Source: Bdellovibrionales bacterium (GTDB taxonomy: Bacteria; Bdellovibrionota; Bdellovibrionia; Bdellovibrionales; UBA1609). From it: 64,000 nt of DNA. Made by a program: the position numbers and the translations under genes. Within the stretch, counting starts at the first letter, position 1; each line of letters opens with the position of its first letter. The notes beneath the pieces were generated by a model. The model worked only from the letters and a program-made list of their open reading frames with translations. It ran no database searches and was not told the DNA's origin. The stretch lies in NCBI GenBank assembly GCA_965197855.1, contig OZ240230.1:64153-128152 (forward strand), written 5' to 3'. Shown here piece by piece: positions 1 through 64,000 of the stretch.

Positions 1-1578
1 GGATAAAATATTTCCCCCACTTTTTGTTTTGAGCATATTGACAAAACTCATTAAGCTTGGAATTTGTAAACCCTCTGTCATATCCTTGCCTTCTAAAATA
101 TTTTTTTCACTGGCCATAGCTCCAACATTTTTAAAATCTTTTAATAGTCCCAGAAGGGGAAGGGCAGAGCCTACATTGACAAAGTTAGTTCCAAATCCAA
201 AGATAGATTCGTTGCCAGGCTGTTTCATTAAATCACCAAAGCTATGAGAGCTAAATCCTATACGAGGGAGTAGACCGCTTAATTCTCCTTTTTTATCTGT
301 TAAGAATTTATAGGTAGTAATATCCCAAGTAAAATTATCTTCTGCATTGAGATCCATAATAATGGTTTTAATAAAGACCTGATTTTTAGGAATATCAATT
401 TTATCGAGTATAGATTTTAAAATCTGATAGTGATGCCTTTTGGCTGTAATTAGAAGACTGTTTGTGTTCTTGTCATGAGAGACCTTGATGGTATCTTGCA
501 TGCCGCCGGAAGAGCCAAAAAGAGTGTGCAGTCCAAATCGTTGGATATTTCTTGGGGCATTTTTACCGGTTGTTTTTGGTGTTTGCAGAATACTATTTAA
601 AGTTTTCTCAATATCTGCGGCAATTCCATATTTGACATAATAGACAAAGATACCTCCAGCGGCCTGGGAGTCGAATTTAATATCCAGTTTTTTAATTAAA
701 TTTTTTACTTTAAGAATACCGTCGTTGGTTCCTGAAATAATGATGGAATTGGTTCTCTCATCGGGAATCAGAGCAGATACCCCGGATGTGTTGGCCTGTG
801 AGGAGGAAATGAGATTAGAGCCGGGACGCTGTCTAGTGGTGCTGGAAAACCTTCGTGAAGAAGTCCTGTTATTAATCAATAAATAAAGTTTATTTGTTAA
901 ATCCACAGCCGTGGCGTGCTTGATAGGCACAACTTCTAATTGAGTATGAACATTTGGAATATCCAGCTCTTTAATAATTTGGCTGACTTTTTCAATAGTG
1001 GCCCCATAGTCGCTGACAATAATGGTATTGGCTTCCTCATAAAATAGAGCTTTACTGTTTTTATCAGAGAGAAATTGTTTTAAATGTTTTTCTAAAACTT
1101 TAACATTGGCATGTTTTAGTTTAAAAATTTTTGTGATGTATTGATCAACGTCCGGAAAATATTCCCCTTTGTAAACTTGTACATTGTCTCTGGAAGCCTT
1201 GTCGGCGCTAATAACTTTCCAAAAGGCGCCGCTTCGAACTAAAGCATACCCGTTGATAGATAAGGCGGATAAAAAGGCCTGAAACGCTTCAGCGACAGTG
1301 ATGGGCGATGGCGCCACAATACTGATTTTACCTTTAATGTTTGGATCAATAATAAAATTAATCCCTGTCAACTTACTCATGGCTTTGACAATGTCAGCGA
1401 TGTTGGCATTCGGATAATCAAAACTTTTTATAACGTCGGGAAAATTTTCGGAATCAATGTCATCAATAAAGGCTTCATTGAGAGGGATGCCGGAGACAGC
1501 GCCTTTTTTTTGAATCACTTGTGCTAAAGAAAAAGGTGCAGATATCACGCAATATGCGATTATAAAAATCCATTTCAT
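1..1578 (-). CDS. gspD: Type II secretion secretin GspD, N-terminal 526 codons; the gene continues past the window start
   Basis: Absent from the ORF track because there is no stop in the window. My reverse-strand translation from the ATG at 1576-1578 reads MKWIFIIAYCVISAPFSLAQ (signal peptide). It continues with repeated secretin N-domain-like modules (ANIADIVKAMSKLTGINFIID, FKLKHANVKVLEKHLKQFL, VPIKHATAVDLTNKLYLL, YYVKYGIAADIEKTLNSIL) and the onset of the secretin core (NQVFIKTIIMDLN). The frame is open to base 1, and a gspC-like gene lies directly upstream. Confidence 0.8.
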   Translation of the reverse strand, partial: MKWIFIIAYCVISAPFSLAQVIQKKGAVSGIPLNEAFIDDIDSENFPDVIKSFDYPNANIADIVKAMSKLTGINFIIDPNIKGKISIVAPSPITVAEAFQAFLSALSINGYALVRSGAFWKVISADKASRDNVQVYKGEYFPDVDQYITKIFKLKHANVKVLEKHLKQFLSDKNSKALFYEEANTIIVSDYGATIEKVSQIIKELDIPNVHTQLEVVPIKHATAVDLTNKLYLLINNRTSSRRFSSTTRQRPGSNLISSSQANTSGVSALIPDERTNSIIISGTNDGILKVKNLIKKLDIKFDSQAAGGIFVYYVKYGIAADIEKTLNSILQTPKTTGKNAPRNIQRFGLHTLFGSSGGMQDTIKVSHDKNTNSLLITAKRHHYQILKSILDKIDIPKNQVFIKTIIMDLNAEDNFTWDITTYKFLTDKKGELSGLLPRIGFSSHSFGDLMKQPGNESIFGFGTNFVNVGSALPLLGLLKDFKNVGAMASEKNILEGKDMTEGLQIPSLMSFVNMLKTKSGGNILS

Positions 1579-1637
1579 AAAGACTTCCTTGTTATTATGT
1601 TTCTATCATAGTCAGTTTTCAAGATGAGAACAAGTCC

Positions 1638-2675
1638 CTATTGGACGGAGGCATCCTCATTGATATTATAGGAGATTTCACGGGCTTCTCCCTTTTCGTT
1701 TTCCACAACGACAGAGAATTGACTGTCGGCTCGAAATTGTTGAAAGAGTTTTTGGGCTTCCATGTTGTCATTGACCTTTTCACCATTGACGGAAACCAGC
1801 ATATCTCCTTTAAGGAAGCCTAAGCTTCCAAAAATACTTCCATCTTCAATCCATGTAAAAGTATGCCCTAATATTTTACCATCTGTGCCATATTGTGGTT
1901 CGACTCTAGCTTGTTGCAAGATGTCAGGAAGTTGCTGTAAATATTCATTAAGGGAGGAGCGAGCGACAGAATATCGATTATTGTCTAATTGGGAAATACC
2001 TTTGTGATTGGGCGTTTTTTTCTCTGGGGGTTTAATTGGTTCATCTTTGTTTGTTATTTTTGATTCTTTTGAAAAACTAATCAATGACTCTTCCTTGGGA
2101 ATTTCTAAATGTTCCAATTGGTTGTTGAGTAAATTAACAAATATAACTTTTCTTCTTTGCACCTGTGTGACTCTGGCTTTGTTGTCAATTGTATCTCCGA
2201 CAAAGTAAGAATTTGTCTCCCCGGAGGAAGTTACTTGAATGGAAGCCATGGATCTTTTGGGATTAAAATTTTCAATAGTTCCCAGTAATTTGAAAGGCAG
2301 TCCTGTTTTTTTGGATTCACCGATGATTGTGAGTTCTTGCTTTTTTTCCAGTTCTTTAAGGGGAGGGGGAATGGGACCGCTATGGAAAATATTTACTGTA
2401 TGTATAAAATTTGAAGAAGTAGATGAATTTTTTTTGAATGGAAGAGTTTTTGGTTTTTGAAGTGTAATGTCATTTTTTGGAAGCAAGGCAGACCTGATAA
2501 ATAAAATAACAAGGTCTGCTAGGGCTAAAGTAATTAAAAAAGTCAGTATCCAGCGGCTGTATTTAAAAAAAAAAGGAGGAATTTTTTTTAAAATAGTGTT
2601 GAAATCCATTTTTTGGAATTGTTTCCAAAGAAAGTTCTTAGATTGGTGTACAAAATTTAATATTAACTGTTTCAA
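1638..2675 (-). CDS. gspC: GspC-like T2SS inner-membrane component (N-terminal TM helix plus C-terminal PDZ-like domain)
   Basis: 345-aa ORF with TM segment WILTFLITLALADLVILFI and a C-terminal PDZ-like stretch FGSLGFLKGDMLVSVNGEKVNDNMEAQKLF. It sits immediately upstream of gspD on the same strand, the canonical gspC-gspD order. Confidence 0.55.
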   Translation of the reverse strand: MKQLILNFVHQSKNFLWKQFQKMDFNTILKKIPPFFFKYSRWILTFLITLALADLVILFIRSALLPKNDITLQKPKTLPFKKNSSTSSNFIHTVNIFHSGPIPPPLKELEKKQELTIIGESKKTGLPFKLLGTIENFNPKRSMASIQVTSSGETNSYFVGDTIDNKARVTQVQRRKVIFVNLLNNQLEHLEIPKEESLISFSKESKITNKDEPIKPPEKKTPNHKGISQLDNNRYSVARSSLNEYLQQLPDILQQARVEPQYGTDGKILGHTFTWIEDGSIFGSLGFLKGDMLVSVNGEKVNDNMEAQKLFQQFRADSQFSVVVENEKGEAREISYNINEDASVQ

Positions 2676-2677
2676 AA

Positions 2678-3772
2678 TTATGATCCAGGTTGATTATTCA
2701 TTTTTTCAATATACAAACTCTGGCTGGGGAAAGCAAACTCAACATTCATTTGCTGAGCGAGTTTGAGAATTTCCAGAAAGATATCTTGTCTGAATTGGAG
2801 TTCTTCATTCCAATTGGCTACTTGTAAAAAGAAATTGACAAAAATATTCAAACTAGAATCTGCATAGCCTGAAAAGGACACCTGATAATAATCTTTTTTT
2901 GTTTTAGGATGATTTTGAACAATGTCTTTTATTCCTTTTATAAAAGATTGGATTTTTTCAGTCGAGGTGGAGTAAGTGATTCCCAATGTAAAACGGGTTC
3001 TTCGAAATTTTCTTTTTCCCATATTATCAATTTGGGCATTGGCAATAGTAAAGTTTGGCACGGAGATTACAGAGTCATAAAAGGTTTTAATTTGAGTGGA
3101 TCGAAATCCAATCTGCTCTACAGTTCCTTCTATTTTATCAAATTGAATCCAGTCTCCTACCACAAAGGGGCGGTCAAAGAGAATAACTAAAGATCCAAAA
3201 ATATTGGAGAGAGTGTCTTTGGCAGCTAAGGCGATAGCTAACCCCCCGAGTCCTAGGCCGGCGAGAATAGATGTGACATTGTAGCCCAGGTTTTGAATCA
3301 TAATTAAGCCCCCTACTATGAATATAAGGAAGCTAAGTGTTTTTCTAAAAAATTCAAAGAAAGCCTGATGCTGAGAATATTCTTTTAATTGATTTTTCTG
3401 TACCCGATGGATCAGAGGAGATAAGGTGTGATGAATCAGAAATAAAACAGTTACCCCTATATAAATCTGAAAGAACTTTGTAATTAAGGGAAAATCGTGA
3501 GTTACAACAGAACCAATCAGTAAAACAAAAAGAGCAAAGAGGCCGTGTGGAATCCAAAAACGAAGACCTTTGCAGTCTTTTTGTTTTAAAAAAGGAATAA
3601 GAAAAAAAATCCATCGGCTGAGTATGTAAGAAATGATCAAACAAATGAAGAGGAGGACTGTAAAAGCCAGAATCCCCCATACAATATCGCTCATAAAAAA
3701 GCCGGGCAGTAATTCTTTGTATTTTTCAATAAGCATAGGCGAAAGTTTAATAGCTCTTTCTAATCTCATCAA
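2678..3772 (-). CDS. MscS-family small-conductance mechanosensitive channel
   Basis: 364 aa with several N-terminal TM helices, then the characteristic MscS core LAAKDTLSNIFGSLVILFDRPFVVGDWIQF...GTVEQIGFRSTQIKTFYDSVISVPN. Confidence 0.9.
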   Translation of the reverse strand: MMRLERAIKLSPMLIEKYKELLPGFFMSDIVWGILAFTVLLFICLIISYILSRWIFFLIPFLKQKDCKGLRFWIPHGLFALFVLLIGSVVTHDFPLITKFFQIYIGVTVLFLIHHTLSPLIHRVQKNQLKEYSQHQAFFEFFRKTLSFLIFIVGGLIMIQNLGYNVTSILAGLGLGGLAIALAAKDTLSNIFGSLVILFDRPFVVGDWIQFDKIEGTVEQIGFRSTQIKTFYDSVISVPNFTIANAQIDNMGKRKFRRTRFTLGITYSTSTEKIQSFIKGIKDIVQNHPKTKKDYYQVSFSGYADSSLNIFVNFFLQVANWNEELQFRQDIFLEILKLAQQMNVEFAFPSQSLYIEKMNNQPGS

Positions 3773-3858
3773 GCAGAGTCTGTGTTAATAATACAGTGTG
3801 CAGAGCATAAATAAAGCTTTTATGAAGCATGGCTATTTTCTAAAGAGTTTCAATGTAT

Positions 3859-4557
3859 TTATAGTGTTTTAGTAGGAGGTTTTTCACGAGCGAACATAGG
3901 AGAGTCTTTAAGGTGTTTTTGTTTAAAGGGTTGTATACGTTGAAGGGTGCGGATGGCTATACTGTGTATTCTGGGATCAGTGTCTTCCAGCAAAGTTAAA
4001 AATAAATCCTGGTCTGTGTGATCGGAAAATTCAGATAATGTTTGTGCAATCGTATAACGAACCCATAAACTTTTCCCATTTCTAAAATTTTCTTCAGCTC
4101 CCAATTGAGTCCATAAAATATCTTTGTATTGTTTGGCTTTTCTTCTTTGAATTAATTCCACACTAGCTGTTCTGAGCATTAGTGCAGGGTGATCCAAAAA
4201 TTCAGAAGCTTTTCTGACAGCTGATTCAGGTTGAATAATTTCCAAAGCAATCAAGCCTGCATTTTTTAAAAACCAATCAGAGCTGTTTAAGGCTTGGTCA
4301 ATAGAGGGTTGGGCTTGTTGAGGATTCAGGCGAGTCATGCTCATCAGAGCCTGCCATTTCATAGAGGGCGAGCTTTTTTGTGTTTGGAAGATATGTTTTA
4401 AATAAATAAAGTAATGAGGTCTTTTTTGAAAGAATTGATTTCTGCGGTTCAGCGGCAGATCCAAAGCTTGTTTAAGAACTTGGTATTGTTTTTCAGACAT
4501 TTTTAAAGCGTATGCATTTAGCCCTATTAAAAGGGAGCTGAGTAATAAGAGTTTCAT
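3859..4557 (-). CDS. Secreted alpha-helical (HEAT/ARM-like repeat) protein, function unknown
   Basis: 232 aa with signal peptide MKLLLLSSLLIGLNAYA. The repetitive helical segments carry patterns such as DPRIHSIAIRTL and LMLRTASVELI that are typical of HEAT-like repeats. No catalytic motif was seen. Confidence 0.35.
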   Translation of the reverse strand: MKLLLLSSLLIGLNAYALKMSEKQYQVLKQALDLPLNRRNQFFQKRPHYFIYLKHIFQTQKSSPSMKWQALMSMTRLNPQQAQPSIDQALNSSDWFLKNAGLIALEIIQPESAVRKASEFLDHPALMLRTASVELIQRRKAKQYKDILWTQLGAEENFRNGKSLWVRYTIAQTLSEFSDHTDQDLFLTLLEDTDPRIHSIAIRTLQRIQPFKQKHLKDSPMFAREKPPTKTL

Positions 4558-4629
4558 TTTTTTGATCTTAGAATAGAAAAAAATAAAAAGGATGGCTTAA
4601 CAAAGAGTATTAGGACCTTTATCTATACT

Positions 4630-4779
4630 CTTCTTTTAGAAAAAGAAGCAAAAGTCTTAACTTCTCTTCGTTATAGGATTTCATTATTATATTTTTAAGT
4701 TTGTTGTAGTGGGTAGGCAATACTGTGGTATAAGTGAATCAAACACACAACTCGTTTGATTCACTTATACCACAGTATT
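4630..4779 (+). repeat. Family B intergenic repeat, copy 1 (short hairpin plus 26-bp perfect hairpin with loop ACACAACTC)
   Basis: Short hairpin cttcttt..aaagaag. The long stem 4719-4744 (aatactgtggtataagtgaatcaaac) pairs perfectly with 4754-4779. The copy aligns end to end with 13012-13147. Confidence 0.85.
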
Positions 4780-4910
4780 TCAATGAGTTAGGTTTTACAA
4801 GTTAAAAGGTGATGTTCCTTCTGTATTTTTTGGTCAGTAGTTTCGGTTAAATATAGATTTTGGTTTTTAGCTAATTATTTAGAATTTAACAATATGTAAG
4901 GACTTAAAGA

Positions 4911-5939
4911 TTAGTATGCTTCATCAATTTGGTCTTTTAAATGTTGTGAAGAACCGTTAATAATTTTATATGTTACGCTACTATCAGATGGGTAAGTAGA
5001 TAGGAATATAAGCGGGAGGGATGCAGAAGCAGCAAAAAGACCGCCTACGATTACAGCGGTGGGGTTATCTTGTATTATTCCTAGGGGGGTGAAAACTACT
5101 CCCATTGCAGCCATCACTGAGGTTGCTCCCATGAGTAGTAGTGTTCCATGGGTTGGTTCTAATTGTGATAATGTTTTACTATGTCGATTTGTACGATATT
5201 GAGTGTAAGTTTCAATTGCCCCTATAGTTTGCATTTGTGATAAAATAGATTCGAAAACCTGAGAGGATATATAATTATTATTTCCATATTTACTAACATT
5301 AATGATAATAAGTCCTCCAGGCTCAGTGACTCTTGTTAAATTTTCCAACCATTGCTTCATGGAGGATGGATTATTATCCTTAGCTCTAGTGGTAGTTGAT
5401 GACTTATCTTCAAATTCTCTTACTACTGCTAATGTAATATCTGATAGGTTTTCTTCCAAGTGAGCTTTTATTTCATTTACTTCTTTTTGTGTGAGAGTTC
5501 GTTCGCTTAATGTACGATGATCTAATCGATTGTCTGTAAGGCTAAAAGCGGATTTTGCTCCAAAAACGTTTCTCAAGTAATTTACAATAGTTCTATGATT
5601 TGTCTCTGCAGGAAAGTGTTGTGTATCTACAGCGTATAAGATATTTAATTTTTCTATTTCCTCTGGTTGTAATCCAGAGATTTTTAATACATTTTGGACT
5701 TCTTGAGGGAAACGGGTAAATGATTGTTGTATCCGTTGTACTGTTTTAGGTGTTTTGAGGGTTTTGAAGGTTTTGAAGGTTGATAATCTTGAAAAAGCAT
5801 TAACGCAAGTATTAGCTAGAATAGCCTGAGTATAAAAAAACAGAAAAAATAGAGGTATTATAAGTTTCACTCTGAAGTTTCCTTTTTCAATGAAGTAGTA
5901 TTGTTGATACGTTATTGACGATAAAATGATATGAGTCAA
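4911..5939 (-). CDS. Hypothetical membrane protein (N-terminal TM, two C-terminal TM helices) with an internal FKT/LKT tripeptide repeat
   Basis: 342-aa ORF. Hydrophobic segments are LIIPLFFLFFYTQAILA and LLLMGATSVMAAMGVVF / VIVGGLFAASASLPLIFL. I recognised no family motif. A family B repeat lies beside it. Confidence 0.5.
   Translation of the reverse strand: MTHIILSSITYQQYYFIEKGNFRVKLIIPLFFLFFYTQAILANTCVNAFSRLSTFKTFKTLKTPKTVQRIQQSFTRFPQEVQNVLKISGLQPEEIEKLNILYAVDTQHFPAETNHRTIVNYLRNVFGAKSAFSLTDNRLDHRTLSERTLTQKEVNEIKAHLEENLSDITLAVVREFEDKSSTTTRAKDNNPSSMKQWLENLTRVTEPGGLIIINVSKYGNNNYISSQVFESILSQMQTIGAIETYTQYRTNRHSKTLSQLEPTHGTLLLMGATSVMAAMGVVFTPLGIIQDNPTAVIVGGLFAASASLPLIFLSTYPSDSSVTYKIINGSSQHLKDQIDEAY
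5744..5779 (-). repeat. In-frame 9-bp tandem repeat (about 4 units, ttttgaagg-like) encoding TFKTFKTLKTPKT
   Basis: Units read directly from the sequence: ttttaggtg / ttttgaggg / ttttgaagg / ttttgaagg. The unit length is a multiple of 3, inside CDS 4911-5939. Confidence 0.7.
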
Positions 5940-5991
5940 TACAAAAAAAGTATGTACAAATTACAGCCTGAAAAAATCCTTTTATAAAGAA

Positions 5992-6900
5992 TTACAGTAT
6001 TTTATTTACTTTGTACTTGTGGCCATTCTTGTAATGATAAGAGCAGTTCTTAGAACAAGTTTGATAAAGTTTATCTTTTTTTATGCAAATGGAACAAACG
6101 ACACATTCTTTATGGCAGTGCTGGCATGAGATGGATTGATCTCCGGCTTGTCCGCAGTGCGGACAGAGTTTGTATTTTTGAGATGGTTTTAATTCTTGGT
6201 TGAGGGTGACTCGATGATCAAACACAAAGAGATCTCCTCTAAATTGAGAGTTTGGAAACTCTTTTAAATAATTAAGAACCCCTCCTTTAAGTTGCTGAAC
6301 TTGTTTAAAACCTTGGGTTCTCATTTCATTGAGAGCTTTTTCACATCGAATACCTCCTGTACAGTAAATAAGAATATTTTTATCTTTTGGAATTGGAGAT
6401 TCTTTTAGTTTTTCTGGAAAATCTTTAAATTGATTGAGATTTAAGTCTAAAGCTGTTTCAAACTTTCCCGCTCGTATTTCATAATTATTTCGAATATCCA
6501 GTAGGATAGATTGTTTATCTTTCATAGCAGATTCCCACTCAGAAGGAGTGAGATGTGTGTTTTCTGAAAAAGGGGAGAGCTTATCTTTTCCTGATGCGAC
6601 CAGTTCTTTTTTAATTTTAACTCTCAGTTTTTTAAATCCCCAGGAATTGGATATTTGCCATTTGGCTTGAATGGGAATTCCTGTCTCTTCGCGTAAAACT
6701 TGTAAATATCTTTTCAGATGACGTAAAGAACCTACTAATGTAGCATTGATACCTTCTCCGGAAAGTAATACCAATCCTCGAAGGCCTAAACCCCTACTGA
6801 GAATAACCTCGCTTAACGTATTGAGACGTTCGCTGGGCAGGGGGTGATAGTGATAAAAGGTGCAGACAGAAAGAGGTTTTTTAGTTAAGAGTGAATTCAT
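5992..6900 (-). CDS. trhO: Rhodanese-domain protein of the YceA/TrhO (UPF0176) family, a putative tRNA uridine(34) hydroxylase
   Basis: 302 aa with the active-site loop YCTGGIRCEKA typical of this family and a C-terminal Cys-rich tail (CPHCGQ...CQHCHKECVVCSIC). Confidence 0.8.
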   Translation of the reverse strand: MNSLLTKKPLSVCTFYHYHPLPSERLNTLSEVILSRGLGLRGLVLLSGEGINATLVGSLRHLKRYLQVLREETGIPIQAKWQISNSWGFKKLRVKIKKELVASGKDKLSPFSENTHLTPSEWESAMKDKQSILLDIRNNYEIRAGKFETALDLNLNQFKDFPEKLKESPIPKDKNILIYCTGGIRCEKALNEMRTQGFKQVQQLKGGVLNYLKEFPNSQFRGDLFVFDHRVTLNQELKPSQKYKLCPHCGQAGDQSISCQHCHKECVVCSICIKKDKLYQTCSKNCSYHYKNGHKYKVNKIL

Positions 6901-6945
6901 GGAAAGGATTGTACTGAAAATAAAAAAAAGGGCAATAATAAAAAG

Positions 6946-7836
6946 ATGGATGTATTAAAAGTTTCAAATTTAGTTAAGAATTATGGGGATTTTTGTGCTG
7001 TGGATGGAGTGTCCCTGCAAGTGCAAAAAGGAGAGATACTAGGGTTGTTAGGACCTAATGGTGCAGGCAAAACCTCTTTGATCCATTCCATTGTTACTGT
7101 GGAGGACTTTCAAAGCGGCTCTATTGAAGTTTGTGGTTATGATTTAAAAAAAGAAACTCGTCTCTGTAAATCAGTTATTGGCTATATGCCTCAGGAGATT
7201 ATCAATCACTCTTATTTTACTTTGGAGGAGGTGCTTTACTATCATTCCGGTTATTATGGGTGTTTTAATAATCAGGATTATTTAGATCATTTAATGAAAA
7301 AGTTTGAACTCTGGGAGCATCGAAAAAAACGTATTATACAACTGAGCGGAGGGATGAGAAGAAGATTGTTGCTTGCCAAATCTTTAGTACACAAGCCACA
7401 GCTTTTATTATTGGATGAGCCCACATCAGGCGTGGATGTAGGTTTGCGGGATGATGTATGGGAGTTTGTTCGACGTTTAAGAGATGAGGGTAAGGCTATT
7501 TTGTTTACCACACACTATCTGGAAGAAGCGGAGAAGCTTTGTGATCGTGTGGCTATTATTCATAAAGGTAAACTGGTTCGACACAATAAAACCAGCAGTT
7601 TGATTCAGGAATTTACCTTAAGAAAACTCAGCCTTCAGCTTAAAACAAAAGTGAATGTAAGTCATAAGTATTTAAAGGTAAATAATGAAAATTACTTGGA
7701 ATTTCAAATTCCATTTTCCTTAGATATAGGTCGTTTGCTGGAAGAAGCCGGTTTGAATTTATCCCAAATTCAGGATATTCAAATTCAAGAGGGTAAGTTA
7801 GAGGATGTGTTCAAAGATGTGTTGGATGGAGAGTAA
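6946..7836 (+). CDS. ABC transporter ATP-binding protein (ABC-2 exporter type)
   Basis: Walker A GPNGAGKTS, ABC signature LSGGMRRRL and Walker B LLLLDEPTSG. A permease gene follows with abutting stop and start. Confidence 0.9.
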   Translation: MDVLKVSNLVKNYGDFCAVDGVSLQVQKGEILGLLGPNGAGKTSLIHSIVTVEDFQSGSIEVCGYDLKKETRLCKSVIGYMPQEIINHSYFTLEEVLYYHSGYYGCFNNQDYLDHLMKKFELWEHRKKRIIQLSGGMRRRLLLAKSLVHKPQLLLLDEPTSGVDVGLRDDVWEFVRRLRDEGKAILFTTHYLEEAEKLCDRVAIIHKGKLVRHNKTSSLIQEFTLRKLSLQLKTKVNVSHKYLKVNNENYLEFQIPFSLDIGRLLEEAGLNLSQIQDIQIQEGKLEDVFKDVLDGE

Positions 7837-8658
7837 ATGATGTTAGAATCTGATCAAATTAAATCCATTCAAAGGCGTATTAAGTGGCTTCCTTTTGTTG
7901 CCTTTTTCAAAAGAGAGATTCATCGATTTTCAAAAGTATTTATTCAAACTATTTTTATTCCTGTTATTAACTCTTCTCTGTACTTGGTTATTTTTGGTGT
8001 GAGTTTAGGGTCCAGATTGGATCTGGAAGGTTTTTCTTATTTGGAATTTATTATTCCTGGGTTGGTTATGATGAGTTGTCTGTCCAATGCTTTTCAAAAC
8101 AGCGCCAGTTCTATACTGAGTTTGAAATTTGCAGGGGATATTACGGATGTTCGGGTCTCTCCTTTAACTCTTCAACAAACCCTTTGGGCTTTGGCGTTTG
8201 GGGGTGTTTGTAGGGGGGTATTGGTTGGAGGAGTTGTTCTTCTTGTGGGTGAAGTATTTCATTTTTATTATTTGGATCGCTGGCTCATTCCTCATTCTGT
8301 AGGCGGACTTTTGGTTTTTTCTATTTTAGCTGGCTTGGTATTTAGCAAAATGGGGGTGGTCATTGCTCTTTGGGCTAAAACCTTTGATCATATTGGAGCT
8401 GTGGGAGGGCTGGTTATTACTCCTTTGACTTATCTTGGAGGAGTGTTTTTTTCATTGGATATGCTCAGTCCATTTTGGCAGAAGGTCTCTTTGTTTAATC
8501 CTATTTTATATTTTATTAATGGAGTGAGATGGAGTTTAATTGGCACTTCTGATGTGACTGTTTCTGTTAGTTTGTTGGTTTCAGGGCTGGCTTTGATTGT
8601 ATGCCATACAGCGGGAGTCTTCATGATTAGAAACAGTCAGTACTATCGTCGGTGGTAG
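7837..8658 (+). CDS. ABC-2 type transporter permease
   Basis: 273 aa with about 6 predicted TM helices. Its start directly abuts the stop of the ATPase gene (7836/7837). Confidence 0.8.
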   Translation: MMLESDQIKSIQRRIKWLPFVAFFKREIHRFSKVFIQTIFIPVINSSLYLVIFGVSLGSRLDLEGFSYLEFIIPGLVMMSCLSNAFQNSASSILSLKFAGDITDVRVSPLTLQQTLWALAFGGVCRGVLVGGVVLLVGEVFHFYYLDRWLIPHSVGGLLVFSILAGLVFSKMGVVIALWAKTFDHIGAVGGLVITPLTYLGGVFFSLDMLSPFWQKVSLFNPILYFINGVRWSLIGTSDVTVSVSLLVSGLALIVCHTAGVFMIRNSQYYRRW

Positions 8659-8668
8659 GAGAAGATAG

Positions 8669-9325
8669 ATGAAAGATGCGGTGATTACTGTAGATGGTCC
8701 AGTGGCTTCTGGTAAAACTGTTTTATGTCAAAGATTGGTCCAAAGATTGGAATCTTGGGATTGGCTTTCCACAGGGGTGTTCTACCGTGGTTTGGCCTAT
8801 ATGATTTTGGATTTGAATTTAAAAGACTCTGAAGAAAAATGGCCTCATTTGATTTCTGAAAAAAAATGGAAGGTGGAAAAAGAAACACATCAAACCTCTT
8901 TTTGGTATAATGGGAAAGATATGACAACTTTGATTTATAATGCCTCTATGGATCAAATGGCTTCCAGAGTGGCTCAAAGTATTCCTGTTCGCCAGGCTTT
9001 GATTCCCTATCAACGAGCTCATAAGGAGGAGGGAAGAGGTCTCCTTGCAGAAGGCAGAGATTGTGGTACGGCTATTTTCCCTCAAGCTGAATTAAAAATT
9101 TATTTAACAGCTCAGGATGAAATTCGGGCTCAAAGAAGAGCTCGAGAGAGAAATGAGCTTCCGGATCGTGTTATTTCAGAACAAAGAAGAAGGGATTATT
9201 ACGATTCAAAAAGAGCTTTTAATCCTTTGAAAAAACCAGAAGGTGCTTGGATGATTCATACCGATCAGTATTCGCTGGATGACATGGAGGAAATGGTTTA
9301 TAAGAAGGTACTTAGTTTATTTTAA
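8669..9325 (+). CDS. cmk: Cytidylate kinase
   Basis: 218 aa with P-loop ITVDGPVASGKT. It lies immediately upstream of rpsA, the conserved cmk-rpsA synteny. Confidence 0.85.
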   Translation: MKDAVITVDGPVASGKTVLCQRLVQRLESWDWLSTGVFYRGLAYMILDLNLKDSEEKWPHLISEKKWKVEKETHQTSFWYNGKDMTTLIYNASMDQMASRVAQSIPVRQALIPYQRAHKEEGRGLLAEGRDCGTAIFPQAELKIYLTAQDEIRAQRRARERNELPDRVISEQRRRDYYDSKRAFNPLKKPEGAWMIHTDQYSLDDMEEMVYKKVLSLF

Positions 9326-9383
9326 TTGACTTTCTTTGCTTTTTCAGTGAGTGTTTACTTTCGCAATAAAATAAGAGGACGAA

Positions 9384-11288
9384 ATGATTTTTAAAAAAGA
9401 TACAGCCGAATCAGAGGCTCAGCCGGAATCTGTTGGCAAAAAAGTTCAAATTCAAAGAGAAGTTTTACTGACTCAATTGGATAAAGAGGATGCTAACATT
9501 GAACCCAATCCTCATGAAAAATCTTATGGTGATGAATCTCATACTTTTGAAAAATTTTATAATGAAAATATAGCTCAGCAAAACTTTGAAGTGGGCGCTA
9601 TTGTAAAAGGTAAGATTGTGGAAGTGGATGACGATTATGTGGTTGTGGATGTGAATTACAAAAGTGAAGGGCTTATTCCTAAATCAGAATTTCAAGGCGC
9701 TGAAGGTTTTGTCGGTATTGAGATTGGTGGAGAGGTCGAAGTTTATATTGATTCTATTGAAAATGATAATGGAATGATGGGGCTATCTAAGGATAGAGCA
9801 GATATTATTCGTGTCTGGGAAGATATTTCTCGAGTGGCTAAAAATCAAGAAGTTATTGAAGGCACTGTCATCGCAAAAATTAAAGGCGGTTTGCAAGTAG
9901 ATATTGGAGGGGTCAAAGCATTTTTACCCGGAAGTCAATTGGAGCTTCGCCCTGTTAGAAATCTCAATCAGTATTTAGGTAACAAATATTCTTTTAAAAT
10001 TATTAAATTTAATCAGAAGAGAGGAAATATTGTTCTTTCCAGAAGAGTGATTTTAGAGGAAGAAAGAGCCAGCCTAAGAACTCAAACTTTGGACGGCATC
10101 GAAAAAGGTTCGGTTGTCAGTGGTATTGTTAAAAATATTACAGATTATGGTGTGTTTTTGGATTTAGGCGGTATTGATGGACTCTTGCATATTACGGATA
10201 TTAGTTGGAGCCGCATTAAACATCCTTCTGAAAAACTTTCTATTGGTGAGACTATTCAAGTTAAAGTTTTGAAATTTGATAAAGAGAAAAAGAGGGTGAG
10301 TTTGGGTTTAAAACAGCTTCATGAACATGAAAACCCTTGGGAACAAATAAAAAATGATATTAAAGCGGGATCAAAGGTAAAAGGAAAAGTCATGAGCTTT
10401 ACGGATTACGGAGCTTTTGTGGCTATTAAAGAAGGTGTTGAGGGGTTAGTGCATATTAGTGAAATGAGCTGGGGTAAAATAGTTAAAACTCCGTCTGATG
10501 TATTAAAAATTGGTGAGGAAGTGGACTTACAGGTGATTCATGTGGATCAGGAACAACAGCGTATTAGTTTTAGTATAAAAAGGCTTCAGGAAAATCCATT
10601 TCAAAAATGGATTGCTAAGTATCCTGTCGGGGAAAACCAGGAAGTCGTAGTGGATTCTATAATGGATTTTGGATTTCTTGTACATTTTGTAGAGGAGGAA
10701 GAAGTCGAAGGCTTAATTCGTTTAGCGGATTTGACATGGTCTTCTCGAGCTACAAAACCAAAATATCAAATTGGGGATAGAGTGAAAGTTGCTGTTTTAG
10801 GGTTTAATGTGGAAGAGGAAAAATTTCAATTAGGGGTTAAACAGCTTCATAAAAATCCTTGGGAGCAAATTGAATCTCTTTATTCTATTGGCTCCGTCTA
10901 TAAGGTAAAAGTAGTGAAGATTATGGACTTTGGAGCTTTCGTGGAACTGTGTGATCATAAAGATGCTGGAGTTGTAGAGGGTTTAATTCATATTAGTGAG
11001 CTGGATACGAAAAGAGTGGCCAAAGTTGAAGATGTAGTAAAGATTGGAGATGTTTTAGATGCTGAAATTATTACTATGGATAAAGAGTCTCATAAAATTG
11101 GTCTGAGTGTTAAATTAGTTAAGCTGAGACAAGGACCGGAACATGTCTCTAAGGATAAAACTTCAGCACCTATGAAGACTTCTCCTAGTGAATCTGAAGA
11201 ACAAAAAGAAAGTTTCTTTGCAAAAGCTCTTCGTGCTTCTATTTCCAAAGGGAAATCTACTCCAAAAGAAAAATCTGAAGATATATAG
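9384..11288 (+). CDS. rpsA: 30S ribosomal protein S1
   Basis: 634 aa with six recognisable S1/OB repeats (for example GAIVKGKIVEVDDDYVVVDV, GSVVSGIVKNITDYGVFLDLGGIDGLLHITDISW, GSKVKGKVMSFTDYGAFVAI...GLVHISEMSW). The true start could be downstream of the annotated ATG. Confidence 0.9.
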   Translation: MIFKKDTAESEAQPESVGKKVQIQREVLLTQLDKEDANIEPNPHEKSYGDESHTFEKFYNENIAQQNFEVGAIVKGKIVEVDDDYVVVDVNYKSEGLIPKSEFQGAEGFVGIEIGGEVEVYIDSIENDNGMMGLSKDRADIIRVWEDISRVAKNQEVIEGTVIAKIKGGLQVDIGGVKAFLPGSQLELRPVRNLNQYLGNKYSFKIIKFNQKRGNIVLSRRVILEEERASLRTQTLDGIEKGSVVSGIVKNITDYGVFLDLGGIDGLLHITDISWSRIKHPSEKLSIGETIQVKVLKFDKEKKRVSLGLKQLHEHENPWEQIKNDIKAGSKVKGKVMSFTDYGAFVAIKEGVEGLVHISEMSWGKIVKTPSDVLKIGEEVDLQVIHVDQEQQRISFSIKRLQENPFQKWIAKYPVGENQEVVVDSIMDFGFLVHFVEEEEVEGLIRLADLTWSSRATKPKYQIGDRVKVAVLGFNVEEEKFQLGVKQLHKNPWEQIESLYSIGSVYKVKVVKIMDFGAFVELCDHKDAGVVEGLIHISELDTKRVAKVEDVVKIGDVLDAEIITMDKESHKIGLSVKLVKLRQGPEHVSKDKTSAPMKTSPSESEEQKESFFAKALRASISKGKSTPKEKSEDI

Positions 11289-11300
11289 GTACAGGCTATT

Positions 11301-12272
11301 ATGAGTCAGCAAAAGAATTGGTATGATTTTCTCTCTTCCATCAGTCAGAATATTATGGTGGCTGTAAATATCTTGATACTGTTGTTTATTCTGGGTGGAT
11401 GCATGGTTTTTTGTTCCGCCTTTGTTGGCAAATCTTCTTTTTCCTCTATTCGTGAGAGGGTTCCTCAGGATTCTATTTTAGTTCTCAGGTTAGAGGGCGT
11501 CATTATTGATTCATCAGAATTTTTGGAAGATCTTCATGAATATATAGGAGATAAAAAAATTAAAGGAGTGTTGATTCGTGTGAACTCTCCGGGAGGAACT
11601 ACATCAGCCAGTCAGGAGATTTACAAAGAAATTCATCGTTTGAAAGCCTTATATAAGAAACCTATTGTTGTTTCTATGAGTTCTCTTGGAGCCAGTGGAG
11701 CTTTTTATATTTCAATGGCAGGGGATAAAATTGTGGCCAATGAGTCCACTTTAATGGGATCTATTGGTGTTGTGATTTATCTCACTAATTTAGAGAGGTT
11801 ATATGAATGGGCTAAAGTAGAAAATTATGTTTTAAAAACAGGGGAGTTTAAAGATGCAGGCTCTCAATTTCGCCCTTTGACCAATAGGGAGAGGGATTTG
11901 TTTCAAGATTTGATGGATCAATTTTTGAATCATTTCAAAGAAGTTATTATTAAAGATAGAAAACTGTCTAACGAGCTTGTAGAGGAATTTGCAGATGGAC
12001 GTGTTTTTTCAGGAGAAACAGGATTGCTTCAAGGATTTATTGATCAGACGGGCACCTACTATGAAGCTTTGAATCTCATTGGGGAGATGACAGGTTTGGG
12101 AGCGGATCCTGAAATTTTTGAACCCATTAAAAAAGTGGATCGTTGGGTGGAATTATTAAATGCCTCTTTAAAATCACTCTTCCCGTGGTTTCAACAATCT
12201 ATTTTTGTTCCACAGGAATTAAAAGCCCGCCCTCTTTATCTATTGCCTGAGACTATTGGTCTTTCAAAATGA
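11301..12272 (+). CDS. sppA: Signal peptide peptidase SppA (36K type, S49 family)
   Basis: 323 aa with an N-terminal TM helix and S49 motifs IRVNSPGGT and SLGASGAFYIS. Confidence 0.85.
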   Translation: MSQQKNWYDFLSSISQNIMVAVNILILLFILGGCMVFCSAFVGKSSFSSIRERVPQDSILVLRLEGVIIDSSEFLEDLHEYIGDKKIKGVLIRVNSPGGTTSASQEIYKEIHRLKALYKKPIVVSMSSLGASGAFYISMAGDKIVANESTLMGSIGVVIYLTNLERLYEWAKVENYVLKTGEFKDAGSQFRPLTNRERDLFQDLMDQFLNHFKEVIIKDRKLSNELVEEFADGRVFSGETGLLQGFIDQTGTYYEALNLIGEMTGLGADPEIFEPIKKVDRWVELLNASLKSLFPWFQQSIFVPQELKARPLYLLPETIGLSK

Positions 12273-13009
12273 GGCAGAGTTATTCAGTGGGGTTCCCTGT
12301 TGTTTCTCCTTTTGTTAAAGCTTTAGTTATTACAAATGTTGTAGCTTGGTTTGTCTTGGTTTTATTGCTTCAGCAATTTTTTTTGGATTCTCCTTATGTA
12401 TTTCAATTTTTAGGTTTGGTTCCCGCCTCATTTTTAAAGGGATACTTATGGCAGTCTTTTACTTACATGTTTATTCATGCATCTGGTATTTTTCATATTT
12501 TATTTAATATGTTGATTCTATGGATGTTCGGCTCAGAGCTGGAAAGACTTTGGGGGTCGCGTTTTTTTCTAACCTACTACCTTACTTGTGGAGTAGGAGC
12601 GGCTTTCATCTATTGTCTTGTTTTAATGTGTGTGGCTTTTTTTACAGACGTGCATTTAACAGGGGTTCCTGTAGTGGGCTCTTCAGGAGCTATCTTTGGA
12701 TTGATGGTGGCTTATGGCCTTATTTTTAAAGATCGCATTTTGTATGTCATGATGATTTTTCCAATGAAAGCGCGCACTTTTATTTATTTTCTTGCAGGTA
12801 TTGAAATTTTAAGTGTCTTAAGCTCTGGATTGGGAGGCCCTGTAGCTAACTTAGCACACTTGGGAGGATTGGTAACAGGGGTGCTTTTTTTGGTTTCTTG
12901 GAAAAACTGGCATAGCGTTTCATCTTGGATCAAAAGAAAAAAACCTCATCGCCTGCGTGTGATTCATTCAGATGATACGGATGAGAAAAGTAATAGGCGC
13001 TGGCACTGA
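12269..13009 (+). CDS. Rhomboid-family intramembrane serine protease
   Basis: 246 aa, polytopic. The catalytic GxSG reads VVGSSGAIFGL, and the His-bearing helix reads AHLGGLVTG. There is a 4-nt overlap with sppA. Confidence 0.85.
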   Translation: MRQSYSVGFPVVSPFVKALVITNVVAWFVLVLLLQQFFLDSPYVFQFLGLVPASFLKGYLWQSFTYMFIHASGIFHILFNMLILWMFGSELERLWGSRFFLTYYLTCGVGAAFIYCLVLMCVAFFTDVHLTGVPVVGSSGAIFGLMVAYGLIFKDRILYVMMIFPMKARTFIYFLAGIEILSVLSSGLGGPVANLAHLGGLVTGVLFLVSWKNWHSVSSWIKRKKPHRLRVIHSDDTDEKSNRRWH

Positions 13010-13011
13010 GT

Positions 13012-13147
13012 TTGCTTCTTTAAAAAAAAGAAGCAAAAGTCTTAGCTTCTCTTCGCTATAGGATTTCATTATTTTTAAGTTTGTTATAGTGAATAGGAAA
13101 TACTTTATATAAGTGGCTCAAACACACAACTCATTTGAGCCGCTTAT
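13012..13147 (+). repeat. Family B intergenic repeat, copy 2 (distal stem arm replaced by a family A repeat)
   Basis: tttgcttcttt..aaagaagcaaa hairpin directly after the rhomboid stop. The inner stem 13109-13122 / 13134-13147 keeps pairing through compensatory changes relative to copy 1. The same loop sequence is present. Confidence 0.85.
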
Positions 13148-13217
13148 GATGACTTGGCTCAGCGATTTCGGTTGGCACCTCAATCGCTTCGCTCCTGCGA
13201 AAGCAGGAATCCAGATC
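13148..13217 (-). repeat. Family A GC-rich palindromic repeat, long form (copy A1)
   Basis: gatgacttggctcagcgatttcggttggcacctcaatcgcttcgctcctgcgaaagcaggaatccagatc. The strand is given relative to the orientation of the copy at 36675. Confidence 0.85.
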
Positions 13218-13316
13218 TTTTTCATGAAAGGGGATTAGTTTTGTAAAGATAGACTTGTCTAAAATCCTCTTATAGAGTATTATGCCAGTATTCAAATAAT
13301 TTCAGGGTGAAAAATT

Positions 13317-13511
13317 ATGCTCGATAAATGTTTAGAAAAGTTATACTTTGATAAAAGAATGATTCAATGGGGATTAAGTCAGGGGCTTATCTCTCACAAA
13401 GATGTTGAACAGCATTTATCTAAGTTGGAAGACATAAAAGATAAAGCGGATTTTATTCAACAGCCTTCTACAGAAAAAGAAAATACAGAAGAAGAAGAAA
13501 AGAAAGATTAA
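13317..13511 (+). CDS. Hypothetical small acidic protein (64 aa)
   Basis: ORF only; no motif recognised. Its stop overlaps the convergent gene's stop at a TTAA. Confidence 0.3.
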   Translation: MLDKCLEKLYFDKRMIQWGLSQGLISHKDVEQHLSKLEDIKDKADFIQQPSTEKENTEEEEKKD

Positions 13512-13999
13512 CGCAGACTTTGTTTCACAAAGTGGGTCATGTAGTAGCGGATCAGATAATCTATTTGAATATCTTTTTCCTGATGGGTCCACTTAAGTTC
13601 TCCAAAAGCTCCCCAAGTTCCCTTAAGATAATCTGAAGGGCGGTTTTGTTCTTCCTGCCCAGGTAATGCCGCATCCATATTAGCAAAACGTATTGAAATC
13701 CATCCGGCTTCCTTCATGGAGAAAATCATTTTATACCCATTTCGAAAAAGCATAAAATCTGCTAAGGTGCCAGTAATCCCATAAATACGAATACTGCCCA
13801 TATAGCCTTTAAGTTGATTAAAGAAAGAGATGTGCTGTGTAAACGCGGTGCGAAGCTGTTTTAAAAACTCTACAGTATGTTCTTGTAGCTCTTCTTTAGA
13901 TGGGGCAAATGGATTAGTAGTGGAAATTTTACCTGTTTTTTCCATCTGCTCTTCGTGATGCACCAAGGTTTTAACCCAATTATTATGAAGTGTTTCCAT
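13508..13999 (-). CDS. Hypothetical protein (163 aa)
   Basis: ORF with normal-looking composition. No family motif recognised. Confidence 0.45.
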   Translation of the reverse strand: METLHNNWVKTLVHHEEQMEKTGKISTTNPFAPSKEELQEHTVEFLKQLRTAFTQHISFFNQLKGYMGSIRIYGITGTLADFMLFRNGYKMIFSMKEAGWISIRFANMDAALPGQEEQNRPSDYLKGTWGAFGELKWTHQEKDIQIDYLIRYYMTHFVKQSLR

Positions 14000-14154
14000 A
14001 AAAAACCTCTGATACTGCAGTTATTTTGTTTGCCGTGAATCATCCTTGATCTATATGCTGAAAGTCAAGAAATGAAGCTGTTTATTTTTTTCAATTTGTG
14101 TCGTGATTTTAATGCTAAAATGTGACAAAATGTCAGTCTATCTTTTAAAAAGGA

Positions 14155-14661
14155 GTGGTTTTTATGAGGTTCAAGAATATCTTAGCGTGTTTATTGTTTA
14201 GTTTTTGTACAATTTCCTGCAGTAGTTTATGGAAAAAGTTTACCGGAAAAGATAGCGACATTGAAGGAGATATGGCCAGTGATATTGTATCGCAGGATAT
14301 GGATGCGGATCACAGAGGCAGTGACAGCGGCGATATTGATGGTCTATCCAGTGTGTTTTTTGCCTATGACAGCTCTGTTTTATCTGAGTCTGCAAAAAAA
14401 GATTTAAGGGACAATGTGGATTGGATAAAAAGTAATGATCGTGTTTCTCGTGTTGAATTAGAAGGGCATTGTGATCCTATGGGTTCTGAAGCCTATAATG
14501 TGGGCTTAGGGTTAAGAAGAGCTCAAGCTGTCAAAACTTTTTTGATTTCCTTGGGTGTTTCTGATGATAAGTTTTCTATTGTAAGCTATGGTGAAGAAAG
14601 GCCTATATCACAGACGGATAATTCTAAAAACAGACGTGTTAACTTTGTGCCTATTTATTAG
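14155..14661 (+). CDS. pal: Peptidoglycan-associated lipoprotein (Pal / OmpA C-terminal domain)
   Basis: Lipobox FCTISC-SS and OmpA-C motifs VFFAYDSSVL...GHCDPMGSEAYNVGLGLRRA...NRRVNF. The probable true start is the ATG at 14164 (MRFKNILA). Confidence 0.85.
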   Translation: MVFMRFKNILACLLFSFCTISCSSLWKKFTGKDSDIEGDMASDIVSQDMDADHRGSDSGDIDGLSSVFFAYDSSVLSESAKKDLRDNVDWIKSNDRVSRVELEGHCDPMGSEAYNVGLGLRRAQAVKTFLISLGVSDDKFSIVSYGEERPISQTDNSKNRRVNFVPIY

Positions 14662-14663
14662 AG

Positions 14664-14987
14664 ATGTTTAGAAATATTTTTAAGTTATTAGTTTTTATTA
14701 TTTTTGTTTCCGGTTTTTGCTCCTCTTGTGCTTCGACTATTTCTTTTAAAGAGTATGCTTTTGCAGAAGCGGCTCTTACTGCATCAACTCGTTTAGATGC
14801 TCAAAAGTTAAGCTCTCATTCTTATGTCAAAGCACAATCTTACTTTAGGCAGGGCAAAGTGGAATTTAAACAGGCCAATTATGATAAAGCTCGTTCTTAT
14901 TTTAATAAGGCTCAGGAATTAGCTGAGACAGCTGAATTGTTGAGTTATATTAAACGCAGTCAGGCCGGTGGAGATACTCTTTACTAA
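14664..14987 (+). CDS. Small helical lipoprotein (DUF4398-like)
   Basis: 107 aa with lipobox SGFCSSC-AS and helical A/E/K-rich content. The family assignment is from memory of the pattern only. Confidence 0.45.
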   Translation: MFRNIFKLLVFIIFVSGFCSSCASTISFKEYAFAEAALTASTRLDAQKLSSHSYVKAQSYFRQGKVEFKQANYDKARSYFNKAQELAETAELLSYIKRSQAGGDTLY

Positions 14988-15069
14988 AAACTGTAAAAAT
15001 GTAGAGTCTTAAGCAAGACCTTGTCGAGTTGATGTTAACAATGTAAAAGTGTTAAAAAGGCAGTAAAAA

Positions 15070-15657
15070 ATGAAGTATTTTTTATATCTTTTTCTATTGG
15101 TTGTTTTTTGTAGCTGTGAAAGCACACAGAAAACTGTTGCTGATAGCAGTCGCCAATTAGAGGAAGCCTGGTTAAACGGAAGCCGTGCTTTATCGAATAA
15201 ACTATCTTCTTTTTCTAAGAGAAAATCTGCTCCAACATTAAATGATATGCAGAAGAACTTGGATTCTATTAAAGAGCGTTTGGATCTTTTAGAACGAGAT
15301 ATGGTTTCTAAATCAGACGTAGATTCTTCCATAGAACTTTTAAGGCGTGAATTATTAGATATTAAAAAAAGCATTCCAGAGGTTGAAGAAAAAAAACCTA
15401 TGGAAGAGAAAACCTTGTTAGAGCAGGCTGAAGAACATTTTAAAAATGAAAAATGGAAGCAGGCTATTTTTACTTATGAGGAATTTCGTAAAAAAAATCC
15501 TCAATCAGATAAATTTGCAGAAGCTACCTTAAATATTGGTTTAAGTTTTCAAAATTTGGATTTGAAAGAAGAGGCCAGGATTTTTCTAAAAGAAGTATTG
15601 GATCAATTTCCTCGTTCTGAAGAAGCTAAAAAGGCCGAACAGGCTTTAGCACAGTGA
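15070..15657 (+). CDS. cpoB: CpoB/YbgF-like Tol-Pal-associated protein (lipoprotein, coiled coil plus C-terminal TPR)
   Basis: 195 aa with lipobox VVFCSC, a central coiled-coil region and a C-terminal TPR-like region (WKQAIFTYEEFRKKNPQSDKFAEATLNIGLSFQNL...). It lies downstream of pal, as in tol-pal clusters. Confidence 0.6.
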   Translation: MKYFLYLFLLVVFCSCESTQKTVADSSRQLEEAWLNGSRALSNKLSSFSKRKSAPTLNDMQKNLDSIKERLDLLERDMVSKSDVDSSIELLRRELLDIKKSIPEVEEKKPMEEKTLLEQAEEHFKNEKWKQAIFTYEEFRKKNPQSDKFAEATLNIGLSFQNLDLKEEARIFLKEVLDQFPRSEEAKKAEQALAQ

Positions 15658-16667
15658 AAAAAGTATTAGCTGTTGAAACCAGTTGTGATGACACTTGTGT
15701 GTCTGTTGTGGGTGAAGATGGTTTTGTTGATTTATCTTTAAGACAGGATCAGGATGAGATTCATTCTCCTTTTGGCGGTGTTGTGCCGGAGAGAGCCAGC
15801 AGAAATCATAGCCGGCATTTGCTTTCTTTGTTAGATCAGGCTTTGCAAAAAATTCCTATTGAAAAAATCTCTCTTTTAGCTTTTACAAACCGACCTGGTT
15901 TAATGGGCTCTCTTTTAGTTGGATCTGTGACCGTCAGAACATTATCAGAGCTTTATGAAAAACCTGTGTTGGGAGTCAATCATATTGAAGGTCATATTCT
16001 ATCTCCTTTTTTGTGGGATAAGGATTATCAAAAAAAATGGGATTTTCCTTATTTGGCTTTAGTTGTCAGTGGAGGACACACTCATCTTTTTGAAGTTCCA
16101 TCTTTGTCAAAGTATGTTTTATTGGGCAAAACTTTGGATGATGCCGCGGGAGAGGCTTTTGATAAATTTGCCAGATTTGTGGGTTTGCCTTATCCAGGAG
16201 GTGTTTATGTGGACAAAGAAGCTCAAAAAGGGGAATGCTCTTTTTCATTTCCAACAGCCATGCAGAAGAGAGGACTGGATTTTAGTTTTTCAGGTTTGAA
16301 GACTTCTGCACATTTATTATTAAAAAAAGTGGATTATAAAAAATATAGAGAATCTTTATGTGCTTCTTTTCAGTCTGCAGTTGTCAGACAAATTATGAGC
16401 AAGTTAGATGAATGTATTCGTCTTTATCCTTCGTATAAGAGAGTGGCTGTCGTGGGGGGTGTGAGTGCAAATTCGTATTTAAGAAAGACATGTCTTCAAT
16501 GGGCTGAGAAAAATTCTATAGACTTAGCTCTTCCTCCTTTAAAATATTGTACGGATAATGCGGCTATGATTGGATATACAGCCATTCAGAAATATTTAAG
16601 CGGAAATTTTTCTGAAGATTTAAACTGCAGTGCCAATCACAGGCCGGAAGATTTTATTTATCCATAA
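15654..16667 (+). CDS. tsaD: tRNA N6-adenosine threonylcarbamoyltransferase TsaD
   Basis: 337 aa with LAVETSCDDT at the N-terminus and metal-binding NHIEGHIL, plus GGVSAN and CTDNAAMIG. The GTG start overlaps the cpoB stop (gtga). Confidence 0.9.
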   Translation: MKKVLAVETSCDDTCVSVVGEDGFVDLSLRQDQDEIHSPFGGVVPERASRNHSRHLLSLLDQALQKIPIEKISLLAFTNRPGLMGSLLVGSVTVRTLSELYEKPVLGVNHIEGHILSPFLWDKDYQKKWDFPYLALVVSGGHTHLFEVPSLSKYVLLGKTLDDAAGEAFDKFARFVGLPYPGGVYVDKEAQKGECSFSFPTAMQKRGLDFSFSGLKTSAHLLLKKVDYKKYRESLCASFQSAVVRQIMSKLDECIRLYPSYKRVAVVGGVSANSYLRKTCLQWAEKNSIDLALPPLKYCTDNAAMIGYTAIQKYLSGNFSEDLNCSANHRPEDFIYP

Positions 16668-16672
16668 TTAGC

Positions 16673-16700
16673 ACGTCATCCCTGCGAAAACAGGGGTCCA
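16673..16700. repeat. Family A hairpin-only module (A2) between convergent tsaD and the pseudouridine synthase gene
   Basis: acgtcatccctgcgaaaacaggggtcc, with stem ccctg/caggg. It may double as a bidirectional terminator. Confidence 0.6.
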
Positions 16701-16711
16701 CCTTGCGTACA

Positions 16712-17407
16712 TTAAGAAGAGAAGACTTTCTTTAGGTCTCTTTCGTTTAAAAAACGAGCATCCGCTTTTTTCAAAGAGCCTAACTTTAAACGTCCTATAG
16801 CTACTCTTTTAAGTCTGTTGACACTAAATCCAATTTTATTAAACATGTAGTGGATTTGTTTGTTTTTTCCTTCTGTAATAACAATTTGAATCCACGCTCC
16901 TGATTTTCTATAAACAGAAAGAGCTTTCACACGTCCTCCCGGAATACTTACACCGCGTTTCAATTTTTCTAATTTTTCCATACTGACTCGTCCATCCAAT
17001 TTAGCTAAATATGTTTTTGGAATTTGAGAGCACATTACCTTTTGTGAAAATTCTCCATCATTGGTCATTAACAACAAACCCTCTGTGTTCCAATCTAAGC
17101 GACCCACAGCAAATACTCTGTATTTTAATTTTTTAAAATAATGAAAAACAGTGGCTCGATTGGAAGGATCCCGGCTGGTTGTTAAAGTTTTTTCCGGTTT
17201 ATTAAAAGCAATATATACAGGATGAATAATAGGACGAATGACTTTTCCCCTTATCTTCACACGATCTGTTTTTATATCCACAAAAGAAGAAAGATGCTTG
17301 ACGATATGATTATTCAAACGCACTTTTTTTTCTTTGATTAGAAGATCTGCTTCTCTTCTTGAGTAGAAAGCATATTTGGAAATAAAATGATTTAAACGTA
17401 TTTTCAT
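16712..17407 (-). CDS. RsuA/RluB-family pseudouridine synthase (S4 domain plus catalytic domain)
   Basis: 231 aa with an N-terminal S4-like segment RLNHFISKYAFYSRREADLLI and the catalytic motif GRLDWNTEGLLLMTNDG. Confidence 0.9.
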   Translation of the reverse strand: MKIRLNHFISKYAFYSRREADLLIKEKKVRLNNHIVKHLSSFVDIKTDRVKIRGKVIRPIIHPVYIAFNKPEKTLTTSRDPSNRATVFHYFKKLKYRVFAVGRLDWNTEGLLLMTNDGEFSQKVMCSQIPKTYLAKLDGRVSMEKLEKLKRGVSIPGGRVKALSVYRKSGAWIQIVITEGKNKQIHYMFNKIGFSVNRLKRVAIGRLKLGSLKKADARFLNERDLKKVFSS

Positions 17408-17420
17408 AACGACACTAAAG

Positions 17421-18596
17421 TTATTGAGATGAAGTTTTGGATTTTTCTAAATTGTAAATTTTCTCAAGAGTGGTATGCACAGCACTAGGTATGATCTTTT
17501 TTCCATTTACAAATAGAGCAGGAGTTCCTTGAATTTTTAGTTTTCGCCCTTCTGAAATTTGTTTGAAAACAGCTGTTGAGGTTTCCTTCGATTCTACACA
17601 GTGTTGGATATCCGGAACTTGCCATTGATTGAGTTGGTTTTGAATTTGTCTTTTTATCTCTTCAACATTTTGTCTGAGTTGAACCCAATTCTCTTGATGA
17701 GAAAAAATAAAGTTTTGCAGTTCGAGTTTTTTTGTTGTGGAACAAAAAACAGCTTTGGACAAATAACAGGAAGCGCTGTTGGATTCTTCTTTTTCCTGAC
17801 AGCCCTTTGGGTTTAATGGAAAGTGCATGTATTCCAAACGTATACCCGGATATGCTTTTTGAAATGTTTGTAAAACCTTATAAACGCGCTGGCAGTGAGG
17901 ACATAAAAAATCAACAAACTCAGTAACGGTTAAAATGGCTTGGGGGCGCTGGGGGCCGGAGGATAAGTAATTTGACTTTGAGGATGTGTATTGAATATCT
18001 GCTTGCCTCCAATCTATAAAATTAGACAGAGCCATGGATTTTTGAGCAGGGTAAAGTTGAAGACTCCAGCCATGCAGAAGTAGAGTTAAAACTCCTGTCG
18101 AAAGGGCAATGATACTCAATACTTGAATGTCAGGTTTAATTCCCACAAAAGTGACAAGTTGGGTTTTGGACAGTCCTCTCTTAAGGGGCCATAAAACCAG
18201 AAAAGATAAAATATAACAAACAGTGCAAAGAGGACAGAGAGTATTGAGGATTGCAATAGAAATCACAAGCATACATAGAGAGCTTAGTGCGGAGAGTACG
18301 GCGACTCTCCAAACCCACGAGGACCAAATGTTTTCCAGCCATCTCCATTGAAGTAAAATGAGGGTGATGAGGCAAAATGCATTGAGAGCTATGGCAAAGT
18401 GAGAGATAGGTATGCCAAAAATCTCTGAAAAAGCAGAGGTCAGGGCTTGGTCGCAGTTCCATGTAGACCCTATTTCACATAGATTAAGAAAAGAGGAATC
18501 TGCCTTAAGGGAATAGGAACGTAAAGATAGATAGAGCTGTACGGCTATAGAAAAGCCAAATAAAATAAGGCTTGGAATAAGAAATCTTTTTTTCAT
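17421..18596 (-). CDS. VKOR-family oxidoreductase fused to a thioredoxin/DsbA-like domain (periplasmic disulfide formation)
   Basis: 391 aa. The N-terminal half is polytopic, with a loop Cys pair (CEIGSTWNC) and the membrane CxxC (LCPLCTVC). The C-terminal half is soluble, with the thioredoxin-fold CxxC (FLCPHCQ). Confidence 0.7.
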   Translation of the reverse strand: MKKRFLIPSLILFGFSIAVQLYLSLRSYSLKADSSFLNLCEIGSTWNCDQALTSAFSEIFGIPISHFAIALNAFCLITLILLQWRWLENIWSSWVWRVAVLSALSSLCMLVISIAILNTLCPLCTVCYILSFLVLWPLKRGLSKTQLVTFVGIKPDIQVLSIIALSTGVLTLLLHGWSLQLYPAQKSMALSNFIDWRQADIQYTSSKSNYLSSGPQRPQAILTVTEFVDFLCPHCQRVYKVLQTFQKAYPGIRLEYMHFPLNPKGCQEKEESNSASCYLSKAVFCSTTKKLELQNFIFSHQENWVQLRQNVEEIKRQIQNQLNQWQVPDIQHCVESKETSTAVFKQISEGRKLKIQGTPALFVNGKKIIPSAVHTTLEKIYNLEKSKTSSQ

Positions 18597-18709
18597 AGAG
18601 AAAATTAAAGATAGAAAATTGCTTGAAACTTGTCACTTGTGAATTTTTCTCTATAACGCAGAGCTAAATAATATTTTCTGTATGATATGGGGAGATTGTT
18701 TTATGTAAT

Positions 18710-19213
18710 ATGTACAATAATAGGTCAGAGATGAATTATTACTTAAAAAGTTTTAAATCTGCAGAGGCAAAAGGTATTGGCCTGTCTGAGGGGTCTCCAT
18801 TAAGAGGGCCTTTTAATAAGAAACAGGTTTTGCAGTTTCTATTTAGAAATTGGGTGGATGCAAATACGGAGCTATTAAAGTCTAATAAGTGGAAAAAATT
18901 ATCTACTTACTTTGGTTTGTTTTCTGAAGATGTAAAGTGTTCCTGGACTTTATTAAAGAGACATAAAGGGGACTTTGTGCAAACAGGACCTTACAGTCGG
19001 GAGGGGATCCAAACTTTGCTGAGAAAGGGTTTTTTGTCGGATCAGGACTTTGTATGGAAAGAGGGTTTTTCATCATGGAAGAGAATTTCTCTTTGTTCTG
19101 AGTTTCATACTCGCATAGAGGGAGCTTTAGAGGATTTTATGGATCAGGAGTTTTTAAAATCCAAAGCTTCCCCTGAGACTCTTGTGTATAAAAGGAAATC
19201 TCCTAGTATATAA
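18710..19213 (+). CDS. GYF_2 (DUF4339)-domain protein
   Basis: 167 aa. The C-terminal segment GPYSREGIQTLLRKGFLSDQDFVWKEGFSSWKRI matches the GYF_2 pattern (GP...L...G.I...T.VW..G...W). Confidence 0.55.
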   Translation: MYNNRSEMNYYLKSFKSAEAKGIGLSEGSPLRGPFNKKQVLQFLFRNWVDANTELLKSNKWKKLSTYFGLFSEDVKCSWTLLKRHKGDFVQTGPYSREGIQTLLRKGFLSDQDFVWKEGFSSWKRISLCSEFHTRIEGALEDFMDQEFLKSKASPETLVYKRKSPSI

Positions 19214-19216
19214 GGT

Positions 19217-19312
19217 GGATTCCTGCGAAAGCGGGAATCCAGTCAATCTTGGCTCAACGTTTTTGGTTGGCACCTCAACCGCCTCGCTCCTGCGAAAGCA
19301 GGAATCCGGTCA
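19217..19312 (-). repeat. Family A repeat, long form with hairpins at both ends (A3)
   Basis: ggattcctgcgaaagcgggaatcc ... cttggctcaacgtttttggttggcacctcaaccgcctcgctcctgcgaaagcaggaatcc. Confidence 0.85.
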
Positions 19313-19377
19313 TAAAAAAATAAGTGACTTAACTTCTTTGTGTTTATAGGATTACAATTTGTATTTGGAGTAAAGAT

Positions 19378-21021
19378 ATGGAGAAGATAAAACAGGATTT
19401 AGCTCAAGTTCTCTTTCCTTTGCTTTCTATCGATACAACTCAAATTATTTCTTTAATTAAAAAACCAAAGAAAAGACAATGGGGGCTTTTGTCTCTTCCT
19501 GTATTTTCTTTGAGTTCAAATCCGGCTCAATTAGCTCAGGATTTATCACAAAAAATTCAAGCGGAGTTTATTTCTGACACAACTGTTGTGGGCGGATTTT
19601 TAAATTTTCATTTTCACTCTCATTATTTACAGAAGATCTTCAATCAAACGTTTTCAGGAGATTCTTGGTGGTCTTCCACAAAAGGAAAAGGACAAACATG
19701 GGTGGTGGATTACTCTTCCCCCAATGTAGCAAAATATATGAATGTGGGTCATTTAAGGGCCACAGCGATTGGTCAGTCTTTGGTGAATATGGCTCGAGCT
19801 CAGGGCTATAAAGTTATTGCTTTAAATCATTTGGGAGACTGGGGAACTCAATTTGGCAAACTTATTGTAGCTTATCAAAAATGGGGTTCTGAGATTTCCT
19901 TATCTCACCTGGTGGACTTATATGTGAGATTTCATAAGGAGGCGGATGAACCTTTAAATCAACAAGCCAGACAAGTTTTTAAGGAAATGGAAGAGGGCAA
20001 GCATTTGGATCTATGGTCTTCTTTTGTGAAAACATCTATGCAAAACTATGACATTTTGTGGAAAAGACTGGGTGTTCAGCATGATTTGGTGCAGGGGGAG
20101 TCTTTTTATAGAGACAAAACCAAATCTGTTGAGGAGTTATTGAAGAAAAAAAATCTTTTGGAAAAAAGTGAAGGAGCTTTAGTTGTCTTTATAGGAGAGG
20201 GCCCTCCCTGTTTAATTAGAAAGGGGGATGGGGCTTCCACTTATGCTTGTCGTGATTTGGCTAGTGTATTTTATCGTTTTGAGAACTTGAAAGTTCAAAA
20301 AAATATTTATGTAACCGGGGTCGATCATACTTTGCACTTTAGGCAGTTAAAAAAAGTTTTGGAAAAGATTGATTTGAAATGGGCTAAAAACACTATTCAT
20401 CTTCCTTTTGGAATGTATCGTTTTAAAGGAAAAGGCAAGCTGTCATCCAGGAAGGGACAAAGTGTTTCTTTATCAGATTTAATGGATCAATCTGTTTCTA
20501 TGGTGTTGAATATTATTAAAGAAAAAAATCCTTCATTGAAAAATAAAGAAGAGGTGGCGGAAAGTGTAGGGATTGGAGCATTGGTTTTTAATGATTTAAT
20601 GAATGATAGAGTCAGGGATGTGGATTTCTCCTGGGATAAAATCCTGGATTTTGAAGGGGACTCCGGGCCCTATATTCAGTATTGTCATGTCCGCTGTGTC
20701 AGTGTGATGCAAAAAGCAGGACTTAAAGAGGAATGGAGTGACTTACCCATTCAAAATGAATTAGAAGATTTGGAGTTGAGATTGATGGAGGTGTTGTTGG
20801 ACTTTGAAAGCAAGCTATCTCAGGCTTTTAACAAATATAGCCCTCATATTTTAGCTAGTTATTTATTGGATTTATGCAGAATATTTAATCAATTTTATGC
20901 AAAATATAGAATTATTGATTCACCAAATATGTTGTTTCGTGCGGGACTGGTAAAAGCCGTCAGAAGAGTTTTAAATCGAGGGCTTTGGTTGTTGAATATT
21001 AAATCTCCTTTATCTATGTAA
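19378..21021 (+). CDS. argS: Arginine--tRNA ligase
   Basis: 547 aa with SSPNVAKYMNVGHLR (the HIGH-region equivalent of ArgRS), GDWGTQFG and a C-terminal anticodon-binding helical domain ending in M. Confidence 0.9.
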   Translation: MEKIKQDLAQVLFPLLSIDTTQIISLIKKPKKRQWGLLSLPVFSLSSNPAQLAQDLSQKIQAEFISDTTVVGGFLNFHFHSHYLQKIFNQTFSGDSWWSSTKGKGQTWVVDYSSPNVAKYMNVGHLRATAIGQSLVNMARAQGYKVIALNHLGDWGTQFGKLIVAYQKWGSEISLSHLVDLYVRFHKEADEPLNQQARQVFKEMEEGKHLDLWSSFVKTSMQNYDILWKRLGVQHDLVQGESFYRDKTKSVEELLKKKNLLEKSEGALVVFIGEGPPCLIRKGDGASTYACRDLASVFYRFENLKVQKNIYVTGVDHTLHFRQLKKVLEKIDLKWAKNTIHLPFGMYRFKGKGKLSSRKGQSVSLSDLMDQSVSMVLNIIKEKNPSLKNKEEVAESVGIGALVFNDLMNDRVRDVDFSWDKILDFEGDSGPYIQYCHVRCVSVMQKAGLKEEWSDLPIQNELEDLELRLMEVLLDFESKLSQAFNKYSPHILASYLLDLCRIFNQFYAKYRIIDSPNMLFRAGLVKAVRRVLNRGLWLLNIKSPLSM

Positions 21022-21072
21022 AAATACAATTTACATACATGAGTATATTATGAGGAATAGGAAAATGAAGAG

Positions 21073-22131
21073 ATGAATTTAAAGACTGTTCGTTATGGTG
21101 AACACGAAAGTGTTCATTTTTATTCTGATGAGTCCGTAGGGCTTTTTGCGATTATTGCTATACATACTACTTTTTCCGGCTGTAGTTTAGGCGGCTGTCG
21201 TATAAAATCATTTGCTTCAGAAAAAAAAGCTGTTCAAGAGGTATTGCGTCTTTCAGAACATATGACGTATAAATCTTTGCTTTGTGATTTGAAGATGGGA
21301 GGGGGGAAATCAGTTATTGTCGCCGTTCCTGGTTTTAAAAAAACTCCTCAACTGCTCAAGTCTTTTGCCAATGCTGTTAATTCCTTGGGAGGACAGTATA
21401 TTGTGTCTGTGGATATGGGCAGTGACTCAGAAGATATGGAGTTTATTAAGAAAACGACCAATCATGTTATTGGCTATGATCAGAAAAAAGGAGGAGCGGG
21501 GGATCCTGGTGTGTATACTGCCCGGGGTGTCCTAGTAGGGATGAGAATAGCTCTTCAGGAAAAATATTCCACATCCTCTTTTAAGGGGCGAAAAGTTTGT
21601 GTTGTAGGGATTGGAGATGTGGGCAGACCTTTATGTCAGCAGTTGATGGAAGAGGGAGCTCAATTAGTGGTATCAGATATTGATCAGAAACAGATCGATT
21701 GGATCAAAGAGCATGGAGAGGTGGAAGTGGTAGAACCGGAGAAAGCTCATCAAGTGCATTGTGATATTTTTTCTCCTTGTGCCGCAGGGGATGTGTTTAC
21801 AGAAGAGAAAGTCAAAGAGTTGAACTGCCATGTGATTGCTGGTGCGGCCAACAATCAACTGACTTCTGAAGAAGAAGGGAAAGCTTTATTTCAAAGGGGT
21901 ATTTTATATTTGCCAGATTTTGCAGTGAATGCCGGAGGCCTTGTAGGAGTTGTGCTGGGAGGCATTAGAAAAAAAAATATGGAAGAAACTTATAAAAAAG
22001 TGGATGATATTGGGGAGCTTATTCGGGATATTCTTCAGGAGTCTAAAAAGCAGAAAAAACCTACCAGTCAGGTGGCCTTGGAAATGGCTCGTAAAAAATA
22101 TAATATTATGTATTCCAAAACACGTTTATAA
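21073..22131 (+). CDS. Leu/Phe/Val-type amino-acid dehydrogenase (Glu/Leu/Phe/Val dehydrogenase family)
   Basis: 352 aa with the catalytic-Lys region LKMGGGKSVI and Rossmann motif VVGIGDVGRPL. The size and layout match leucine or phenylalanine dehydrogenases. Confidence 0.8.
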   Translation: MNLKTVRYGEHESVHFYSDESVGLFAIIAIHTTFSGCSLGGCRIKSFASEKKAVQEVLRLSEHMTYKSLLCDLKMGGGKSVIVAVPGFKKTPQLLKSFANAVNSLGGQYIVSVDMGSDSEDMEFIKKTTNHVIGYDQKKGGAGDPGVYTARGVLVGMRIALQEKYSTSSFKGRKVCVVGIGDVGRPLCQQLMEEGAQLVVSDIDQKQIDWIKEHGEVEVVEPEKAHQVHCDIFSPCAAGDVFTEEKVKELNCHVIAGAANNQLTSEEEGKALFQRGILYLPDFAVNAGGLVGVVLGGIRKKNMEETYKKVDDIGELIRDILQESKKQKKPTSQVALEMARKKYNIMYSKTRL

Positions 22132-22150
22132 CTTTTTTTACATGTGAAAG

Positions 22151-22852
22151 GTGAAAGAAATGAAATGGATATACTCATATAGATATTACTTAATAGGCGT
22201 AGCAGGTGTTTGCGTTCTGGCAGGCTTGTCTTATTGGGGATGGGGTCTTTATTTACAAAAGCAAAATGAGCAAGCGGAGACAGCTCTTTATCCTTTTCGC
22301 TTTCGTTTAATAGAGGCAGAAAAAAAAGCAGGGGGTGAGTTGCTCAGTTCCCGTTCTTTGTTTCAAGAAAAAAAAGCTGATTTTGAATCTGTTTCTAAAG
22401 AAGTGGAGAGTTATAAAAACTTTTTGATGTCTCAAAACACAGCTCGGCCGGCTCATTTAATTTCAGCTATTGAACTTGCTTCTTTTCTTATTAAATATGA
22501 AAAACAAGATAGTGCTTTAAGTCTTTTGGATTTTGTACGTATGAAATCCTTTTCTCGCTCTAACTGGCTTTATTCTGTTTTATTGATTCAACTGGGTACT
22601 TTGTTTATGGACAAAGGGGACTTTACAAGAGCTATTGATTTGTTTTCAGAAGTTTTATCCTTTAAAAGCGCCAGGCCTTTTTATCAGGAGATCTTATTAA
22701 AAACAGCTCTTTGTTATGAATCTATAGGGGAGCTTGAAAAATCTTCTGATATTTATAATGAAATTCGTCAAAATAAAAATGCAGGGCTTTACAAAGAAAG
22801 GGCTCTTCATTATGATCGTCTTTTTCGATTAAAGAAAAAGTTGGGGAAGTAG
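22151..22852 (+). CDS. YfgM-like membrane-anchored TPR protein
   Basis: 233 aa with one N-terminal TM helix (YLIGVAGVCVLAGLSYWGWGLYL) and a TPR-like C-terminus. It lies directly upstream of bamB, as yfgM-bamB does in proteobacteria. Confidence 0.5.
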   Translation: MKEMKWIYSYRYYLIGVAGVCVLAGLSYWGWGLYLQKQNEQAETALYPFRFRLIEAEKKAGGELLSSRSLFQEKKADFESVSKEVESYKNFLMSQNTARPAHLISAIELASFLIKYEKQDSALSLLDFVRMKSFSRSNWLYSVLLIQLGTLFMDKGDFTRAIDLFSEVLSFKSARPFYQEILLKTALCYESIGELEKSSDIYNEIRQNKNAGLYKERALHYDRLFRLKKKLGK

Positions 22853-23944
22853 ATGATATTTAGATTGGTTTTATTATTTTTGTTGTTGGGCTGTCAGCAT
22901 ATAGCTCAAAAGGAGCCGGGTTGGTTGAGAAAAGAGTGGATTGTCAATACTCTTTCTGAACCTTATTTAAAAACAAAAATCCTTCAAAAAACAAAATCCA
23001 TTTTAACTCAAAACCTGGTTGTACAAGGAGATTCTTTGTATGGAGTGCGGGCTTATAGCCGGGACAGCGGCAACCTTCAATGGTTTTTTGCTGTTACTGG
23101 AGGTGTTGAAGGGGGCTTGGCTGTTGATAAAGAACGTTTGGTTTTCGGAGGTTCGGACGGCTTCTTTTATTGTTTGGAACTTAAAACAGGTGTCTTACTT
23201 TGGAAGTTTTATACAGGCTCTGAAAATTTAGGCGAGCCTTCTGTTTCCAATGGTCATGTGTACTTTTTAACATCAAAAGAAAAAGTTTATGCCTTGAGCA
23301 TTCGAACTGGAAAGCTTATTTGGGTGCATCGCCCTCAAAATATTGCTCCTTTAAGTATTCGAGGGGTCAGTCGTCCTTTTGTGGATGCTCAAAGAGTTTA
23401 TGTGGGCTTTAGTGATGGCACTGTCTCTGCTTTAAATAGAAAAACTGGTCAGTGGATATGGAAAGTTTCTCTTGCTAAAGGTAAGGAGAGGTTTAAAGAT
23501 GTAGACGCCAGCCCTATTGTTAGAGGAAACCTGCTTTATGTGTCCAGTTTTGACGGGGGTCTTTTTTGTTTAAATAAAATAACAGGGAAGACAGTTTGGA
23601 GAAATAAAAAGGGAAGTTATTTTGCTCCTTCTATTGAGGGTAAGAGGTTATATTATGCTTCTACTAATTCTGAGATTTTAGCTCTCAACCGTTTGTCAGG
23701 AAAAATTCTTTGGAAGAAAAAAATTAAAGGCTTAGCTACAAGGCCTGTTATTTATCAGTCGTTTTTGTTATACGGGCTTTCTACAGGTCCTTTTCATATT
23801 ATTGATAAACAAGACGGCTCTTTGTCTTATAAGTTGAATATGTTTCGAGGTGTTTCTGCTGAGCCTGTTTTAGATTCTACTTTAAAAGAACTATACGTCA
23901 TGTCTATTGAGGCCTGGTTGTACAAGTTTGCTCTTCTATTTTAA
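22853..23944 (+). CDS. bamB: BamB-like outer-membrane assembly lipoprotein (PQQ-like beta-propeller)
   Basis: 363 aa with lipobox LLLGC-Q and repeated propeller blades with the G..Y.....G.L.W pattern (GKLIWVH, GQWIWKV, GKTVWRN, GKILWKK). Confidence 0.7.
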   Translation: MIFRLVLLFLLLGCQHIAQKEPGWLRKEWIVNTLSEPYLKTKILQKTKSILTQNLVVQGDSLYGVRAYSRDSGNLQWFFAVTGGVEGGLAVDKERLVFGGSDGFFYCLELKTGVLLWKFYTGSENLGEPSVSNGHVYFLTSKEKVYALSIRTGKLIWVHRPQNIAPLSIRGVSRPFVDAQRVYVGFSDGTVSALNRKTGQWIWKVSLAKGKERFKDVDASPIVRGNLLYVSSFDGGLFCLNKITGKTVWRNKKGSYFAPSIEGKRLYYASTNSEILALNRLSGKILWKKKIKGLATRPVIYQSFLLYGLSTGPFHIIDKQDGSLSYKLNMFRGVSAEPVLDSTLKELYVMSIEAWLYKFALLF

Positions 23945-23953
23945 TTGTACTGT

Positions 23954-24006
23954 ATTCCTGCTTTCGCATCACACGTCATCCCCGCGAAGGCGGGGATCCA
24001 GTCATA
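23954..24006. repeat. Family A repeat, short composite (A4), just after bamB and upstream of the Cys-rich operon
   Basis: attcctgctttcgca + acacgtcatccccgcgaaggcggggatccagtc. Confidence 0.8.
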
Positions 24007-24108
24007 TACCCTTTGGATTTACAGTCCAATCGTATCAATTTAGTACAAAAGGCTTAATATTGTTTGAAAAATTTGTATTTTTTCTGTGAGAAGTGGATAA
24101 TTATTGGA

Positions 24109-24173
24109 ATTCTTTTGTCTTCACGGATGTGAGAGGCTTGTTATCTTATTGTGGAGTGACAAGACAAAAGAAT
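24109..24173 (+). promoter_or_regulatory. Long inverted repeat about 80 nt upstream of the Cys-rich operon (candidate operator or leader hairpin)
   Basis: The left arm attcttttgtcttcac (24109-24124) pairs with the right arm gtgaCAagacaaaagaat (24156-24173). That is 12 perfect bp plus 4 more after a 2-nt bulge, around a 31-nt loop. Confidence 0.3.
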
Positions 24174-24250
24174 ATTTGAAACATAACCTTATATAAGGTG
24201 GGTATTGTTAAAATCATGAAGATTACAAGAATTCACAAAGTATTTGCTAA

Positions 24251-26098
24251 ATGGATTTTAAAGATACGAGAAGGTATATGTTTCGATTCAGAAGTTACAT
24301 AGGCTCCAAAAAAGGAAGCCTTGTTTTGTCTTTAGTTGCTTCAGCTACTGTAGCGGCAACTATTGTAGCCACTCATCAGGTGGCGCAACGTTTTGCCAGT
24401 GGAGCTGTAGGAGCTTTCAATCAACAGCAAGCTTATGTACTCGCCCAAAAATCTCTGGCTGTCGCGGGCCTCATGGTCAATAGAAACGTCATTCTTTGCT
24501 CGAATATACCAAAGGGGGCGGGAGGTAGAGCAGTTGGCTGTAATTGGAAAGAACCTTTAGCGGATGATAGTTTAGCAAGAGAACTTTATAATTCTTTAAA
24601 ACTAGATACTACATGGTTTAATGTGGGGAATAATATTGATAATAATAACCATGATGCTTATGCTCAATATTATCTAACACTTAAAAATCCTAAAGAGAAC
24701 TACCTTGGTTCTGTTTTTAAAAATGCGGAAGTGACCTGGGCTTTAAGGAGTTTAAAAGATACGAACCTTCGTTCTATTTCCGGGGCTTTCAGCAAAGGGT
24801 ATACTTGTCGAAATGTAAATACTTTTGATGTGATTGAGGAAGGTTATTGTGACTTAATGGATGAAGATAGATCAGATGAAGAAAAGTTCTCGGGCATGTT
24901 GAGCAACCTCGATAGCCATCTTTTAAGTGATGAAAATAAAAAATGTAGAACAGTAGACACCACTAGTGATAATAAGATTGATAAAGATGATGATGTTAAC
25001 GATTCAAGGAATGATGATAGTGTTTGCGATTATTATGCGCATTCGGATGGGGACACTGCGATTGTGTTTATCAGTGTCAAGGTGCCTTATCAAGTGTCAG
25101 ATGCTGAAGAAGAGGGATCCAAAAATTTAATTGTAAATGCGGCCATTCGAAGACCTATGTCTATTATTAAAACTCAGATTAAAGAGGATTCTTCTATGTG
25201 TCCTGTTAGCTGTATAATAGCCAAGCGCACGAATATGGGCTCTTCAAATGTTGATTTTCCGGAGTGTGCAGGTTTTGCTTCCGGCAATCAAAATGGAGAA
25301 CAATATTTTTCGGATAATATTCATACTGTTGAAACCAAACTGAAGCTTAAAAATTATGGACCGGGTGTTTTATATGGCATTAGCTTATTAAAAGAGGATA
25401 TTGATCCCAGAACAGGTCTTCTTTTAGGAAGAAGTATGGTGAGTTTCCAAGATTCAGATCCTTCTTCTCTTGCAGATACTCCTTTAGAACCGGCTCATTT
25501 AACAACAAACCCACCGGATGTTGAAGAGGGGGTGAGAGTGCTTGCACACCATACTCCTTGTTATTCTTCCAACTTTTACAAACCAAATCTTCAACGTATA
25601 ACCTGTGATTGTGAGCTGAATCCTCCTGATCCTCCTGATCCCACCACAGGTTCCAAAAATACTGCAAATGGAGTGATTTGCATGAAGGGAACATCCGTTT
25701 GTGCCGGCAAAAATATTTTTGTCAGTAATGTCCCAGGTGTCTTGCAGGATGATTCTACAACGCAGGACGCTCGCAACAGTTTAAGTGGTTGTTTTCATGC
25801 TCCGGGTACATTGGAAGATCTTCCAACTCTTTCCAATGCTGTAGTTACTGCATTTGAAAAACCATGTATAGACGCAACAGACTGTCAGTTTACTCGTATT
25901 GATAATGATCAGATTAGCACTACAAAAGAATCATGGTGTGGAAATGATTATGTCGGAAATGACCCTTCTACAAAACCTACAGGAAGAGAACTTCGCCCTA
26001 CAGACGAAACACAAGTGGCGTTTCCTGACCCTGTGGAATCGACGGTTTTTTCAGCGGCTAACCAAGCTGATATACCTTTAACTACACCTAGCCCTTAA
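24251..26098 (+). CDS. Large secreted/anchored Cys-containing protein with a PilX_N-like (minor-pilin-like) N-terminus; operon gene 1
   Basis: 615-aa ORF. The N-terminus KKGSLVLSLVASATVAATIVATHQVAQRF...QQQAYVLAQKSLAVAG resembles the hydrophobic helix plus A..AE.G pattern of PilX/GspK-type N-termini, but it lacks Glu+5. An AAGG lies 3-4 nt upstream of the ATG at 24278 (MFRFRSY), which is the more likely start. The rest is D/N/S/T-rich with many Cys and a PPDPPDP tract. Confidence 0.6.
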   Translation: MDFKDTRRYMFRFRSYIGSKKGSLVLSLVASATVAATIVATHQVAQRFASGAVGAFNQQQAYVLAQKSLAVAGLMVNRNVILCSNIPKGAGGRAVGCNWKEPLADDSLARELYNSLKLDTTWFNVGNNIDNNNHDAYAQYYLTLKNPKENYLGSVFKNAEVTWALRSLKDTNLRSISGAFSKGYTCRNVNTFDVIEEGYCDLMDEDRSDEEKFSGMLSNLDSHLLSDENKKCRTVDTTSDNKIDKDDDVNDSRNDDSVCDYYAHSDGDTAIVFISVKVPYQVSDAEEEGSKNLIVNAAIRRPMSIIKTQIKEDSSMCPVSCIIAKRTNMGSSNVDFPECAGFASGNQNGEQYFSDNIHTVETKLKLKNYGPGVLYGISLLKEDIDPRTGLLLGRSMVSFQDSDPSSLADTPLEPAHLTTNPPDVEEGVRVLAHHTPCYSSNFYKPNLQRITCDCELNPPDPPDPTTGSKNTANGVICMKGTSVCAGKNIFVSNVPGVLQDDSTTQDARNSLSGCFHAPGTLEDLPTLSNAVVTAFEKPCIDATDCQFTRIDNDQISTTKESWCGNDYVGNDPSTKPTGRELRPTDETQVAFPDPVESTVFSAANQADIPLTTPSP

Positions 26099-26116
26099 GG
26101 AACTTGGAGAAAGGAT

Positions 26117-29100
26117 ATGAAAGAGATTTTATGGATGAAAAAGATTAGAAATATTTTTATAATTTTTTTATTTTTGTTTGAGTTTTCTGTATTTTCAGTA
26201 CCTGGAATTAATTCGACCGCAATTTGTCGAGCTATATTCAATAGAGTCGGTATGTCATGCAATCAAATAAGTTATACATTTGATCCACACTTGAAATGTC
26301 TATGTGATGGGAATGAGGTAAATAATAACCCCACTTCTTCCTGTCCGTCAGGATCAACTTATGTGAAAAGACCCATTCCTATTACTTCTTCTTATAGTAT
26401 TAGTTGTGATTTCAAATCCTATCATAGGGGTAAGGACACTCATGAATCTGCATATCCATCATCTACGGATAGAAGTGAACCCCTACGTAGTTGTAAGGCT
26501 AATTTGAATGTAGAAAAAAGTCTTTTATCAAACTCAATATATTGTGGCCAACATACAGGAACTAATGTGCCTTTAACGCTTCAGACAGTTTGTCCTTATA
26601 ATGATTTACAACAATGTAAAGATGAGTTGATAAATATGATTGAGGGGCGTGTGACATTCAAACCTGGTGAAGTAGTAAGCAGGAATAGTAGTTGCTGTAA
26701 AAAGCAATGGAATCACTGTACTTTTGCAACTAATTATTATCGGAATAATGGATCCCTTGTGGATAATATTTGTACTAAAAAACTGTATGATAGAACAACG
26801 AACCTTCCAGTACATGATTTATTTATTCCTAATAATAAGCTAGATCGTATTGTATTAGCTTCAGAGAACGGGCCGTTTGCAGATATGCAATGTATTTCAG
26901 ATAATATTAAATATGAAGATATGTGCGTATGTAATAATGGTAATTATGAATTTGAGTTAGGGCAAGACTTTACTTGTGAATGCTGTGGGGGAGTGGATAG
27001 GGATCCAAATACTGGAAATTGTCTTCCTCCTCCTCCTGGATCTCCTTGTTGTAATATTCCTGTTGGTACATCAAATTTTATAGGAACGGAGATTAATCCC
27101 CCAATTACAGCTCCTGGATCCTGTCGTTGTAAGTGTCCTAATGCCGGTATGGAACAGACTAGTTTTCTAGTTTCAAATACTGCAACAGCCTGTCCGACTA
27201 CCCCTCCAGCAGAGTGTATCATTAATGATAAATGTCCTGATGAGCCTAATTGGAACACCTCTGATCCAACGAATTCACCCATACATCCTTTTGTGACATC
27301 AAAGCCAGGACAAATAAATAATGCAGATAGGTGTAAAAATATTGGTGGATTATTTGTAAATACAGGAGTGGGATTTTGTGAGATGGATGCAATTTGTGAA
27401 CCAGATGTTGATGATATCGCATGCTCTTCTGGGACAGAAGAAACTATTCATGGTAAATGTCAAGAGGTAGGAGTAATGCAGAAAGTATGTCTGTATGGGA
27501 GTCACATTACTCCAGGTGATGGTAATAGTAACGATGACTGCCCGGATGGCTGGATAGAGGAAAAGGTTTATGGTCAACATACAGTATGTATGAGCATAGA
27601 GAGTGCTATAATACGTGGTACAATAGCCATGGTTATTACTCCTCCTGCTTCCTCTGAGATAACAGCTCCTCCTTGTCAGGGCAGGCTTATCAGATTTCCT
27701 TATGTAAAGTTAGATACTGCTAATCCTTACCCACCCTGCAGTCCCGGTAAAGAGAAGATAACACTAGATCCCCTATATTCTTCACTTGTGGTAGCATCAA
27801 GGGAAGTATGTAGTGATCCTATTTCTAGCAATGGAATTCCTAATATTATACCGGGTTCATATATTTGTAATATAGGAGCTCCGAGTTCTCTGAATGATAG
27901 CTGTGAGTGTAAAACTTCAAAACCTGGGCAGGTTTGTCCTGCCACACACGATAGAACAAGTGACAGTATGGGATTAGGCAGTTGTGATTGTCTTGATTCC
28001 ACTTGGACTAACAACTCAGGTACTTGCTCTAAAACTCCTTCTGGCTCTGCTGGTCTTACTTTATATACTAACTATTGGCAGAGTACAGGATCGAAAATAA
28101 CCCCGGCCAGTCTCAATCCTATATATGCACACATGCCAGAACCTCCAGGTCCTGCTACATATGCAGAGGCTATAGCAGATAATTGGGGTTGTTTTTCGGT
28201 CCCACCTTCTGATGTAATGGGGCTACCAGGATTACCTTGGATTGGGAATCCTCAACCAGCTTATACCTGTTGGAAAGATACAAAGTCGTGTCCGGATGGA
28301 GGGACATACAATGTCGGCCCACCAGAAGTGTGCGAGATGCCTTGTACTCAGCAAAATGATCCGATTAATTGCAGATGTGTGAAAGACATTACCAGCTGTG
28401 AATGTGACACAGGTGGAGGTTGGTTCGCTCATGGCAGTAAATGTAGGAAACAAGCTAATAATCCTTCTCCTAGATTATGTACTTGTGAGTGTTATTCGCC
28501 TTCGCAAGACCTAAATATGAATTTTTCCCCTGGAGATTTGCTCACGAAGAGGATGTATGAAGCAATCAGCAATGACATTCTAGCAAATCCAACAAACCCA
28601 ACGATTTGTACTGAGGATACCTCAGGTGGGGACTGTGATCCAGTGGATTCTTGTTGTCATCAAGGGGTATGTCATGCTTCCTGTCCCGTTATTACACCTG
28701 ATAACGTGTGTTGCAAAAATTGCCTTGATGGAAGTCCAATACCAGCACCTCCAGGTGGTTGTTGCCCCAATGGAACGGCTATTGCTGATTTAAAGAATTG
28801 CTCATCAGGAGTTCATATTGGGGGCAATCCTATGGGGATTGATATAGCCTTTGGCTCCAATAATTCCGCCTCTATTTATTCAGTTTATTCTACAGGCTCT
28901 ATGGACAGACCGGATTATATTTGTTGGATGAATGATCCTAATGGAAGCTCTACCAGAGTGCAAAAAAGAGACCTGCTTTGCCCTCCTCAAGAGGACTGTG
29001 GTGGAGGGGCTAGAGATGTCAGTACACAACAATGGTGTCAGTGCCAGGGTTTGAATGCTTCCGATGAATTATTTAATGTAGATAATACCTACTGTGAATA

Positions 29101-29227
29101 CGCGGCTAGAGATCCTATGAGGTTTGAAGATGGGATTATCAAAGGGGATCTGCCTTCTTCAAGACAAAATGATAAATATGAAACAGATATTAGAATTTTC
29201 AAACAAACCCCTATTATCACACCCTAG
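26117..29227 (+). CDS. Extremely cysteine-rich secreted protein (1036 aa), unknown family; operon gene 2
   Basis: Signal peptide-like N-terminus IFIIFLFLFEFSVFSVPG. My manual count gives about 78 Cys (7-8 percent), many in CxC, CC or CxCxC clusters (KCLCDG, DMCVCNNG, FTCECCGG, GSCRCKCP, SCECK, SCDCL, NCRCV, SCECD, LCTCEC, WCQCQG). It is P/G/T/S/N-rich. The SD-like ggagaaagga lies ahead of the ATG, 18 nt after the gene 1 stop. Confidence 0.75.
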   Translation: MKEILWMKKIRNIFIIFLFLFEFSVFSVPGINSTAICRAIFNRVGMSCNQISYTFDPHLKCLCDGNEVNNNPTSSCPSGSTYVKRPIPITSSYSISCDFKSYHRGKDTHESAYPSSTDRSEPLRSCKANLNVEKSLLSNSIYCGQHTGTNVPLTLQTVCPYNDLQQCKDELINMIEGRVTFKPGEVVSRNSSCCKKQWNHCTFATNYYRNNGSLVDNICTKKLYDRTTNLPVHDLFIPNNKLDRIVLASENGPFADMQCISDNIKYEDMCVCNNGNYEFELGQDFTCECCGGVDRDPNTGNCLPPPPGSPCCNIPVGTSNFIGTEINPPITAPGSCRCKCPNAGMEQTSFLVSNTATACPTTPPAECIINDKCPDEPNWNTSDPTNSPIHPFVTSKPGQINNADRCKNIGGLFVNTGVGFCEMDAICEPDVDDIACSSGTEETIHGKCQEVGVMQKVCLYGSHITPGDGNSNDDCPDGWIEEKVYGQHTVCMSIESAIIRGTIAMVITPPASSEITAPPCQGRLIRFPYVKLDTANPYPPCSPGKEKITLDPLYSSLVVASREVCSDPISSNGIPNIIPGSYICNIGAPSSLNDSCECKTSKPGQVCPATHDRTSDSMGLGSCDCLDSTWTNNSGTCSKTPSGSAGLTLYTNYWQSTGSKITPASLNPIYAHMPEPPGPATYAEAIADNWGCFSVPPSDVMGLPGLPWIGNPQPAYTCWKDTKSCPDGGTYNVGPPEVCEMPCTQQNDPINCRCVKDITSCECDTGGGWFAHGSKCRKQANNPSPRLCTCECYSPSQDLNMNFSPGDLLTKRMYEAISNDILANPTNPTICTEDTSGGDCDPVDSCCHQGVCHASCPVITPDNVCCKNCLDGSPIPAPPGGCCPNGTAIADLKNCSSGVHIGGNPMGIDIAFGSNNSASIYSVYSTGSMDRPDYICWMNDPNGSSTRVQKRDLLCPPQEDCGGGARDVSTQQWCQCQGLNASDELFNVDNTYCEYAARDPMRFEDGIIKGDLPSSRQNDKYETDIRIFKQTPIITP

Positions 29228-29236
29228 GAGAGCATT

Positions 29237-32200
29237 TTGAATTATTTTAAAAGATCAAATCGTGGTTTCTCCTTAATAGGCTCTCTTCTTGGGTTTTCTC
29301 TTTTAGGATTATCCACAGTAGGGCTTGCCACATATATGGGAAGTTTTGAACAGGTAAAAGTTACTTATTCTCGTCAATCCAATGTTAACTTTATGCATTC
29401 CGAGCTTTTGGGAAGTATGGGAAAAATTATAACGATGACTAAAACAGAGGTCACAAGTCCTAATGCTACAAATTCTCATTTAAAAAAAGAGTTTGGTTTG
29501 TGTGCAGTGGTAAAACAAGATAATCAATACGACTCTGTTAAAGATAAAGCCATTTGTGCCATTACACTGACAGGCTCTGCTATTGTTTCTCCTTCTGGAG
29601 CAAATGCCTATAATGAAGATGATCGTTGGAGTTACTTTATTCAAGAAGGTAAAAACTGGCAGGTCTCTTCAGGGAATTGTACAAATGGCAGTAATGGTTT
29701 TGTAGGGGACTTTAGTGAAGATGAATTTAATAAATGTGTGAAGTATATTGGGAAAACTCAGACAGATGATATTTTTGCTCGCCTTAGTATGGAGCCACAA
29801 AGGCTTCCCTCTTTTAACAAAATTGACAATTCAGATAGTATTCCTGTGGATGAATTGGTTTTTAAATTACATTCTGTTATTTCTGTTCCTCGTGAGTTAG
29901 AAGTTGGCAATATAGTTTTTTCATTAAGTAAAAGTGAAAAATATCTATGGAGTACAGAGGTCTTGGACTGTCATATTTGTGATAGTGGTCAATGTAAGCT
30001 AGCTCGATTTTCTACAGCCTCTCAAGGTACAGCCGCAAGACATAGTCGAATCTGTTATCACTCTCCTTATAAAATGAAAGAGAAAAAAGATGCTTTGGAA
30101 ATTATTGTGGAAAAAATTCCTCCAGAATTTGAAGAAAGTGGAAATCGAATTGTTGCAAGTACGACTCAACAGGATTACTCTTCTTCATGCCGCTCCAATT
30201 TATTTCGATGTGGAAATGCTGTAGATGTAAAAGATTTTGATCCGGCTCTTAAGTTTCGCTTTTTATTAAATTATGACCAGCCGGAAGATTCTTATATTAA
30301 TAAAATGGGTTTAAAAATTACTGATGGCTCGGATGACAAAGAGTATGGAACTTTATTTGTATCTGCAGATCAACAAGCTCGTGTAGGTCGAACTCAAGGT
30401 GGTGTTGACAGTGAGTTTGTTGATAAGGATTCAACAACAGCTAATAAACACTTTTGGCCTTTAAGAGCAGGTACAAATGAGATTACATCTTTTATGGCGG
30501 ACCAGGATTCTTCTGATTCAATTTGTACAGATATTTGTTCCGGCTCCAGCCCTTCTTACTATCCGGAATTAACTGTTGAGTATGGAGGCTCTCAGTGTGA
30601 TAGCGGTAACTGTACGGAATCGCTGCTATCTGCTTCATCTCTTAAAATTGCATGCTTTCAATGTAATATGAAAAGTTGTCATCGCTATGGTATAAAAACT
30701 CATACGGGTGTAGATTCTAGTAATAACTATGTCGCTAGAAGTAGTGAACCTCTAGATGGAATTGTTCCTGAATGTCTTATTGAAGATAATGTGAGTGTAA
30801 GTGCGGATACAACTTTAATTACAAGTGGTGTGACTGATGCTGTAAATAATAAATGTTTACAAACAACTAGCGGAAATAATTTAAAGGCTGTTACTTGTAC
30901 CAATACCTCTGGAGGTGGAGACCCTGTATTTATACAAGGTACGACTAAATCAGCTTGTTTTTTAGAAGGGCAGACTAAAATTTTGGAGGGAGGCTATACT
31001 GGCGGTTTGGATGCTCGAAATAACTGTCTACAGGTCTTATATGAAGAACAGCTTATTGGACAAGGTACAGATGGAGTTTGGAGAGAGGGTATTTTGCCTA
31101 ATATAGCTATAGCTTATAATATTCTTCCAGAAGGGGATGGGACAGATCGAGGTGTCAAAGAAGTTTTGGAAGATCAGGAGTTTGGAGGACTCGATCCAAG
31201 CTCAGGTGGAACATATACTTTTAATAATTATGCCAGATTTTCTACATTTTTTGGAGATCATACAGATGTTACTGAGCCAGATGTATTTGTGACTTTTCAA
31301 AGGGATGCTTCCGGAATGTTTCATTCAGGCTGGCATCGTTTCTTAGGGGTTGCAAATAGTGGTACAACTGCAGAAAGAGAGCGCTGGGCTTTTTTCTATA
31401 GAGAGCCTTTTAACAGTATTAATTTTCATGATGTAGGTGGTTTAACAGTATTAAATAATAATGATGGTAGTAAAAATACCGGTGAATTACCTAAAGGTAC
31501 CACCAGAAAAGAATTTTTAGGAAGAGCTCGGCCCTCTCGTCCTGTTTATATTAAAATGGGCAATGATTTTCATGCGGATTATCCAGGTTTAAAGCAATTA
31601 AACGATAATCCTCCGAATCATTATCTGGCTTTAATTCATCACTTGACTTTTAAAGGGATTCGTCCTGTTAAAACTCCTGCAAAAAATAATTATCCTTATC
31701 TATGTAGAAATATAAAAGCCACAACTTATAAAGAGGCTTTTGTGATCACTGTGGCTGAAGGAAGAGATATAAATAATGGGTATCAGAATTGCCGTAATTT
31801 AAACCCTCCTCCTCCTCCTCCTCCTCTAGAGCCTAGTGAAGACTGGTATTTTATTCCTCCGGATTCCAGAGAACTTTGGGTGGCGGCCTTGCAGGCGGTG
31901 GCTCCAAATGCCCTTCGCTATCCTTTTCCTAATCCTTTTAATTTTGCAGATGGTATTCCTTTTTGGAGAGAGCGAAAAAGCGGCGATATGGGTTATGATG
32001 CTAAAAAACGTCAATGGGAGCTTAGCTACAGTTATGCAGATATGTCTTCTGATGATTATTTGTTGTCTGAAAAAAATGATCATCAGTTTTTATTTAAAAA
32101 CAGTGTGGGCAGTCCATCACCTAAACCTTCTGGAACTTTAGCCAGACCTGCCACAGCTTGGATTGGAGGGCTTGCTCCAATTGCGCTAACAGGAGGTAAT

Positions 32201-33823
32201 GCCGGGGTCAGCTGGAGCTGGAAGCCGGATTGGCTGAAGATATTAGGAAATTCTTTTACTCTTGGGTATGATCCTTTGGAGGATACTGCACTTTCACTGC
32301 TTTTTAATGATAGCTTAACTGCTGCTCTAATAGATACTCTTATTGTTGAACTTGAAGATGACACTAACTTTGATAATATCGGTGTTCTTAACTCTAATGG
32401 TCGTGTGATGAGTTTTAAGTCTTTAAGACAGCCTAATAATTTAGGTGAGTTTCAAGATAAGGTTACTAAATTATGTAGATACGATGAAAATGTACAGCAA
32501 TTGGATTTTCATAGAGCTTTAATTATAACAGGAAAGGGTACTAATTGGCCTTCTGGAAATGACTGTAGTGGTTTATCTTCTTCCAATTCAGAAAGCTTTT
32601 TAGCAGATGATCTAGACAGTATTTATTTTGAAATACCTTCCACTCCGGGTAACAGCAACTTGAAAAATCTAGCAGGAGATGATTTTGTAGAAGTTCGACA
32701 GGGGATTCGTACTTTAATTCCACTTTTGGCCTATAAGAAGCAAGGAGCTATGCATGTCCATAATACAGATAAGTTTTGTCGGGCTTGGAAGAGGGAGAAA
32801 AAAAGAAGAGCTGTTGGAAATTGTATTATTGAAAATTATAATGCCGGTACTCTTTCTAAAGGGGGTGTGAATCATGGTTTGCCAGTGACTCAAACTGTCA
32901 GGACTCAGGCTGTATGCCATCCATTAAGTAAAAATTGTGATATTGCTCCTAGTTCTTTCCAAACTCAGCTTACTACCAAACAAGCTGAGCTTTCAACTGC
33001 TCAGTCGCAGTTGGCTACAGCAAACAATAATTTAGCCTCAGCAACCACTACTTGTAATCAAATTTGTCCTGCTTGTGTTACTGTTCCTGACACTGCATTC
33101 ACTTCGTGCCAGCAAGCTTGTTGGAGCTGTCTCAGTGGATGCAGTGGTGATCCCGATCAAGCTGTTTGTGAGAGTGTTTGTAGAGGCGCGATGGTCAACT
33201 GCAGAACTTCGTGTGGCTGTCCAACACCACCCTGTGGTACTACAACAGATTGTTCAGTACGAGATGCTTGTGTAGCTTCTAGAAATGCCGCTTGCAATAG
33301 TAGACCTGGAATACAAGTTCAAATAACATCTCTTACAGATATAATAGATGAATTAGAAAACAATGTAATTCCTTGTATGCAGGCAAATATAGGAAGTATC
33401 ACAAAGGCAAGCTGTATGGCTAATCTCGATAATGTTAATTCACATGCCACAGTTTACTCTCCAGCTTTTGCTTCTTGTCCACAGGCTTCGGCTTTGTCGA
33501 TTGATTTTAAGATATCACATTTAGGTAGTGCGAGCGATAGTAGATGCTGGCGTTTAGATGATTTAAAGCCGAAGTATGAATTTAGCTTTAATGATGGAAC
33601 CTCCAATTTAACTGGTAGAGTTGGTGTATTGGGAGATAGCCAGGCGCTTACAGACTGGGATCACGATCGTAACTGTGGTACAGCATCTACTTCTCTATAT
33701 CCATTACCTGCCGCTTGTGACAACTACTATACTGACTTGATTAATTTACATAATAATCTTTGTAATGATGGGATAGATTATGGTAATCAAACTTGTGAAC
33801 ATAATTATACTGGACCTTTATAA
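29237..33823 (+). CDS. Giant (1528 aa) protein with a prepilin-like N-terminal helix, a long unknown body, a coiled-coil segment and a Cys-rich C-terminus; operon gene 3
   Basis: The TTG start at 29237 is preceded by AGGAG (29226-29230) at 6-nt spacing. That AGGAG overlaps the gene 2 stop (29225-29227). The N-terminus KRSNRG-FSLIGSLLGFSLLGLSTVGLATYM resembles the type IV pilin/pseudopilin class III signal (G|F-x-L-I-x), with Gly instead of Glu at +5. There is a Pro7 run, a C-terminal coiled coil (TQLTTKQAELSTAQSQLATANNNLASA), then a dense Cys region (CNQICPACV...CQQACWSCLSGCSG...CESVCRGAMVNCRTSCGCPTPPCG). Confidence 0.75.
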   Translation: MNYFKRSNRGFSLIGSLLGFSLLGLSTVGLATYMGSFEQVKVTYSRQSNVNFMHSELLGSMGKIITMTKTEVTSPNATNSHLKKEFGLCAVVKQDNQYDSVKDKAICAITLTGSAIVSPSGANAYNEDDRWSYFIQEGKNWQVSSGNCTNGSNGFVGDFSEDEFNKCVKYIGKTQTDDIFARLSMEPQRLPSFNKIDNSDSIPVDELVFKLHSVISVPRELEVGNIVFSLSKSEKYLWSTEVLDCHICDSGQCKLARFSTASQGTAARHSRICYHSPYKMKEKKDALEIIVEKIPPEFEESGNRIVASTTQQDYSSSCRSNLFRCGNAVDVKDFDPALKFRFLLNYDQPEDSYINKMGLKITDGSDDKEYGTLFVSADQQARVGRTQGGVDSEFVDKDSTTANKHFWPLRAGTNEITSFMADQDSSDSICTDICSGSSPSYYPELTVEYGGSQCDSGNCTESLLSASSLKIACFQCNMKSCHRYGIKTHTGVDSSNNYVARSSEPLDGIVPECLIEDNVSVSADTTLITSGVTDAVNNKCLQTTSGNNLKAVTCTNTSGGGDPVFIQGTTKSACFLEGQTKILEGGYTGGLDARNNCLQVLYEEQLIGQGTDGVWREGILPNIAIAYNILPEGDGTDRGVKEVLEDQEFGGLDPSSGGTYTFNNYARFSTFFGDHTDVTEPDVFVTFQRDASGMFHSGWHRFLGVANSGTTAERERWAFFYREPFNSINFHDVGGLTVLNNNDGSKNTGELPKGTTRKEFLGRARPSRPVYIKMGNDFHADYPGLKQLNDNPPNHYLALIHHLTFKGIRPVKTPAKNNYPYLCRNIKATTYKEAFVITVAEGRDINNGYQNCRNLNPPPPPPPLEPSEDWYFIPPDSRELWVAALQAVAPNALRYPFPNPFNFADGIPFWRERKSGDMGYDAKKRQWELSYSYADMSSDDYLLSEKNDHQFLFKNSVGSPSPKPSGTLARPATAWIGGLAPIALTGGNAGVSWSWKPDWLKILGNSFTLGYDPLEDTALSLLFNDSLTAALIDTLIVELEDDTNFDNIGVLNSNGRVMSFKSLRQPNNLGEFQDKVTKLCRYDENVQQLDFHRALIITGKGTNWPSGNDCSGLSSSNSESFLADDLDSIYFEIPSTPGNSNLKNLAGDDFVEVRQGIRTLIPLLAYKKQGAMHVHNTDKFCRAWKREKKRRAVGNCIIENYNAGTLSKGGVNHGLPVTQTVRTQAVCHPLSKNCDIAPSSFQTQLTTKQAELSTAQSQLATANNNLASATTTCNQICPACVTVPDTAFTSCQQACWSCLSGCSGDPDQAVCESVCRGAMVNCRTSCGCPTPPCGTTTDCSVRDACVASRNAACNSRPGIQVQITSLTDIIDELENNVIPCMQANIGSITKASCMANLDNVNSHATVYSPAFASCPQASALSIDFKISHLGSASDSRCWRLDDLKPKYEFSFNDGTSNLTGRVGVLGDSQALTDWDHDRNCGTASTSLYPLPAACDNYYTDLINLHNNLCNDGIDYGNQTCEHNYTGPL
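31805..31825 (+). repeat. (CCT)7 trinucleotide repeat encoding Pro7 inside operon gene 3
   Basis: Read directly as cct x7 at 31805-31825, in frame with the 29237 start (peptide NPPPPPPPLEP). Confidence 0.9.
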
Positions 33824-33842
33824 GTAATGGTATCCCTATAAA

Positions 33843-33980
33843 ATGTCATCTCTGTAAAAACACAGAACGCCAGAAACTTTGGAATTCTTTATAAGCCTTC
33901 GCTCAGAAGTTTCGGTTGGCATCTGCACCACTTCGTCATCCTTACAATACATGTCATCCCTGCGAGAGCAGGGATCCAGT
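33843..33980 (-). repeat. Family A repeat, long composite (A5), between the Cys-rich operon and PBP1A
   Basis: gtcatctctgtaaaaacacaga ... gccttcgctcagaagtttcggttggcatctgcacc ... gtcatcc ... gtcatccctgcgagagcagggatccagt. Confidence 0.8.
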
Positions 33981-33990
33981 AATCAAAAAA

Positions 33991-35913
33991 TCACTTTTCA
34001 AAAATAAGTTCTATTTTTTCTTTTGGATCATCCTCTAAAGAGAAAAACTGATTGTCCTCTTGGTCTTGAACAGGTATTTCTTTTATCAATAGAGCTTCTT
34101 GTTGAGGAATGGATTTTACTTCTATATCAGAAGGCCATTTAAAATCTGAGTCTTTAATATCAAGACTTTTCATAAAGTTCAGCCAAAGACTTAAGGCTCC
34201 CGCAGAGCCGCTGAGGCCATGAGAGCTGTTATCATCGTAGCCAATCCATGTTGTAGCTAAGTATTCAGGGGTAAAACCTACAAACCAGGAGTCTCTTTCT
34301 TCATTAGAGGTTCCTGTTTTGCCGGCACTAATCAGAGGCCAGAAATCTTTAATCCACTTGGCTGTTCCAGTCTGCAGTACCTGTTTCATCATGCCTATAA
34401 TGACTGCTGTTTTTTGAAGGGAGAGTCTTTGTTCTTCTTTATTATTATTTTGATAAATAATTTGATCTTCAGACATAATTTTTTCAATAAAAGAAAGCTC
34501 TGTATAAGAGCCCATACGAGCTAGTGTGGAATACATTTGGCTGACCTCAAGGGGGGAGAGTTCTAAAGCTCCAAGGCCAATAGAAGGATGAGCTTGAATT
34601 GGAGATTTTAAGCCTAATTTTTTAAAAGTTTTGATAATATTACTAAGCCCTGTTTTTAAGGCTAATTGAGCGCTTGCTGTATTTAGCGAATGAGTGAGTG
34701 AAAAATATAAAGGCACTTTGCCGTAATATCTGTTTTTATAATTTTTAGGAGACCAATTATCTTCAGTGAAAGGTTCATCTATTAAAGTGCTAAGTGGAGT
34801 TATATTTTGATAGATAAGAGCTGAGAGATAAGTCCAGGGTTTTACTAAAGAACCAATAGGGCGTTTGGCAGTCAGTGCTCGGTTGAATTGGCTTTGACGA
34901 AAGTTTTGACCTCCCACAAGGGCTTTAACTTGATTTGTTTTTAAATCAATAAAAATAAGCGCTCCTTCAAGGTTTTCTTTATTTAAAGTTTTTAGAGTTC
35001 TTTTTATAGTTTGGTGGGCCTTATTTTGAATATTTAAATTAATGGTGGTGTAAACTTTAAGATCTTGATTGAGATCAATGTTTAAATTTTTTAGTTCTTT
35101 ATCCACAGCCTGTACAAAGTAAGAGGCTTGAGTGGGGGGAGTGTCGGGAGAGGGAAGGGCCTTTGCTTTTGAAGTTTCTAATTCTTCTTCTGAGATAACA
35201 GCTTGTTCGTTCATTTTATTTAAAATCATATTTCTTCTGGATAAAGCTTTTTGAGTTTGAGAAAAGGGATTAAATCTGCCAGGGGAGGGAACAATACCAG
35301 CCAGCAGGGCGCACTCATGCGCTTTAAGTTTTTTTAAGCTTTTGTTAAAATAATATCTGGAAGCTGAAGCAAAGCCATAGAGACTATAAGTTCCGGTATT
35401 TCCCATATAGATAGTATTAAGATAAAGTTCTAAAATTTCGTCTTTTGTGAGTTTGCTTTCTAAAATAAGGGAGATTAAGAGTTCCTTCCATTTTCGCTTA
35501 AAAGTTTTCTCATGACTGAGAAATTTATTTTTTACTAATTGTTGTGTAATAGTGCTTCCGCCCTCTTTGATACGAAGGTTTTGAATATTTTTAAAAAAAG
35601 CCCGAAAAATAGCTGTAGCACTAGCCCCTTTATGAATGAGGAAATTATGATCTTCAGAAAGCGTAATGGCTTGAAGACAAAGATAAGGCACTTCAGATAT
35701 TTTAAATCTTTTTCTAAGGTGGGATGAAGAGCCTTCTCTTTGAGCAAATAAAACAGGTTCAGAATTTGTATGGGCATAGTATTCCAAAGAGGGCGGAAAC
35801 CAGCCTTCATTAAGAGCTTGATTTACTTGTTTATTGAGGCTTCGTATAAAGAAAAAAAAGCTTATTCCAAAGAGAGTGATAAGAAGGGTTAATAAATAAA
35901 CAGTTTTTTTCAT
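33991..35913 (-). CDS. mrcA: Class A penicillin-binding protein (PBP1A-type: GT51 transglycosylase plus transpeptidase)
   Basis: 640 aa with an N-terminal anchor. GT51 motifs are EDHNFLIHKGAS, GGSTITQQLVKN and RKWKE. Transpeptidase motifs are SxxK (GSLVKPW), SxN (THSLNT) and KTG (GKTGTS). Confidence 0.9.
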   Translation of the reverse strand: MKKTVYLLTLLITLFGISFFFFIRSLNKQVNQALNEGWFPPSLEYYAHTNSEPVLFAQREGSSSHLRKRFKISEVPYLCLQAITLSEDHNFLIHKGASATAIFRAFFKNIQNLRIKEGGSTITQQLVKNKFLSHEKTFKRKWKELLISLILESKLTKDEILELYLNTIYMGNTGTYSLYGFASASRYYFNKSLKKLKAHECALLAGIVPSPGRFNPFSQTQKALSRRNMILNKMNEQAVISEEELETSKAKALPSPDTPPTQASYFVQAVDKELKNLNIDLNQDLKVYTTINLNIQNKAHQTIKRTLKTLNKENLEGALIFIDLKTNQVKALVGGQNFRQSQFNRALTAKRPIGSLVKPWTYLSALIYQNITPLSTLIDEPFTEDNWSPKNYKNRYYGKVPLYFSLTHSLNTASAQLALKTGLSNIIKTFKKLGLKSPIQAHPSIGLGALELSPLEVSQMYSTLARMGSYTELSFIEKIMSEDQIIYQNNNKEEQRLSLQKTAVIIGMMKQVLQTGTAKWIKDFWPLISAGKTGTSNEERDSWFVGFTPEYLATTWIGYDDNSSHGLSGSAGALSLWLNFMKSLDIKDSDFKWPSDIEVKSIPQQEALLIKEIPVQDQEDNQFFSLEDDPKEKIELIFEK

Positions 35914-35962
35914 TATTTTTGTAGTTTATTTGTAATAGGCGTTTCTGTCACTTATTCAACAC

Positions 35963-36046
35963 ATGTTATTCCTGCACCACTTGGCTCATCGGTTTTCGGT
36001 TGGCACCTCAATCCTTTGCTCCCGCGAAAGCGGGGATCCAGTCATA
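35963..36046 (-). repeat. Family A repeat, long form (A6), between PBP1A and the LRR gene
   Basis: attcctgcaccacttggctcatcggttttcggttggcacctcaatcctttgctcccgcgaaagcggggatccagtc. Confidence 0.85.
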
Positions 36047-36108
36047 TCCGTTTTCTGAATCCCTGCATGAGAAAACTGTGAAATTTTTACACACTTTTAG
36101 CTTTCCTA

Positions 36109-44926: not shown

Positions 44927-45124
44927 GTCATCCCTACGTATGTATTATTTACGTCATCCCTTAACACATGCTTTCCTGCCAATACATGCCACCCTTTGCG
45001 CTTGTCATCCCCCTAGGCACGTTGTCATTTCTCAAAGACCGTCATCCTAGCAAAAGCACAAGTCATTCTCATAAAAACACGTCATCTTGTACACACGTCA
45101 TCCCCGCGAAGGCGGGGATCCGCC
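44927..45124 (+). repeat. Array of 8 GTCAT(C/T)(C/T) half-site motifs at about 16-26-bp spacing (one 51-bp gap), ending in a family A hairpin (A9a)
   Basis: Motif starts at 44927, 44953, 45004, 45024, 45041, 45062, 45081 and 45097. Several are preceded by acac or ttac. The last runs into gtcatccccgcgaaggcggggatcc. Confidence 0.7.
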
Positions 45125-45152
45125 TTTCATATACGACTCAGTCTTTGTACGT

Positions 45153-45217
45153 CTGGATTCCTGCTTTCGCAGGAACGAGGCGGTGAGGTGCCAATCGAAA
45201 TCGCTGAGTCAAGTCAC
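45153..45217 (+). repeat. Family A repeat, long form (A9b), abutting the tRNA-Ser-linked tandem elements
   Basis: ctggattcctgctttcgcaggaacgaggcggtgaggtgccaatcgaaatcgctgagtcaagtc. Confidence 0.85.
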
Positions 45218-45238
45218 AGGCACCATATCTTTTTATCA

Positions 45239-45393
45239 TGCGGAGAGAGGGGGATTCACCCACTACAGTCACTCACTTCCAGTTCGTTCCTTGCGTAGGC
45301 TCACTTCAAGCACTAAGCAAAACATCCAGTTTTGCTTCTCCGTATTAGCTGTTTTCACAGCTCACACGGATCGTGTTTTCATTTCGAATCCCC
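45239..45393 (-). repeat. tRNA-linked structured element, Ser copy 2 (tandem; the 202-bp period includes the 47-nt hairpin spacer)
   Basis: Identical to copy 1 except for 2 substitutions that I could find (gattcAcc vs gattcGcc; agctGtttt vs agctAtttt). tgcgg anchors at 45239, 45441 and 45643 give an exact 202-bp period. Confidence 0.8.
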
Positions 45394-45440
45394 ATTAGGA
45401 CAAAAAGATATGAAATCTTCGATCCCATATCTTTTTATCA

Positions 45441-45595
45441 TGCGGAGAGAGGGGGATTCGCCCACTACAGTCACTCACTTCCAGTTCGTTCCTTGCGTAG
45501 GCTCACTTCAAGCACTAAGCAAAACATCCAGTTTTGCTTCTCCGTATTAGCTATTTTCACAGCTCACACGGATCGTGTTTTCATTTCGAATCCCC
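45441..45595 (-). repeat. tRNA-linked structured element, Ser copy 1 (155 nt): conserved core closed by a 9-bp stem and ending in the exact 3' T-stem/acceptor strand of tRNA-Ser
   Basis: The minus strand reads GGGGATTCGAAATG...[core]...CTGTAGTGGGCGAATCCCCCTCTCTCCGCA. The last 20 nt are identical to the 3' end of tRNA-Ser plus its 2 trailing nt. The core is homologous to the Ala-linked copy at 48504-48655. Confidence 0.8.
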
Positions 45596-45603
45596 ATTAG
45601 GAC

Positions 45604-45638
45604 AAAAAGATATGAAATCTTCGATCCCATATCTTTTT
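45604..45638 (-). terminator. A/T-rich hairpin immediately 3' of tRNA-Ser (candidate terminator)
   Basis: 11-bp inverted repeat aaaaagatatg (45604-45614) / catatcttttt (45628-45638). On the minus strand the second arm ends in a T-run. The whole hairpin is duplicated at 45402-45436 as part of the 202-bp repeat. Confidence 0.4.
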
Positions 45639-45644
45639 ATCATG

Positions 45645-45733
45645 CGGAGAGAGGGGGATTCGAACCCCCGAGATGGTTTTAGCCATCTACACGCTTTCCA
45701 AGCGTGCGCCTTCAGCCGCTCGGCCATCTCTCC
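45645..45733 (-). tRNA. tRNA-Ser (anticodon GGA)
   Basis: The reverse complement folds by eye into a cloverleaf. Acceptor GGAGAGA/TCTCTCC plus discriminator G; anticodon stem CACGC/GCGTG with loop TTGGAAA (GGA). There is a long variable arm (TAGATGG...CCATCTC), as expected for Ser. T-arm GGGGG-TTCGAAT-CCCCC. No encoded CCA. Confidence 0.9.
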
Positions 45734-46163
45734 TAGTCTGGAAATACATTCAATACCGAGTGTTATGCAAAGCAATAATATCTTTGTATTTTGACAAAAC
45801 TATCTAATATTTGAAAAAATTTCAATAGGAATCACTTTCAAGGATAGAAAGATTAAAAAACCCATATTAGATCAAAGAAATTCCAAGGATTGGAAAATTG
45901 TCCAATCTATTCCCATCCCATCTTCCTCCCTTAAAGAGAAGCTGGAATTTCTTCCATCAAAAGAAGAAAAAATAAGACCCCTTAAACTTATCGACCAAAG
46001 AGATCTAAGTTTTCAGGAATCCACTACAACTGCCAAAGCACCCGCTCCAACTCCCGAACAAAAATCTTCCAGCACTCCTGTTCAACAAACAACAAAACAA
46101 AAATCCAAATCTTCATACTTTGTTCAACAGCTAAAAAAACAAACTATTTATTACAACAAACTC

Positions 46164-48374
46164 TTGAATCACAAAATGAAAGCTTTATCTAATTCGCTCA
46201 CTAAAAAATACCAACATGAACTTCAAGTTTTACAAGATCAAATAGAAGTTCTTCATGAAAAACACATAAAAGAGATCAATCATATTAATCTCAAACATAA
46301 AGCACAAGAGCTTCACCTGCAGGAAACCTATCAGGAAAATGAAGAGCTGATAAAAAATAAACACCATAAAGATGTATGTAAACTCAAAGAAGCTCACCGT
46401 AAAAAAATAACTCAGTTTCATAGTGCAAATCAGAAAAAAATGCGTGTTTTAAGAGAAGCATCTAAAGGAGCAACAACATACGATAATAAGAAACAAATTT
46501 CTAAGTGGCTGAAACATAGAAACCTACTGCAGACAACCATAGGAAGTTTGAAACAGAAATTAGAAGCAAAATCCAGTCAAATCAACACCCTTAAACAGGA
46601 ATTGGATAGTCAATTCCAAAAAATTCAAAATGCTGAACAAATCCACCAAGATCGTATTACAAAAGTGAAAAAAGAGTATGAGGTGAGGGCGCATACTGCA
46701 CATTTGTTACAGCAAACTAAAATGAATCAGTTGCAAAATGAAAATCTTTCTTTAGATAAGTTTAAAGAAAAATATCATGTGTATATTCAAAATCTACAGT
46801 TAAAACATGAATTTAATACTCAGGAAATTAAGAAAAACTTCAGAGCTAAAATGTATGCTTTTCAATTAGCACATAAAAAAGAAATCCAATCTTTAATCCA
46901 GAAATCGTCTGCTCAATCCTCTCAAAAAGACTATGAAGAAAAGATACAAGCGATCCAACAAGACCACACTCAATGTGTAGAAGAGTTGGAGAAAAACTTT
47001 TCTGCTAAATTACATGCACTTCAGCTGAAAAATAAAGCCTCTCTGAATAAAATTAAACAAGACCACTCCTTTAAAAAAATAACTGCTCAGCATAAACAGC
47101 AAATAGCAGAAATAAATAAGCACTATGAAAGTCAAATACGCTGGATGAAGTCTGATTATGAGCAAAATACAGCCCTTATGAAGAAAGACTATGAATCTCA
47201 GATATACCACCTGGAAAGAGAAGAAAATCAAAAAATTAAAGAATTAGAAAAGATTGTTGAAAGCAATGGAAAAGATCAAAAGCTTTATAATGAACTTCAA
47301 AGTAAAGTTGAGAATTATCAACTTCAAGTAAAACAGTTAGAAAATACAATTCAAGACCAATCTGTACAGGAACAAAAATTATTAAAAGAACAAACTCGTT
47401 ATACAGAATTGATAGAAGAACATAAAAATCAAGTCACAGATTTAACAGAGCAAGTTCAAAAGTATCAATCTAACACCGACAATACTCAAGATGATTTTAA
47501 CGTATCCTTAGCTCAGCTTAAAACAAATTATTATAAGGATAAAGTTGACATCAGAAATCAAAGTGAAATTTCTATAAAAAAATTAAAAGCTGAATTTCAT
47601 GCGGATAAACTTTCGTGGATTCAACAGGTTGAAAAAAGGGAATGCCTTTTAAAAGAAACTCATCAAGAAGAGATGACTCAAGTGAAAGCAGATTTTGAAC
47701 AATCTATTCAAAAATTACAAGAATCACAAAATCAAATGGTCCGAAAGTTAAAAGATTCTCACAAAAAAGATATGAAGGAAGTCCGATACAATCTGGAAGA
47801 AGAACTCAAAGACTCTAAAGCTCACTATGAAAAAACTTTAGAAGATTTAGAAGATAATTTTACAAATCGAATAGCAGAGTTAAAAACGTCTCATGAAAAA
47901 CATTTGTATCAATTGAGCAGGGAAATGGAAACTGCTTTAATTGCTGAGAAGAAAAAAAATGAAGAGCTTACTCAACTTTATGACAAGGATACAGTGAATA
48001 TACAAAGAGAACTGTTTTCTTTACAGACACGTTTTAAAACAACTAGTGAAAGTGTGGGTCAATTGACTTCTGAAAATCAAGTATTGTTCACAAGAGTTCA
48101 TAAACTTTTATCTGAGAATCAAACTCTTAAAGATCAATACACTTCAATGCAATTAAATTGGAGTGAAATTAAACAAGAGCTGGAAACTAAAAATAGTCAA
48201 ATTCAATCTCTACAGAAATTAAATCAACATATCAGTCAAACTTTGTTTCAAGTTCGAAAGAAAGCATCAGAAAAAGTTCAAACACCTGTAAAAAAAGACA
48301 GTGTTCAACAGAAACAAACAGGCGGCGAAAAACAAGATGACAGCGATCTTATTTCTGAGCTTCGTTTATATTAG
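46164..48374 (+). CDS. Long coiled-coil protein (K/E/Q-rich), unknown function
   Basis: 736-aa ORF from TTG 46164 (first ATG at 46176), heptad-like and charged almost throughout. The same frame is open with no canonical start codon for 123 further codons upstream (45795-46163). Confidence 0.7.
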   Translation: MNHKMKALSNSLTKKYQHELQVLQDQIEVLHEKHIKEINHINLKHKAQELHLQETYQENEELIKNKHHKDVCKLKEAHRKKITQFHSANQKKMRVLREASKGATTYDNKKQISKWLKHRNLLQTTIGSLKQKLEAKSSQINTLKQELDSQFQKIQNAEQIHQDRITKVKKEYEVRAHTAHLLQQTKMNQLQNENLSLDKFKEKYHVYIQNLQLKHEFNTQEIKKNFRAKMYAFQLAHKKEIQSLIQKSSAQSSQKDYEEKIQAIQQDHTQCVEELEKNFSAKLHALQLKNKASLNKIKQDHSFKKITAQHKQQIAEINKHYESQIRWMKSDYEQNTALMKKDYESQIYHLEREENQKIKELEKIVESNGKDQKLYNELQSKVENYQLQVKQLENTIQDQSVQEQKLLKEQTRYTELIEEHKNQVTDLTEQVQKYQSNTDNTQDDFNVSLAQLKTNYYKDKVDIRNQSEISIKKLKAEFHADKLSWIQQVEKRECLLKETHQEEMTQVKADFEQSIQKLQESQNQMVRKLKDSHKKDMKEVRYNLEEELKDSKAHYEKTLEDLEDNFTNRIAELKTSHEKHLYQLSREMETALIAEKKKNEELTQLYDKDTVNIQRELFSLQTRFKTTSESVGQLTSENQVLFTRVHKLLSENQTLKDQYTSMQLNWSEIKQELETKNSQIQSLQKLNQHISQTLFQVRKKASEKVQTPVKKDSVQQKQTGGEKQDDSDLISELRLY

Positions 48375-48385
48375 TATATCTATAT

Positions 48386-48458
48386 GGGGCTGTAGCTCAG
48401 CTGGGAGAGCGCGACGCTGGCAGTGTCGAGGTCAGGGGTTCGATCCCCCTCAGCTCCA
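48386..48458 (+). tRNA. tRNA-Ala (anticodon GGC)
   Basis: GGGGCTG acceptor (G3:T70 pair present), D-arm GCTC-AGCTGGGA-GAGC and anticodon stem CGACG/TGTCG with loop CTGGCAG (GGC). T-arm AGGGG-TTCGATC-CCCCT and 3' strand CAGCTCC plus A. No encoded CCA. Confidence 0.9.
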
Positions 48459-48467
48459 ATAAAAAAA

Positions 48468-48496
48468 AGAGGGGGCTGTAAGCTCTCTCTTTTTTT
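48468..48496 (+). terminator. Rho-independent terminator after tRNA-Ala
   Basis: 10-bp stem agagggggct (48468-48477) / agctctctct (48481-48490) with two G-T wobbles and loop gta, followed by tttttt (48491-48496). Confidence 0.75.
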
Positions 48497-48503
48497 GTCG
48501 GAA

Positions 48504-48655
48504 GGGGGATCGAATTGAAGTCTCGATTCGTGTTGGCTGTGAAACAGCTAATACGAAGAAACAAAACTAGATGTTTTGCTTAGAGACTGAAGAGAGTCTA
48601 CGCAAGTTGTGAGCGTGAAGCGAACAACTGTAGTGGGCGATCCCCCTCAGCTCCA
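48504..48655 (+). repeat. tRNA-linked structured element, Ala copy (152 nt): same core as the Ser copies but ending in the exact 3' T-stem/acceptor strand of tRNA-Ala
   Basis: It reads GGGGGATCGAATTGAAG...[core]...CTGTAGTGGGCGATCCCCCTCAGCTCCA. The last 18 nt (CGATCCCCCTCAGCTCCA) are identical to tRNA-Ala 48441-48458. The closing stem is 48504-48512 / 48638-48646. Internal hairpins are at 48536-48548, 48562-48578, 48584-48599 and 48605-48629. Confidence 0.8.
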
Positions 48656-48800
48656 TGTCAAATGGCAATAAAGTGTGAATATTTTACATTCCTTTAGAGA
48701 TAATTTAATATGTTTATGAAAAATAATACTATTTTATTGGCTTTTATAGTGTTTTCGAATATATCAGTAATTAATATATTTTTAATAAAGGAAAACAATT

Positions 48801-49097
48801 ATGAAAAATATTTCAATAGTTTTAGCGCTTATTTTCATTACTCCTCTTTCATCTTTAGCGGATGATGAAGAAACCACACAAGGAAAACAATATGTATGTA
48901 CAAAGGAAAACGAAACAGTAATAGTAGAAAAATTAACATCGAGAGAAGAAGTTTCTTCTTGCTATATACTTATTAATGAGTCTGATACACAGGCACTCCT
49001 ACCTTCTAAAAATGATGACACTTGTGAGATAGACTTAGCAGAACATATAGTAAAATATATAAATGAAGGATATGCCTGTTCTATTAGGTTGTATTAG
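48801..49097 (+). CDS. Small secreted protein (98 aa), unknown
   Basis: Signal peptide MKNISIVLALIFITPLSSLA, four Cys, and an SD-like aaggaaa upstream. Confidence 0.5.
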   Translation: MKNISIVLALIFITPLSSLADDEETTQGKQYVCTKENETVIVEKLTSREEVSSCYILINESDTQALLPSKNDDTCEIDLAEHIVKYINEGYACSIRLY

Positions 49098-49248
49098 TAA
49101 ATCCAATTTAAATAAAAGCAATAAATAATAGAACTCGTTGCGATCAAATTCTACAGCAATATGAAGCTGAAGATTTTTCTAAATAATAAAAAGAATGATT
49201 TATGAAGAAATGTGATCTTTATACAGTGGTTTTGATTAAATTTACATC

Positions 49249-49276
49249 TGGATTCCTGCCTGCGCAGGAATGACGT
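49249..49276. repeat. Family A hairpin-only module (A10), downstream of the Omp85 gene stop
   Basis: ctggattcctgcctgcgcaggaatgacgta, with stem attcctgc/gcaggaat. Confidence 0.65.
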
Positions 49277-49323
49277 ATTATATACAGGAGTAATAAAATC
49301 TATAAATAATCTTTGACTTATGA

Positions 49324-51810
49324 TTAGAAGAAGCCGATAGAGAAATCTGTGTGAATCATGTCAAGCCTTCCATCTTTTGTCTTATGTGTACGAGTGTCTA
49401 AACGATATCCTACATTAATTACTGCAGGAATACCAAGAGGGGTTAACCCATAAAGACCCACACCTACAGAATGCCCATAAGACCTTTCTAATTTTGTTTT
49501 ATGCAAGAAAACCAAACCTCCGTCATAAAATAAAGTCAAACCTAACCTTCGATCAATAGGTATCCTCACTTCATTTTTGGCTAATACATAAGCAGAAGAA
49601 TAAGGTTTGTTCTCAAGAGCATTTTTAATAGGTAACTCGTCAGTACTTGGAACCCGATGCGCATGGTCCCCTCTATGTTCTCCATTATATCCACGTAAAG
49701 ATCCCACTCCCCCTAAAATAAACAAGCGGCCCACAGGCACCTGCCCTGAGTTGATTCGATAAACTACACCTCCATGTATCGATTGAGCAAAAATAGCATT
49801 TGTATAGATAATAGGTGCATAATAAGTGTGTTTTGCTTCTGCTCTTATAAAATGAATATCTTTATGAGCTCCAATAAAAGGGCTGGAATAATTTAAAGTT
49901 GATTCAAATTGAAAACCTTTTTTTGGAAAGAACCTATTGTCTCTCCGATCCACTCTAACTTCCAAGCCTGTTTCTGCAATGATAGTTTGGTTTTTAAATT
50001 TAGATATCATTTGATTTTGGATCTTATCTGGATAGAAAAGGAAATCTTGAATATGTGAACTGCTTAAATCCACTTCCCAGATTTTAAAATTTAATAAAGT
50101 GTTTAAATCAAATTTTCTTTCTAAATTAAAACTAAACTTATGAGATTTAAGCCACTCCACTTGTTCTGAGCTATCCAAATAAGATATATCTGAATCTTGA
50201 AGTGGAGATAGTTTCACAAATGAGTATATACTATTTGCATGTGAATAACTCATTTGTCCGCTCCATCTGGTCCCTAATACATAGTATCTTTTATAACTAC
50301 CAGATAAAGAGTAAGGTAAATATTGTCCAATAGATTGAGGATTTGTAAAAGTATTCCATCGAGCAGAAGGAAGATAAAACATATTTCTAAAAAGACGGTA
50401 GTTAGGCTGAGTCTCCATATTCAATAATAATTGGCTGTTATTATCTTTAAATACATTTTTCGTATTTAATTCAGCTAAAATTCTACCTGATAATGTATGT
50501 TCTGTGTTAACTCCTAATCTAAATCGAAGAGAATTAAATGTATTTTCTTGTACAGAAATAGCCACAGAATCTCCTTGGCTGGGCTGAATATCTACACGAG
50601 TAAAAAGTCCTAAATCTTCTATAAAATCAAGAGATTGCCTGATTTTTTTATAGGTTAGAATATCATCTGATTTTAATGAAGAGGCATGAATAATAAAATC
50701 AGAATCAATTTTTTTATTTCCTTCAACTTTTATATTCTTAGCGTAAACCTTTTGGCCTTCTGAAATTTGAACTGTAATAATAGCGGACTTAGAAACTCTT
50801 AGAATTTTAACTAGATTTTCTTTATTAATTTCAACCCGAAGAAAACCTTTTTCAAAATACTTTTGTATAAGTTTTCCAACATTTTCTTCTAATTTTGGAA
50901 TATCCAGGTTTTCATCTGGTTTTAAGTCAATAATATTTTGAATTGTCTTTTTATTAAATTGCCGATTTCCTTTAATGACAATTTTTTCTATTGTTATGGG
51001 AGTTTGTTCATTCAGGATAATTTCAATAAAAACTTTATTTTGTTTATAAAAAATATTCTTATGGTAAATAACAGCATTGTAAAATCCTCTTTTTCTTAAA
51101 TGGGTTACCACTTTTTGTAATGTGGACTCAAATTCTTTTTCCACATAATAATTGGATTTAAGAGAGTTAGTGGCATAAGTTTTAAACAAACGCAAATAAC
51201 GATCACTCTCTTTATCGATGACACCGGATATTTTTAAATCATGTATCATAAACGGCTGACCTTCAGTAAGGTTCATTCTTAAGTAATGAATATATTTTGA
51301 TTTTTTAATAAGAGAGGATTCTAATTTTATATTGTTAAAAGCTAACGATTTATAATATGCTATAATTTGGTTTTGAATGATGTTTGTAAAGTTTGGATGA
51401 TTTAGTAAGTTTTCTTTATTTATAATTTTGTATAAAGTGGAAGTACGCACTTGTTTGTTTCCACGTATAATAAAATGATATTGCAAGGGATTGTTTACCT
51501 TGTAACTTAAAACAGATTTACGAGGTTGAACCATTTGAACAACAGGGGTATGAAGGGTTGCCTGCAGATATTTATTGTTGAGTAGATAATCAATAATTTC
51601 TGATTGAATTTCATTCATTGTATCTTGGGTAGAGAAGCTTCCTCGATACTGGCGCAGAAGTTTTTCTAAATTATTTTTTAATTTTGTATTTTCAGTGATA
51701 ATGTGAATATCTGTTATTGTTATTGAGGAATGTACAAGCTCTTTAGCTTCAATTCCATGAGCTAAAAAAACTATCAGGTAACATTTTTTTATCCATTTAA
51801 AATAAGCCAT
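49324..51810 (-). CDS. Omp85/BamA-family outer-membrane protein (POTRA repeats plus C-terminal beta-barrel), a possible TamA-like partner of TamB
   Basis: 828 aa with a signal peptide. The N-terminal two-thirds has POTRA-like repeats (for example ITIEKIVIKGNRQFNKKTIQNIIDLKPDENLD and KNIKVEGNKKIDSDFIIHASSLKSDDILTYKKIRQS). The barrel carries the Omp85 motif GGVGSLRGY and a terminal F. It is located directly downstream of the TamB-like gene. Confidence 0.75.
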   Translation of the reverse strand: MAYFKWIKKCYLIVFLAHGIEAKELVHSSITITDIHIITENTKLKNNLEKLLRQYRGSFSTQDTMNEIQSEIIDYLLNNKYLQATLHTPVVQMVQPRKSVLSYKVNNPLQYHFIIRGNKQVRTSTLYKIINKENLLNHPNFTNIIQNQIIAYYKSLAFNNIKLESSLIKKSKYIHYLRMNLTEGQPFMIHDLKISGVIDKESDRYLRLFKTYATNSLKSNYYVEKEFESTLQKVVTHLRKRGFYNAVIYHKNIFYKQNKVFIEIILNEQTPITIEKIVIKGNRQFNKKTIQNIIDLKPDENLDIPKLEENVGKLIQKYFEKGFLRVEINKENLVKILRVSKSAIITVQISEGQKVYAKNIKVEGNKKIDSDFIIHASSLKSDDILTYKKIRQSLDFIEDLGLFTRVDIQPSQGDSVAISVQENTFNSLRFRLGVNTEHTLSGRILAELNTKNVFKDNNSQLLLNMETQPNYRLFRNMFYLPSARWNTFTNPQSIGQYLPYSLSGSYKRYYVLGTRWSGQMSYSHANSIYSFVKLSPLQDSDISYLDSSEQVEWLKSHKFSFNLERKFDLNTLLNFKIWEVDLSSSHIQDFLFYPDKIQNQMISKFKNQTIIAETGLEVRVDRRDNRFFPKKGFQFESTLNYSSPFIGAHKDIHFIRAEAKHTYYAPIIYTNAIFAQSIHGGVVYRINSGQVPVGRLFILGGVGSLRGYNGEHRGDHAHRVPSTDELPIKNALENKPYSSAYVLAKNEVRIPIDRRLGLTLFYDGGLVFLHKTKLERSYGHSVGVGLYGLTPLGIPAVINVGYRLDTRTHKTKDGRLDMIHTDFSIGFF

Positions 51811-52002
51811 TCACTTCGTAGATCCTTTATTTATATCCTTTAAGTATACTAGTAAAATAGCATATTTATAAGTATATTTTAAGATAAAGTATGAAGTATT
51901 TTGAATTTTAAAAAGATACAAAACTCTATCTTAAACATACTGAGTATCCTCTCTATGCTTAGGAGAATCAATTTTTTTATTTTTTATTAAAACTAAGTTT
52001 TA

Positions 52003-55000
52003 TTAAAAATCCAATTGGTACTCAAATTCTAAGCCTAAAGTATTGGACTGATCTTGATTGAGTGTTTCTTTCTTCTCCCAAATGCCTAAAAAAGAAAAAG
52101 CCGGTGAAAGCATATATTCTACCTTAAAACTATCATAATCTCTTTCTACAGAGCCTATATAAGAAGTATTCATCTTTTCAAACCATCGTTTGTGGATGCC
52201 AATTTTATTTGAAGGTTTATTACGGCTTATACTCATATAAGGGGTAAAGGAAAGTCTTAGACCTAATGATTTATTTAATTCACGTCCAAAAATATCTTGA
52301 AATAAAACAGCTCCAATTTGAGCATAGGAGTATCTTGCCACTTGTCCTTGAGCAATTTGAGCAGGGGAGAACCCTGAGGAATCTCCAATGGAACGAGCTC
52401 CAAGTGCCATCATAGATAAAATATCTGATTCAGACAAAGCGGGTTGACTGCTGAGTTCAAACTGAAAATTACTGGGAGTGCCAGTAATATCTGCTGTAAT
52501 GTTATATTGGCTCTTAGTTTCTCTTTCATTATCATATCGGGTTTCTTCAAACTGAGTGGTTCCAATGATTTGTAGTTGAGGTTCAAAAATAGACTGGGAG
52601 GTATAGTTTAAACGACCAGATGTAATCTCAAAATCATAATCTCTAATATAAAATTTTCCTCCTGGTATAAAAGTGATTTGCCCGGAAACACTGGGATTTA
52701 AGAAATCTCCATTGAGGTGGAAAGACCCTGTTAGTAGCGAGGAGAATAATGTATTTTCAACAGGGAAGGGGTTGTCAAACTGCACTCTTAAATCCCAGTA
52801 AAAAGGATAGAGAGCATCCTCACTAGCTTCTAATAATGCAATATCTTTTTGATCCTCTGTAGAGTCAAATTCCTGTTTAAAAGATCCTGTTCTGATATTG
52901 AAAATACCTGACAACGTATAGGGGATTTTATCCCCATATATTTTAACGGATCCATAACCCACTCCATGAATTTTATCAGAAAGATAAACAGCTACTTTAT
53001 CATTAAGTTGAGCTGAAATATCTAAAGGAAGAAGATTTGGTTCAGAAAAATCAATGAGACCGACTGCTTCAACACTTCCTCCTAAAGGGGTTAATGCTGT
53101 TAATTGATCAATTCGCATCACTTGAGATTTTAAAGTGCCGCTTAAGTTAATAGATTGAAATGGATTGATGTGACTGCTAATATTTATTATGCCATTTTCT
53201 ATTTGAATATCCCCTTCAGGGGAGAAATTATTTAAATCGTTTCTTATTTTTAAATCAGCTTGTAAATCTCCTCTGATGTTTTTCACTTCCGGGAAAATTA
53301 AGTTGAAGATTTCCATTCCCATAATACCGGATAATTGGCTGTAATTTGAGTTTGTTTTAGTTAAAGTCATTTCATTGTCATTAGTTTTCCACTTTAAAGA
53401 GGAGCCTCGAAAAGAAAACTTTCCTTTATTAAATTCTACATAAATAGGATCTGAGTGACTGGATTGGTTTAAGCCGTATTGAATATTTATTTCTTTTATA
53501 TCCGCAAAACCTGAAGGTTTTTTTAAATCATTTGAGAAATGCAATGAAGCTTCTCCTGTTAATTTAGAAACAATCAATGATGGAGATGTTTTTCTTGTTA
53601 ATTGGATAAAATCCCAATCTTTGGCTACTGCGGTTAAAGATACATTTTGTCGATTCGGAGAAAATTTAAAGTTACGAATTAATAAACTGTTTTCAAAAAA
53701 ATCTCCTTCACCTCTAATTTGAGAAGGAGTTAATTGAGCTGTAAATTTTGCTAATTTTTTTTGAGCAGGGGACATAATAGAGCCGAAGAGATCTCCTTTT
53801 GGATCTGTAAGGAAACCTGTAACACCTAGTTGAAAATCTAATATTCCTAATAAATTCATCCAGCGATTAAAAATTTCTGATTTTTCTATTGGTATATTAG
53901 AACCTGTGATTTTTACATTGAGAGAGTTAGAGGTATTTAAAGTGCCGGTTGCTTGAATGGATGAATTTTTAGTTTTTTCTGCCACAGCTTTTGTAATACG
54001 CACCAACCCATTTTTTGATGAAATATTTACAGTCAAGTTTCTAAAGAATTCATCGTAAATTTTTACATTTTGAAATTGTGAGATGACTTTATAATTAAGA
54101 CGTTGAAAAGGACTGTCTATGGACAGTGTAGCTTTTCCTTTTCCAACAAAATTAAGAGGGGCGGGGATAACATCTTTTACGGATACAGACAAATCTTCCA
54201 GGAACAATGGAGCAAGTTGAGTTTGTGCTTGAATTTTTTCTTTTTCAAACAGGATATGTACATGCCCTTTATATTTGCTTTCTCCTAATTTTGCTGTAAT
54301 TTTATTCAAATAAAGACCTTGATTAGTTAATTTTAAATTTGTTTTTACGTTTCCAAACAAATATTGAGAAAAGTATAGATTTTTTGAATCCAGTTCAGAA
54401 TCAATAGAGATACTATTGTTTGATAAAACCATTTCTCCTTTCCACTGTGAGGCTAGCCCTTGTAAATTAAAACCATAAACATGTTGAACATGATCAAAAT
54501 TCATCGGGCCATCAAACAAGATTTTAATTTGATGGTTGTCAATAGATCCTTCAAAAGCGATTTTGGAATCTAGAATAGATCCGAGTGTGATGTTTCCTTT
54601 TAAAGTAGATTTATCCGGCGTCCACATAAAATCTGAAACTATTTGGCCGCTTTTCACTGCAAAAATATGAGGATCCTCTAAAGATTCTGAGTTCATATAT
54701 ATATCTTGCATATTTACCCGCATAGAACAGTCGAGTTGCAGTTTAGACCAATTCCCTGTGCAGTCTGATTGAAGTTGTCCTTGAAATTGGATAGAGCTAT
54801 TCCAGCCTAAAAGATGTTCAACAGAACTGAAGTCTTCAATGGAGGAATAGTTTTTTAATTTGAAATTTTTATTTTTATTCAAAGAAATTTGTGTATTTTC
54901 AAAGTAACTTGTAAATTCTTTTTCTTTTTCAAAGTGAGCCATTTCTAATTTTATAAGTTTATTTTCAAAACTTCCTTTTATTTTTATTTGAGAAAAATTA

Positions 55001-55851
55001 ATATGTTCCCATATAAAATTTTTTGAAAAAAGTTCAAAAGGCCCCGTAAAACCTTTTTGATTTGAGTATTTAAATTGAGATTTTATATTAAAAAATCCTT
55101 GGATTGGAAAAGGATCCATCCAAATCTCCGTCCACGCATTTAAGTCATTGGCATCAAAGTCAGATTGTATATCAAGAAATAGTTCTTGGATTTTTGTGGT
55201 TCCAACTATTTTTCCTGATAAGGATAGCTGAGATATATTATTGTTGATTTGTAATGATATGATATCAGTTTGGTTTTTCTTTAAATATAAATGACTTTGG
55301 AAAGAAAAGGGGGACTTTTTCAATATAGGTTGGGATTTTATTTTCATGTATAAAGAGTCTCTGTGTTTTCGTAATTGAATATCAGTTTGTGGAGCTGAGA
55401 TAGTTTTTCTAGGGCTGATGAGACTTAAATGGGCGGATTTCAGAGTTACTTTATTGAGAGGAAGAGATTCAAATAGTTCAAACAAGTCTTTATTAGAGTC
55501 TTGGGATAAATTTATCTGGTATTTAAAACCAGTAATTGTAATATTTAATATGAGAGATTGCTTAATAAAAGAAGCCCATGGAGCCACTTGAACAGTGAGT
55601 TTTTTAGGAGTTATTTCCTGTTGGATAGCTGTTGTTTGGCGCTTAGGTTGAATAAGCACATTTGTGAAATGAACCTTAAGGGCCGCACTATTGACAGTCA
55701 TAGATTCCCATTGAAAAACTACATTTTTTTGAATTTCTTGAATTCGACTTAAACTCTGTTGAGTCATCCAGTCATTCATCCATATATTCCATCTCCAAAC
55801 ACCTAGTCCGACAATTATAAAAAGAGCAATCCAATAATAATACTTTTTCAT
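52003..55851 (-). CDS. tamB: TamB-like translocation and assembly module protein (AsmA/TamB family)
   Basis: 1282 aa with a single N-terminal anchor (YYWIALFIIVGLGVW) and a long beta-rich repetitive body. The C-terminal region has a DUF490-like character and ends in GLEFEYQLDF. The gene is adjacent to the Omp85 gene. Confidence 0.7.
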   Translation of the reverse strand: MKKYYYWIALFIIVGLGVWRWNIWMNDWMTQQSLSRIQEIQKNVVFQWESMTVNSAALKVHFTNVLIQPKRQTTAIQQEITPKKLTVQVAPWASFIKQSLILNITITGFKYQINLSQDSNKDLFELFESLPLNKVTLKSAHLSLISPRKTISAPQTDIQLRKHRDSLYMKIKSQPILKKSPFSFQSHLYLKKNQTDIISLQINNNISQLSLSGKIVGTTKIQELFLDIQSDFDANDLNAWTEIWMDPFPIQGFFNIKSQFKYSNQKGFTGPFELFSKNFIWEHINFSQIKIKGSFENKLIKLEMAHFEKEKEFTSYFENTQISLNKNKNFKLKNYSSIEDFSSVEHLLGWNSSIQFQGQLQSDCTGNWSKLQLDCSMRVNMQDIYMNSESLEDPHIFAVKSGQIVSDFMWTPDKSTLKGNITLGSILDSKIAFEGSIDNHQIKILFDGPMNFDHVQHVYGFNLQGLASQWKGEMVLSNNSISIDSELDSKNLYFSQYLFGNVKTNLKLTNQGLYLNKITAKLGESKYKGHVHILFEKEKIQAQTQLAPLFLEDLSVSVKDVIPAPLNFVGKGKATLSIDSPFQRLNYKVISQFQNVKIYDEFFRNLTVNISSKNGLVRITKAVAEKTKNSSIQATGTLNTSNSLNVKITGSNIPIEKSEIFNRWMNLLGILDFQLGVTGFLTDPKGDLFGSIMSPAQKKLAKFTAQLTPSQIRGEGDFFENSLLIRNFKFSPNRQNVSLTAVAKDWDFIQLTRKTSPSLIVSKLTGEASLHFSNDLKKPSGFADIKEINIQYGLNQSSHSDPIYVEFNKGKFSFRGSSLKWKTNDNEMTLTKTNSNYSQLSGIMGMEIFNLIFPEVKNIRGDLQADLKIRNDLNNFSPEGDIQIENGIINISSHINPFQSINLSGTLKSQVMRIDQLTALTPLGGSVEAVGLIDFSEPNLLPLDISAQLNDKVAVYLSDKIHGVGYGSVKIYGDKIPYTLSGIFNIRTGSFKQEFDSTEDQKDIALLEASEDALYPFYWDLRVQFDNPFPVENTLFSSLLTGSFHLNGDFLNPSVSGQITFIPGGKFYIRDYDFEITSGRLNYTSQSIFEPQLQIIGTTQFEETRYDNERETKSQYNITADITGTPSNFQFELSSQPALSESDILSMMALGARSIGDSSGFSPAQIAQGQVARYSYAQIGAVLFQDIFGRELNKSLGLRLSFTPYMSISRNKPSNKIGIHKRWFEKMNTSYIGSVERDYDSFKVEYMLSPAFSFLGIWEKKETLNQDQSNTLGLEFEYQLDF

Positions 55852-56858
55852 AGCTCTTCCTCAGATTTCCATTGGGATAGAAGTGTTTTAGCAGATCGAT
55901 ATTGGGGGCGAAGTAAAACCAGATCGTTAAGTATGGTTTTTGCTTTATCGTATTCCTTTAAACCATAATAGGCTTGCGCTTTAGCGTAGTTCAAAGCAAA
56001 GGCAGTGTCTGAATTAGGATTTGTTTGTAAGAATGTGTGTTCTACAAAATTTAAACATTTAAAACATTGGTTATCTTCTAATAACAAGTCCAAATAAATC
56101 CATTTTCTGTCATCAGTATCCAAGTGGTTTTCCAAAAATTCTATCGCCAAATGAGTATGACCGGTAGAAGATAAAATAATAACCATATCATCTATGAGTT
56201 TTGGAGAGTGTTTTTTGGTCAATTGATTTAAACCTTTTACAAGGTTTTTAAGGATTTTGTCTTCTTCTATCGAGGTGTTCTTTTGAATAGCGTAAAAGGA
56301 ATCTTGATGAGCATTTTTGTATTCATTAAAGACATCTCTAGCTTGTTTGTATTGATACGTCTGCCAGTGCTGTTGAAATAAAGGATTTTTATTATCCATT
56401 TGAATTAAATCTTGGATCAACTCTCCTTCTTTTTTTAATAGGTTTTGAGATATTGCAATTTGTAGTTCTTTTTCAACATTGAGTTGAGGGTCTTGTCTAT
56501 AGCATTGCTCTAAATATTTATTACGAAGATTTATCAGTTCAGCAGAATCCAAACAATGACTATTAGAAATAAGAGAAGGGTCTTCTTGATGGTTTAAAAA
56601 TACTTGTGTGATCATTTCTGTATCAATATCCAGTTGATACTTTTTAATTAAGGCACATAAATAAGTCCATGGAATAGACAAGTCCTGTTCTAAACGTTCG
56701 ATTAAATATTTGAACAGGGTTTTATGAAGTCCAGCTGAAAACAAAAAAGTGCAATAATCAGTACAATGTTGAGTGTCTTTGAGTTTGTCGGCTATTTTCT
56801 GTAAGGAATAGCCTTTTAAAGCCAAGCTTGAAATAATGTTATCTAAAGCAGTTTGCAT
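55848..56858 (-). CDS. Hypothetical helical protein with a C-terminal TPR-like motif
   Basis: 336 aa. The C-terminus AKAQAYYGLKEYDKAKTILNDLVLLRPQYRSA is TPR-like. The stop overlaps the tamB start by 4 nt, so translational coupling is plausible. Confidence 0.5.
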   Translation of the reverse strand: MQTALDNIISSLALKGYSLQKIADKLKDTQHCTDYCTFLFSAGLHKTLFKYLIERLEQDLSIPWTYLCALIKKYQLDIDTEMITQVFLNHQEDPSLISNSHCLDSAELINLRNKYLEQCYRQDPQLNVEKELQIAISQNLLKKEGELIQDLIQMDNKNPLFQQHWQTYQYKQARDVFNEYKNAHQDSFYAIQKNTSIEEDKILKNLVKGLNQLTKKHSPKLIDDMVIILSSTGHTHLAIEFLENHLDTDDRKWIYLDLLLEDNQCFKCLNFVEHTFLQTNPNSDTAFALNYAKAQAYYGLKEYDKAKTILNDLVLLRPQYRSAKTLLSQWKSEEEL

Positions 56859-56907
56859 TCTACTTTTAAATTAACATAAGGAGACTGGAAATAAAAGTAC
56901 GGAGTTT

Positions 56908-57114
56908 TTAAGTGCTCTCAACTTTGGAGACAACCACTTGCCGTCCCTTATACCACCCGCAAGAAAGGCATAGTTTATGCGGCAGGACTGCGGCCTTACA
57001 ATTAGGACAAGTATTGAGAGTATATTTTCTAATTGCAAGATGAGATCGACGCATTCCTCTTTTAGAACGGCTAATCCTACTCTTTGGCACTGTGGACATA
57101 ATGAAACTCCTCAA
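56908..57114 (-). CDS. rpmF: 50S ribosomal protein L32
   Basis: STVPKSRISRSKRGMRRSH followed by the zinc-ribbon CPNC...CLSC. The probable true start is the ATG at 57099 (MSTVPKS). Confidence 0.85.
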   Translation of the reverse strand: MRSFIMSTVPKSRISRSKRGMRRSHLAIRKYTLNTCPNCKAAVLPHKLCLSCGWYKGRQVVVSKVEST

Positions 57115-57143
57115 ACTCAGCTAACTTATATAAAAGAGGGAGG

Positions 57144-58457
57144 TTAATCAAGCTGATTTTGAACGGATTCTTCTAAAAATACTCGTGTCCAATGAGAAGG
57201 GCTGATTAAATATTGAGGCCAATGAACGGAAGAAGGGGACCTTTCATCCTTATTTGATGGATGGCTTAATGTAACAATATCTTTAAAAATAGCTATTTCT
57301 GAAGACTCTTTGTCGCCTTCTGCATTTATTTGTCCAAGCATTTCGTCAGAATATTTAATAAGGCTTCCATCAACAGCTGTATTTGAATCTTCAGATCCCA
57401 AGGCCATGTAAAAATTAGCTCGTCCCCCTGTCTCACTTTTATCTTTTAAGTCAAATTTAAAATCTGTGGTTTTAGATAAATAACTAATAATGTCGGATGG
57501 CATATCTAATTTTTTATAGTGTTTTACTAAAACAGCCCCCCCTGTAAAGATAGGAGTGGATTGAGACGTCCCTGTCAAAAATCCACATCGACCTGAAGGT
57601 AAAGTAGAATAAATTTTTGTACCTGGAGCATGGGCTTTAATAAATTTTCCTCTATTTGAAAAATTAGAGTGTTTATCTGATCTGTCTGAAGCTCCTACAG
57701 CTAGAATATTCGGAAGTCCATAACTGGCAGGATAGTAGGGTTTTTCTTCAATATTTGATTTTTCATTTCCTCCAGCTGTCACTAATAAGATGTTTTTTTC
57801 TAAAGCCAGTTCGACAGCTTTTCTTTCTTCTTCATTAGCTTGAGGGCCTCCTCCAGAGAAATTAATAATATGGGCACCGTTTTGAATAGCATAATGAATG
57901 GAATTAATCGTATTTGTTAAATTTATTACACCAGAGGCCCCTGGAGAATAATATTTTAAAATCATCAGGCTGACCTGCGGAGCTACACCTGGTTTGCAAA
58001 CTTTTCCTTTTCCTCCAATGATACCGGCTACATGAGTTCCATGTCCGTGATAATCCATGACCACATTACTGTTATCAGCAAAGTTCCAGCCATGAATATC
58101 ATCAACAAAACCATTGCTATCATCGTCAATTCCTTTTTTCCCTTCTTTTTCTGCTTTATTAATCCAGAGGTTTTCTTTTAAATCCGAGTGTGATGTATCA
58201 ATTCCTGTATCTATAATTGCTACGATAATATCTTTATTGCCTTTGGAAATTTGCCAGGCTTTTTGAGTTTTTGTGATATTCAAGTGCCATTCCAGTTTTT
58301 CTGATTCCGGCAAAGCATAAGGACTGCCCAATTCCAAATTACGTTGTTTTTGGTTGATCTCTCGAGCCTCTTTTAAATGAGAGCAGGATACACTTAATAA
58401 CAAACTGAAATAGAGAAGATATTTAATCATCTTTGTAATAATCGGAAAGTTTATCAA
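57144..58457 (-). CDS. Secreted subtilisin-like serine protease (peptidase S8)
   Basis: Catalytic-triad motifs VAIIDTGID (Asp), HGTHVAGIIGG (His) and GTSQSTP (Ser), with a lipoprotein-like signal LLLSVSC-S. Confidence 0.9.
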   Translation of the reverse strand: MINFPIITKMIKYLLYFSLLLSVSCSHLKEAREINQKQRNLELGSPYALPESEKLEWHLNITKTQKAWQISKGNKDIIVAIIDTGIDTSHSDLKENLWINKAEKEGKKGIDDDSNGFVDDIHGWNFADNSNVVMDYHGHGTHVAGIIGGKGKVCKPGVAPQVSLMILKYYSPGASGVINLTNTINSIHYAIQNGAHIINFSGGGPQANEEERKAVELALEKNILLVTAGGNEKSNIEEKPYYPASYGLPNILAVGASDRSDKHSNFSNRGKFIKAHAPGTKIYSTLPSGRCGFLTGTSQSTPIFTGGAVLVKHYKKLDMPSDIISYLSKTTDFKFDLKDKSETGGRANFYMALGSEDSNTAVDGSLIKYSDEMLGQINAEGDKESSEIAIFKDIVTLSHPSNKDERSPSSVHWPQYLISPSHWTRVFLEESVQNQLD

Positions 58458-58559
58458 AAAATTGAGGAATTATAATACTTAAGTCCAGATTTTATTACAG
58501 ACTATCATCTTAAGAAAAAAGTCTTAAGACTTATGGATTAAACATCCGTTTAGAAAAAC

Positions 58560-60266
58560 ATGAAAAAATATAGCATATTGTTAATTATTGCCCTTTATGG
58601 TGCCTTTTCTCTTATCTCTTGTCAGCCAGTCAAGGGAGCCTTGTCTTCCAATGTTATGGATGTCCCATATGAAATTATGGATTCAGCTCCTCTTTTCTGT
58701 TCTACAGATTCTCAGGATTTTTATGAAAGTAGGGTGTTATTTGTTGTAGATCAAACTGCAAGTAATAAAAAGTCTGACCCTGAAAAAATAATACGTAAAA
58801 AAAGTATTCAAACCTTTATTGATCAAAATAAGAAAAATAATGTGTCGTATGGAATTATTGCTTTTTCAAATGAAGTTTTTAGTCCAATCACTTTGGAACA
58901 GGATGGGGTTTTAACTGATATCCCTACATTTACTTCTGATTCTGAAGTTATTGAAACATCTTTAACAGAAACTTTTTCCAGAAAAGATAAAGGAAGAGGA
59001 AATTATTCAAAGTTGTTAGGTAAAGTGTTACATGAAGTAAGAGAAGCTATCGATTTTGATACACGCATGACTCGAAATAAAGTGGTGGATTACCATATTG
59101 TTTTTATGTCTGATGGAAACCTTTCTGTGAGTGAAAGCACTCAAAAAGGATTCGTCAATGGGATTGACGAAATGACAGATATATTTGAACGTGTGCACAT
59201 TCATTCTATGTATTATGGGGATTATAATAATAAGGGCCCTGGTGTAACAAAAAGGTTGGAGCAAGGGGCAGGTGCGGCCTTTCAACTATGGGTGTTCTTT
59301 TCAACTGGGTTTCCGCTCTTCAACCCAATGTATGCTTCTCATAATCAAGATCCTTCTTTTTCATCATCACGGGACACAGACGATGTTCGTCGAATAAGAG
59401 AAATTTCAGAAGAGGGGCAAGGGCAATATATAGATCAAAATGAAAATTCAGGATGGGCTTTGGATCTTAGTCAACAGTGGAATACAAATTCTTTTATTGT
59501 ATATAATTTGAATGCTGGTTTCTGTTTGGATGGTTATATAGGTTTAGACTCTGATATGGATGGTCTTTGCGACCAAGATGAAATGAAGATAGATGCTTTT
59601 GATCCTGATAATCGATTTAGCTTTAATGATGGCTATGGAGATTATTTTCATTGGTTAGAATATATGCAACAAGAAAACCTCCCTCAATGTTTAAGTCGAG
59701 AAGATAAAGATCATGATTTACTCACTGATTGTGAAGAACAGTATATAAGTTCTATTGAGAGTGATTTTCCGCCCTTAAGTATAGATAATCCGGATTCAGA
59801 TGGAGATAGAATTTTAGATGGAATTGAAGTTTTGGTTTATTGGGCTAAAGATCATTTAGCCGCCAGGAACCCTTATAATTTAGATCAGGAATCTGAAGGT
59901 TTAAGTGATTATGACAAAATAGTAAAACATATTAGCCCTTTTGTTCCGGTAGAAGAGCAGACTGCTTATGATACGTTTTTAGTTCCTGTCAAAGGAGAAA
60001 ATGGCAGTTGTTATTCTTTGAGGCAAACAAAACTACCTCTTTACTCCACTCTATCTGTCGATAAAGATGACACATTAAGCCAAGTTTCACAAGCTCAAGG
60101 GGAAAATACCTTACTTGTTTATACGCTTAAAAGGAGAAAGGATTCTGATTCTTATATATATCAGTTCATGTATAGAAAGATTTATGAAGATTCTGGGAAA
60201 TTAAGCTTGCCAGTAGAAGGAGATTCTTTTCAATACCTGGCTTTTACAAATTCTTTGGGAAATTGA
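58560..60266 (+). CDS. Lipoprotein with a vWA-like N-terminal domain and thrombospondin-type-3-like Ca-binding Asp-rich repeats
   Basis: Lipobox FSLISC-Q. VLFVVDQTASN resembles a MIDAS DxSxS variant. The D-rich loops DSDMDGLCDQDE, DKDHDLLTDCEE and NPDSDGDRILDGIE resemble TSP3/calcium-binding repeats. Confidence 0.5.
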   Translation: MKKYSILLIIALYGAFSLISCQPVKGALSSNVMDVPYEIMDSAPLFCSTDSQDFYESRVLFVVDQTASNKKSDPEKIIRKKSIQTFIDQNKKNNVSYGIIAFSNEVFSPITLEQDGVLTDIPTFTSDSEVIETSLTETFSRKDKGRGNYSKLLGKVLHEVREAIDFDTRMTRNKVVDYHIVFMSDGNLSVSESTQKGFVNGIDEMTDIFERVHIHSMYYGDYNNKGPGVTKRLEQGAGAAFQLWVFFSTGFPLFNPMYASHNQDPSFSSSRDTDDVRRIREISEEGQGQYIDQNENSGWALDLSQQWNTNSFIVYNLNAGFCLDGYIGLDSDMDGLCDQDEMKIDAFDPDNRFSFNDGYGDYFHWLEYMQQENLPQCLSREDKDHDLLTDCEEQYISSIESDFPPLSIDNPDSDGDRILDGIEVLVYWAKDHLAARNPYNLDQESEGLSDYDKIVKHISPFVPVEEQTAYDTFLVPVKGENGSCYSLRQTKLPLYSTLSVDKDDTLSQVSQAQGENTLLVYTLKRRKDSDSYIYQFMYRKIYEDSGKLSLPVEGDSFQYLAFTNSLGN

Positions 60267-60365
60267 TCTTTCCAAGCCTTTTTTATCAAAAATAATCATA
60301 CTTTAGATTGACCATTTCAATAATTACTTTTATTTTACAAATAGACTTCAATGGAATTTTAGATC

Positions 60366-60668
60366 ATGGCTTTGGAATCTCATTCATTAAAAATATACGA
60401 TGTTCAAATTGGAGGATACTCTCTCAGGCTAAAGGCCAGTCAGGAAACAGATCAAGTGGAACGACTTATTCAAACTGTTGAAAAAAGAGTGCAGGAATCC
60501 TTAAAAAGCAATAAGAACATTTCTATGCAAAAAGCTTTGATTTTATCTTGTCTTAATCTTGCTGAAGATCATTTTGCTCTCAAAGAGCAAACACTTCAGG
60601 AAATAAATCATCTAGAATCCAAACTCCAATCGATTGTTGCTCTGTTGAAGTCTGAACAAAAAGCCTAA
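60366..60668 (+). CDS. zapA: Cell division protein ZapA
   Basis: 100 aa, with the beginning V.IGG..Y.L and then a coiled-coil tail. It lies directly upstream of the 5-formyl-THF cyclo-ligase gene, the conserved zapA-(ssrS)-ygfA neighbourhood. Confidence 0.65.
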   Translation: MALESHSLKIYDVQIGGYSLRLKASQETDQVERLIQTVEKRVQESLKSNKNISMQKALILSCLNLAEDHFALKEQTLQEINHLESKLQSIVALLKSEQKA

Positions 60669-60725
60669 GAAAATCCAAAGGATTTTGTAGGGCTTTTAAA
60701 GACGAACAAACAGAGAGGTCTGATT

Positions 60726-61250
60726 TTGGAAAAAGTTATATTTAGAAAACATTTTAAAAACCACTGTAATAACTTTATTTTAAACAATAATATTCAAGCA
60801 TTATCAAAAGAAGTACAGGCTTTGCTCCAAGCTTTGAATTGGTCGAAGTTTCAAACAGTGGCTGTATATCGCCCCTTTAAGGATGAGGTTTCGCTTTCTG
60901 ATTTACAAAAAGAATACCCTCAGATTCAATGGCTGTATCCTCAAAAGAATCCGGGTTTTTCCGAGGAATCTAATGATTCCACTCACCCCATAGAGGAGAT
61001 TGATTTATTTTTAGTGCCTGGTGTGACTTTTGATCACCAACTCCGCAGGCTGGGACGTGGTTTAGGTTTTTATGACAAAGTCTTATCTCAAGTCAATAAA
61101 GCATTAAAAATTGGAGTCTCCTGGAGTGTTCAAATAAGTTCAGAACCTTTGCCGGAAGAAGAGCATGATATTCGTATGGATGCCTGTGTAAATGAAAAGT
61201 TTTTATTATGTTCTCCTCATTTTTTTAAAAAATATAGAAAGGATTTATAA
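60726..61250 (+). CDS. 5-formyltetrahydrofolate cyclo-ligase
   Basis: 174 aa with the family motif DLFLVPGVTFDHQLRRLGRGLGFYDK (LVP..AFD..G.RLG.G.G.YD). Confidence 0.8.
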   Translation: MEKVIFRKHFKNHCNNFILNNNIQALSKEVQALLQALNWSKFQTVAVYRPFKDEVSLSDLQKEYPQIQWLYPQKNPGFSEESNDSTHPIEEIDLFLVPGVTFDHQLRRLGRGLGFYDKVLSQVNKALKIGVSWSVQISSEPLPEEEHDIRMDACVNEKFLLCSPHFFKKYRKDL

Positions 61251-62828
61251 ATGGATTATACGTCTTTAGCTTTACTAGTAGCTTTATTTACAGGTGGATT
61301 TGTTGGAAGCGGTGTTTTTCTGATCTATCAACTTCTATTCAATAAACAACGTGAAAAAAAGTTAGAGAAGGAAACATCCCGTATTTTAAACAAAGCACAA
61401 TCAGAAGCTTATCGTATTGAGAAAAAGGCGGAAATTAAGGCACAAGACTGGCTTATTAAAATGAAAAAACAACTTGAGGAGGAACAAACTGAAACTTTAA
61501 AGAAACTACATGCTGAAAATGAAAGACTTCAATTAAGACAGACAAAACAAGAGCATGAGTTTTTAAAGCAAAAAGAGAGTTTAAAGGAACAAGAACAAGA
61601 ATTAGAGTTAGAAAAAACTAAATTGGAACAAAGGAAAACTCACCTTAAAGGTCTTGAAAAACAAAAAGAAGGTCAGTTGAATGAACTAAGATCTTTATTA
61701 GAAAATACCTCTCAATTGTCTCAAGAAGATGCTAAACAAGAATTAATGAGGCTGATTGAAGAAGACGTCAAAGTAAGCATTGCTCCTAAGTTAAAACAAA
61801 TTGAAGACCAATTGAAACAAGATAGTGAAATGAAATCTAAAAATATTTTAGCTCGAACTATTGCTCGTCATGCTTCTGCTGTGACGACTGAAAAAACAAC
61901 CACTGTTCTGACTTTATCAGGGGATGAGGTTAAAGGTAAAATTATTGGAAGAGAGGGCAGAAATATTCGAGCTATTGAAAATTCGTGTGGAGTGGATGTT
62001 CTTATTGAAGAAGGGCAGGGGGGTATTATACTTTCATGTTTTGACCCTGTTCGAAGAGAAATTGCAAAAACAGCTATTCATCGACTGATTAAGGATGGAC
62101 GAGTGCACCCATCCCGTATTGAAGAAGTTGTAGAAAAGGTTAAAACTGAGATTTCTAAAACTATGCAGGAAGTAGGTGAAAAAACCTGCTTTGAACTTAA
62201 TTTACATGATGTGCATCCACAAATAATTAAAACTTTAGGCGAATTACATTTTAAGACTATTAATGGGAGAAATGCTTTGAAGGTTTCAGTAGATCTCGCT
62301 TTATTGGCTGGACATATTATGTCTGAACTAGGGGAAGATGAAAAAAGAGCTAAAAGAGCGGCCCTCTTGCATTGTATTGGTTTGAATGTGGATCATAAGG
62401 TAGAAGGAAGTTATGCAGAAGTAGGTGCAGATTTTGCAAAGAAATATAGGGAAAAACCGGATATTGTACATGCTATTTTATGCCATAATTCTACAGCTCC
62501 TGCTGAAACAATTTTGGACCATGTGATGCAAGCCAGTTTTAATCTTTATCAATCTATACCAAATGTTAAAAGTTCTAACATTGAAAGTTTTATCAGTCGT
62601 ATGAAAAATGTAGAATCAATTGCCAATAGTTTTGCTGGTGTGATTCGAAGTTATGCGATACGTGCAGGAAAGGAAGTGCGTGTTCTAGTAGACAGCTCTC
62701 AAGTGACTGATGATCAAAGTCTTATGCTTTGCTCTGATATAGTTAAGAAATTAGAGAGAGAAATTCACTCTCATCAAATTAAAGTCAGTGTCATTCGGGA
62801 ATCCAGAATTATTGAACATGCGAGATAA
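61251..62828 (+). CDS. rny: Ribonuclease Y
   Basis: 525 aa with an N-terminal TM helix, a long K/E coiled coil, a KH domain ([15 protein letters not shown]) and an HD domain (HSxxVA-like LALLAGHI...ALLHCIG). Confidence 0.9.
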
Positions 62829-62830
62829 AT

Positions 62831-64000: not shown

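Follow-up and report, generated by a model that had tools for sequence, protein, structure and literature searches.

Structured non-coding modules behind tRNA genes of Bdellovibrionales-like bacteria: a candidate family of site-specific insertions at the T-loop

Direct repeats running from the T-loop to the end of a tRNA gene are a hallmark of P4-type integrases and of ICEs. Integrase islands of this type, ICEs and CIMEs leave the tRNA intact, are bounded by repeats of about 18 nt from the T-loop to the tRNA 3' end, accrete in tandem at the same site and have non-autonomous, att-flanked derivatives; these features recur in the element described here. Other likenesses are with structured nucleic acids. 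The bridge (seek) RNAs of IS110/IS1111 and the ssr9 RNA are structured mobile-element ncRNAs with a patch complementary to the insertion target, and in the bridge RNAs an altered patch means an altered specificity. ssr9 of ISPpu9 is an sRNA-only module that forms minicircles and has been proposed to spread by an IS110-family transposase supplied in trans (PMC12288879). In the omega-RNAs of TnpB/IscB and in IS200/IS605 PATEs, a conserved scaffold of about 130 nt precedes some 18 nt of flank-derived sequence at the 3' end, and miniature non-coding derivatives of IS200/IS605 exist. Retron msr-msd RNA has a size of about 150-200 nt, is closed by 5'/3' pairing and carries short hairpins followed by a long one. 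Integron attC sites and the attP of CTX-phage are conserved in structure rather than in sequence, form tandem arrays and, when one strand folds, could offer a duplex version of the target site. In the literature, no description of an element such as the present one was found, ssr9 being the only useful precedent.

The window, i.e., the whole 64-kb stretch of DNA analysed here, carries the element behind two tRNA genes (Table 1). All features of the Ala and Ser loci described in an earlier note on this DNA were present where it had placed them, including the identity of the last 18 nt of the Ala element with the end of tRNA-Ala. The tRNA-Ala(GGC) gene has no encoded CCA. The terminator-like hairpin that follows it (positions 48462-48496 with its T-run) has its G-U pairs on the + strand, and relatives have homologues of this hairpin in their Ala, His and Phe units. 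Because it shares GGGGCTGTA with the 5' end of tRNA-Ala, the hairpin was also considered as a remnant of that end, but the likeness was judged a coincidence; the hairpins of the His and Ala(TGC) units do not match their own tRNAs. In the Ala element, the first 10 nt of the 5' target-matching segment make up the 5' strand of the closing helix P1 and positions 56-65 of the tail its 3' strand, while the acceptor 3' strand stays unpaired.

Table 1. Features of the tRNA-Ala(GGC) and tRNA-Ser(GGA) loci in the window.
Feature	Position	Strand	Basis or remark
tRNA-Ala(GGC) gene	48385-48459	+	ARAGORN; Rfam tRNA match, 60.4 bits; hosts the Ala copy
Ala direct repeat 1, tRNA C56 to discriminator A73, CGATCCCCCTCAGCTCCA	48441-48458	+	18/18 identical to 48638-48655
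Ala A-run, hairpin (GAGGGGGCT/AGCTCTCTC) and T-run	48460-48497	+	Terminator-like; separates tRNA from element
Ala element	48504-48655	+	Last 18 nt identical to 48441-48458
Ala 5' target-matching segment (putative guide), AGGGGGATCGAA	48503-48514	+	Reverse complement of tRNA-Ala T54-U65
Ala conserved core	48515-48637	+	Alignments, RNAalifold, pair counts; covariance-model match, 170 bits
Ala direct repeat 2 (tail), second copy of tRNA C56-A73	48638-48655	+	
tRNA-Ser(GGA) gene	45644-45733	-	Hosts the Ser array
Whole Ser array	45223-45661	-	Two 202-nt units between three repeat copies
Ser proximal element	45443-45595	-	Covariance-model match, 171.7 bits
Ser distal element	45241-45393	-	Position 56 of the tail is T, not C
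Ser terminator-like hairpins, one per unit	45399-45439 and 45601-45641		

The Ser array consists of two tandem units of 202 nt each (45223-45626), which are 99% identical to each other, and of a threefold repeat of 35/36 nt comprising the tRNA from C56 to its 3' end plus TGATAAAAAGATATGG. In the proximal copy, the putative guide GGGGATTCGAA lies at 45595-45585 and the tail CGAATCCCCCTCTCTCCG ends at 45443. Ala and Ser cores share 79% identity in one stretch of 105 nt and 72% in another of 54 nt. Folding paired GGGGGATCG with CGATCCCCC in the P1 helix of the Ala element and GGGGATTCG with CGAATCCCC in that of the Ser element; the z-scores were -7.0 and -5.7, respectively, and none of 200 shuffles folded equally well.

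Copies in relatives were gathered via BamA synteny, a genome pattern scan and searches with spurious ORFs. This revealed 13 loci on 8 tRNA species (Ala-GGC, Ala-TGC, Ser-GGA, Ser-TGA, His, Phe, Gln and Asn), all of them in Bdellovibrionales-like metagenome assemblies; the carriers number no more than about 7-9 assemblies, all from one narrow clade, and make up a small sample that was collected through the element itself. At all 13 loci, each copy immediately follows a tRNA gene, on its 3' side and on the same strand, and the covariance model found no copy away from tRNA genes in 239 kb. Every core ends in ...GTAGTGGG and is followed by the host tRNA's own sequence from the T-loop C56 to the discriminator. 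Because only 2 of about 360 positions in 20 tails from the 13 loci differ from the adjacent tRNA (positions 56-73 compared, both differences at position 56), a chance match of the tails is excluded. The combination of a conserved scaffold and ends that follow the tRNA next to them, which the earlier note had seen at two loci, holds for eight tRNA species, with copies always tRNA-linked and tails always matched to the adjacent tRNA. Copying of the tail from mature tRNA was rejected, the tails being devoid of CCA except at locus L012, whose tRNA gene encodes it, and several repeats reaching beyond the end of the tRNA.

The 5' segment is the reverse complement, over 8-15 nt, of the tRNA from T54 onward to about C65. 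Besides the tail copy, it is the only tRNA-tracking segment of at least 7 nt, and it is situated at the 5' terminus; a search for tRNA-tracking segments found no second guide for the left flank. The direct repeats begin at C56 in all 13 loci and have a length of 18-60 nt (mostly 18-22 nt), several of them running past the tRNA end. The junction reads GTGGG followed by CGA, with the variant GTG-TT-CGA in one of the 20 copies. In the Gln copy, the element starts 16 nt after its tRNA with no terminator in between. At locus L013, a further tRNA-Ser fragment, starting at C56, is joined to unrelated DNA.

The element of about 155 nt, with its core of about 125 nt, folds into six helices with 49 pairs. 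The core is composed, in this order, of J1/2 (UUGAAG), P2, the P3 hairpin, the P4 hairpin with the loop C-U-R-G-A-U-G, J2/5 (UGAAGNGAG), P5 (GYCUAC/GUGGGC) and the P6 hairpin, and it is closed by P1, in which the two ends of the element are paired. Paired cells amount to 92.7%, compared to 38-47% in slid controls, and the covariation score is 0.485, compared to 0.09-0.12. Compensatory (double) changes affect 33 of the 49 pairs, so that the retention of hairpins through such changes, noticed in the earlier note, is matched by strong covariation. On four of five measures, the covariation score included, none of 500 shuffles matched the observed value. The pairs are also asymmetric between strands, with 54 G-U/U-G cells versus 10 A-C/C-A cells, and because G-U far outnumber A-C, it is the tRNA-sense strand that folds. 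Covariation is, thus, statistically supported on one strand, which is the generic mark of a structured RNA. Of the three origins that the earlier note had proposed, a transcribed scaffold with a guide would fit this strand-specific, G-U-rich fold best.

In the predicted minimum free energy structure of a co-transcript of tRNA and module, the T-loop of the tRNA bears the whole module, and the co-transcript is predicted to be capable of a domain-swapped fold with pairing between the tRNA body and the distal tail. A tRNA with the module in its T-loop would suit an intron-like or self-processing RNA, where the RNA would lose or rearrange the segment between U55 and the distal C56, P1 aligning the junction behind the conserved G that ends GUGGG. 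A G always closes the core before C56, pairing of the 5' segment with U54-U55-C56 of the tRNA spans the junction, and the fold is under purifying selection, all of which speaks in favour of such processing. Against it, a complete tRNA and a terminator come before the module and make processing needless, no ribozyme or intron model was matched at E values up to 1, and the core of about 125 nt is below the size of known self-splicing introns. A hammerhead was rejected as well; the string CUGAAGA resembles CUGANGA, yet the would-be A9 position varies (A, U or G). We regard intron-like processing as very improbable.

Searching Rfam up to an E value of 1 returned only tRNAs and chance matches, and no ribozyme, intron, omega-RNA, HEARO or IS605 model. 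The one exception, a sub-threshold match to tmRNA_permuted (32.7 bits versus a threshold of 47), extended over the tRNA T-arm and the terminator, and ARAGORN detected no tmRNA at the element. There was no blastn match of the element to phage and plasmid collections; a scan of viral contigs gave 10 matches and a pattern scan of JGI metagenomes gave 3, all by chance, the latter showing neither nhmmer similarity nor a tRNA. Ends of a known IS or prophage, which the earlier note had considered as a possible source of the core, did not match it. Pfam scans of ORFs found no recombinase, integrase, transposase or reverse transcriptase in the window, and no tnpA/tnpB/iscB or DEDD (RuvC-like) transposase nearby. 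The genes listed for L001 and L011-L014 likewise included no recombinase, transposase or reverse transcriptase. Genes near the element comprise bamA, a coiled-coil ORF and housekeeping genes. At L026, bamA has an HNH protein and a YhgA-like transposase next to it; both were dropped as candidates, since this locus is without an element. The arrangement matched no RNA or mobile-element family among those searched, and we conclude that it represents a well-supported new structured RNA family missed by public models. In comparison to retrons, the module has no adjacent reverse transcriptase, its closing stem is tRNA sequence, and it occurs in tRNA-linked arrays.

The element is under purifying selection, with a constraint stronger than that on bamA: among four species, the orthologous Ala(GGC) copy is 86-93% identical, compared to 76-84% for bamA DNA. 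Copy numbers at syntenic loci of four genomes are 1, 4, 1 and 1 for Ala and 2, 3.6, 0 and 0 for Ser(GGA). The His element is a mosaic, with a Phe-like 5' domain and an Ala-like 3' domain, and the Ser(GGA) element of the window resembles the Ala element more closely than its Ser(GGA) counterpart in L012. The T-arms of Ala and Ser(GGA) are similar, and retargeting between them would need about two changes in the 5' segment.

The reading we prefer, with a probability of roughly 0.45, is a previously undescribed family of non-coding, non-autonomous, structured modules inserted site-specifically in the T-loops of tRNA genes. Insertion would occur between T55 and C56 or between C56 and G57, leaving the host tRNA intact and the module between direct repeats of the 3' part of the tRNA, and tandem arrays would grow and shrink via unequal recombination between these repeats. 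The tRNA-sense strand would fold, most likely as RNA from tRNA read-through or co-transcription, with P1 pairing the 5' segment, as the complement of its own tRNA from T54 to about C65, with the distal copy of the tRNA end. The 5' segment may act as the specificity determinant, one trans-acting enzyme encoded elsewhere serving modules for different tRNAs, and the conserved core may be the part recognised by that enzyme or by the RNA's own function. The anatomy, the strict linkage to tRNA genes, the tracking at both ends, the covarying fold of one strand, the purifying selection and the variation in presence and copy number are demonstrated here; transcription of the module, its mobility via an enzyme in trans and the guide role of its 5' segment are inferred. 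The anatomy is the same across 13 loci on 8 tRNA species, and a precedent for an sRNA-only module with a transposase proposed to act in trans is available in ssr9 (PMC12288879).

Several observations count against site-specifically inserted modules. The enzyme classes listed above are missing from the window and from the listed genes of L001 and L011-L014. No sigma-70-like consensus promoter was found within the unit, and a strong terminator-like hairpin precedes most units, which makes expression of the module no more than putative. Retargeting would take two coordinated changes if the module brings its own replacement tRNA end, and sequestration of the 5' segment in P1 is awkward for a guide. 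Should the repeat be a target duplication, its variable length (18-60 nt) would, to our knowledge, have no bacterial precedent. Finally, retention at one orthologous locus and conservation above that of coding DNA fit a host-useful RNA at least equally well.

Such a host RNA would be a domesticated small RNA derived from tRNA 3' trailers, a stable gene the product of which acts in tRNA biology; past insertions would account only for the arrival of the module. The RNA might sense, sequester or handle the 3' half of its own tRNA, and P1 might, in read-through transcripts, prevent wrong pairing between the duplicated half and the body of the tRNA. Conservation above bamA at the orthologous locus and the lack of a mobility gene nearby are in line with this, as is the invariance of the unpaired acceptor-strand part of the tail, which gene conversion between the repeats could also produce. 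The terminator-free spacing of 16 nt implies that the Gln copy is co-transcribed with its tRNA, and the predicted domain-swapped fold suggests that the duplicated end interacts with the tRNA thermodynamically. On the other hand, identical junctions at 8 tRNAs demand that insertion be site-specific, two of the four syntenic genomes have an empty Ser(GGA) site, a range of 0-4 copies is odd for a dosage-sensitive gene, and only some tRNAs carry the element. We consider a host RNA somewhat unlikely.

Site-specifically inserted modules could also be RNA-programmed mobile elements of a new type, in which P1 would be an RNA copy of the target duplex (positions 56-65). The strands of P1 would swap partners with the matching T-arm DNA, the 5' segment binding the top strand and the tail the bottom one. 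A recombinase or reverse transcriptase acting in trans would thereby be guided to cleave between T55 and C56 and insert the module. If true, this would explain a duplication of variable length with one fixed end, and retargeting would mean a change in a segment of only 10-12 nt, one enzyme serving at least 8 tRNA targets. The module differs from bridge RNAs in having a single 5'-terminal tracking segment that is paired to the target copy, whereas bridge RNAs have two internal loops with bipartite target/donor guides, which its fold lacks; its direct repeats are long, compared to the 2-nt core of IS110/IS1111; and no DEDD transposase was seen in the window or at the loci, nor any similarity to IS110/IS1111 in Rfam or in sequence. 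RNA programming of this kind is unlikely in our estimation.

The direct repeats bear on two further explanations. As the product of a tyrosine integrase, the element would be a miniature att-flanked element (a CIME-like or IMEX-like hitchhiker) using an 18-nt site at the tRNA 3' end and accreting in tandem. Repeats from the T-loop to the tRNA end (18-22 nt at most loci), the tandem accretion observed and the L013 tRNA-Ser fragment abutting unrelated DNA support this origin. In a variant of it, the folded single strand would be DNA, its P5-P1 duplex mimicking the T-arm of the tRNA gene in the manner of attC and CTX-phage attP; the tRNA-sense strand indeed also folds under DNA parameters (z = -6.4). 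However, the R''/R' boxes of attC (RYYYAAC/GTTRRRY) are absent, the junction lies after TT(C) and not between G and TT, save in one variant copy, and the fold is far more complex than those of attC and attP, its abundance of G-U favouring RNA. Duplex att arms select for neither six helices, 33 compensatory pairs nor conserved G-U, and eight T-stem sequences would need eight integrase specificities. Compared to integrase islands, the module has about 200 bp instead of kilobases and contains no genes and no integrase, nor was an integrase seen at any locus. Its interior is a six-helix fold that covaries, is specific to one strand and is under purifying selection, and one homologous scaffold serves 8 tRNAs, each target having its complement in an internal segment. 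Phage, plasmid and viral collections yielded nothing comparable. Of the degenerate att remnant envisaged in the earlier note, the classical integrase-type signature of direct repeats from the T-loop stands, but the element is constrained more strongly than bamA and is not decaying. An integrase origin, therefore, appears quite unlikely.

The other explanation, an IS200/IS605-type PATE as also suggested earlier, perhaps with an omega-RNA whose 3' guide would be the flanking tRNA sequence, agrees with the size of about 200 nt, hairpins near the left end and at the right end, a conserved scaffold followed by a flank-derived tail of 18-20 nt and a fixed short insertion motif (GTT/GTTC). The comparison does not support it: units are bracketed by direct repeats of 18-60 nt at every locus, which that family does not make, and the fold is a six-helix, multi-junction one instead of two subterminal hairpins. 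The tail is paired to the 5' end in P1 and thereby sequestered, and an omega-RNA with such a tail would target its own occupied locus, since the intact tRNA target persists there. With neither an IS605 or omega-RNA match in Rfam nor a nuclease or transposase gene such as tnpA/tnpB nearby, we find this origin barely credible.

Several 'hypothetical proteins' of metagenome-assembled genomes are explained by the element as spurious antisense ORFs. If the 5' segment sets the insertion site, the module would be a compact natural system for programmable placement of DNA at a chosen sequence, leaving the target gene undamaged, and its logic, with the copied target itself closing the scaffold, would be unlike that of CRISPR, omega-RNA and bridge RNA. 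If it is a host RNA, it would apparently be, as far as we found, the first bacterial ncRNA class built on a duplicated tRNA 3' half, and would hint at a novel tRNA-linked biology in host-associated Bdellovibrio-like bacteria.

The two tRNA genes of the 64-kb window, for Ser(GGA) and Ala(GGC), are each followed by structured non-coding units on the same strand. The earlier note had described the Ala element as homologous to its Ser counterparts and as ending in an exact copy of the tRNA 3' end; this was confirmed in full, with the coordinates and the 18-nt repeat. The Ala and Ser cores share 72-79% identity, and both elements fold much more stably than shuffled sequence (z = -7.0 and -5.7 for Ala and Ser, respectively). 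At the Ser locus, a 35-nt repeat composed of the tRNA 3' end and 16 nt of flank occurs three times. Searches with nhmmer and a covariance model revealed no further copies in the 64 kb. With tamB, bamA, PBP1, argS, tsaD, S1 and similar genes, the window represents an ordinary chromosomal region; among its genes, neither a transposase nor an integrase or reverse transcriptase was found. A sub-threshold Rfam match to tmRNA_permuted at the Ala locus was rejected, as it spans only the T-arm and acceptor strand of tRNA-Ala and the terminator.

Coordinates of the elements and of neighbouring features in the window and in DNA stretches from relatives (L001, L013, L026)
Feature	Source	Position	Strand	Details
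tRNA-Ser(GGA)	window	45644-45733	-	ARAGORN, Rfam
Ser array	window	45223-45626		two 202-nt tandem units after tRNA-Ser, 99% identical
tRNA-Ala(GGC)	window	48385-48459	+	ARAGORN, Rfam
A-run, hairpin and T-run	window	48462-48496		3' of tRNA-Ala
Ala element	window	48504-48655		152 nt
Tail of Ala element	window	48638-48655		last 18 nt; exact repeat of tRNA-Ala C56-A73
tRNA-Ala plus element co-transcript	window	48386-48658
tmRNA_permuted match	window	48434-48481		32.7 bits, threshold 47
Antisense open frames	window	45087-45398, 45332-45550, 45373-45600	+
Antisense open frame	L001	12491-13360
Ala copy 2	L001	12881-13037
REP-like palindrome/CGTCATYC sites	window	13192, 19217-19240, 19287, 33957, 36677, 39585, 45155, 49250; also 44952, 45040, 45096
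Large eukaryote-like proteins	window	36109-39567, 46164-48374	+
Large eukaryote-like protein	window	42317-44860	-
Duplicated ~215-nt stretch	L013	about 2930-3360	-	downstream of the tRNA-Gln element
HNH-protein and Transposase_31 genes	L026	6114-7640, 10809-11927

By its BamA homologues, the window belongs among Bdellovibrionales-like MAGs. Relatives were collected via BamA synteny, a pattern scan of one genome per species and a protein search for spurious ORFs. Synteny yielded L001 and L025. In L001, tRNA-Ala(GGC) is followed by four copies in tandem and tRNA-Ser(GGA) by 3.6; in L025, there is a single Ala copy and the Ser(GGA) site is empty. The sole genome matched in the pattern scan, MAG RHO3_bin_17, carries two copies after tRNA-His(GTG), one copy and a partial copy after tRNA-Ala(TGC), and one copy each after tRNA-Ser(TGA) and tRNA-Ala(GGC), its Ser(GGA) site being empty. 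Since the antisense strand of the element is open in two frames, a protein collection was searched for mis-annotated ORFs, which led to copies after tRNA-Phe(GAA) (L011), another tRNA-Ser(GGA) (L012), tRNA-Gln(TTG) (L013) and, in a more GC-rich organism, tRNA-Asn(GTT) (L014). Antisense peptides, among them proteins P0011-P0015, read ...AHYS.S...LRRL... and ...SPTTV...CVGSLQ...; public MAGs label such frames hypothetical proteins (e.g. OXK80_01890), which are spurious ORFs. Searches of the JGI metagenome, IMG/VR, phage and plasmid collections turned up nothing beyond chance matches. We conclude from this small sample (13 loci in about 7-9 assemblies, collected through the element itself) that the family is real, yet rare and limited to one clade.

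The same layout holds in every copy: the tRNA runs ...G53 T54 T55 / C56...N73 (+0 to +40 nt), usually followed by an A-run, hairpin and T-run, the 5' segment, and a core ending in GTAGTGGG (variants GTAGG and GTAAG), after which C56...N73 appears again as the tail. Over positions 56-73, 18 of 20 tails are identical to the adjacent tRNA, and the other two deviate solely at position 56. The terminal repeats (18, 18, 18, 19, 20, 21, 22, 22, 26, 36 and 60 nt) have one end fixed in the T-loop and the other usually 0-4 nt from the discriminator. The 5' segment, 8-15 nt long, is the reverse complement of the tRNA from T54 onward (e.g. AGGGGGATCGAA for Ala, GGGACTCGAA for His and GAGGAGGGATTCGAA for Asn), and no second stretch of the unit tracks the tRNA. 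It fits the target better than the tail: the AA at its end corresponds to T54-T55 in the tRNA, not to the GG preceding the tail, and in L014 its G matches tRNA C56 and not the tail's A.

The same architecture emerged from RNAalifold and from individual MFE folds. It comprises P1, in which the 5' segment pairs with the tail over 7-12 bp; J1/2 (GAA-N-UGA); P2, bearing hairpins P3 and P4 (P4 loop C-U-R-G-A-U-G); J2/5 (GAAG-N'-GAG); P5 (GCCUAC/GUGGGC), abutting P1; and hairpin P6. Across 16 sequences, standard pairs made up 92.7% of 784 pair-cells, compared with 38-47% when partners were slid by 1-3 columns; both sides changed in 33 of 49 pairs, and the covariation score was 0.485 versus 0.09-0.12 in controls. 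On four of five measures, none of 500 shuffles reached the observed value. The sequence of P3 is wholly different in the His, Phe, Ser(TGA), L012, Gln and Asn copies, with the long hairpin being kept, and N and N' covary (U/A, A/U, G/G and G/U). Even with E-values up to 1, no member matched an Rfam family. Because G-U/U-G cells exceed A-C/C-A cells (54 to 10), the folding strand is the tRNA-sense strand. This points to RNA or, with lower probability, to single-stranded DNA of the top strand, which folds as well.

Since the junctions are identical at eight tRNAs, a site-specific insertion process is required. Direct repeats starting in the T-loop are the classical mark of recombination at tRNA 3' ends, as would fit a CIME-like or other integrase product, or an att site made of folded single-stranded DNA. 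Two features are non-classical, however: the insert is almost wholly one conserved, strand-specific, covarying structure, and its two ends are a matched copy and the complement of the target. Given eight different T-stems, recognition via the element's own matching segment is favoured over a set of eight protein specificities. For this reason, we rank first a non-autonomous RNA module that inserts site-specifically and owes its specificity to a segment matching the target (probability about 0.45), and consider the integrase-type or att-site origin improbable, in third place. An IS200/IS605 PATE or omega-RNA comes last, with hardly any probability left to it, given the direct repeats, the retained intact target and the sequestered tail. 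The nearest functional precedents are bridge and seek RNAs, whose specificity is set by a target-complementary patch, and the sRNA-only ssr9 module, proposed to spread by an IS110-family transposase supplied in trans (PMC12288879). When membership in these and other families was tested, at least one defining feature of each was missing.

Regarding expression, no consensus sigma-70 promoter was found inside the unit. Most units are preceded by a terminator-like hairpin, which moves together with the element; the Gln copy starts 16 nt after its tRNA without one. At several loci, an apparent native tRNA terminator comes after the last tail. For the Ala co-transcript, the predicted MFE structure is a domain-swapped fold, in which the distal tail is the partner of the tRNA acceptor and T-stem 5' strands, and 12 bp join the 5' segment to the T-loop and T-stem 3' strand of the tRNA. 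From this prediction, read-through RNA could toggle between two topologies. A T-loop intron-like or self-processing RNA, to which such refolding might be related, is very unlikely and ranked fourth.

Several repeats and genes were observed nearby. REP-like palindromes, GGATTCCTGCnnnCGCAGGAA(TGACG), form a distinct family with 10 matches in the window versus 0.01 expected, and the CGTCATYC motif is enriched too (12 versus 1.2). Several of these sites are found near the Ala locus and immediately distal to the Ser array, and similar palindromes (GTCATTCCGGACTTGATCCGGAATCC) occur 3' of the elements in L011 and L025. In L013, a ~215-nt stretch that begins with a terminator hairpin is present twice, the copies being separated by TATCCAATATTAAA and a tRNA-Ser 3' fragment starting exactly at C56 (CGAATCCCTCTCTCTCCGCCA). 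This T-loop breakpoint is joined to DNA without the structured core, which hints that recombination at T-loops is a broader activity of these genomes. In L026, a more distant relative without the element, bamA is flanked, near tamB, by a gene for a 508-aa protein whose C-terminus bears an HNH domain and by a YhgA-like one (Transposase_31); no Rfam RNA is near these genes. Of the large eukaryote-like proteins beside the tRNA loci, one combines an LRR array with a reprolysin-type metallopeptidase, and two are long coiled-coil ORFs in which no Pfam domain passes the curated cut-off. These proteins and the contig sizes of relatives (1.4-2 Mb) suggest a host-associated lifestyle.

At the orthologous tRNA-Ala(GGC)/bamA locus of four species, the element is 86-93% identical, compared with 76-84% for bamA DNA. 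By this comparison, the Ala element is under purifying selection, or continually homogenised, and not a decaying remnant. A domesticated trailer-derived host RNA, which might be conserved likewise, is our second-ranked explanation and rather unlikely. The loci are dynamic as well: copy number ranges from 0 to 4; of the syntenic genomes, two carry copies at the Ser(GGA) site and two have none there; and distal copies are truncated in L001 and in L005, another stretch from a relative. Ala copy 2 of L001 has the junction GTAGTG-TT-CGATCC in place of GTAGTG-GG-CGATCC and thus includes T54-T55 of the tRNA, a sign of exchange between element and tRNA gene through gene conversion or an alternative crossover. 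The elements are also mosaic: the 5' domain of the His copy resembles Phe and its 3' domain Ala, and the Ser(GGA) element of the window is more Ala-like than that of L012. Such mosaicism suggests that elements may recombine with one another and occasionally be retargeted between tRNAs with similar T-arms.
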